This document shows positions 1-64,000 of a DNA stretch of 64,000 nt, piece after piece. Location: contig NW_027139442.1 in the NCBI RefSeq assembly GCF_035084215.1, positions 4,154,001 to 4,218,000 of the forward strand. The letters are read 5' to 3'. A model generated the notes under the pieces. The model did no database searches, was not told the DNA's origin, and saw nothing but the letters and a program-made list of their open reading frames with translations. The DNA comes from Heptranchias perlo. Taxonomy: Eukaryota. Each line of letters starts with the position of its first letter. Within the stretch, counting starts at the first letter, position 1. The translations under genes and the position numbers were made by a program.

Positions 1-147
1 TAGATTTTTGGACAAGGAAATCAAGGGATATGGGGATCGGGCAGTAAAGTGGTGTGGAGGTACAAAATCAGCCATGATCGATTGAATGGCGGAGCAGGCT
101 CGAAGGGCCCTAAGGTCACCTGCTGCTCATATTTCATCTGTTCTTAT
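1..147 (+). mobile_element. CR1/HER1-type LINE 3' end fragment
   Basis: tcagccatgatc..gaatggcggagcaggctcgaagggc..tgttcttat tail; the same tail recurs at ~62070-62143 and inverted at ~570-650. Confidence 0.7.
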
Positions 148-1095
148 CCTGCCAGAGGTGCGGTGCCCAGAACTGAATACAATACTTTAAATGAGGTCTA
201 ACCAGAGCTCCGTATAACTGTGACATAAATTCCACTCCTTTTTATTCCGGATCCCTTGAGATAAAAATCAAAATTCCATTACCATTTTAACTTTTTTTTG
301 CACTTTTAGTGAATTCTGCATTTGGTCCACAAATCTCTCTCCTCCCCCACAGTTCCTAACTTCTCCGCATTTAGAAAATACTCTGATCTATCTTTTTATG
401 GTCCAAATTGGATGACCTCACGTTTCCCACGTTGAACTCCATCTGCCACAGTTTTGCCCACTCACTTAATCTGTCAATTTCCCTTTGCAACTTCCTGCTC
501 CAATCTATAATGTTAATTGTGCCACCTAACTCAGTGTCATCAGCACACTTGGATATAAGGCTCTCTACATAAGAACGTAAGAAATAGGAGCAGGAGTAGG
601 CCATACGGCCCCACGAGCCCTCTCTGCCATTCATTCAGATAAGGGCTGATCTTCGACCTCAACTCCACTTTCGCACCCGATGCCCATATCCCTTGATTCC
701 CCGAGATTCCAATAATCTATCGATCTCAGCTTTGAATAGACTCAACGACTGAGCATCCACAGCCCTCAGGGGTATAGAATTCCAAAGATTCATAACCCTT
801 TGAGTGCAGAAATTTTTCTCATATCGCTCGTAAATGGCCGACTCCTTATCTTGTGACTATGAGCTCCAGTTCTTGACTCTCCAGCGAGGGGAATCAGCCT
901 CTCAGCATCTACCCTGTCAAGCCGTCTAAGAATGTTATACATTTCAATGAGATCACCTCTCATTCTTCTATCTCCACAGAATATAGGCCAAATTTACACA
1001 ATATTTCCTCATACTGCAATTGCAGCAAGAACTCCTTAATCTTATATTCCAAAACCCTTACAATAAAGGCTACCATTTCATTTGCCATCCTAACT
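148..1095 (-). mobile_element. Nested, decayed CR1-clade LINE ORF2/3'UTR fragments
   Basis: ORF 371..634 gives ISKCADDTELGG..LQREIDRLSEWAKLWQMEFNV (CR1 RT FADDTKL region); a second 3' end starts at ~570. Confidence 0.8.
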
Positions 1096-1290
1096 CTCAT
1101 TGGACCCTTTGCAGCTCACTATTTCCAGCATGTTTTTCCTCTATTCCTTCTATAGGGAAAATAAATGAAGGCTGAAATCATTTTACTATACCTACACTCG
1201 TTTATGTTTTGGAAACAATATCCAACTGAACTGCATCAAATTCAATACTTAAGAGTTTCTGAAGGAAATAAACTAATGAGAACACTTAAT

Positions 1291-1362
1291 TGCGATGGCC
1301 GGGAATCGAACCCGAATCAATTGCTTAGAAGGCAACAATGCTCACCACTATACCACCATCGC
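1291..1362 (-). tRNA. tRNA-Gly(TCC)-derived gene with anticodon changed to TCT (functional status unknown)
   Basis: Reverse complement GCGATGG TG GTAT AGTGGTGA GCAT T GTTGC CTTCTAA GCAAT TGAT TCGGG TTCGATT CCCGG CCATCGC A; 72-nt cloverleaf with A and B boxes; paralog of 56669-56740. Confidence 0.8.
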
Positions 1363-1478
1363 TGACCATCCATCATCATAAAATAGTTGATAAGCATCAT
1401 ACCCTGAACAGACACCGCAAGCGGTTGTATTTTGTTCTTCATTTGAACCGGTTTCCGACTGACCATTTCTTGCTCTTT

Positions 1479-1510
1479 TGTAGTTCACGTCTCCGCCCAG
1501 TAGATGTCGC
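1479..1510 (+). promoter_or_regulatory. CTCF-like site (upstream motif + core)
   Basis: TGTAGTTCAC-gtctccgc-CCAGTAGATGTCGC. Confidence 0.55.
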
Positions 1511-1594
1511 AAACCCCCCAACCAATGGAAATTACACACTATCCAGTAATCCGTCACGTTTTTCGGCCGCATCATCCATTTCGTGAGGTTAAAT

Positions 1595-1785
1595 AATTAC
1601 ATTAAATGATTACAGAGACCGGACTACCAGCTGGGCACGACTGGCTGCTTAATATTCAAGTCTATAAGATCTTTAGAAAGGACAGAGAAGTTGGGAAAGG
1701 AGGGAGACCAGCAATATTGCTAAAGGACAATATTACAGCAGTTGAAAGATAGAATATCAGTGAGGGTGAGCGGGCAGTGTAAACA
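1595..1785 (+). mobile_element. CR1 ORF2 endonuclease-domain fragment
   Basis: Translates as ITETGL..HDWLLNIQVYKIFRKDREVGKGGRPAILLKDNI, matching the CR1 APE-domain ITETWL/LNIQGY/RKDR..GGG motifs. Confidence 0.7.
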
Positions 1786-1898
1786 CTCTGAGAGAGACCC
1801 ACTACAAATGCCCCCACTGTACTCCTCCAGAAGGTATAAGAAGGGCGAGAGCAGGAGAGTTCTTTATTCTGCATTAACGTATTTGTGAGATTGTGGAA

Positions 1899-2282
1899 AT
1901 GTCTGGAAGAGGAAAAACCGGCGTTAAAGCTCGGGCCAAGGCCAAGCCTCGCTCATCCCGGGCCGGTACTGTAGTTCCCTGTGGGCCGTGTTCACATGCT
2001 CCTGCGAAAGTGGAAATCCGCTGAATGTGGGTGCCGGAGCCCCGTTCTATCTGGCTGCTGTGCTCGAGTATCTGACGGCTGAAATCCTCGAGCTGGCCGC
2101 CAACGTAGCCCACGACAACACGAAGACCCGCATCATCCCCAGACACCTGCAGCTGGCCATCCACAACGAGGAGGAGCTCAACAAGCTGCTGGGACGGGTG
2201 ACCATCGCTCAGGGTGTCGCCAGATATCAAGGCCGTGCTGCTGCCGAAGAAAACCAGCATTGTCAGCTCCAAGAGCAAGTAA
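1899..2282 (+). pseudogene. H2A: Histone H2A pseudogene
   Basis: ATG-TCT-GGA-AGA start and clear H2A homology ([17 protein letters not shown]), but several indels and a CAG>TAG change; 3' stem-loop truncated after cccaaagg. Confidence 0.92.
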
Positions 2283-2314
2283 AGCGGCAAGGATTTAATC
2301 TGATATCCCAAAGG

Positions 2315-3510
2315 ACAGGACCAACCTTATTGAAATATTTGAAGAAGGAACAGAAATTGAATACAAGTTTAAAGCATTAGATTAAATATATTTGGATTTT
2401 CCGAAGGCCTTCGATAAGGTTTCGCGTTGTAGACTCATGGCTAATTTCAGAGCACGTGGAGTCAGGGGACAGGTGGTAGAATGGATCGTAAGCTGGCGAC
2501 AAAGCAGAAAACCGAGAATAGAGGTTAAGAGTCGCTACTCAGACTGGCAAAAGGTGGGAAGTGATGTTCCAGTTGCTGGGACTACTGTTCTTCACAATTT
2601 ACATTGACAATTTGGAAACGGGAATCGGAAGTACAATTTCAAAATGTGTCGACGACTCCAAATTGGGGGATGTATTTAATACAAAGGAAGAATGTAGCAA
2701 ATTGCAAGAGGACATTAATAAACTTGCAGAATGGAGAATAAGAAGGTCACACACTGCTTGGATAATAGGAGTCTAAACGGGATAGAGGAGCAAAGGGATC
2801 TAGGGGTACAGATATAAAAATTACAAGAAGTAGCGACGCAGCTCAATAAGGTCATAAAAGACAAATCAAACACTAAGATTCATTTCGAGAGGGATAGATT
2901 TGAAAACAAAGAAGTTATGTTAAAATTGTATGGGACCTTGGTTAGACCACACTTGGAGTATTGTGCACAGTTCTGGTCTCCATGTTATAGAAAGGACGGA
3001 GAGGGATTGGAGAAGGTGCAAAAAAGATTCACAAAGGTGATACCAGAAATGAGAGGATATTCTTATCAGGAAATGTTGAACAGGCTGGGGCTCATTTCAC
3101 TAGAAAAGAGAAGGCTGAGGGTTGACCTGATAGAAGTCTTTAAGATAATGATAAGGTTTGAAAGGGGAGACGCAGGGAAAATGATTCCACTTGTGGGGAG
3201 TCCAACACTTCAGGTAATAAATATAAAATAGTCGCTAATAAATCCAAATGGAATTCAGGAGAAACTGCTTTACCCAAAGATTGGGAAGAATGTGGAACTC
3301 GCTACCCAAGGAGTCGTTGAGGAAAATAACATAGGGGCATTTAAGGGGAAGATAGACAAGGACATGAGGGAGAAAGGAATAGAAGGGTATTGTGATAGAG
3401 TTAGATGAAGTAAGGAAGGAGGAGGCTCACGTGGAGCATGAACACCAGCACAGACCAATTCGGCCGAATGGCCTGTTTCTGTACCTTGGTTTCGATGTAA
3501 CTCGATGTAA
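2315..3510 (+). mobile_element. CR1 LINE ORF2 RT / C-terminal region and 3'UTR, decayed
   Basis: ORFs 2392, 2561 and 2917: LDFPKAFDKV, FTIYIDNL..SKCVDDSKLG, LYGTLVRPHLEYCAQFWSP, SLEKRRLRVDLIEVFK; tail ends in a (tcgatgtaa)2 repeat. Confidence 0.9.
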
Positions 3511-4020
3511 AGGCTCATGTTCAGATCCACCCACTGAATGTGTAAAAAGACTGGTTACTGACTGAAGGAGACGCTGATATCATGCGACCAGTGTTACTTT
3601 GAGCTTCTTTTGTCTCGGTGTAGACGAGATGGGGTATTAATGGGACTGGAGTCGGGGCACCGACCACAGTCCGGTACTTTAAAGGGTGACTTATGAACCC
3701 CAGCCCACACATCACCAGATTTCTTGTATTTATTTAAAATAGTTGCCATGCTGGGCTCGTAAGGCATCACCAGAACTGTTCGACTAACCTTTCTACATCT
3801 GTGGGATTCAGCGCTTCGCTCCGTTGCTGTTATATTTTGTTGGATTATTTAAATAACGCATCAAACACACTGGGGAATCACTGAAATGTAACTCTGTACA
3901 GAAACAAATGACAGTGAATTACCTGGTGCCCAGGAGATTTGAAACATCAGTCGCCTTTCATCTTGTTGACTTGTCAACCGTGTTTAGAGTCCAACTACCC
4001 GCGTTGCTTCCATGTAAGGG

Positions 4021-4230
4021 ATTAAACAGAGAGGGCGGGAGTGGAGGAGAAAGAGTGACAGACAGAGCAGAGAGCGGCCTCTGATCTTCCAGCTCCACCT
4101 CCAGCTTTCTCCACCCGCCAATTTCAAACCGTTTATCGATAATAGAACCGAAACACAGCGCTCTGGACAAACCCTTACAGACTCGGACTTCATATTCAAG
4201 GATTTCCAGAAACCCGGAGCTTTTAAATAA
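4021..4230 (-). promoter_or_regulatory. Orphan copy of the H4 upstream region (no H4 CDS follows)
   Basis: Reverse-complement match to 40850-41035 upstream of H4 at 41198; includes TTTGAAATTGGCGGG. Confidence 0.65.
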
Positions 4231-5479
4231 GCCCCGTTACAATTAACAGTCAGTAATATTCCTGCCTAAATACAGTCCCTTCTATAACAAGTCAACCCGC
4301 CTCCTTCCATTTCAGTCCCAGTCTCCCCCGATTCTATCTCGCCACACATCCCCTCCCGGAAGGGTTCAGCAGTTTACAAACACTTTATTCCAGCTGATTT
4401 CCAGAATCTCATGTGTTGGGGTTTGAGTTGTGACGCGAAGTTTCTCCGCTAGTGGTACCGTCTCACCGAGACTCTCACCCTGAATCTGTGAAAAAGAAAT
4501 GACCATGAACTGGGACTGAAGCCGAATGCATCCCCGGTTACACTGCGGCCCGGCCCGGACAACACATTCTCTCTGTTTTATGTCAGACAGTATCCCACCT
4601 TCATGTCCAGCACTACAGAGAGACAAACACACACTGACAGTCGTACACTTCCTATCCGTGTGTTCATATCAAGCTCAATAGCAGCATCCCACATTCATAT
4701 ACAGCACCAGATAGAGACAGAGAGAGGGAGACAGGAAGACAGACACGGTGAGAGAGAACACGGAGAGACAAAGTGCCACAGTATCAGTTGCAGACTAACC
4801 TGTAAAGTTTCGTTTAATCCAGAAATATCCAATTGGAGAGACAAAAGATGCAATCTCATCTCTCACTGATATTGTACCAGAGGCAGACACACTATTAATC
4901 TCACACTCAGTTCAGAGAGTGACAAAAACAATGGGCCACATTTAACCCTCTCTTGCCTGTTGTACTTTATTCTGTTTTGCAGCTCAGGGACGTTCGGTAT
5001 TACTCTCAGTAATCGAGAGTTTCAATCTGATTAAATTAATCTGGGACCAGTGCTGTCAGATATTAATCCTACACGATCCCAACAAACACATCGACTCACT
5101 CTTTCCTCCTTTTTTCTCCAGGATTGGTTTGAGATATCCTCGCCCCGCCCCAGCTTCTTCCTCACGCGTCTGTTTTATCAGTAAAGAATGCAAGAATCAA
5201 TCAAAGCCATTTATCAGCCGCCCACTTTATCTCTGAAAGGCTCTTTACCATCAAAAGATACCGAGAGAAACAGCAGTGATGGAAACATCTAATTTAATAG
5301 TTAGAGATTGTAAAGTCAGTCTGGATTCCAGCGTTCGGCACTGTTGGAATCCCATCTGTTTTCCATTCTGGTGCCTGTTCCTGCACTGCCTGTGGACCCC
5401 ATTCCCTCTGACCTTTCCCCCAGACCCACTTCCTTTGCTCAGACTCTGAAAAATTCCAATTGGGGAAAGTTTCCATCGA

Positions 5480-5900
5480 TTTTTGTATTGAGAATTAAAC
5501 CAGATATCTGCGCATGCGCGACTCAGCTCCGCCCCAGCGCTGGTTGTTGCTGAACAGAAGAGCGCATGCGCGCTCCCCTCCCCCAGCTCGGCCTGTGGGC
5601 GCCATTCCCTCAGTGAGCGGAAGAAGTCGGTTCAAAACAGCCGGGAATGGAGAGATCACGGCCCCCGGGGGAAGGGAGCAAAGAGCAGCCTCGTTACAGC
5701 AGCTCATCGCTTCGGGACCGTGTCCGCAGATGGGCTCAGAGATCGGCATTGAGTCCGGGGGAAGTTCAGGGGGAGGCCGGGGGCTGTTTGTAAGAGGCGG
5801 AGTGGTTCAGGAACCGGTCCCGGAACATGGAGTGAGAGGGGGAAGGGAGAGGTCATTCTCAGGCTGTGTTTGTACAGGGTGTGTCCAGGGTAAGGGAGAG
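5480..5900 (+). promoter_or_regulatory. CpG-rich promoter-like module, copy 1 (two NRF1-type palindromes, GC box, putative first exon)
   Basis: TGCGCATGCGCG 5509-5520, AGCGCATGCGCG 5561-5572, CTCCGCCCC, donor-like GTAAGG at 5890. Confidence 0.55.
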
Positions 5901-7049
5901 AGAATGGGAAGAACCTGCTATTTAAAATCATTGCTGCTTTCTCTCCCCAAACCAGTAGTGAATGTTCCTGGTTTCGTTCCAGTCTCACCCTGTTTGTTGT
6001 TATTGGACAGTGAAGAGTGGAAACAGAGCCGGACAGTAAGGATGTGGGGAGTTACACAAAGAGCATCTCTTGCAGGCACCAGGTGGGAAGTGTGAAGGAC
6101 ACATTTTAAACAACGGCTGTTTGCTTTCATTTGAACGGTAAGTCCCATGGGAGAGGGGATTAGAAACCTGACCTGTACAAAGGTCCCTGCCCCATCGGGT
6201 TGTCCCATTCATGGATCAGTGCAGGGGTTGGGTTGTGTCTGGATGTCACTAAATTGTTGTAAAATTGCCCAACACACCTGGTGTGCAGAAGCTGAGTGCT
6301 GCAGTACTGCAGTGGAGTCAGACACGAACACTGTTTGTATCACTGGTTTTCATTTGTGGATATTCAAAATAATCGTTGACATGTGTATTAATTCGAACAC
6401 TTTTGTATTTTCTGCCTCACTGGTTCTTGAGTTACAAGAGATAAATTTCTTCCGACAGGCAAATCCTTGAAGGACCCAGAATCAGTGTTATGTTTCCTCC
6501 ACTCGAGGCACAAGGAACAGTGCAGCCAACTCCTTCTCCCACACAGTAAGTACATTATCACACACAGCGCACAGAGACACAGACAGGTCATCAGTTCCAC
6601 AGTCTCAGACAGTAGAAGCAGTCAGTCCCACACTGATCCCAAGTTCCACCGGCACTTTTTCAATCCAACGTTCAAACAGAGCAGGTGAGGCAGACGCTGT
6701 TCCATTTCCCCCGAGCTGAGTCCCGTTGACAGGCAGATACAAAAATCCCAGTCCAAGTTCACACTATCAGATTGAAAGGCACTGTGTCAATCTCACAATA
6801 GGGCAACATTAGGTACGAATTAAATAACAGATCGAAATCACACATGGCACCCGATTGGAAGGTACATAATCTATCCCAATAATGTACCCTGAGATTCCAA
6901 TTGAATACTAGTCCAGAACTCACACACACATGTGAGTTTAATACACTATTCGAATGGATATTGCATGTATCATGTGATACAAATTGCATACCAGTCCAAA
7001 ACTCATGTACAGTATCAGATTGAGAAATGCTGTGACAGTGTAACCTGAG

Positions 7050-10000
7050 AAACAAATTAGATATCAGTTTATAATACACTCATAGTATAAGATTTATAGA
7101 TACAGTATCAATTCTATTAGTGCAGACTGAGCTACACATTATATACCATTTGAAAAGTGTCACCATATCAATTTGAAATGTACATTATCATTCACAATTG
7201 TACTTACAGAGATACAGATTTAATAGTAGTTCAAAAAGCACACAAATTATCTGATTAAAACCTACAGCGTCAAATCCTAAAGTGTACCCATATTTACCAG
7301 TTAAATAATGAGAAATATGACCTAAACATGAAGATATTAAAGCTACAATTTTGAACGCAATAATGCAATCTGAGAGAATAATTACATACAAATACAGAAT
7401 GAATCTCACACTCAGATACAGTACCAGAGACTGACAGATGCAGAAGGAATCCCAAACTCACATACAATACTAGAGACTGACAGACACAGAGCGAATCCTA
7501 CACTCACATATGGTACCAGAGATGACAGATACAGATTGAATCCCACACTGGCATACAGTACCAAGGACTGATAGATATCTGGTTAATTACTCACTCTCAT
7601 AAAGTACTAGAGACTGACAGATAAATAATGACACCCACATTCACACAGTACCAGAGTCTGACAGATAGAGAATGAATCACACACTCACACAAAGTACCAG
7701 AGACTGACAGATAGAGAATGCATCCCACACCAACATGCAGTCTGAGAGGCTGCATATATAGAATGAATTCAACACCCACATACAAGACTGGAGACTGAAA
7801 GACATAGAATAAATCCAACACTCACAGTATCAGAGACTGCATATATGGAATAAATCACAAACTCACACACACTACTGACAAGATACAGAATGAATCTCAC
7901 ACTCACACACTGTTCCAGAGACTGGAAGATACAAAATGAATCACACATTAGTGCAGGCTGAGTAACACATTACTTACCAGTCCAAGAAGTATCAGATTGA
8001 AAGATACAATATCAATTCCATTAGTGCAGACTGATCTGCACATTATAAACCACGACAAAAAACTGATGCAAATTCACTCTGAAATATACAGTATTCCATT
8101 CATGCAGACTAAGCTACACGTCATATACAAGTTCAAAAATGTCACGTTATCAGTTTGGAAGATAAACGAATGCACAATTGTGTTCACATCGATACCGATT
8201 TAATAGTATTCTCAAAAGTGCACACATTCTCTGACTATATTCTACAGAATTTCATTACCAGCCAATTAAACACTGGGAAAAATATGCATACATTGAGGTA
8301 TTGAAGATACAGATTTGAACATCATACTGTAAATGGAGATACAAATTACATAGAGATAAAGAATGAATCTCACACTCAGATAGAGGGCCAGAGACTGACA
8401 AACTGAAGGAAAGCAGCGCTCACACAATGTAACAATGACTGACAGATACAGAATGAATCCTATATTCACACACAGTACAAGGGACTGACAGATATAGAAT
8501 GAATCACATACTTCCAAAGTACCAGAGCCTGACAGATACAGAATGAATCACACATTCACAGACAGTACTAGGGACTGACAGATACAGAATGAATCTCACA
8601 GTCACACACATTAATGCAGTCTGAGTTGCACAATACTTATCAGTCCAAAAATCTCACAGTGTCAGATTGAAAGATACATTATCAATTGCATTAGTGCAGA
8701 CTGATCTACACATTATAAACCACTACAAAAAACTGATACGGATTCAGACTGAAATACACTGTGTTCCATTCATGCAGACTGAGCTCCACATGATATAAAA
8801 GTTCAAAAATGTCACCATATCATTTTGGAAGATAAACGAATTCACAATTGTTTTCCCATCGATACAGATTTAATTGAAGTCCAAAAAGTGCCCACATTCT
8901 CTGATTATAAACTACAACTTTACATTTTAAAATGTATCATTATCTACCAATTAAACACTGGGAAAAAATATTGATACATTGAGGTATTAAAGATAGTTTT
9001 GACCACCATAGTGTAAACGGAGATGCAAATAACATACAGATAAAGAATGAATCTCACACTCAGATAAAGGGCCAGATACTGAGATGCAGATTGAAACCAG
9101 CACTCAAACAATGTAACATTGACTGACAGATACCGAATGAATCCGACACTCACACACAGCACAAGGGACTGACAGACATGGAATGAATCATACACTCCCA
9201 CAGTACCAGAGGCTGACAAATAGAATGAAACCCACACTCGCACAATAAACCAGTGATTGACAGATACAGAATGAATCCTACACTCACACAACGTAACAGT
9301 GACTGACAGATACCGAATGAATCCGACACTCACACACAGTACAAGGGACTGACAGACATAGAATGAATCACACACTTCCACAGTACCAGAGACTGAAAAA
9401 CAGAATGAAACCCACACTCGCACACTGTAGCATGGACTGACGGAGACAACATTCATATCACTCACAAACAGTACGAGAAATTGATAGATGCAGAATGAAT
9501 GACTCCCTCACATATATCGCCTGACACTGAGGGGAACAGAATGAAACCCTCATTCACACACAGTACCAGGGACTGACAGATATTGAATGATTCCCACACT
9601 CACATTCAGTACCAGGGACTGACAGATACAGAATGAATCCCACACTCACATTCAGTACCAGGGACTGACATATACAGAATGAATCTCACACTCACATGCA
9701 ATACCAGAGACTGATCGATACAGAATGAAACCCACACTCACACACAGTACCAGAGACTGACAGATACAGAATGAATCCCACACTCACATACAGATCGAGA
9801 GACTGACAGATACAGAATGAATCCCACGCCCACATACAGCACCAGAGACTGACAGATACAAAATTAAGCTCACTCACACACAGTACCAGAAACTGACAGG
9901 AACATAATGAATCCCACACTCACAGACAGTACTCACAGACATTATTGCAGATCTGAGCTACACATTACATACCAGTCCAATCATTTCACCATGAACAGAT

Positions 10001-10600
10001 TGAAAGTTACATTATCATTCACATATGAGTTTAGAGATTAAGATGTAATACTACTCCAAAACCCACACACTTTGTTTGATTAAAGAAAATCGAAAAATAT
10101 ATCCATATTTACAAATTAAATACTTGACGAAAAACTGCATATACTTTAAAGTATTAAAGATACAGTTTCAAGTGAAATACTGGGAACTGAAATAAGAATA
10201 CAGAGTGAATCCAGATTTGCACTTTGTCTCAGGGACTGAATTACAGAATGAATGCCACACTGAGATAAAGTAGCTGAGAATGGCAGATGCAGAATGAATC
10301 CCACACTCACAGATAGCACCAGAGACTGACAGTTACAGAGTTAATTCCACACTTATGCACAGTACCTGAGACTGGCAGATACAGAATTAATCCCTCTCTC
10401 ATATACAGTGAAAGAGACTGGCAGACGCAGAACGATCCTAAACTCATATGTAGTGCCAGAGACTGAGAGATACAGAATAAATACCATGCTCATACTCAGT
10501 ACCAGAGAATGACAGATGCAGAATGAATCCCACACACACAGTATCAGAGATTGACAGATACAGATGAAATCCCGCTCTCATGCAAAGTACAAGAGACTGA
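7050..10600 (+). repeat. Mixed 46-bp / ~82-bp satellite array
   Basis: Unit actcacacacagtaccagagactgacagatacagaatgaatcccac interspersed with ~82-bp units; diverged ~0.66-kb internal duplication (7947 vs 8609). Confidence 0.9.
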
Positions 10601-10628
10601 CCTCTACTGGACGTAGGCGAGAACTGTG
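10597..10628 (-). promoter_or_regulatory. CTCF-like site at satellite edge
   Basis: RC CACAGTTCTC-gcctacgt-CCAGTAGAGGTCAG. Confidence 0.5.
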
Positions 10629-11213
10629 AAAGTGCGGAAAACAAATTCACATTATCTGTCGTGGTTGCAGAAACAGGACAATGTGCAATGTGAGGAAAGT
10701 TTCTGTCTGTCACTTCTCCTCTCGTAATTTTGCACGTTTCGTGATTGCAAAATGAAGACAATTGATTCAAAATAAAGTTTTTGTTTCACTCATTCGATAG
10801 TTGTGAATTTACCCCGTTATTTTTCACTTACATTGCGCAGTATTTCTCTCTGATTTCTCAGGACACGATTTACATTGCTCCTCTACCCCATTTAAACTCA
10901 TATTTTCCAAGCAGTATGTGGCCTCCTTATTCCCCCTAACAAAATGCACCAGCTCACAACTTTCTATATTGAAATTCAATACACATTTACACGGCCGTTC
11001 TGCAAGTATATTTTGTCGAAGTATTGGCTATAATCCCAAAATCAATTACAAGAATTTAACACAGCATTAAAACCAATGCTTGGTCTAACAAAATGTATTT
11101 GCATCTCGTCTCCATTCCCAGTTTTTCTAAATCACACTCGTGCAAGATATTGTGAAGAATGAGTTTATCTTCTGTCCCTCTCTCATCAGCAAACTTCATT
11201 GACCCGGGGTTTG

Positions 11214-11244
11214 GGGACATCTACTGGCCGGAAGCAGAACTGCA
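11214..11244 (-). promoter_or_regulatory. CTCF-like site upstream of H2B
   Basis: RC TGCAGTTCTG-cttccgg-CCAGTAGATGTCCC. Confidence 0.6.
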
Positions 11245-11294
11245 ACAGTTCGGAACAAATTGCTGAAACCGAACAATGTGCAGTGTGAGCGTGT

Positions 11295-11460
11295 TTGTGA
11301 TTGGTGGCAGGTTCTAAATCTGATTGGTTTCTTCAGGTATCCAATCAGAGAGTTACAGTGAATAATTATTGCGACATCACTCTCAGTGACCCAATCACAA
11401 TCATTGCCTTCCCCCATCCCTCATTACCATTGGGTTGTGGGGCTGCCTATTTAATCCGAG
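11295..11460 (+). promoter_or_regulatory. H2B promoter (CCAAT boxes, degenerate octamer, TATA-like)
   Basis: gattgg/ccaatc at ~11299, 11322, 11341, 11391; ATTACCAT 11423-11430; TATTTAA 11448-11454. Confidence 0.7.
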
Positions 11461-11507
11461 CTCGGAGCGGATTTGGGTCATTTCTGGGTCTGAAATTGAG
11501 TTTGAAA

Positions 11508-11882
11508 ATGCCTGAGGACAAGAAAGCAGCTCCCAAGAAGGGCGCCAAGAAAACCTTGAGTAAAGCACCAGCCAAGGGCGGCAAGAAGCGGAGAAAGTCG
11601 AGGAAGGAGAGTTACTCCATCTATATCTACAAAGTGATGAAGCAGGTTCACCCCGACACCGGCATCTCCTCCAAGGCCATGGGCATCATGAACTCCTTTG
11701 TGAACGATATTTTCGAGCGCATCGCGGGTGAGGCTTCCCGCCTGGCCCATTACAACAAGCGGGCGACCATCAGCTCCCGGGAGATCCAGACCGCCGTGCG
11801 CCTGCTGCTGCCCGGGGAACTGGCCAAGCACGCCGTGTCGGAGGGGACAAAGGCGGTGACCAAGTACACCAGCTCCAAGTAA
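11508..11882 (+). CDS. H2B: Histone H2B (124 aa)
   Basis: [50 protein letters not shown]; the real start is ATG 11508, not ORF start 11301. Confidence 0.97.
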
Positions 11883-11914
11883 AACTCCACAATGTACTGA
11901 AAAAAAACCACAAC

Positions 11915-11955
11915 GGCTCTTTTAAGAGCCACCCACAACCTCTCTGAAAGAGCTG
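11915..11955 (+). terminator. Histone 3' stem-loop + HDE (U7 site)
   Basis: GGCTCTTTTAAGAGCC ACCCA, then AAAGAGCTG. Confidence 0.95.
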
Positions 11956-12573
11956 CATTTCCTATATAATTGCTTAGTATCTTTTAATACCGCGATATTA
12001 TTCCAATCCAAAACTGATACTGTAACTGCACCGTTGAAATTTCTGACCCATAAACTGAACGCGAGTTTCTGATCCGCTCCTTCCCATTCGTTTTGTTCTT
12101 AAAGCGTTACTATTCCAGCCACGAACACACCCTGAATGACCCCGGGAGCAATTCCATTATCTCTATGAATTCAATCTCAGAAATGTTTAATGTCTGAGGT
12201 GAAAATCCCCATATTAAAAGCAAACGCACCCCTTGCAGAAACACAGCGGAATAGGGGCAGAATGAGAATTCCGTCCGGGTCCCTCGTTTCATAGAAGCAC
12301 TCCCGGCTCTGTGAGAAGGGAACAAACTATAACGTGTCACTTTCAGAAAGACTGAATTGAAACGTGTCACTTCACGGAATGCTGTGAATGGGGCTTTAGT
12401 CCCGTCCGGTACAGTTTGTAAGCGATAATAGAATGAGCCATAAATTAAAGCAGATTTTAAAACAGCGCCAGCGATTGGTGACGGGTAGCGCTGAATAAGA
12501 CAAGATAAATTGAACGGGTTTAAAATCTTGTCCTCAGGGCGACATTGATCTAAATCCGGTCCTTTACGACACT

Positions 12574-12588
12574 GGCGGGTTTTTTGAA
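12574..12588 (+). promoter_or_regulatory. CDE/CHR-like element upstream of H2A
   Basis: GGCGG-GTTT-TTTGAA with the canonical 4-nt spacer. Confidence 0.5.
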
Positions 12589-12735
12589 ATTCATAAAATT
12601 CCTGATCTGTCCGTTGAGGCCGTTAAATCCCGCCCTCATCTAATTTCCAGCTATCTGATTGGTTATTGAAATAGGCAAATGAGGTGTAATAATGCCCAAC
12701 CAATCAGATGATCTTTCAGTCAATAAAAAGGGTGA

Positions 12736-13176
<441 letters not shown>

Positions 13177-13206
13177 ACCGGTCAAGATTTAATCTGGTAA
13201 CCCAAA

Positions 13207-13247
13207 GGCTCTTTTCAGAGCCACCCACTGTATCTATGAAAGGGCTG
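13207..13247 (+). terminator. Histone 3' stem-loop + HDE
   Basis: GGCTCTTTTCAGAGCC ACCCA, then AAAGGGCTG. Confidence 0.95.
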
Positions 13248-13279
13248 AAGCGAGTCAGAGCTTAATTTAATAATAAATC

Positions 13280-13547
13280 ATGATGTGGAGATGCCGGTGA
13301 TGGACTGGGGTTGACAATTGTAAACAATTTTACAACACCAAGTTATAGTCCAGCAATTTTATTTTAAATTCACAAGCTTTCGGAGATTTCCTCCTTCCTC
13401 AGGCAAATGTTTCAAGATTTCCTCCTTCCTCAGGCAAATGTTTCCTCTTGAAACATTTGCCTGAGGAAGGAGGAAATCTCCGAAAGCTTGTGAATTTAAA
13501 ATAAAATTGCTGGACTATAACTTGGTGTTGTAAAATTGTTTACAATT
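13280..13547. mobile_element. Palindromic Penelope-like terminal-repeat insertion with TSD
   Basis: 102-bp perfect inverted repeat (13316-13417 / 13446-13547); ttaataataaatc duplicated at 13267-13279 and 13546-13558; second copy at 40270. Confidence 0.75.
13455..13495 (+). ncRNA. Minimal type-I hammerhead ribozyme-like motif (mirrored on the - strand at ~13368-13408)
   Basis: atttgc CTGAGGA a GGAG-gaaat-CTCC GAAA gc TT gtgaat. Confidence 0.55.
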
Positions 13548-13603
13548 AATAATAAATCGCTTAGTTAGAAACTAACGATATGTTGTTGAATACAAATGAT
13601 CTG

Positions 13604-13636
13604 TTCAATACTCGCTTCTGGACAGTAGATGTCGCC
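13604..13636 (+). promoter_or_regulatory. CTCF-like site (degenerate)
   Basis: TTCAATACTC-gcttctg-GACAGTAGATGTCGCC; paralog at 43112-43144. Confidence 0.45.
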
Positions 13637-14389
13637 AACCTCCAATCGGTTGAAATTTACAGATTGTATAGGAAATGAGGCACAAAATAATCAGTTCATT
13701 GAACTGGGAGGGTGGAATACAGAAATTACAAGTGAGTTTGATCATCGGCAACAAGAGGCACTCTATTGTGTTGCGGCCATTATAGTAAGTGTTATTTACA
13801 GTCTCATCCTCCCAGAACACTTACTCGGTCTGACTTCCAATACCCAGATTTGTCCTCCAGAAGGTGACGGATGTGTTGATTATTGTGTCAGCGATTGCTG
13901 AATCAGTGAATGAAATTTGTCTATTATTGGCTGAGTGAGGGATTTATTCTGTCCCTGTCAGTCTGTTCCTGTGTCAGTGACGAGTACCGCAGTGAATGTG
14001 ACACTAAGTTTTACACTGCTTCTGATTCTAGCGCTGAGCGAAAACACTTAAGTTCTATTCGTGCGAGTTACAGTGAAACAGCCTCTGTCACAATAACTGG
14101 AGAGGAAAAATAGACAAACTTTATTTGATCCAAGTCTGGTTCATTAGAGATGAAAATATTTCCAACAGTGCCAAGCTGATACTATATCGGAAATGAAAAC
14201 TTGCATCTCTTGTACTTTGCACGCGTGCCCGAGCCTCTCCCTGTATCGATGTCCGAGTTAGATTGACACTGGGGGTGTAGATGCCTCACGTGAAAGTGTA
14301 GGACCGGAATCAGACCATTCTGTACCTGTTTGCCAGTAGATTCCCTGTCCAAATGTGCCACTGGATGTGTTGATGGGTTAACAGTTATT

Positions 14390-16360
14390 AAACTGATCAC
14401 TTACGTATTTTCTACCTCACCTGTTCTTGAGTTACATGCGATACGTTTCTTTCTACAGGCAAACCCTTGAACGAGCCAGAGTGAATGTGACGTTTCCTCC
14501 ACCCGAGGCAAAGGAACAGTGCAGCCAGCGCCTTCTCACACACAGTATGTATATTATCACTCTCAGAGCACAGAGACACAGACAGCTCATCAGTTCCACA
14601 GTCTCAGACAGCAGAAGTAGTCAGTCCCACACTGATCTCAAGTTCCAGAGACACATTTTCAATCCAACAGCCAAACAGAGCAGGTGAGGCAGACACTGTT
14701 CCATTTCTCCCGAACTCAGTCCCGCTGACAGGTAGATACAAAAATTCCAGTCCAAAGTCTCGTTTTCAGATTGTCAATTTCACAAAATGGCAATATTAGC
14801 CGTGAATTAAATACCAGATACCCCGAGATTCAAATTGAATACGAGCCCAGAACTCTCACACACACGTGAGTTCAATACATGCCTTATTCATTCGAATAGT
14901 GCATCATTCGGATACAAATTGCAAGTCCAAAACTCATGTACAATATCAGATTGAGAAATGCTGTGACAGTATAACCTGAGAAACACATTAGATACCAGTT
15001 TATAATATACTCATGTTAAGAGATTTAATGATACAGTATCACAGACACACAAGTCCAAAAATCTTACAAAACAAAAATTAAAGATGCAGTATCAATTCAT
15101 TTCATGCAGACTGATCTGCACATTATATACCAATTCAAAAATGTCAGTTTGAAAGATACATTATCATTCACAATATTACTCAGAGATACAGATTTAATAG
15201 TTGTCCAAAAAGCACACAAATTATCTGATTAAAACCTCCAGCATCAAATCCTAAAGTGTATCCATATTGATAAAAACTATTTAAACATTGAGATATTAAA
15301 GCTACAATATTGAACACCATAATGTAATCTGAGAGAATAAATATAGACACAGAATGAATCTCACACTCAGATACAGTACAGAGACTGACATGCAGAAGGA
15401 ATCCGAAACTCACATACAGTACTGGAGACTGACAGATACAGAGTGAATCCCACACTCACACACAGTACCAGAGACTGACAGATACAGAATAAATCCCTCA
15501 CTCACACACAGTACCAGAGACTGACAGATACAGAATGTATCCCACATTCACACACAGTACCAGAGACGAACAAATACAGAATGCACCCCACACTCACACA
15601 CAGGACAAGAGACTGACAGATTTAGATTGAATCCTACATTCAAATACAGTACCAGAGACGGACAGATACAGAATGAATCCCACACTCACACACAGTACGG
15701 GAGAGGGACAGATCCAGAATGAATCCCACACTCACACACAGGCCACGAGACGGACAGATCCAGAATGAATCCAACATTCACACACAGGCCAAGAGACTGA
15801 CAGATACAGAATAAATCCCTCTCTCACACACAGTACCAGAAACTGACGAATACAGAATGTACCCCACACTCACACACAGGACAAGAGACAGAGAGATTTA
15901 GAATTAATTCCACATTCAAATACAGTACCAGAGACTGACAGATACAGAATGAAACCCACACTCACACATAGTACCAGAGACTGACAGATACAGGATGATT
16001 CCCACACTCACACACAGTACCAGAGAATGACAGATACAGAATGAATCCCACACTCGCACACAGTACCAGAGACTGACAGATCTCGAATGAATCCCACACT
16101 CACACACAGTACCCGAGACTGACAGATACAGAATGAATCCCACACTCACACACAGTACCAGAGACTGATAGATACAGAATGAGTCCCACACTCACACACA
16201 GTACTAGAGTCTGATAGATACAGAATGAATCCCACACTCACACACAGTACCATAGACTGACAGATACAGAATGAATCCGATACTCACACACAGTACCAGA
16301 GACTGACAGATTCAGAATGAATCCGACTCACATACGGGACCAGAGACTGACAGATACAGA
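14390..16360 (+). repeat. Partial module copy followed by a homogeneous 46-bp satellite (15330-16360)
   Basis: Homologous to 6390-7450; 46-nt period visible at 16141/16187. Confidence 0.85.
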
Positions 16361-17614
16361 ATTGCTGCTTTACTCGGTCATCATCCTTTGAATCTGGTAG
16401 ATAAATTGAAAGAAAGTCAGTGAAACTACTCCATTTTAATGTTTGTCTCTGTAGAATTTACTGCCCAATAAAGTCAACACGGGTCCGGGGTCCGTTCAAT
16501 TCCCTTTTGCTTTGCTCTCGCTCTCATTCAGATATACACTGCCCCCGGTTTTCCCGTGAACCACCACTTTCAGGGCTATGAATCAGAATTTAGTTCCTTC
16601 CTCTTTCTCACTGTGGAGCCAATCTCTGAAATAATTAATTACTGATCTTAATATCCCGCATATTAGCAGCACGTTCCCCGCAGTGTAACAATCCAGAATG
16701 AACGATTGGAGAAAAGAATTGGCTCATTTTCAGGCTTCGTCCATGATTCCGTTTTCAGGACACACGGTTCCTGTTCAGTCCCTGCAACGGAATCAATTGA
16801 TAACCTGGAGTTTGTTATTTTTACAGGTAGAAGTGAAATTTGTCCATATCAGCAATCTATGATTGGGATTATATTCCGCAAGTTATAGACAATGTGTTTT
16901 TGAAACAGCGCTCGGAATTTGGGACGTGTAATACGGAATAACATTATTACAAAGAGATTTTAAGTCTTTGTGTAAAAACGACATGTCCGAGTAATTCACT
17001 GATTTCATACACTGAAATTGGCGGCCTTTTTCAAATTTTAAAAAATCGGTCAATTATGGCCAACAATTTGCTCCGTTTTCTTGTTGTCGTCTCTCCGATT
17101 GGTTAAGGAAATTAGTTTTCAAGCAAAGCAACCAATGAGAAGTAGCCTCTATTTCCAGCGGGGTTTGCCAGTTGGGCCTGTGGTAATTCCAGGTCCCCAA
17201 TGACTGAGCTCAAACGGTTCAATTTCACAAACCCTCTCAGTATCAGTGTCAGAAACAACCGTCAGAGGGAAAATCCATATCACAAGCTGGGCCCTTATCA
17301 CAGCGGCTCAGCTCAACCTGTTCTCCCATGGAAACCCCCGGTCCCACATCACAACATCTGACTGATAAATAGAACCAAAACAGACCGAATGGAGTGAAGG
17401 AACATTTCAGCGAGGTGGGGGAATTCAGCTCCGGGTAAACTCACTTGTAACGTTTCCTGGACAATTCAGTGCACTCAATGAGGGAAAGTTCCCTCTCAGT
17501 AACCGGTGCAGCTCGCCGCCGATCCCACCTCACCGTACTGTGTGTCACAGAAAACTCTTTAATTGTAAAACTATTCCCGAGCCCCACATAACCCCGCACC
17601 AGTTCCCAGGTCAG

Positions 17615-17654
17615 TGCTCTCTCTGTGAGGCGGTGGGTGGCTCTTAGAAGAGCC
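17615..17654 (-). terminator. Histone 3' stem-loop + purine-rich HDE of H4
   Basis: RC GGCTCTTCTAAGAGCC ACCCA (17639-17654), then AGAGAGAGCA. Confidence 0.93.
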
Positions 17655-17689
17655 TTTGTTTTGTGTCCGGTTAGAAAGGGTCGAGTTGT

Positions 17690-18010
<321 letters not shown>

Positions 18011-18529
18011 TCACTCAGATCGCTGCTGAATGAAAGACTCTCGCCTTTCTTCTGCATTTATAAAGCCCGCCCCGACCTGGTTGAGAAAGGCACATTATCG
18101 GAGAGGCCGGGGAGGAGTGTTTGAATGAAAGACAGAGCATGAAGTGCGGGAGAGGAGGAGACTGGCTCAGAATGACGGACAAGCGGACGTGCAACTTCAA
18201 GCTCCGCCTCCAGGAATTAGTTACCGTCCTTTATAAAATTTTCACCAGCATCAAATAGGAAATACAAATTCAGAGACAATCCTGACAGACTCCGGCTTGA
18301 TATTCAAGGGTTTCCAGAAAAAAAGGCGGAATATATAATTTAAATTCAATAAATGAGGCACACTACAGTTCCAACACAATCACTTTCATAATAAAATCAA
18401 TCAATGCCGCTACGGAACCATTGGAAGAGGGATAGTTTTAGTTTCAGATTTGTAGCTGACAGGAGGCGCCCAATAGTTTAATAAACATCAATCGGTGTGG
18501 AAGGCAATCTGTACCTTTCCGTGCTTGGG

Positions 18530-19225
18530 TCAGTATGGACTGGATAGAATCAGGCACTGGGATGAATGGAGAATGATCCTGTGTGGGGACTGGGTAGATT
18601 CAGGTCCTGGGATGGACAGAGACAGTTACTGTGTGGGTACAATGCGTTTATTGGAGCTGAAGTCATTGGGAACTGGACAGAATCAGGGAACGGAATGGAC
18701 AGACCCAGGTCCTGTATGGGGACTGCATGGATTCAGGGACCAGGATGGACAGACCCAGGTCTTGTGTGGGGACTGGATAGATTCAGATATTGGATGGACA
18801 GACCCAGGTCCTGTGTGGGGACTGGATAGATTCAGGGACCAGGATGGACAGACCCAGGTCCTGTGTGGGGACTGGATAGATTCAGGTATTGGATGGACAG
18901 ACCCAGGTCCTGTGTGTGGACTGCATATATTCAGGGACCGGGATGGACAGAGACAGTTCCTGTGTGGGTAAAATGAGTTTAATTAGAGCTGAGGTCATTG
19001 GGGACTGGATAGATTCAGGGACCGGAATGGATGGAGATTGGTCATGTGTGGCTATTATGAATTGAATTAGAGCTGGAGTCAGTGTGAAATTGGATAGATT
19101 CAGGGACCGGGATGGACATACCCAGGTCCTGTGTGGGGACTGGATAGATTCAGTGGTCCGGATGGACAGACCCAGGTCCTGTTTGGGGACTGGATCGATT
19201 CAGGGACCGGGATGGACAGAGACTT
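18530..19225 (+). repeat. ~49-50-bp minisatellite
   Basis: Unit cagggaccaggatggacagacccaggtcctgtgtggggactggatagatt. Confidence 0.9.
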
Positions 19226-19585
19226 GACCCTGGCCACTGTGTGAGCCGGAATATGACCGTTCGCAACCTTTGTGTCCTATCTGACCCTGAGATGAGCATC
19301 CGACCACATATCCGCTCCATCACCAAGACCTAATTCCACCTTTGAAACATCGCGCGTCTCCGCCCCTGCCTCAGCTGATCTGGTGCTGAAACACTCATCC
19401 ATTCCCTTGTTACCTCCAGACTTTGCTATTCCAATGCTCTCCTGGTCAGCCTCCGATCTTCCACGCTCTGTAAACATGAACTCCTACAAATCTCCGTTGC
19501 CCTATTCTAACTCCCTCCAACTCCCGTTCACCTGTCACCCTTGTGTTCGGTGACTTACATTGGCTCCCATTCCTTCAACCGCTAT
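19226..19585 (+). mobile_element. L2-clade LINE ORF2 C-terminal fragment, decayed
   Basis: Translates to RNL.VL.D, NIARLRPCL, AETLIHSLVTSRLCYSNALL, DLHWLP. Confidence 0.75.
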
Positions 19586-19654
19586 AGTGATGTAATATAT
19601 CAACGTAGACCGGGGATAACTGTGATCAATAGGTCAGTCTCTTCAGACAGTAAC

Positions 19655-19695
19655 CAGCCCTTTCACAGATACAGTGGGTGGCTCTGAAAAGAGCC
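19655..19695 (-). terminator. Histone 3' stem-loop + HDE
   Basis: RC GGCTCTTTTCAGAGCC (19680-19695), then AAAGGGCTG. Confidence 0.95.
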
Positions 19696-19726
19696 TTTGG
19701 GTTGATCAGATTAAATCTTGGCCGAT

Positions 19727-20176
<450 letters not shown>

Positions 20177-21090
20177 TTATACCTTCTGGAGGTATAAAGT
20201 GGGGGCACTTGTAATTGGTCAATCTGTTTTCACTCTCATTGGTTTAGCGAACAGCCCAATCAGAGAGCTGTTTTATTCGCCAATCAATAGCCGGCAATGA
20301 GAAAAGGGCGGAAAATACCGAACTGAACCGTTTTTTTGAAATTTGAAAAGCCCGCCAAAATATTTGTAACACAAGAAGCGGATTTAGTAAATAATGTCGC
20401 CTTAAGACAAAGTTTAAAAAATCTCTCTCCTTTTACTCTGTTATTGCACATTTCCCGTCACAACTTCCAGAATCTTTTACAATCCGTTTAAAATCCGGCT
20501 CCCTTCACCGTTCGCTTTCAATCTGGCGGGAGTAAAGTAACATTTTGTAACGGGACAGATTCCAGCTCAATCTTTGTAAAAGTAACAAACCACAGATTGT
20601 GGATTGATCCCTGTTCACAGGAGCTGCAGCGCGATCGAAACCGGAGCCGAGACTCCTGGTGTAAGAAGTCGAACAGTGACAGAGCCTTTCGACTTTTCTG
20701 TACTCGGTGTGACGTCCCTTTCAGGGTTGCTGCATTTCAAAGGATTGCGGTTCTCAAAGTGATATTCCCGAATAATGAACAAACAAACGTGAAAAGGAGA
20801 AAGAAATGAAGTCTAATCCATCGCCTTAAGACGGCTATGAAGGGGCAGACGCGGGGGAAGGGGCGGAATATGAACGGGAATGAGAGGATCAGGGACACGT
20901 TTTTGGTTATTGGAACTAAACAGAAAGCGACACATAGATTATACCTGGCAGTGATTATGAGAATCTTCCAGATTTCAAGAGAAATTAGAAAAGCACAAGA
21001 GTTATAGAGAGACAGTTACTATCAAACTATCTACAGTAAAATGATTCCATACAGAGGGGTCGGCACAGCGTCTTCAGAGAGACTGTGGGT

Positions 21091-21106
21091 GGCTCTTAAA
21101 AGAGCC
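21091..21106 (-). terminator. Histone 3' stem-loop
   Basis: RC GGCTCTTTTAAGAGCC ACCCA. Confidence 0.93.
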
Positions 21107-21141
21107 TTTGTGTTTATTTTTTTTCAGTTGATTGTGGAGTT

Positions 21142-21539
<398 letters not shown>

Positions 21540-21791
21540 CTCAAAACTCAATTTCAGACCCAGAAATCCAATCCGAGCTCGGATTAAATAGGCAGCAGCA
21601 CAGCCCTATGCTAATAAGGGATGGTGGAAGGCAATGATTGTGATTGGGTCATTGGGAGTGATAAACGTCACCTTTTCCTTTCACTCTCTGATAGGTTTTT
21701 TCAGATATCCAATCAGATTCAGTATCTGCCACCAATCACAAACACGCTCACACTGCACATTGTCCGGTTTCAGCAATTTGTTCCGAACTGT

Positions 21792-21822
21792 TGCAGTTCT
21801 GCTTCCGGCCAGTAGATGTCCC
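21792..21822 (+). promoter_or_regulatory. CTCF-like site upstream of H2B
   Basis: TGCAGTTCTG-cttccgg-CCAGTAGATGTCCC. Confidence 0.6.
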
Positions 21823-22004
21823 CAAACCCCTGACATTGAAGTTTGCAGATGAGAGAGGGACAGAAGATAAACTCATTCTTCACATTATATTACACGAGTG
21901 GGATTCAGAGAAACTGGGAATGGAGAACATTTTGTTGGAGCAAACATTTGTTGTAATGTCGTGTGAAATGCTTGTAATTATTTAGTGGGTATAGCCTATA
22001 CTGA

Positions 22005-23000
22005 GGAAGAATCTAACAAAATTCAAGAAGACTTTAATAAACTTGCTGAAAGGCGGTGAAAATGGCCATTGAATTTCCATATAGAAAGTTGTGACGTGGT
22101 GCATTTTGCTCGGGGGAATAAGGAGGCCACACACTGCTTGGAAAATAAGAGTCTAAATGGGGTCGAAGAGCAAAGGGATTTAGGGGTACAGATTGACAAA
22201 TCATTAAAGTAGCAACTCAGGTTGATAATGTCATAGAAAACAAACACAGAGGTTTATTTCTAATGGAACAGAATTGAAAAGGAGATAAGTTCTGTTGAAC
22301 TGTAAATTAAACTGTCAAACCTTCTGTCAAACTATTAAACCTTCCCTTTCTGAAATCCGTGCTGACTATTCTTTATTATATATTCGGTTTCCAGATGTTT
22401 ATCTACTGCATCATTGAGTAAAGGATTCCATGATAATCCCCACCACCGACCTTTCGTTAACTGGTCTATAGTTCCCTGCACTTGTTCTATCTCCTGTTTT
22501 AAAATATAACAATCCCATTAGCTGTCATCCAGTCCTTTGGCACTATTCCACTTTGTGATGATTTTGTCTATATATGTAACAGTGCCTCTGCTATCTCTTC
22601 CCTTGCTTCATTTAATATGCACGGATACAATCCATCAGGACCAGTTTAACCACCCTTTCTAACTTAAATGTCTTGATATCTTTATTGACCTCTTCCTTTA
22701 ATATCATGTTCACCCTGTTAATCTCCCGGGTAAATACTGAGCAAAGTAATAATTCAATATTTCTGCCATTTCGCTGACGTTACCTGTGAGTTTATCTTGT
22801 GCATCCCTCAGTGGCACTCAAACTATTCTGATTTTCATTTTGTTATTTTTGTGTCTGTCGAATAATTTATTATTTCTTTTCATATACCTTGATAATTTGA
22901 TTTCGTGGTTCCTGTTTTCTTCCCTAATTGTTTTTGTGACTTCTTCCGAACCTCTTCCTATTTGCTTTTGTCATCCTCTTATTTAATATCTATGAATGAG
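22005..23000. mobile_element. Decayed CR1 fragments (+ strand to ~22300, then - strand)
   Basis: QEDFNKLAE..ESCDVVHF..EQRDLGVQI on the + strand; aaactattaaaccttccc..accaccga..taactggtctatagttccc typical of minus-strand CR1 ORF2. Confidence 0.65.
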
Positions 23001-23140
23001 AAATTCCACCAGCTTGTTGTGTCTGATCAGGGGCTGATGTTTGGGAACGATTTATTGTCTGTGATTAAAGTACCAAAAACCCAAAGGGCGCAATTCAGTG
23101 TGAAACTCCACAGAAACACTCGACTTCTCTCTCCTCGTGA

Positions 23141-23213
23141 AATAAGGCGCTATAATGGTGAGTATAGCTGCCTTCCAAACAGTTAATTCCAACAGGTTTG
23201 AATCCCAGCACGC
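23141..23213 (+). pseudogene. tRNA-Gly(TCC) pseudogene
   Basis: ctataatggtgagtatagctgccttccaaacagtt..ggtttgaatccc; acceptor stem broken; 3' flank homologous to the flank of the 56669 tRNA. Confidence 0.7.
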
Positions 23214-23938
23214 TGAATTCAGAAACACCAAGACTGGAATCAAATTTGATGATGTTCAGAGGGATCGTGTTTCCAAAACACAAACGGGTCTAATTTATAT
23301 TTTAAAAATATTTTAAATATTCATTTATTTCCCCCATAACGTTGAATTTAACTTTGTTCCTTTGTATTATTATTTCTCCTGATCTGTACAGTGGATACAG
23401 GACACAATTGCCCGGATTCAGTGAAATTAATTGATTTCCTGAAGTTTTTCCCTCTGCAGATTCCAGTTCCTTATTTAAATTATGTCGGATTAACCTTTCT
23501 GATCTATAGAAGGGTCATTGACGTGAACCGTAAACCCGAGCTTCCCTTCTCCACAGATGCTGCCGGACCTGCTGGGTCTTTCCAGCATTTTCGGTTTTAA
23601 TTTTTTCTATGTTTTATCCCTTTCACTTTTGACGGTCATTGGAACTACCAGATTTGCGCTCAGTTTTTATTTGTGTTTCAGTTCGGTTTATTTGAATTAA
23701 TATAAATCGTGTCCTGAGAAATCAGACAGAAATATTGAGCAATGTAGAGTGAAATATAATGGGGCAACTTTCGAATAAGCAAAACAAGAACTTTATTATG
23801 AATCAATTGTCTTCATTTTCACTGACAAAATATGAAAAAATACGAGAGCAGAAGTTACAGAGAGAAACTATTTCCTCCCATTGCACATTGTCCTGAATCT
23901 GGATCAACGACAGATGATGTGAATTTGTTCCACTCTGT

Positions 23939-23970
23939 TACAGTTCTCCCTTACAGCCAGTAGATGTCAG
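23939..23970 (+). promoter_or_regulatory. CTCF-like site at satellite edge
   Basis: TACAGTTCTC-ccttacag-CCAGTAGATGTCAG. Confidence 0.55.
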
Positions 23971-25900
23971 ACTGTATGTGAGTTTGGGATTCATTCTCTG
24001 TCAGTTTCTGGGACTGTATGTGAGTGTGAGATTCATTCTGTGTCTGTCAGTCTCTGGTACTGTGTGTGTGTATGTGTGTGTGTGGGATTTATTCTTTATC
24101 TGTCAGTCTCTGGTGCTTTATGTGAATGTAGGATTCATTCTGTTCTTGTCAGTCTCTGGTACTGCGTGTGAGTGTGGGATTCATTGTGTAACTCCGTCTC
24201 TGGGACAAAGTGCAAGTCTGGATTCGTTCTGTATTCTTATTTCATGTTACAGTATATTGCTTGAAACTGTATGTTTAATTCATTAATGTATGCACAATCT
24301 TTTGTCTAGCATTAATTTGTAATTATGGATACACTTTTGGATTTTGTTTTAATCAAACAACGTGTGTGAGTTTTGGTGTAGGATTACACTTTAATCTCTG
24401 AAGACTATTGTAAATGATAATTTACCTTTCATCTTTTACTGTGAAATTATTGGACTGGTATTTCTTGTGCAGCTCAGTCTGCGCTAATGGAATTGATACT
24501 GTATCTTTCAGTCTGATTCTGTGTAATATATTTAGATTAGTCTGTAAGGTGTAGCTCAGTCAGCTATAATGGAATTGATACAGTAACAGACTTAAAGATG
24601 AAGTATGAGGTTTTTGAACTGGTATGGAATGTGTAGCTCAGTCTGTACAAATCAAATTGATACTGGGGCTCAATCAGCTATAATAAGAATGATACTGTAT
24701 CTTTCAGTCCGATACCGTGTGAGGTTTTTGGACCGGTATGTAATGTGTCGCTTAGTCTGCACTAATGGAATTGATGCTGTACCTTTTACGTGCTACTGTG
24801 TAATATATTTAGACTGGTGTGTAAGGTGTAGCTCAGTCTGCACAAATGGGATTGATACTGTATCTTTCAGCATGGCCAAGAATGTGATTTTTGGACTGGT
24901 AGGTAATGTGTAGCTCAGTCTGACACTGTATGAGATTTATGGGTTGTTTGTAATTTGTAGCTCATTCAGCATTGATGGAATTGATACGTTTTCTGTCAAT
25001 CTGACACTGTGATTTTTTTTGTTCTAGTATGCAATGTGTGGTTCAGTCAACACTAATGAAATTGATGCTGTACATTTCAGCATGAGCTTGAAGTGATTTT
25101 TGGACTGATATGTAATGTGTAGTTCAGTCTGTACGAATGGAATTGACACTCTAGCTTTCAGTCAGACACTGAGAGAGATTTTTGGACTGGTTTGTAATGT
25201 GTGGCTTAGTCCACACTAATAGGATTCATACTGTATATTTCAGTACGACACTGCATGCGAATTTTGGACTATATATAATGTGTAGCTCAGTCTGCAATAA
25301 TGGAATTGATACTGTATCTTTCAGTCTGATGCTGCGGAATATATTTAGACTGGTGTGTAATGTGTAACTCATTCTGCACTAATGGGATTGATACTGCATC
25401 ATTCGGCATGACCCTGAATCTGTTTTTTGAACTGGTATATAATGTGTAGCTCAGTCTGCTGTAATGGAATTCATACTGTGCCTTTCAGTTTGACCCTGAA
25501 TGTGATTTTTGGACGGGTATATAATGTGTAGCTCAATCTGCACTAATGGGATGATGCTGCATCTTTCAGTCCCATACTGTGAGAGATTTTTGTACTGGTA
25601 TGTAATGTGTACGTCAGTCTGTACTAATCAAATCAATACTATATCTTTCAGTTTTATACTGTATGAGAATTTTGGACTGGTATCTAACGTGTACCTCAAT
25701 CTGCAGTAAAGGAATTAAAACTACATTTCATTCTGACACCATGAGGTTTTTGAACATATATGTGAGTCAAATATGGGTAACATCTGAATTGGTATCTAAT
25801 TTGTATCTCAGGGTGCACTATTGGCATGAATACTGCACCTTTAAACTCAAAATGTGTGTGAATTGAGGGCTGGTATTTAATTTTAATCTTGGAGTACACT
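23970..25900 (-). repeat. 46-bp then ~82-bp satellite array
   Basis: Unit tttttggactggtatgtaatgtgtagctcagtctgcactaatggaattgatactgtatctttcagtctgacactgtatgaga; period 82 at 25181/25263. Confidence 0.9.
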
Positions 25901-26869
25901 ATTGTTATTCACTCTGTATCTATCAATCAGTACCATGTGTCAGTTCTATCTGGTATTTAATTTGTAGCTAAGGCTGAAATAATGTGAGAATTGAAACAGT
26001 GCCTTTCAATCTGAAACTGGGTGTGATTTTGGACTGGGAATTATTTATTTGCCAGTCAGCGGTACTGAGTCATTGTGAAATAGAAATTCCGTCTGTCTCT
26101 CCTGCTCTGTTTGACTGTTGGATTGGGATCAGTGTGGTATTGACCATTTCTGCTATCTGAGAATGTGGAACTGATGACCAGTCTGTGTCTCTATGCTCTG
26201 AGTGTTAATGTACATACTGTGTGTGAGAAGGAGCTGGCTGCACTGACTGCTCCTTGTGCCTCGGGTGGAGTAAACATCACACTGATTCTGGGTCCTTCAA
26301 CGAATTGACTGATGGAAAAAAAACTGTCTCTTGTAACTCAAGAACAGGTGAGGTAGAAAAAACCAAAAGTGATCAATTGAATCTCTCTGTTAATAATCAT
26401 TGTAATATCCACAAAGGAAAAACAGCGATACAAACAGTGTCAGTGTCTGATTCCACTGCAGTACTGCAGCACTCAGCTTCTGCACACCAGGTGTGTTGGG
26501 CAATTTTACAATTTAGTGACATCCAGACACAACCCAACCCCTGCACTGATCCATGAATGGGTCTACCCGATTGGGCAGGGACCTTTGTACATATCAGATT
26601 TCTACTCCCCTTTCTCATGGGACTAACCGTTCAACCGAAACAAAACAGCCGCTGTTTAAAATGTGACCTTCACACTTCTCACCTGATGCCTGCAATAGAT
26701 GCTCTTTGTATAACTCCCCATATCCTTACTGTCCGGCTCTGTTTACTGTTCAATAACAAACACTAAAGGTTAATGGGCAGGTTTAAAAAATCAGATTTAG
26801 TACCTGCCACCAATCACAAACACGCTCACACTGCACATTGTCCGGTTTCAGCAATTTGTTCTGAACTGT

Positions 26870-26900
26870 TGCAGTTCTGCTTTCGGCAAGTAGATGTCCC
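26870..26900 (+). promoter_or_regulatory. CTCF-like site next to a truncated H2B promoter
   Basis: TGCAGTTCTG-ctttcgg-CAAGTAGATGTCCC. Confidence 0.45.
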
Positions 26901-27484
26901 CAAACCCCGGGTCATTGAAGTTTGCAGATGAGAGAGGGACAGAAGATAAACTCATTCTTCACATTATATTGCACGAGTGGGATTTAGAAAAAATGGAGAC
27001 GAGCTGCAAGTACATTTTTTTGGACCAAAAACTACTTGTAATGCTGTGTTAAATTCTTGTAATCGATTTAGGGCGTATAGTCAATATTGAGGAAGACTGG
27101 GACAAAATAAACTTGCAGAACGGCCGTGTAAATGGTCATTGAATTTCAATATAGAAAAGTGTGAGGTGGTGCATTTCGCTCGGGGGAATAAGGAGGCCAC
27201 ATACTGCATGGAAAATAAGAGTCTAAATGGGGTAGAGGAGCAATGTAAATCATCCTGAGATATCAGCGAGAAATACTTCGCAATGTAAAGCGAAATACAA
27301 TGGGGTAAATTCACAACTATCGAATGAGTGAAACAAAAACTTTATTATGAATCAATTGTCTTCATTTTTCACCGTCAAAAAGTGCAAAAATACGAGAGTG
27401 AAAGTTGCAGACCGAAACTTCCATCACATTGCACATTATCCTCTTTCTGTGACCACGACAGATAATGTGAATTTGTTCCCTCAT

Positions 27485-27516
27485 TACAGTACTCGCTTAC
27501 GGCCAGTAGATGTCAG
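27485..27516 (+). promoter_or_regulatory. CTCF-like site at satellite edge
   Basis: TACAGTACTC-gcttacgg-CCAGTAGATGTCAG. Confidence 0.55.
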
Positions 27517-27749
27517 TCTCTAGCACTGTACATGAGAGTGGGGTTGATTCTGTCATTGTCAGTCTCTGGTACTGTGCGTGAGTTTGGGATTCATTCAGTA
27601 TCTGTCAATCTCTGGTACTGAGTGTGAGCATGGGGTATGTTCTGCATCTTTCAGTCTCAGGTACTATATATAAGTGATGGATTCATTCTGTATCTGTCAG
27701 TCTCTGGTACTTTATGTGAGTGTGGGATTATTTCTGTATCTGTCATTTT

Positions 27750-30700
27750 CTGGTGCTGTATGTGAGTGTGGGATTCATTCTGTATCTGCCATTCTCTGCT
27801 ACTTTATCTCAGTGTGGGATTCATTCTGTCATTCAGTCTCTGAGACAATGTGCAAGTCTGGATTCATTCTGTATTCTTATTTCAGTTAACAGTATCGTAT
27901 TTGAAACTGTATCTTTAATGCTTTAAATTATATATAGTTCTTCGTCGATTATTTACGTTGTTAATATGGATACATTTTTCGATTTTCTTTATTCAAACAA
28001 TGTGTGAGAGTTTTGGAGCAGTATTATATCTTAATCTCTGAACTGTATTGTGAATGATAATGTACGTTTCAATCTGTTCCCGGTGAAATTATTGGACTGG
28101 TATGTAATGAGTAGCTCAGTCTGCAATAATGGGATTAATTCTGTATCTGAGTCTAACACGACATGTGATTTTTGGACACGATATGTAATATGTAGCTCAT
28201 CCTGCACTAAAGGAATTGATACTGTATCTATCAGTCTTATACTGTATGAAGTTTTTGGACTGGTGAGTAACATGTAGTTCAGTCTGTGCTAATGGAATTG
28301 ATATTATATCTTTGAGTCTGATAAGGTATGAGATTCTTGGATTGCTATATAATGTGTGGCTCAGACTGCACTAATGAAATCGATACTGTACCTTTCAGTC
28401 TAACATTGTATGAGATTGTTGGACTGTTATATAATGTTTAGCTCAGGCGGTGCTAAAAGAATTTAAACTATATCTTTCAGTCTGATCATTTATGTGATTT
28501 TTGGACTCGTATGTAATGTGTAGCTCAGTCTGCACCAATGGTATTGATAATATTTATATCTGTATAATACTGAGTATTTACCAATATATCTAATATGTAG
28601 CTCAGTCTGCACTAATGGAATTTATACTTTATCTTTCAATCTGATACTATGAGATCTTTGGACTGGTCTGTAAAGTGTAACTCAGTCTGCAGTAATGTGA
28701 CTGTGACATTCATTCTGTATCCGTCAGTCTCTGGTACTTTTTGAGTGAGAGATTCATTCTGTATCTGTCAGTCCCTGGTACTGTGCGCGAGTGAGATTCA
28801 TTCTGTTCCGGATACTGTATGTGAGTGTAGGATTCATTCTATATCTGTCAGTCTCTGGTACTGAGTGTGAGCATGGGGTATATTCTGCATCTCTCAGTCT
28901 CAGGGGTATTACATATAAGTGATGGATTCATTCTGTATCTGTCAGTCTCTGGTGCTATCTGTGTGTGTGGGATTCATTCTGTATCTGCCATTCTCTGCTA
29001 CTTTATCTCAGTGTGGGATTCATTCTGTAATTCTGTCTCTGAGACAATGTGCAAGTCTGGATTCATTCTGTATTCTTATTTCAGTTTACAGTATCGTATT
29101 TGAAACTGTATCTTTAATGCTTTAAATTATATATAGTTCTTCGTCGATTATTTACGTTGTTAATATGGATACATTTTTCGATTTTCTTTATTCAAACAAT
29201 GTGTGAGAGTTTTGGAGCAGTATTATATCTTAATCTCTGAACTGTATTGTGAATGATAATGTACGTTTCAATCTGTTCCCGGTGAAATTATTGGACTGGT
29301 ATGTAATGAGTAGCTCAGTCTGCAATAATGGGATTAATTCTGTATCTGAGTCTAACACGACATGTGATTTTTGGACACGATATGTAATATGTAGCTCATC
29401 CTGCACTAAAGGAATTGATACTGTATCTATCAGTCTTATACTGTATGAAGTTTTTGGACTGGTGAGTAACATGTAGTTCAGTCTGTGCTAATGGAATTGA
29501 TATTATGTCTTTGAGTCTGATAAGGTATGAGATTCTTGGATTGCTATATAATGTGTGGCTCAGTCTGCACTAATGAAATCGATACTGTACCTTTCAGTCT
29601 AACATTGTATGAGATTGTTGGACTGTTATATAATGTTTAGCTCAGGCGGTGCTAAAAGAATTTAAACTATATCTTTCAGTCTGATCATTTATGTGATTTT
29701 TGGACTCGTATGTAATGTGTAGCTCAGTCTGCACCAATGGTATTGATAATATTTATATCTGTATAATACTGAGTATTTACCAATATATCTAATATGTAGC
29801 TCAGTCTGCACTAATGGAATTTATACTTTATCTTTCAATCTGATACTATGAGATCTTTGGACTGGTCTGTAAAGTGTAACTCAGTCTGCAGTAATGTGAC
29901 TGTGACATTCATTCTGTATCCGTCAGTCTCTGGTACTTTTTGAGTGAGAGATTCATTCTGTATCTGTCAGTCCCTGGTACTGTGCGCGAGTGAGATTCAT
30001 TCTGTTCCGGATACTGTATGTGAGTGTAGGATTCATTCTATATCTGTCAGTCTCTGGTACTGAGTGTGAGCATGGGGTATATTCTGCATCTCTCAGTCTC
30101 AGGGGTATTACATATAAGTGATGGATTCATTCTGTATCTGTCAGTCTCTGGTGCTATCTGTGTGTGTGGGATTCATTCTGTATCTGCCATTCTCTGCTAC
30201 TTTATCTCAGTGTGGGATTCATTCTGTAATTCTGTCTCTGAGACAATGTGCAAGTCTGGATTCATTCTGTATTCTTATTTCAGTTTACAGTATCGTATTT
30301 GAAACTGTATCTTTAATGCTTTAAATTATATATAGTTCTTCGTCGATTATTTACGTTGTTAATATGGATACATTTTTCGATTTTCTTTATTCAAACAATG
30401 TGTGAGAGTTTTGGAGCAGTATTATATCTTAATCTCTGAACTGTATTGTGAATGATAATGTACGTTTCAATCTGTTCCCGGTGAAATTATTGGACTGGTA
30501 TGTAATGAGTAGCTCAGTCTGCAATAATGGGATTAATTCTGTATCTGAGTCTAACACGACATGTGATTTTTGGACACGATATGTAATATGTAGCTCATCC
30601 TGCACTAAAGGAATTGATACTGTATCTATCAGTCTTATACTGTATGAAGTTTTTGGACTGGTGAGTAACATGTAGTTCAGTCTGTGCTAATGGAATTGAT

Positions 30701-33700
30701 ATTATGTCTTTGAGTCTGATAAGGTATGAGATTCTTGGATTGCTATATAATGTGTGGCTCAGTCTGCACTAATGAAATCGATACTGTACCTTTCAGTCTA
30801 ACATTGTATGAGATTGTTGGACTGTTATATAATGTTTAGCTCAGGCGGTGCTAAAAGAATTTAAACTATATCTTTCAGTCTGATCATTTATGTGATTTTT
30901 GGACTCGTATGTAATGTGTAGCTCAGTCTGCACCAATGGTATTGATAATATTTATATCTGTATAATACTGAGTATTTACCAATATATCTAATATGTAGCT
31001 CAGTCTGCACTAATGGAATTTATACTTTATCTTTCAATCTGATACTATGAGATCTTTGGACTGGTCTGTAAAGTGTAACTCAGTCTGCAGTAATGTGACT
31101 GTGACATTCATTCTGTATCCGTCAGTCTCTGGTACTTTTTGAGTGAGAGATTCATTCTGTATCTGTCAGTCCCTGGTACTGTGCGCGAGTGAGATTCATT
31201 CTGTTCCGGATACTGTATGTGAGTGTAGGATTCATTCTATATCTGTCAGTCTCTGGTACTGAGTGTGAGCATGGGGTATATTCTGCATCTCTCAGTCTCA
31301 GGGGTATTACATATAAGTGATGGATTCATTCTGTATCTGTCAGTCTCTGGTGCTATCTGTGTGTGTGGGATTCATTCTGTATCTGCCATTCTCTGCTACT
31401 TTATCTCAGTGTGGGATTCATTCTGTAATTCTGTCTCTGAGACAATGTGCAAGTCTGGATTCATTCTGTATTCTTATTTCAGTTTACAGTATCGTATTTG
31501 AAACTGTATCTTTAATGCTTTAAATTATATATAGTTCTTCGTCGATTATTTACGTTGTTAATATGGATACATTTTTCGATTTTCTTTATTCAAACAATGT
31601 GTGAGAGTTTTGGAGCAGTATTATATCTTAATCTCTGAACTGTATTGTGAATGATAATGTACGTTTCAATCTGTTCCCGGTGAAATTATTGGACTGGTAT
31701 GTAATGAGTAGCTCAGTCTGCAATAATGGGATTAATTCTGTATCTGAGTCTAACACGACATGTGATTTTTGGACACGATATGTAATATGTAGCTCATCCT
31801 GCACTAAAGGAATTGATACTGTATCTATCAGTCTTATACTGTATGAAGTTTTTGGACTGGTGAGTAACATGTAGTTCAGTCTGTGCTAATGGAATTGATA
31901 TTATGTCTTTGAGTCTGATAAGGTATGAGATTCTTGGATTGCTATATAATGTGTGGCTCAGTCTGCACTAATGAAATCGATACTGTACCTTTCAGTCTAA
32001 CATTGTATGAGATTGTTGGACTGTTATATAATGTTTAGCTCAGGCGGTGCTAAAAGAATTTAAACTATATCTTTCAGTCTGATCATTTATGTGATTTTTG
32101 GACTCGTATGTAATGTGTAGCTCAGTCTGCACCAATGGTATTGATAATATTTATATCTGTATAATACTGAGTATTTACCAATATATCTAATATGTAGCTC
32201 AGTCTGCACTAATGGAATTTATACTTTATCTTTCAATCTGATACTATGAGATCTTTGGACTGGTCTGTAAAGTGTAACTCAGTCTGCAGTAATGTGACTG
32301 TGACATTCATTCTGTATCCGTCAGTCTCTGGTACTTTTTGAGTGAGAGATTCATTCTGTATCTGTCAGTCCCTGGTACTGTGCGCGAGTGAGATTCATTC
32401 TGTTCCGGATACTGTATGTGAGTGTAGGATTCATTTTATATCTGTCAGTCTCTGGTACTGAGTGTGAGCATGGGATATATTCTGCATCTCTCAGTCTCAG
32501 GGGTATTACATATAAGTGATGGATTCATTCTGTATCTGTCAGTCTCTGGTGCTATCTGTGTGTGTGGGATTCATTCTGTATCTGCCATTCTCTGCTACTT
32601 TATCTCAGTGTGGGATTCATTCTGTAATTCTGTCTCTGAGACAATGTGCAAGTCTGGATTCATTCTGTATTCTTATTTCAGTTTACAGTATCGTATTTGA
32701 AACTGTATCTTTAATGCTTTAAATTATATATAGTTCTTCGTCGATTATTTACGTTGTTAATATGGATACATTTTTCGATTTTCTTTATTCAAACAATGTG
32801 TGAGAGTTTTGGAGCAGTATTATATCTTAATCTCTGAACTGTATTGTGAATGATAATGTACGTTTCAATCTGTTCCCGGTGAAATTATTGGACTGGTATG
32901 TAATGAGTAGCTCAGTCTGCAATAATGGGATTAATTCTGTATCTGAGTCTAACACGACATGTGATTTTTGGACACGATATGTAATATGTAGCTCATCCTG
33001 CACTAAAGGAATTGATACTGTATCTATCAGTCTTATACTGTATGAAGTTTTTGGACTGGTGAGTAACATGTAGTTCAGTCTGTGCTAATGGAATTGATAT
33101 TATGTCTTTGAGTCTGATAAGGTATGAGATTCTTGGATTGCTATATAATGTGTGGCTCAGTCTGCACTAATGAAATCGATACTGTACCTTTCAGTCTAAC
33201 ATTGTATGAGATTGTTGGACTGTTATATAATGTTTAGCTCAGGCGGTGCTAAAAGAATTTAAACTATATCTTTCAGTCTGATCATTTATGTGATTTTTGG
33301 ACTCGTATGTAATGTGTAGCTCAGTCTGCACCAATGGTATTGATAATATTTATATCTGTATAATACTGAGTATTTACCAATATATCTAATATGTAGCTCA
33401 GTCTGCACTAATGGAATTTATACTTTATCTTTCAATCTGATACTATGAGATCTTTGGACTGGTCTGTAAAGTGTAACTCAGTCTGCAGTAATGTGACTGT
33501 GACATTCATTCTGTATCCGTCAGTCTCTGGTACTTTTTGAGTGAGAGATTCATTCTGTATCTGTCAGTCCCTGGTACTGTGCGCGAGTGAGATTCATTCT
33601 GTTCCGGATACTGTATGTGAGTGTAGGATTCATTCTATATCTGTCAGTCTCTGGTACTGAGTGTGAGCATGGGGTATATTCTGCATCTCTCAGTCTCAGG

Positions 33701-35060
33701 GGTATTACATATAAGTGATGGATTCATTCTGTATCTGTCAGTCTCTGGTGCTATCTGTGTGTGTGGGATTCATTCTGTATCTGCCATTCTCTGCTACTTT
33801 ATCTCAGTGTGGGATTCATTCTGTAATTCTGTCTCTGAGACAATGTGCAAGTCTGGATTCATTCTGTATTCTTATTTCAGTTTACAGTATCGTATTTGAA
33901 ACTGTATCTTTAATGCTTTAAATTATATATAGTTCTTCGTCGATTATTTACGTTGTTAATATGGATACATTTTTCGATTTTCTTTATTCAAACAATGTGT
34001 GAGAGTTTTGGAGCAGTATTATATCTTAATCTCTGAACTGTATTGTGAATGATAATGTACGTTTCAATCTGTTCCCGGTGAAATTATTGGACTGGTATGT
34101 AATGAGTAGCTCAGTCTGCAATAATGGGATTAATTCTGTATCTGAGTCTAACACGACATGTGATTTTTGGACACGATATGTAATATGTAGCTCATCCTGC
34201 ACTAAAGGAATTGATACTGTATCTATCAGTCTTATACTGTATGAAGTTTTTGGACTGGTGAGTAACATGTAGTTCAGTCTGTGCTAATGGAATTGATATT
34301 ATGTCTTTGAGTCTGATAAGGTATGAGATTCTTGGATTGCTATATAATGTGTGGCTCAGTCTGCACTAATGAAATCGATACTGTACCTTTCAGTCTAACA
34401 TTGTATGAGATTGTTGGACTGTTATATAATGTTTAGCTCAGGCGGTGCTAAAAGAATTTAAACTATATCTTTCAGTCTGATCATTTATGTGATTTTTGGA
34501 CTCGTATGTAATGTGTAGCTCAGTCTGCACCAATGGTATTGATAATATTTATATCTGTATAATACTGAGTATTTACCAATATATCTAATATGTAGCTCAG
34601 TCTGCACTAATGGAATTTGTACTTTATCTTTCAATCTGATACTATGAGATCTTTGGACTGGTCTGTAAAGTGTAACTCAGTCTGCAGTAATGTGACTGTG
34701 ACATTCATTCTGTATCCGTCAGTCTCTGGTACTTTTTGAGTGAGAGATTCATTCTGTATCTGTCAGTCCCTGGTACTGTGCGCGAGTGAGATTCATTCTG
34801 TTCCGGATACTGTATGTGAGTGTAGGATTCATTCTATATCTGTCAGTCTCTGGTACTGAGTGTGAGCATGGGGTATATTCTGCATCTCTCAGTCTCAGGG
34901 GTATTACATATAAGTGATGGATTCATTCTGTATCTGTCAGTCTCTGGTGCTATCTGTGTGTGTGGGATTCATTCTGTATCTGCCATTCTCTGCTACTTTA
35001 TCTCAGTGTGGGATTCATTCTGTAATTCAGTCTCTGAGACAATGTGCAAGTCTGGATTCA
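27750..35060. repeat. 1199-bp higher-order tandem repeat, ~6 near-identical copies
   Basis: Identical ORFs recur at 28031, 29230, 30429, 31628, 32827 and 34026 (period 1199); the unit is built from 46- and 82-bp satellite subunits. Confidence 0.97.
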
Positions 35061-37300
35061 TTCGGTGTTCTTATTTCAGTTTACAGTATCGTTTTTGAAA
35101 CTGTAGATTTAATAATTTAAATTATATACAGTTATTCATCGAGTATTTAATTTGTTAATATGGATGCACTTTTCAATTTTCTTTAATCAAACAATGTGTG
35201 TGAGTTTTGGAGTAGTATTACATCTTAATCTATGAACTTTATTGTGAATGATAATGTACCTTTCAATCTGTTCCCGGTGAAATTATTGGACCCTTATGTA
35301 ATGTTTAGTTTATTCTGCAATAATGGGATTAATTCTGTATCTCAGTCTAAACTGTATGAGATTTTTGGACTGGTGTGTAACATGTAGCTCTGTCTGTGCT
35401 AATGCAATTGATATTGTATCTTTGAGTCTGATCAGGTATGAGATTCTTGGACTGCTATATAATGTGTGGCTCAGTCTGCACTCATGAAATCGATACTACA
35501 TCTTTTAGTCTAATATTTTATGGGATTTCCAGTCTGGTATGTAATGTACAGCTCAGGCAGTGCCAATAGAATTGAAACTCTATTTTCCAGTCTGATCATT
35601 TATGAGGTTTTTGGATTCGTATGTAATGTGTAGTTCAGTCTGTACCAATGGTATTGATACTGTTTATTTCAGTATAATACTCCATGAGTATTTACCAATA
35701 TATCTAATATGTAGCTCAGTCTGCGCTAATAGAATTGATACTGCACCTTTAAATCTGACACTATGAGATTTTTGGACTGGTATGTAATGTGTAACTAAGA
35801 CAGCATTGATGGAATTGATGAGGTATCTTTCGATCTGCGACTGTGAGATTTTTGCTCTGGTACGTAATGTGTAACTCAGCCTGCACTAATGTAGGTGACT
35901 CTGAGATTCATTTTGTATCTCTCAGTCTCTGGTACTGACTGTGAGTGTGGGATTCATGCTGTAACTGTCACTCTCTGGTACTCTATTTGATTGTGGGATT
36001 CATTCTGCATTTCCATTCTCTAGTACTGTGTGTGGGTGTTGAATTATTTCCATATATCCAGTTTCTCATAATGTATGTTGGTGTGAGATTCATACTGTAT
36101 CTGTCAGTCTCTGGTACTGTGTGTGAGTGTGAGATTAATTCTGTATCTGCCAATCTCAGGTACTGCGTGTGAGTGTGGCATTCATTCTGTATCTCTCAGT
36201 CTCTGGCACTGTGTGTGAGTGTGGGATTCATTCTGTATCTGTCAGTCTCTGGTGCTGTGTGTGAGATTCATTCTGCATCTGCCAATCTCAGGTACTGTGT
36301 GTGAGTGTGGGATTCATTCTGTATCTGTCAGTCTCTGGTATTGTGTATGAGTGTGAGATTCATTCTGTATCTGCCAAACTCAGGTACTGTGTGTGAGATT
36401 CATTCTGTATCTGCCAATCTCAGGTACTGTGTGTGAGTGTGGGATTCAGTCTGTATCTGTCAGTCTCGAGTACTGTGTGTGAGTGTGAGATTCATTCTGT
36501 ACTCTGTCAGACTGTGGTACTGTACGTGAGTGTGGTCTTCATTCTGTATCTGCCAATCTCAGGTACTGTGTTTGAGTTTGGGATTTATTTTGTATCTCTC
36601 AGTCTCTAGTGCTTTATGAGAGTGTGGGATGGTTTTGCTATCTGTCAGTCCTTGGTACTGTATGTCAGTGTGTGATACATTCTGTATCTGACATCTCTAG
36701 CACCATACTTGAGTGTTGGATTCAATCTGTGTCTGGCAAACTCTAGTACTGTCTGTGAGTGTGGGATTCATTCTGTGTTTGTGTGTCTCTGTACTGTATC
36801 TGAGTGTGAGATTCATTCTGTATCTGTATATAATTATTCTCTCAGATTACATTATGGTGTTCAATACTCTAGCTTTACGATCTTAATGTTTAAACAGTTT
36901 TTTCCCAGTATTTAATTGGTAAACATGGATACACTTTAGGATTTGATGCTGGAGGTTTTAATCAGAAGATTTGTGTTTTTTGGACGAGTATCATATCAGT
37001 ATCTCTGTGAGCACTATTGTGAATGATAATATTTCTTTCAAACTGATATGGTGACATTTTTGAATTGGTATATAATGTGTCGATCAGCCTGCAGTAAAGG
37101 AATTGATACTGTATCTTTAAATCTCATGCTATGAGTATATTATAAACTGGTATCTAATTTGTTTCTCAGGTTACACTGTCACAGCATTTCTCAATCTGAT
37201 ATTGTACATGATTTTTGGACTTGCAATTTGTATTCGAATGGTACACTATTCGAATGGATACTGCGTGTATTAAACTCCCGCGTGGGTGTGAGGGTTCTGG
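35060..37300 (-). repeat. Diverged continuation of the 46/82-bp satellite
   Basis: gtgggattcattctgtatctgtcagtctctggtactgtgtgtga units, densest at 35900-36830. Confidence 0.88.
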
Positions 37301-38244
37301 GCTAGTATTCAATTGGAATCTCGGGGTATCTGGTTTTTAATTCATGGCGAATGCTGCACTTCTTGGAAATTGACAATCTGATAGTGTGATCTTGGACTGG
37401 GATTTTTGTATCTTCCTGTCAGCGGGACTGAGTTCGGGTGCAATGGAACAGCGTCTGCCTCACCTGCTCTGTTTGACTGTTGGATTGAAAATGTGTCTCT
37501 GGAACTTGAGATCAGTGTGGAACTGACTACGTCTGCTGTCTGAGACTGTGGAACTGATGACCTGTCTGTGTCTCTGTGCTCTGAGAGTGATAATATACCT
37601 ACTGTGTGAGAGAAGGAGTTGGCTGCACTGTTCCTTTGTCTCGGGGGGAGGAAACTTCACATTCATTCTGGATCATTCTCGGATTTGCCTGTAGAAAGAA
37701 AATTATCTCTTGTTACTCAATAACAGGTGAGGTAGAAAATACAAAAGTGATCAGTTTAATAGCTCTGTTAATAATTATTTTGTGCTTCGACAAATGAAAA
37801 CCAGTGATACAGTGTCAGTGTCTGACTCGACTGCAGTACTGCAGCACTCAGCTTCAGCATACCAGGTGTGTTAGGCTGTTTTAGAACAATTTAGTGACAT
37901 CCAGACAAAATGCAACCCCTGCACTGATCCATGAATGGGACTACCCTATGGGGCAGGGCCCTTTGTACAGGTCGGGTTTCTAATCCCCTCTCCCATGGGA
38001 CTAACCGTTCAACAGAAAGCAAAGAGCCGCTGTTTGAAATGTGTCCTTCACACTTCTCACCTGGTGCTTTCAATAGATGCTGTTTGCATAACTCCCCACA
38101 TCCTTACTGTCCGGCTCTGTTTCCACTCTTCACTGTCCAATAACAATAAACAGAGTGAGACTGGAACTAAACCAGGAACATTCACTACTGGTTTGGGGAG
38201 AGAAAGCAGCAATGATTTTAAATAGCACGTTCTTCCCATTCTCT

Positions 38245-38665
38245 CTCCCTTCCCCTGGACACACCCGGTACACACACAGCCCGAGAATGACCTCTCCCTT
38301 CCCCCGCTCACTCCATGTTCCGGGACCAGTTCCTGATCCACTCCGCCTCTTACAAACAGCCCCCGGACTCCCCCTGACCTTCCCCTGGACTCAATGCCGA
38401 TCTCTGAGCCCATCTTCGGACACGGTCTCGAAGCGATGAGCTGCTGTAACGAGGCTGCTCTTTGCTCCCTTCCCCCGGGGGCCGTGATCTCTCCATTCCC
38501 GGCTGTTTTAAACCATCTTCTTCCGCTCACTGAGGGAATGGCGCCCACAGGCCGAGCTGGGGGAGGGGATCGCGCATGCGCTCTTCTGCTCACCAACAAT
38601 CTGCGTTGGGGGCGGGGCTGATTCACGCATGCGCAGATATCTGGTTTAATTCCCAATACAAAAAT
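38245..38665 (-). promoter_or_regulatory. CpG-rich promoter-like module, copy 2
   Basis: Reverse-complement paralog of 5480-5900; CGCGCATGCG 38571, CACGCATGCGCA ~38624, GGGGCGGGG. Confidence 0.55.
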
Positions 38666-40269
38666 CGATGGAAACTTTCCCCAATTCGAATTTTTCAGAG
38701 TCTGAGCAAATCCGAGAAGGATCCAGAATGAATGTGAAGTTTCCTCCCCCCGAGACAAAGGAACAGTGCAGCCAACTCCTTCTCACACACAGTATGTATA
38801 TTATCACTCTCAGAAAGGTCAAAGGGAATGGGGTCCACAGGCAGTGCAGGAACAGGCACCAGAATGGAAACAGATGGGATTCCACCAGTGCCTAACGCTG
38901 GAATCCAGACTGACTTTACAATCTCTCACTATTAAACTCGATGTTTCCATCCCTGCTGTTTCTCTCGGTATCTTTTGATGGTAAAAGGCCTTTTATAGAT
39001 AAAATGGGCGGCTGTGAAATGAGCCAATGGGTTCTGTTCATTCTTGGCTCCCTGACTGATAAAGCAACGCGTGGCTCCGAAACTGGAGGGAGGATTTCTC
39101 AAACCAATCCTGGAGAAACAGCGGAGGAAAGTGGGAGTCCGTATGTTTGCTGCGACCGTGTGGGATTAACATCTGACAGCAACAGTCCCAGATTATTTCA
39201 ATCGGAATGAAACTCTCGGTCACTGAGAGAAATACTGAATGGGCCTGAGCTGCAAAGATTACAAAGGGTGAAACATGCAAGAGATGGTTAAATGTGTGAC
39301 ACTGTCCCTGAGAATGGGATTAATAATGTGTCTGTCTCTGAAATAATTTTAGTGAGAGATGAGACTGCATCTTCTGTCACTCCACCTTGGAATAGCAATT
39401 GGAATGGAATATTTTTTCCAATTTGCTACTGGGTGAAAACTGGACATTCCAGGTCAGTTTTTCTCTCTCTCTTTTGCACAGCATATGAATGTGGGATCCT
39501 GTTATTGAGTGTGAAACGGACATACTGATAGGAAGTGTGAGACTGATGCATTGTCTGTGTGTGTGTCTCTGTCTGTCTGTTTATCTGTCGGTCTGTCTTT
39601 CTCTCTCTCCAGCGCTGTAAATGAAAGCGAAATACTGTTACTGATCTTAATATCGACACCCTGGTGGAAGGTAAAGACTGATTCAGTGTTTGTGAACAGA
39701 CCTCCGGTGCTGTTGGTGAGACGGTCACTGTCCCTTCTATTATGTATGAGCCGGATTGACGGTGCATTTATCAGTCTCCAGTCCAATAAGGAAAGGTGGG
39801 GAGAAACAGCCTGGAACGGCCTGACACTGGACTGCCTGTTAGTGTTGAATTTATTCTGTAACTAGCCGTCTCTGGGTGTTGAGAATGGGACGGATAGGAC
39901 ACCAGTTACTATTGTCTGTCAGGCAGTTTAGGAGGAGAGAGAAACACAGAGAGACTGGAAGAGCCCAGAGCGGAAAATTTGTATTATCGTCTTAACCAAA
40001 CATATTTCTGTGTACGAAAGTATAATATTTTAAAACCAGATGTGAATTATCACACCAACAGCTGTGATTGGCTCCTGCCCCTGAATCTGGGGACCAGACA
40101 CTGTGAGGAGCGCCTGCCTCAGAGTGTTTAACAGTTACTGAGCTGGGAAACGACAACTAACCCCCGAGAATCTGCTGCACAGGCCGAGCGGGGAGGAAAG
40201 CCTGTCCCGGGAATTGTCAATCTGGCGACCAGTTTGACCTGTGAATGTGAAGATGTGAACATTGTGTCA

Positions 40270-40465
40270 TGATGTGGAGATGCCGGTGATGGACTGGGGT
40301 TGACAATTGTAAACAATTTTACAACACCAAGTTATCGTCCAGCAATTTTATTTTAAATTCACAAGCTTTCGGAGGCTTTACCTGACGAAGGAGGAAGCCT
40401 CCGAAAGCTTGTGAATTTAAAATAAAATTGCTGGACTATAACTTGGTGTTGTAAAATTGTTTATA
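40270..40465. mobile_element. Palindromic Penelope-like terminal-repeat insertion with 12-bp TSD
   Basis: ~69-bp inverted repeat (40310-40378 / 40395-40463); aacattgtgtca at 40258-40269 and 40466-40477; same 5' leader as the 13280 copy. Confidence 0.75.
40377..40415 (+). ncRNA. Minimal type-I hammerhead ribozyme-like motif
   Basis: tttac CTGACGA a GGAGG-aag-CCTCC GAAA gc TT gtgaa. Confidence 0.55.
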
Positions 40466-41188
40466 AACATTGTGTCAGAGAGAGTGTGTTAAAGGGGCGG
40501 GCGGGTTAGATTAATGTCACTGTGTTTGTGTGGCCGGTCACATCGCCGTATTTCCGGGTCGCTTTTCAGTAAAATTTTTAAAAATCCCTTTCAAAGGATC
40601 GCCCTTTCAAAGGATCGCCCTCCTCCCCTGCCGAGCTCCGAAGTGAAAAATTAAGGTAAGGTTTGAGTTCAATTCAAGATTTCAGACGAAAAACGGAGAT
40701 CGTGTCAGCGATCGGGTGAGAGAGCGCGATCAGTGCAGCAATGAAACGGGTTTAAATCGAAACTGGTGCTTTCAATTCCGGTGAAAGTTTTTCGACAGCA
40801 AACATTCCGGTGTTAGATATAGGAAGGGGCGAGTCTGGGAATAGCCCCTTCCCATATCCTTGAATATGAAGCCCGAGTCTGTAAGGGTTTGTGCGGAGCG
40901 CTGTGTTTCGGTTCAGTTATCGATAAACGGTTTGAAATTGGCGGGTGGAGAAAGCTGGAGGTGGAGTTGGAAGATCAGAGGCCGCTCTCTGCTCTGTCCG
41001 TTACTCTGACTCTCTCCTCCCCTCTCTGTTTAATATCTCACTCTGTCTCCTCCCCTCTCTGTTCAATGTCTCACTTTGTCTCCTCCCCTCCCTCTATCAT
41101 CCTGTGAATGTTTCAGTCAGGTCGGGACAGGCTGCATAAAAAGGGAACCAGCATAAGTTCGCTGTTCATTCAGCAGCGATCTGAGTGA

Positions 41189-41509
<321 letters not shown>

Positions 41510-41544
41510 ACAACTGGACCCTTTCTAACCGAACACAAAACAAA

Positions 41545-41585
41545 GGCTCTTCTAAGAGCCACCCACCGCCTCACAGAGAGAGCAC
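41545..41585 (+). terminator. Histone 3' stem-loop + HDE
   Basis: GGCTCTTCTAAGAGCC ACCCA (41545-41560), then AGAGAGAGCA. Confidence 0.93.
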
Positions 41586-42119
41586 TGACCTGGGAACGGG
41601 GAGAGGAAAGATTTAGGAGTGGGGAAGCAGTTTCCGATATTTAATTACGATGGGGAGATTCCCCAACATTCAGTCAAGGGAGATCAGCCATCCCGAGAGA
41701 AAGCGGAATTCCCGGTTTCACGGTATAAATGAACAGGTGGTGATACAGAGTCTTTCCGCAGACATTACATTCTCCGTTCAGAGTAAAATCCCGCCTCACA
41801 ACCTCTCCCGCTGTGTCCTCTCTGCTCGGTGTTTCATTCAATTATCAGGTCGATGTGAAGTTTCTGTTTGAGGAGCGGTTCACCGGGCTGGAACTGGCGG
41901 GATTTTTGAAATTGATGCTGGACTTTGTCCCGTTCAGGAAAACAATGACCGGGGCTTAATTCCCGCCCGTTTACAGACAGATCAGAGAATGAACCGGAAT
42001 GTGAAACAGCTTGAGATTTGAGCTGAGGAGTTGGAAATAATGGAGATTATACAGAGAGGGATTCTTAAATTGCTTGAGGGAAATGAGATTTTCTTGAAAC
42101 TGTTATTTGATGACCTGAA

Positions 42120-42670
<551 letters not shown>

Positions 42671-42703
42671 ACCCGACCCGGCTTCAGCACCAAGTTCAAC
42701 AAA

Positions 42704-42745
42704 GGCTCTTTTCAGAGCCACCAAATCGGCGATGGAAAGAGCTGT
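42704..42745 (+). terminator. Histone 3' stem-loop + HDE
   Basis: GGCTCTTTTCAGAGCC (42704-42719), then AAAGAGCTG. Confidence 0.93.
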
Positions 42746-43111
42746 GATCGCCTGGGTTGAAATCGCATGGCCTTGAGAAACTTGCTTGAATGGGAAATGC
42801 ATAAAAGGGAGGGAGCAGATGTGGGACGGACAGGGACAGAATAATTCCCTCACTCACATCCAAAAAGAAATTTCACTCACATTCTTAATTCAGCAATAGC
42901 TGACACAATAATCAGCATATCAGTCAGCATCTGTTCAAATCTGGGCAAAATAACTCAGACTGAGCCAGTGTTGTCCGAGAATGAGACAGAAAATAATCAT
43001 ATGCCTCCCTGGTATTTCTGTATTCCACCCGCCCAATTGACAATTCTGACGATTTTGTTATTTTTTGTCTCATTCACCATACAATCTGCAATTATCAATC
43101 TATGGGAGATT

Positions 43112-43144
43112 GGCGACATCTGCTGTCCGGAAGCGAGTACTGCA
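43112..43144 (-). promoter_or_regulatory. CTCF-like site
   Basis: RC TGCAGTACTC-gcttccg-GACAGCAGATGTCGCC. Confidence 0.55.
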
Positions 43145-43271
43145 ACAAACCGATCTGGATCATATGCATTGAACAAGTTATTGTTAGTTTCTCGGATCGG
43201 AATCAAGTCCCTATTAAATTGATTCATGACTCGCTTCGACAGTAACCAGCCCTTTCACCGATACAGTGGGT

Positions 43272-43287
43272 GGCTCTGAAAAGAGCC
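43272..43287 (-). terminator. Histone 3' stem-loop
   Basis: RC GGCTCTTTTCAGAGCC ACCCA. Confidence 0.95.
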
Positions 43288-43317
43288 TTTGGGTTATCAG
43301 ATCAAATCGTGTCCGCT

Positions 43318-43863
<546 letters not shown>

Positions 43864-44452
43864 TCATTCACCACTCAATAGCCGGCAATGAGAAAAGGGC
43901 GGAAAATACCGACCAGAACCGTTTTTTTGAAATTTGAAAAGCCCGCCAATATATTTGTAACACAAGAAGCGGATTTAGTAAATAATGTCGCGTAAAAACA
44001 AATATTTAAACATCTCATCTTTTACTCTGTTATTCCACATTTGTCGTCACAACTTCCAGAATCTGTTACAAACCGCTTCATTCTCCGTTCCCTTTCAATC
44101 GGGCGGGAATAAAGCCTCGTTTTGTCCCGAATAATTAACAAACAAACGTGAGAAGGAGAAAGAAATGACCGAACTCGAATCCACCGCCTTGAAACAGCGC
44201 TGAAGTGTCAGACGCGGGGGAAGGGGCGGAAAATGAACTGAAATGAGAGTTTCAGGGACACGTTTTTGTTTATTGGCTGTAAATTGAACATCGACACACA
44301 GATTATACCCGGCAGTGATTATGAGAATCTGTCCGATATCAAGAGAAATCACAAAAGGACAAGTTATAGAGAGACAGTTAGTGTCAAACTATCTACCGTA
44401 AAATGATTCCATCCAGAGGTGTCGGTACAGCGTCTTCAGAGAGACTGTGGGT

Positions 44453-44468
44453 GGCTCTTAAAAGAGCC
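44453..44468 (-). terminator. Histone 3' stem-loop
   Basis: RC GGCTCTTTTAAGAGCC ACCCA. Confidence 0.93.
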
Positions 44469-44502
44469 TTTGTGTTCATTTTTTTCAGTACATTGTGGAG
44501 TT

Positions 44503-44877
44503 TTACTTGGAGCTGGTGTATTTGGTCACCGCCTTTGTCCCTTCCGACACGGCGTGCTTGGCCAGTTCCCCGGGCAGCAGCAGGCGAACGGCGGTCTGGA
44601 TCTCCCGAGAGCTGATGGTGCGGCGTTTATTATAATGGGCCAGGCGGGAAGCCTCACCCGCGATGCGCTCGAAAATATCGTTCACAAAGGAGTTCATGAT
44701 GCTCATGGCCTTGGAGGAGATGCCGGTGTCGGGGTGAACCTGCTTCATCACTTTGTAGACGTAGATGGAGTAACTCTCCTTCCTCGCCTTTCTCCGCTTC
44801 TTGCCGCCCTTGGCTGGTGCTTTACTCAAGGTTTTCTTGGCGCCCTTCTTGGGAGCTGCTTTCTTGTCCTCAGGCAT
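44503..44877 (-). CDS. H2B: Histone H2B (124 aa)
   Basis: [18 protein letters not shown]; TATTTAA, ATTAGCAT (44955-44962) and CCAAT boxes upstream. Confidence 0.97.
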
Positions 44878-45129
44878 TTTCAAACTCAATTTCAAACTCA
44901 GAAATGACCGAAATCCGCTCCGAGCTCGGATTAAATAGGCAACCCCACAGCCCTATGCTAATGAGGGATGGGAAATATAATGATTGTGATTGGGACTGAT
45001 GTCACAACATTTTTCCTTTATCGATCTGATTGGATATCTGAAGAAACCAATCAGATTTAATACCTGCCACCAATCACAAACACGCTCACACTGCACATTG
45101 TCCGGTTTGAGCAATTTGTTCCGAACTGT

Positions 45130-45160
45130 TGCAGTTCTGCTTCCGGCCAGTAGATGTCCC
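45130..45160 (+). promoter_or_regulatory. CTCF-like site upstream of H2B
   Basis: TGCAGTTCTG-cttccgg-CCAGTAGATGTCCC. Confidence 0.6.
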
Positions 45161-45339
45161 CAAACCCCGGGTCATTGAAGTTTGCAGATGAGAGAGGGAC
45201 AGAAGATAAACTCATTCTTCACATTATATTGCACGAGTGGGATTTAGAAAAACTGGGAATGGAGAACATTGTATTATACAAAGCATTAGTTGTAATGCTG
45301 TATTAAATGTTTGTAATTAATTTAGGGGGTATAGCCTAC

Positions 45340-46320
45340 ACTGAGGAAAAATGCAAAAAATATAAAAAAAGAGTTTAATAAGCTTGCTGAAAGTCCGTGT
45401 CAATGGCCATTGAATTTCCATATGGAAAGGTGTGAGGTGGTGCATTTTGCTGGGGGAATAACGAGGCCACATACTGATTGGAAAATACGAGTCTAAATGA
45501 GGTCGAAGAGCAAAGGGATTTAGGGGTACAGTTTGACAAATCATTTAAAGTAGCAACACAGGTTGTTCAGACCATAAAAAAGCAAACACAGCACATTCTA
45601 GAGGAATAGAATTTAAAAGCAGATAAGTTATGTTGAACTGTGATTTAAACTGTCAAACCTTCTGCCAAACTATTAAACCATCCCTTTCTGAAATCCGTGA
45701 TAACTATTCTTTATTATATTTTCGGTCTCTGGATTTTTTCTGTTTCATCAGTGATTAAATGATTCCATGATCATTCCTACCACCGATGTTTGGTGAACTG
45801 GATTTGTTCTATCTCCTGTTTCAAAATAGAAGAATCACATTAACTGTAATCCAGTCCTCTGGCACTATTCCTTTATGTAATGATTTTTCCGATATATGTA
45901 ACGATGCCTCTGCTATCTCTTCCCTTGCTTCACTTACTATGTGCGGATGCAATCCATCTGGACCAGGAGTTCTACCACCATTTTAACATAAATGTCTTGA
46001 TATCTCTATTGAACTCTTCCTTTAATATCATGTTCACCCTGTTAATCTCCCGTGTAAATACTGAGGCAAAGTAATAATTCAATATTTCTGCCATTTCGCT
46101 GACGTTACCTGTGAGTTTATCTTGTGAATCCCTGAGTGGCACTCAAGATATTCTGATTTTCCTTTTGTTATTTTTGTGTCTGTGGAATAATTTACTATTA
46201 CTTTTTATATTCCTTGATAATTTGATTTCGTGGTTCCTGTTTGCTTCCCTAATTGTTTTTGTGACTTCTTCCTAACCTCTTCCTATTCGCTTTTGCCATC
46301 CCCTTATTTAATATCTATGA
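45340..46320. mobile_element. Decayed CR1 fragments (paralog of 22005-23000)
   Basis: Collinear similarity to 22005-23000. Confidence 0.6.
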
Positions 46321-46465
46321 ATGAGAAATTCCACCAGCTTGTTGTGTCTGTTCAGGGGATGATTTTTTGGAACGATTTATTGTCTGTGATTAAACTGCCA
46401 GAAACCCAAAGGGAACAATTCAGTCCGAAATTCCACAGAAACTCTCTATTTCTCCATCCAAGTGA

Positions 46466-46538
46466 AATAAGGTGCTATAATGGTGAGTATAGCTGCCTTC
46501 CCAGCAATTAATTCCAACAGGTTTGAATCCCAGCACGC
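46466..46538 (+). pseudogene. tRNA-Gly pseudogene
   Basis: ctataatggtgagtatagctgccttcccagcaatt..ggtttgaatccc; paralog of 23141-23213. Confidence 0.65.
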
Positions 46539-47279
46539 TGAATTCAGAAACACCAAGACTGGAACCGAATTTGATGATGTTCAGAGCGATAATGTTTCCA
46601 AACGGGTCCAATTTATACAAAAAATACTTTTAAAATTCATTTCTTCCACCATAACGTTGAATTTAACTGTTCCTTTGTATTATTATTTGCCCTGATCTGT
46701 ACGGTGGATAAAGGACACAATTGCACGGATCTGTGAAATTAATTGATTGTCTGAAGTTTTTCCCTCTGTTGATTCCCGTTCCTTATTTAAATTATGTCGG
46801 ATTAACCTTTCTGATCTATCGAAGGATCATTGACCTGAATCGTTAACCCGAGCTTCCCTTCTCCACAGATGCTGCCGGACCTGCTGAGTCTTTCCAGCAT
46901 TTTCGGTTTTAATTTTTTCTATATTTTATCCCTTTCACTTTTGACGGTCGCCGTTGAAACTTCCAGATTTGCGCTCAGTTTTTATTTGTGTTGCAGTTCG
47001 GTATATTTGAATTAATATAAATCGTGTCATAAGAAATCAGACAGAAATTTTGCGCAATGTAGAGGGAAATATAATGGGGCAACTTTCGAACGATCAAAAC
47101 AAAACTTTATTATGAATCAATTGTCTAATTTTTCACTGACAAAATATGAAAAAATACGAGAGTAGAAGTTACGGGGAGAAACTATTTCCTCACATTGCAC
47201 ATTGTGCTGAATCTGTAACAACGACAGATGATGTGAATTTATTCCACTCTGTTACAGTTCTTACTAATGTCCAATAGAT

Positions 47280-49100
47280 GTCAGACTGTATGAGAGTGTG
47301 GGATTAATTCTCTGTCTGTCAGTCAGTATGTGAGTGTGAGATTCATTCCGTATCCGTCAGTCTCCAGTACAGTCTGTGAGTGTGGGATTCATTTTGTATC
47401 TGTCAGTCTCCAGTACAGTCTGTGAGTGTGGGATTCATTCTGTATCTGTCATTCTCTGGTACCGTGTGTGAGTTTGGGATTCATTCTGTATCTGTCAGTC
47501 TCTGGCACTGAATGTGAGTGTGGGATTCATTCTGTATCTGTCAGTCTCTGGTACTGTCTGTGAATGTGGGATTCATTCTGTATCTGTCAATCTCTGGTAC
47601 TATATGTGAGTGTGGGATTCATTCTGTATCTGTCAGTCTCTGGTTCTGTGTGTGAGTGTGGGATTCATTCTGTATCTGTCAGTCTCTGATACTGTCTGTG
47701 AATGTGGGATTCATTCTGTATCTGTCAATCTCTGGTTCTATCTGTGAGTGTGGGTTTCATTCTGTGACTGTCAGTCTCTGGTATTTTATCTCAGTGGGGG
47801 ATTCATCCTGTAACTCAGTCTATGGGAAAAGTGCAAGTCTGGATTCGTTCTGCATTCTTATTTCAGGTTGCAGTATAGTGCTTGAAACTGTTTCTTAAAT
47901 TCATTAATATGTACAAATCTTTTGTCTGGCATTAATTTGTAAATATGGATACACTATTGGATTTTGTTTTCATCTAACAACATGTGTGAGTTTTGTTGTA
48001 GGATTATATCTTAATCTCTGAAGATAATGTACATGTCAATCTTTTGCTGTGAATTTTTTGGACTCGTATTTAATGCGTAGCTCAGTCTGGACTAATGGAA
48101 TTGATATTGTATCTTTCAGGCTGACATTGTATGAGATTTTTGACCTGGTATGTAATCTGTTGTTCTGTCTGTACAAATGGAATTGACACTCTAACTTTCA
48201 GTCAGACACTGCAAGAGATTTTTGGACTGGTTTGTAATGTGTAGCTCAGTCTGCACTGATGGAATTCATACTGAACCTTCCAGTCTGTTACTGTGTCATA
48301 TATTTAGGCTGGTTTGTAAGGTGTCGTTCACTCTGCACCAATGGAATTGATACTGTATCTTTCAGTTTGACACTGAATGTAACTTTTGGACTGGTATCTA
48401 ATGTGAACCTCAGTCTGCACTAATGGGTTTGATACTGTATCTTCCAGTCTGATACCGTGTGAGGTTTTTCTACTGGTATGTTACGTGTAGATCAGTCTGT
48501 ACTAATCAAATCGATACTATATATTCCATTATGATACTGTACTTGATTTTTGGACAGGTATCTAATGTGAATCTCTGTCTGCAGTAAAGGAATTGATACT
48601 GTGCCTTTCAGTTTGACACAATGTGATTTTTGGACAGGTAACTAATGTGTACCTCAGCCTGCACTAATGGGATTGATACTGTATCTTCCAGTACGAGACT
48701 CTATGTGAATTTTGGACTTGTATATAATGTGTAGCTCAATCCGCACTGATGGAATTGATTCTGTATCTTTCAACCTGACACTGAGATTTTTGGACTTGTA
48801 TGTGACGTGTAGCTCAGTCTGCACCAATGGGATTGATACTGTATCTTTCAGTCTCATACTTTATGATAATTTTGGACTGGTATCTAATGTGTACCTCAGT
48901 CTGCAGTAAAGGAATTGAAATGGACATTGCATTCTGACACTATGAGGTTTTTGGACAAATATGTGAGTCAAATTTGGGTAACATCTGAACTGGTATCTAA
49001 TGTGTATCTCAGTGTACAATGTGGTCATGAATACTGCATCTTTAAACTCATAATGTGTGAGAGTTGTGGGCTGGTACTTAATTTGAATCTCGGGTACACT
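47280..49100 (-). repeat. 46-bp and ~82-bp satellite array
   Basis: Paralog of 23970-25900; degenerate CTCF-like site at its edge (47253-47284). Confidence 0.9.
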
Positions 49101-50056
49101 ATTTTGATTCATTCTGTACCTATCAATCGGTCCCATGTGTCAGTTCTATCTGGGATTTAATTTGTAGCTAAGGCTGAACTAACGTGAGATTGACACAGTG
49201 CCTTTCAATCTGATACTGGGTGTGATTTTGGACTGGGAATTATTTATCTGCCGGTCAGCGGTACTGAGTCATTGTGAAATGGAAATTCCGTCTGTCTCTC
49301 CTGCTCTGTTTGACTGTTGGATTGGGATCAGTATGCGACTGGCTATTTCTGCTGTCTGAGGTTGTGGGACTGGTGACCTGTCCTTGTCTCTGTGCTCTGT
49401 GAGTGTTAATGTACCTACTGTGTGTGAGAAGCAGCTGGCTGCATTGACTGCTCCACGTGCCTCGGGTGGAGTCAACATCACATTGACTGTGGGTCCTTCA
49501 AGGATTTGCCTGCAGGAAGAAAAAATATCGCTTGTAACTTAACAACAGGTGAAGTAGAAAATACAAACGTGATCAATTGAATCTCTCTGTTAATAATAAT
49601 TGTAATATCTACAAATAGAAAACCAGTGATACAAACAGTGTCAGTGTCTGACTCCACTGCAGTACTGCAGCACTCAGCTTCTGCACACCAGGTGTGTTGG
49701 GCAGTTTTACAAAAAAATAGTGACATCCAGATACAACCCAACCCCTGCACTGATCCATGGGGCGGGAACCTTTGTACAGGTCAGGTTTCTAATCCCCTCT
49801 CCCATGGGACTAACCATAAAACCGAAACAAAACAGTCACTGTTTAAAATTTGTCCTTCAAACAGCTCACCTGATGCCTGCAATAGATGGTCTTTTTATAA
49901 CTCCCCATATCCTTACTGTACGGCTCTGTTCACTGTTCAATAACAAACACTAAAGGTTAATGGGCAGATATGAAAAATCAGATTTAATTCCTGCCACCAA
50001 TCACAAACACGTTCACACTGCACATTATCCGGTTTCACCAATTTGTACCGAATTGT

Positions 50057-50087
50057 TGCGGTTCTGCTTCCGGCCAGTTGATGTCCC
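50057..50087 (+). promoter_or_regulatory. CTCF-like site (degenerate) next to a truncated H2B promoter
   Basis: TGCGGTTCTG-cttccgg-CCAGTTGATGTCCC. Confidence 0.4.
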
Positions 50088-50674
50088 CAAACCCCGGGAC
50101 ATTGAAGTTTGCAGATGAGAGAGGGACAGAAGATAAACTCATTCTTCACATTATATTGCACGAGTGAGATTTAGAAAAACTAGGAATGGAGACGTGCTGC
50201 AAGTACATTTTGTTAGACCAAACACTATTTGTAATGCTGTGTTAAATTCTTCTAATCAATTTAGGGGGTATTATCTATTCTGAGGAAGACTGTGAAGCTA
50301 GGAGAACGGCCGTGTAAATGCCAATTGAATTTCAATATAGAAAGGTGCGAGGTGGTGCGTTTCACTTGGGGGAATAAGGAGGCCATATACTGCTTGGAAA
50401 AGAAGAATCTAAATGGGGTGGAGGAGCAATGTAAATCGTGTCCTGAGAAACCAGAGATAAATACTGTGCAATGTACAGTGAAATATAATGCGGTAAATTC
50501 ACAACTATCGAATGAGTAAAACAAAAACCTTATTATAAATCAATTGTCTTCATTTTTCACTATCATAATGTGCAAAAATGCGACAATAATTGTTACAGAC
50601 AGAGACTTTCCTCACATTGCAGATTGTCCTGTTTCTGTAACCATGACAGATGATGTGAATTTGTTCCACTCTTT

Positions 50675-50706
50675 TACAGTTCTCGCTTACGTCCAGTAGA
50701 GGTCAG
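50675..50706 (+). promoter_or_regulatory. CTCF-like site at satellite edge
   Basis: TACAGTTCTC-gcttacgt-CCAGTAGAGGTCAG. Confidence 0.55.
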
Positions 50707-52800
50707 TCTCTGGTACTGTGTATGAGAGTGGGGTTTCTTCTGTGTCTGTCTGTCTCTGGGACTGTGTGTGAGAATGGGGTTTATTCTCTACCTGTCTGTC
50801 TCTGGTACTGTGCGCGAGTTTGGGATTCATTCTGTATCTATCAGTCTCCACTACTGAGTGTGAGCGTAGGGTATATTCTGCATCTGTCAGTCTAAGGTAC
50901 TACATATAAGTGATGGATTCATTCTGTATCTGTCTATCTCTAGCACCTGTCAGTCTCTGGTACTGTCTGTGAGTGTTGGATACATTCTGTATCTGCCATT
51001 TTCTGCTATTTTATCTCAGTGTGGGATTCATTCTGTAATTCAGTCTCTGAGACAATGTGCAAGTCTGGATTCATTCTGTATTCTTATTTCAGATTACAGT
51101 ATCGGATTTGAAACTATATTTTTAATACTTTAAAGTATATACAGTTCTTCGAGTATTTAATTTGTTAATATGGATACAATTATCGGTTTTCTTTAATCAA
51201 ACAACGTGTGTGAGTTTTGGAGTAATGTTACATCTTAATCTCTGAACTTTATTATGAATGATAATGTACTTTTCAGTCTGTTTATGTTGAAATTACTGGA
51301 CTGGTATGTAATGTGTAGCTCAGTCTGCAATAATGGGATTAAGTCTATATCTGAGTCTAACACTATGAGGTTTTTGGACTGGTATGTAATATGTAGCTCA
51401 TCTTGCACTAAAGGAATTGATACTGTATCTTTAATTCTGATATTGTATGAGATTTTTGGACTGGAATGTGATGTGCAGCTCAGTCTTCAATAATGGAAGT
51501 GATATTGAATCATTCAATCTGTTACTCTATGAGATTTTTGGACTGGTGAGTAACATATAGTTCAGTCTGTGCTGATGAATTTGATGTTGTATATTTGAGT
51601 CTGTTACATTATGAGATTCTTGGACTGCTATATAATGTGTGGCTCAGTCTGCACTCATGGAATCGATAATCTCTCTTTCAGTCTAATATTTTATGGGTTT
51701 TTCAGTCTGGGATGCAATGTACAGGTCAGACAGTGCTAATAGAATTGAAGCTGTATCTTCCAGTCTGAACATTTATGAGGTTTTTGGACTAGTATGTAAT
51801 GTGTAGCTCAGTCTGTACCAAAGGTATTGATAATGTATATTTCAGTATAATACTCTATGAGTATTTACCAATATATCGAATATGTAACTCAGTCTGAACT
51901 AATGGAATTGATACAGTATCTTTCAATCTGACACTATGAGATCTTTGGACAGGTATGCAATGTATAACTCAGTCTTCAGTAATGTGACTGTGACATTCAT
52001 TCTGTATCTGTCAGTTTGTGGTACTGTGTGAGTGAGATTCATTCTGTTCCTGGTAATCTATGTGAGTATGGGATTCGTTCTGTATCTGTCAATTTCTTGT
52101 ACTGTGTGTGAGTATGAGATTCATTCTGTATCTGCCATCTCTGGTACTGTGTGTGAATGTGGGATTCATTCTTTATCTGTGTGTCTCTGTACTGTATCTG
52201 AGTGTGAGATTCATTCTGTATCTGTATCTAATTATTTTCTCCGATTACATTATGGTATTCAATACTGTACTTTAATATCATAATGTTTAAATAATTTTTC
52301 TCATTATTTAATTGGTAAATTTGGATAAACTTCAGGATTTGATGCTGGAGGTTTTAATCAGATAATTTGTGTGCTTTTGGACTACTATTAAATCTATATC
52401 TCTTTGAGTAATATTGTGAATGTTAATATATCTTTCAAACTGACATGGTGACATTTTTGAATTGCTATATAATGTGTAGATCAGTCTGCACTAAATGAAT
52501 TGATACTGCATTATTACATTTTATTTTATAACATTTTTGGACTGGTATGTAATGTGTATCTCAGTCTGTGCTAATAGAATTGATACTGTATTTTTAAATC
52601 TCATACTATGAGTATATTATAAACTGGTATCTAATATGTTACTTAGGTTACACTGTCACAGCATTTCTCAATCTGATACTGTACATGAGTTTTGGACTGG
52701 CAATTTGTATTCGAATGGTACACGATTCGAATGGATACTGCATGCATTAAACTCACGTGTGTGTGAGTTCTGGGCTAGTATTCAATTTGAATCTCGGGGT
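50706..52800 (-). repeat. 46/82-bp satellite; unamplified paralog of the 1199-bp unit
   Basis: Same subunit order as 27510-28850, present once. Confidence 0.88.
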
Positions 52801-53689
52801 ATCTGGTACTTAATTCATGGCTGATGTGAAATTGACAATCTGAAAGCGAGACTTTGGACTGGGATTTTTGTATCTACCTGTCAGCGGGACTGAGTTCGGG
52901 AGAAATGGAACAGTGTCTGCCTCACCTCCTCTGTTTGACTGTTGGATTGAAAATGTGTCTCTGGAAATTTGGGATCAGTGTGGGACTGACTACTTCTGCT
53001 GACTGAGACTGTGGAACTGATGACCTGTCTGTGTCTCCGTGCTCTGTGAGTGATAATATACATACTGTGTGTGATAAGGAGTTGGCAGCACTGTTCCTTT
53101 GCCTCGGGTGGACGAAATTACACATTTAATCTGGCTCCTTCAAGGGTTTGCCTGTAAAAAGAAACGTATCTCTTGTAACTCAAGAACAGGTGAGGTGGAA
53201 AATACAAAAGTGATCAGTTTAATATCTGTTAATAATTATTTTGAATATCCACAATTGAAAATCAGCGATACAAACAGTATCAGTATCTGACTCCACTGCA
53301 ATACTGCAGCACTCAGCTTCTGCAGAGCAGGTGTGTTGGGCTGTTTTATAACAATTTAGAGGCATTCAGACACAACCCAACCACTGCACTGGTCCATGAA
53401 TGGGACTACCCGATGTTCGGGTCAGGTTTCTAAACCCCTCATCCAGGGGACTAACCGTTCAACTGAAAGCAAACAGCCGTTGTTTAAAATGTGTCCTTCA
53501 ACTTCTCACCTGGTGCCTGCAATAGATGCTCTTTGTATAACTCCCCACATCCTTACTGTCCGGCTCTGTTTCCACTCTTCAATGTCCAGTAACAATAAAC
53601 AGGATGAGACTGGAAATAAACCAGGAACATTCACTGCTGGTTTGGGGAGAGAAAGCAGCAATGATTTTAAATAGCACTTTCTTCCCATT

Positions 53690-54110
53690 CTCTCTCCCTT
53701 ACCCTGGACACACCCTGTGCACAAACAGCCCGAGAATGACCTCTCCCTTCCCCCGCTCAATAGATGTTCCTGGACTAGTTCCTGATCCACTCCGCCTCTT
53801 ACAAACAGCCCTCGGACTTCCCCTGCCCTTCCCCCGGACTCAATGGCGATCTGAGCCCATCTGCGGACACGGTCCCGAAGCGATGAGCTGCTGTAACGAG
53901 GCTGCTCTTTGCTCCCTTCCCCCGGGGGCCGTGATCTCTCCATTCCCGGCTGTTTTAAACCATCTTCTTCCGCTCACTGAGGGAATGGCGCCCACAGGCC
54001 GAGCTGGGGGAGGGGAGCGCGCATGCGCTCTTCCGCTCACCAACAAGCAGCCCTGGGGGCGGGGCTGATTCACGCATGCGCAGATATCTGGTAAAATTCC
54101 CAATACAAAA
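53690..54110 (-). promoter_or_regulatory. CpG-rich promoter-like module, copy 3
   Basis: Reverse-complement paralog of 5480-5900; GCGCGCATGCGC ~54017, CACGCATGCGCA 54071. Confidence 0.55.
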
Positions 54111-55112
54111 ATCGATGGAAACTTTCCCCAATTGGAATTTTTCAGAGTCTGAGCAAAGGAAGTGGGGCTGGGGGAAAGGTCAGAGGGAATGGGGTCCACA
54201 GGCAGTGCAGGAACAGGCACCAGAATGGAAAACAGATGGGATTCCACCAGTGCCGAACGCTGGAATCCAGACTGACTTTACAACCTCTAACTATTAAACT
54301 TGATGTTTCCATCCTTGCTGTTCCTGTCCATATCTTGTGATGGTAAAGAGCCTTTCATAGATTAAGTGGGCGGCTGTGGAATGTGCCAAAGGATTCTGTT
54401 CATTTTTGGCCCCTCTACTGATAAATGAACGTGTGACTCCGAAACTGGAGGGTGGATTTCTCAGACCAATCCTGGAGAAACATGGGAGGAAAGTGGGAGT
54501 TGGTGCATTTGCTGGGACCGTGTAGAATTAATATCTGACAGCAACAATCCCAGATTAATTTAACCGGAGTGAAATTCTCGGTTACTAAGAGTAATATCGA
54601 ACAGCCTTGAGCTGCAAAACTTCAGATGGTATAACAGGCAAAAGAGGGTTAAATGTGGCTTATTGTTTTTGTCACTCTGCACTTTCCCTGAGTGTGGGAT
54701 TAATAGTGTGTCTGTCCCTTGTACAATATCAGTGAGAGATGAAATTGCATCTTCTGTCTCTCCAACGCGATCTTTCTGGATAAAACAGAACTTTACCGGT
54801 TCTCTCACCGCTCTCTCTGTCTCTCTCACCGTGTCTGCTTCCCTTTCTCTCTCTCTGGCGCTGTTTCTGAAGGTGGATATTGCTATTGTGCGTGATTTAG
54901 ACACTGATACGAAGTGTAAGATTGATACTGTTTCTCTCTCTCTAGTGCTCACATGAAGGTGGGATACTGTCTGATATAAAACAGAGAGAATGAGATGTCC
55001 GGGCCGGGCCGCACTATAACTGGGGATGTGTTCGGCATCAGTCCAAGTTAATGGTCATTATCTTTTCACAGATTCAGGGCGAGTGTCTTTGTCAGACGGT
55101 AACGCTGGCGAA

Positions 55113-64000: not shown

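Follow-up and report, generated by a model that had tools for sequence, protein, structure and literature searches.

A head-to-head insert lies downstream of a histone H2A gene

The DNA analysed here (the window) is a stretch of 64,000 nucleotides from Heptranchias perlo (contig NW_027139442.1, positions 4,154,001 to 4,218,000 of the forward strand). It contains a histone cluster (1860-56110) with intact H2A, H2B and H4 ORFs and nine stem-loop matches; H2A-like copies at 1860-2314 and 55660-56110 have no listed H2A ORF and are possibly pseudogenes. A tandem array of six copies with a period of ~1199 bp occupies 27500-35100, amid GC-rich simple-repeat families. Downstream of one intact H2A ORF lies a palindromic insert, the features of which are collected in Table 1. 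The purine-rich histone downstream element (HDE) of this gene begins at 13239. An earlier reading, made from the sequence alone (the sequence-only reading), had put the insert ~35 nt past the HDE; the place is right, and the measured distance is 33 nt after 13247.

Table 1. Features of the insert, its host gene and a second stub in the window
Feature	Position	Strand	Remarks
Histone H2A ORF, intact, 129 aa	12787..13176	+	Host context
3' stem-loop and downstream element of the histone gene, intact, upstream of the insert	13202..13247	+	Rfam Histone3, 41 bits
Left target-site duplication, 13 bp	13267..13279	+	At the tailed start site, the element RNA agrees with its last 2 nt
PLE 'tail', 38 nt (36 nt unpaired)	13280..13317	-	In the parent, finishes at the AT of the ORF's ATG
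Left arm, pLTR end, antisense on the + strand	13318..13417	-	Arm plus tail, 138 nt, identical to the L031 pLTR
Minimal type-I hammerhead motif (left arm)	13368..13408	-	Predicted cut between 13374 and 13373
'Spacer', exact 27-nt copy of 13387-13413 with a period of 31 nt	13418..13444	-	Incomplete third hammerhead half inside
Right arm, 101-nt pLTR end without tail	13445..13545	+	Identical to the L031 pLTR
Minimal type-I hammerhead motif (right arm)	13455..13495	+	Predicted cut between 13489 and 13490
Right target-site duplication	13546..13558	+	First 2 nt match the element at the untailed start site
Second, independent palindromic stub, family-mate, CUGACGA variant	40269..40465	.	Tail left, 11-12-bp duplication

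A repeat search recovered the 102-bp perfect inverted repeat, the 28-nt spacing and the unpaired leader of ~36 nt that the sequence-only reading had described. The two arms of 102 nt (13316-13417 and 13446-13547) are 100% complementary across a gap of 28 nt, and the hairpin has a fold z-score of -25.1, with 0 of 200 shuffles equally stable. The insert is flanked by a 13-nt direct repeat, TTAATAATAAATC. The span proposed earlier, 13280-13547, is correct at its start and too long at its end, since the insert stops at 13545 and the next two positions belong to the duplication; the duplication itself, given before as 11-13 bp, is real and measures 13 bp when judged from empty paralogous sites. The spacer has the proposed length of 28 nt and is not unique sequence: 13418-13444 is an exact copy of 13387-13413, plus one base, and this duplicate likely arose by RT slippage on an AGA microhomology. 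The unpaired leader is the antisense of 38 nt that finish at the AT of the parent ORF's ATG, and corresponds to the 'tail' of a Penelope-like element (PLE). The insert consists of two 5'-truncated PLE ends placed head to head, one tailed with 38 nt and the other untailed. An assembly artefact was ruled out by the exact duplication, the canonical ends and 80 further pairs of like plan. In contigs of sequencing runs, 32 pieces out of more than 38,000 included none spanning either junction, a result that bears neither for nor against the insert.

The H2A unit is multi-copy, and in all nine paralogs fetched, of 39 others listed, the 13-mer is single-copy and the insert is absent. A search of the genome with the junction pattern returned 20 paralogous H2A sites, 19 of them empty and the window site alone filled. 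These empty sites set the bounds of the insert (13280-13545) and the 13-bp length of its duplication, and indicate that it is young, as had been supposed: the arms are identical to a parent pLTR, and the host unit is 98-99.7% identical to the empty paralogs (98.1-99.7% over the flanks). Established histone 3' processing puts this position outside the mature mRNA. Lying beyond the processing signals, and filled at 1 of 20 paralogous sites, the insert is not supported as having any tie to H2A function, and the locus itself is ordinary, one among many young stubs.

The arms derive from an abundant PLE family with an intact parent ORF

With the 102-nt arm as query, 44 matches at 98-100% identity were obtained (40 scored of 799 candidates). 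A 21-mer from the arm end has 66,373 exact matches in the genome (control, 0); the counts are 10,641 for a 36-mer from the window's subfamily and 17,451 for a 33-mer from a second one. Longer family copies extend into an RT ORF. At locus L184, tandem 3081-bp units carry two intact 902-aa ORFs and three pLTR ends (parent ORF, L184:4386-7091, minus strand), and L031 is a further tandem or partial-tandem parent with a pLTR. Each window arm is found without change within the L031 pLTR and has one mismatch with L184.

In Pfam, the parent ORF matches RVT_1 (E=3e-10), the sole domain found; GIY-YIG gave no Pfam match at E<=1, and a PDB sequence search with the parent ORF as query gave 0 matches. The Atlas clusters nearest to the C-terminus partly carry GIY-YIG (score 0.96), and the protein contains DKG, YIDD, CX4CxxC, VYL..C..C..YIG and two later histidines. 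The CCHH endonuclease motif is present as VYLIRCRKGCPRAWYIG at 791, with two Cys between GIY and YIG, followed by His in MNGH (817) and GEHF (834). The linker between RT and endonuclease contains CHGNLCKTC at residue 753, a CX2-5CxxC motif that, in the available text of PMC8557442, marks Neptune/Nematis and is missing from Penelope/Poseidon, the latter including the anole enzyme PAc. On this linker motif, the sequence suggests a parent of the Neptune/Nematis type; a Poseidon assignment (Penelope/Poseidon clade) was ruled out by the presence of the zinc-finger-like motif. A single ORF with RT plus GIY-YIG at its C-terminus, tandem parents, and an inverted 5'-truncated copy with a one-sided tail and a TSD together correspond to an EN+ PLE. 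The proposed Penelope-like origin is supported, the autonomous RT/GIY-YIG parent that was to be looked for exists in this genome, and the label 'non-autonomous' has to be dropped: the insert is a truncated product of an autonomous family, and the centres differ among copies. In the second stub of the window (Table 1), the untailed arm is the longer one and a single mismatch separates the arms.

Each arm carries a minimal type-I hammerhead motif

The hammerhead elements of each arm read, on both strands, as the sequence-only reading had them: ATTTGC, CTGAGGA, an additional A, GGAG-G/AAA/T-CTCC, GAAA, GC, TT and GTGAAT. The stem II given there (GGAG/CUCC) is kept and extended by a fifth pair, which is G-U in the window copy. 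The conserved core, the extra nucleotide after A9, G10.1-C11.1 and the palindromic 15.2-16.2 are features of the minimal type-I hammerhead; the earlier assignment to this class, with a palindromic AGCU, matches the min-HHR, and variation across subfamilies appears to preserve the structure. A search for hammerheads had been suggested as a check, and an Rfam scan returned no hammerhead family match at E<=10; its 14 matches were mostly miRNA-hairpin look-alikes below gathering scores. The hammerhead call therefore rests on the consensus and on the published min-HHR description.

In 86 motifs collected with no structure filter, the core columns are invariant in 83-86, N7 is G in 71 and C in 15, and changes in helix I are mostly wobble swaps; the fifth helix-II pair is GC in 53, AU in 16, GU in 13 and AC in 4. 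In a set of 19 variants, which were hand-picked and of which 18 came from a stem-filtered scan, 94.7% of cells are paired (0/500 shuffles), and both sides change in 3 of 11 pairs only (50/500 shuffles).

Sense RNA beginning at the inferred start is predicted to fold into the hammerhead helices, with a probability of 0.56-0.91 for 10 of the 11 pairs. The H2A read-through RNA had been expected to form a long dsRNA hairpin or to self-cleave. The hairpin is borne out in the predicted fold; self-cleavage is not, as the one sense and one antisense motif pair mutually and every hammerhead pair has a predicted probability of 0.0. In this model, the hammerhead in the window hairpin is likely inactive, buried by the 102-bp hairpin.

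Dimeric cleavage is reportedly the subject of work by Lunse et al. from 2017, and the predicted AAGCUU self-duplex has an energy of -4.3 kcal/mol. The predicted cut site is spanned by 93 of 100 unbiased sampled arms, indicating that integrated templates were mostly uncut or religated. Pattern matches for arms starting at the predicted cut number 47 at position 591 and 50 at 593, against 22 and 12 at the control positions 588 and 610, a two- to fourfold difference. Among 402 very short palindromes, 50 were inspected by eye; their centres are mostly AAGCTT (11) and AATT (9), and about 10 have an end at 591-593.

Most head-to-head pairs carry one tail

Across the family, the 3' ends of arms fall into two sharp classes, untailed at 644-649 and tailed at 681-686 (reference coordinates). 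With all loci fetched, exactly one tail was found in 81 of 85 head-to-head pairs, two tails in 2 and none in 2, an excess of single tails over independent choice (p=1e-19) in a set that probably includes a few unrelated neighbours. The sampled loci, selected with exact patterns, come from the initial 5-26 Mb of a single chromosome. An apparent duplication of 12-13 bp accompanies 64 of the 81 pairs. Palindrome junctions are shaped by microhomology (AAACATTT, AGATCT, AAGCTT), which blurs the end positions.

These pairs bear on an alternative origin from the same family, in which one cDNA, or an antisense template, folds back and primes itself to make the palindrome, and the tail comes from endonuclease resolution near the ACAATTGT palindrome. 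Fold-back self-priming was proposed for Adineta Penelope (PMC3846280) and in PMC8557442, as far as the available portions of these papers go, and it would fit arms that are near-perfect copies and the many pair centres that are small palindromes. In 19 pairs with both arms >200 nt, the ends lie within 21 nt of each other in 10, and this symmetry also agrees with fold-back; the coupled ends suggest the use of one RNA template. The other 9 pairs are asymmetric. Of the 24 pairs that measure at least 300 nt, 6 have an untailed arm >100 nt longer than its partner and 5 a tailed arm with such an excess (second-subfamily arm lengths in pairs being measured against a reference 75-88% identical). The excess length falls on either arm, which speaks against fold-back of the tailed cDNA as an obligatory step, since that cannot yield an untailed arm exceeding its partner by >100 nt. 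Furthermore, loops at AAACATTT centres, judged by eye, divide evenly between tailed (3) and untailed (3) arms as their source, and in the short palindrome L203/L204 (G000:C1:4915401-4915491) the arms differ at hammerhead N7 (G versus C), a subfamily-variable base, so that this pair may record two different RNA templates. On balance, fold-back appears unlikely, although it is the strongest of the competing explanations and may have run on an antisense template.

Other pairs have unusual dimensions or centres. L087 (G000:C1:3118800-3126900) joins arms of ~2950-3030 bp head to head, close to two full units, and the pair centres of L067, L094, L175, L208, L211 and L215 contain 35-215 nt of non-element sequence, apparently captured filler DNA.

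Short 5' ends follow the TATA box

A TATAAATG (TATA) motif is kept upstream of the hammerhead, and its flanks diverge. The window's subfamily was represented by 95 distinct arms from the first 100 places listed of 10,641. Their 5' ends lie within 540-575 in 45 cases, with 25 at 551-557 and a mode at 552, which is TATA+30 and 10 nt before the hammerhead core. The other ends comprise 9 at 519-535 and 3 within 370-518, and 38 arms run further; apparent ends at 360-395 are variable T-run artefacts, and these arms were either classed as long or kept in the 370-518 bin. The ends at 540-548 (11 of 95) and those at 519-535 would need upstream starts or read-through templates. In the window copy itself, the arm ends map to TATA+24/25 and lie upstream of the mode by 4-6 nt; only the slipped piece ends at TATA+29.

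For the second subfamily, 89 arms were taken from 70 loci, which cover most of the first 100 listed among its 17,451 places; TATA and core are mostly 46-47 nt apart, compared with 40 nt in the window's subfamily. Here, 35 of the 89 arms end at TATA+29..31 on an initiator-like TC|ATTT, 15-17 nt before the core; no arm ends between -85 and +9, and 21 run further. These three positions also hold 17 of 30 short arms scored as solo. As judged from the two subfamilies, the 5'-end mode points to a dependence on the TATA box and not on the ribozyme. A transcription start ~30 nt after TATA is the textbook spacing. Such a start would place the RT start sites ~95 and ~133 nt from the RNA 5' end, so that initiation in the first pLTR would give stub-sized products. 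The pLTRs of Adineta contain TATA and initiator-like motifs (PMC3846280, available part), and D. virilis Penelope is described in the available part of PMC2377424 as having an internal promoter without TATA.

Could the hammerhead itself, through stalling of RT on the structure or through cleavage, have made the hot spot of 5' ends in place of a transcription start? The hot spot does lie within 5-17 nt of the core, and ends at the predicted cut exceed controls two- to fourfold. However, the mode sits equally far from TATA in both subfamilies but not equally far from the core, a stall would be expected 3' of the structure and not beyond it, and the cut site is spanned by 93 of 100 arms, all of which makes this explanation distinctly improbable. 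As a separate observation, three independent arms (L126, L165, L175) start at an identical base, 3 nt before the TATA box, and one of them bears a stuttered repeat of the TATA region.

A proposed route to the stub

We consider it probable that the insert is a stub of an abundant endonuclease-bearing PLE, formed in one event in which both cut strands primed RT, with synthesis likely ending by run-off at the 5' end of the RNA. The DNA itself displays arms identical to a parent pLTR, a parental RT and GIY-YIG ORF, a duplication, an empty site, and one tailed and one untailed end. The 81 one-tail pairs among 85, together with short ends that track the TATA box, point to priming on both strands and to run-off at the RNA 5' end. 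Weighing against this are the ends of the window copy at TATA+24/25, the arms that end at 540-548 and 519-535, the 9 asymmetric long pairs and the absence of a strand preference in the anole enzyme in vitro. By this route, the endonuclease would make a staggered cut ~12-13 nt wide in AT-rich DNA. One 3' end would prime at the start site beside the ORF's ATG, giving rise to the tail, and the other would prime 38 nt upstream, with ~2 nt of microhomology at each site. Both cDNAs would then pass the uncut hammerhead and reach the RNA start, ~30 nt after the pLTR TATA box. In the window copy, one cDNA would have slipped back 31 nt; the two cDNA ends would then be joined by microhomology. The stub, which has neither TATA box nor ORF, is likely a dead end, and its hammerheads would therefore be passengers.

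The architecture is already published as the PLE insertion plan. The origin of the inverted ends and of the one-sided tail is stated as unresolved in the available parts of PMC8557442 and PMC11167929, and the family statistics are a useful constraint on this open insertion mechanism. No paper stating the run-off reading was found in the literature searched, the coverage of which left out most subscription journals. Going one step further, the stubs may be a fossil record of a dimeric RT-endonuclease that used one RNA, two start sites 38 nt apart, one target strand each, and a common 5' end; we hold the chances of this broader proposition to be about even. If it is true, a single process would account for the tail on one side, the inverted head-to-head arrangement and the many solo hammerheads; the start of transcription could be read off DNA alone from TATA+30 junctions, and germ-line ribozyme cleavage would have left its trace in a small minority of ends. 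With tens of thousands of stubs in the genome, the window copy is of value as one of a large set of cases. The tracking of TATA and the pairs, with their single tail, their coupled 5' ends and an excess length that may fall on either arm, yield sharp predictions for an existing in vitro system.

Comparison with known systems

That system is the anole PLE protein (PAc, Poseidon of Anolis carolinensis), which, according to the accessible text of PMC11167929, nicks and extends both strands in vitro and uses two internal start sites a tail apart, with no strand preference for either. The window family resembles PAc in its two tail-separated start sites, AT-rich targets, uncleaved RNA template and minimal hammerhead. 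In PAc, however, synthesis starts 111-118 nt into the ORF, whose ATG is part of the hammerhead (same source), whereas the window family has its tail end at the ATG, 92 nt beyond the predicted cut.

Head-to-head inverted 5'-truncated pLTR ends, a one-sided tail (30-40 bp), a short TSD, TATA and initiator-like pLTR motifs and tandem parents are shared with Adineta Pen2a and EN+ PLE insertions, in the portions of PMC3846280 and PMC8557442 at hand. Compared with these, the window stub has arms of ~100-140 nt and no ORF sequence, and its family has a very high copy number and ends that track TATA. The min-HHRs of metazoan PLEs (Cervera and De la Pena 2014, PMC4209133, partial text) are dual motifs on opposite strands, 100-700 bp apart, with low activity even as dimers; CUGANGA, the extra nucleotide between 9 and 10.1, G10.1-C11.1, the palindromic helix III and the dual opposite-strand arrangement recur in the window. 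Position H17 sets the window family apart from that description, being U in 86 of 86 sampled motifs.

Non-LTR retrozymes likewise have a pLTR-derived type-I hammerhead and no ORF, and are direct tandem repeats in the available text of bioRxiv 10.64898/2026.07.22.740005, whereas the window insert pairs two inverted ends within a duplication, and centres in its family are specific to the copy; a non-LTR retrozyme was ruled out on this inverted arrangement, the sole direct repeat being the 31-nt slippage repeat. A self-cleaving, non-autonomous palindromic element of retrozyme- or MITE-like kind, mobile as a unit or regulating the H2A read-through RNA, would suit the intact motifs on both strands, the derivation of retrozymes from pLTRs (same preprint) and the depth of family sequence in contigs of sequencing runs guessed to be RNA, but is very improbable given centres that vary from copy to copy, the absence of tandem monomers, a stub without TATA, hammerhead pair probabilities of 0.0 in the read-through RNA and 1 filled site among 20 paralogous H2A sites. 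Elsewhere in the genome, a slippage-bearing palindrome (L025/L026/L032) has been copied within a 3343-bp host tandem repeat.
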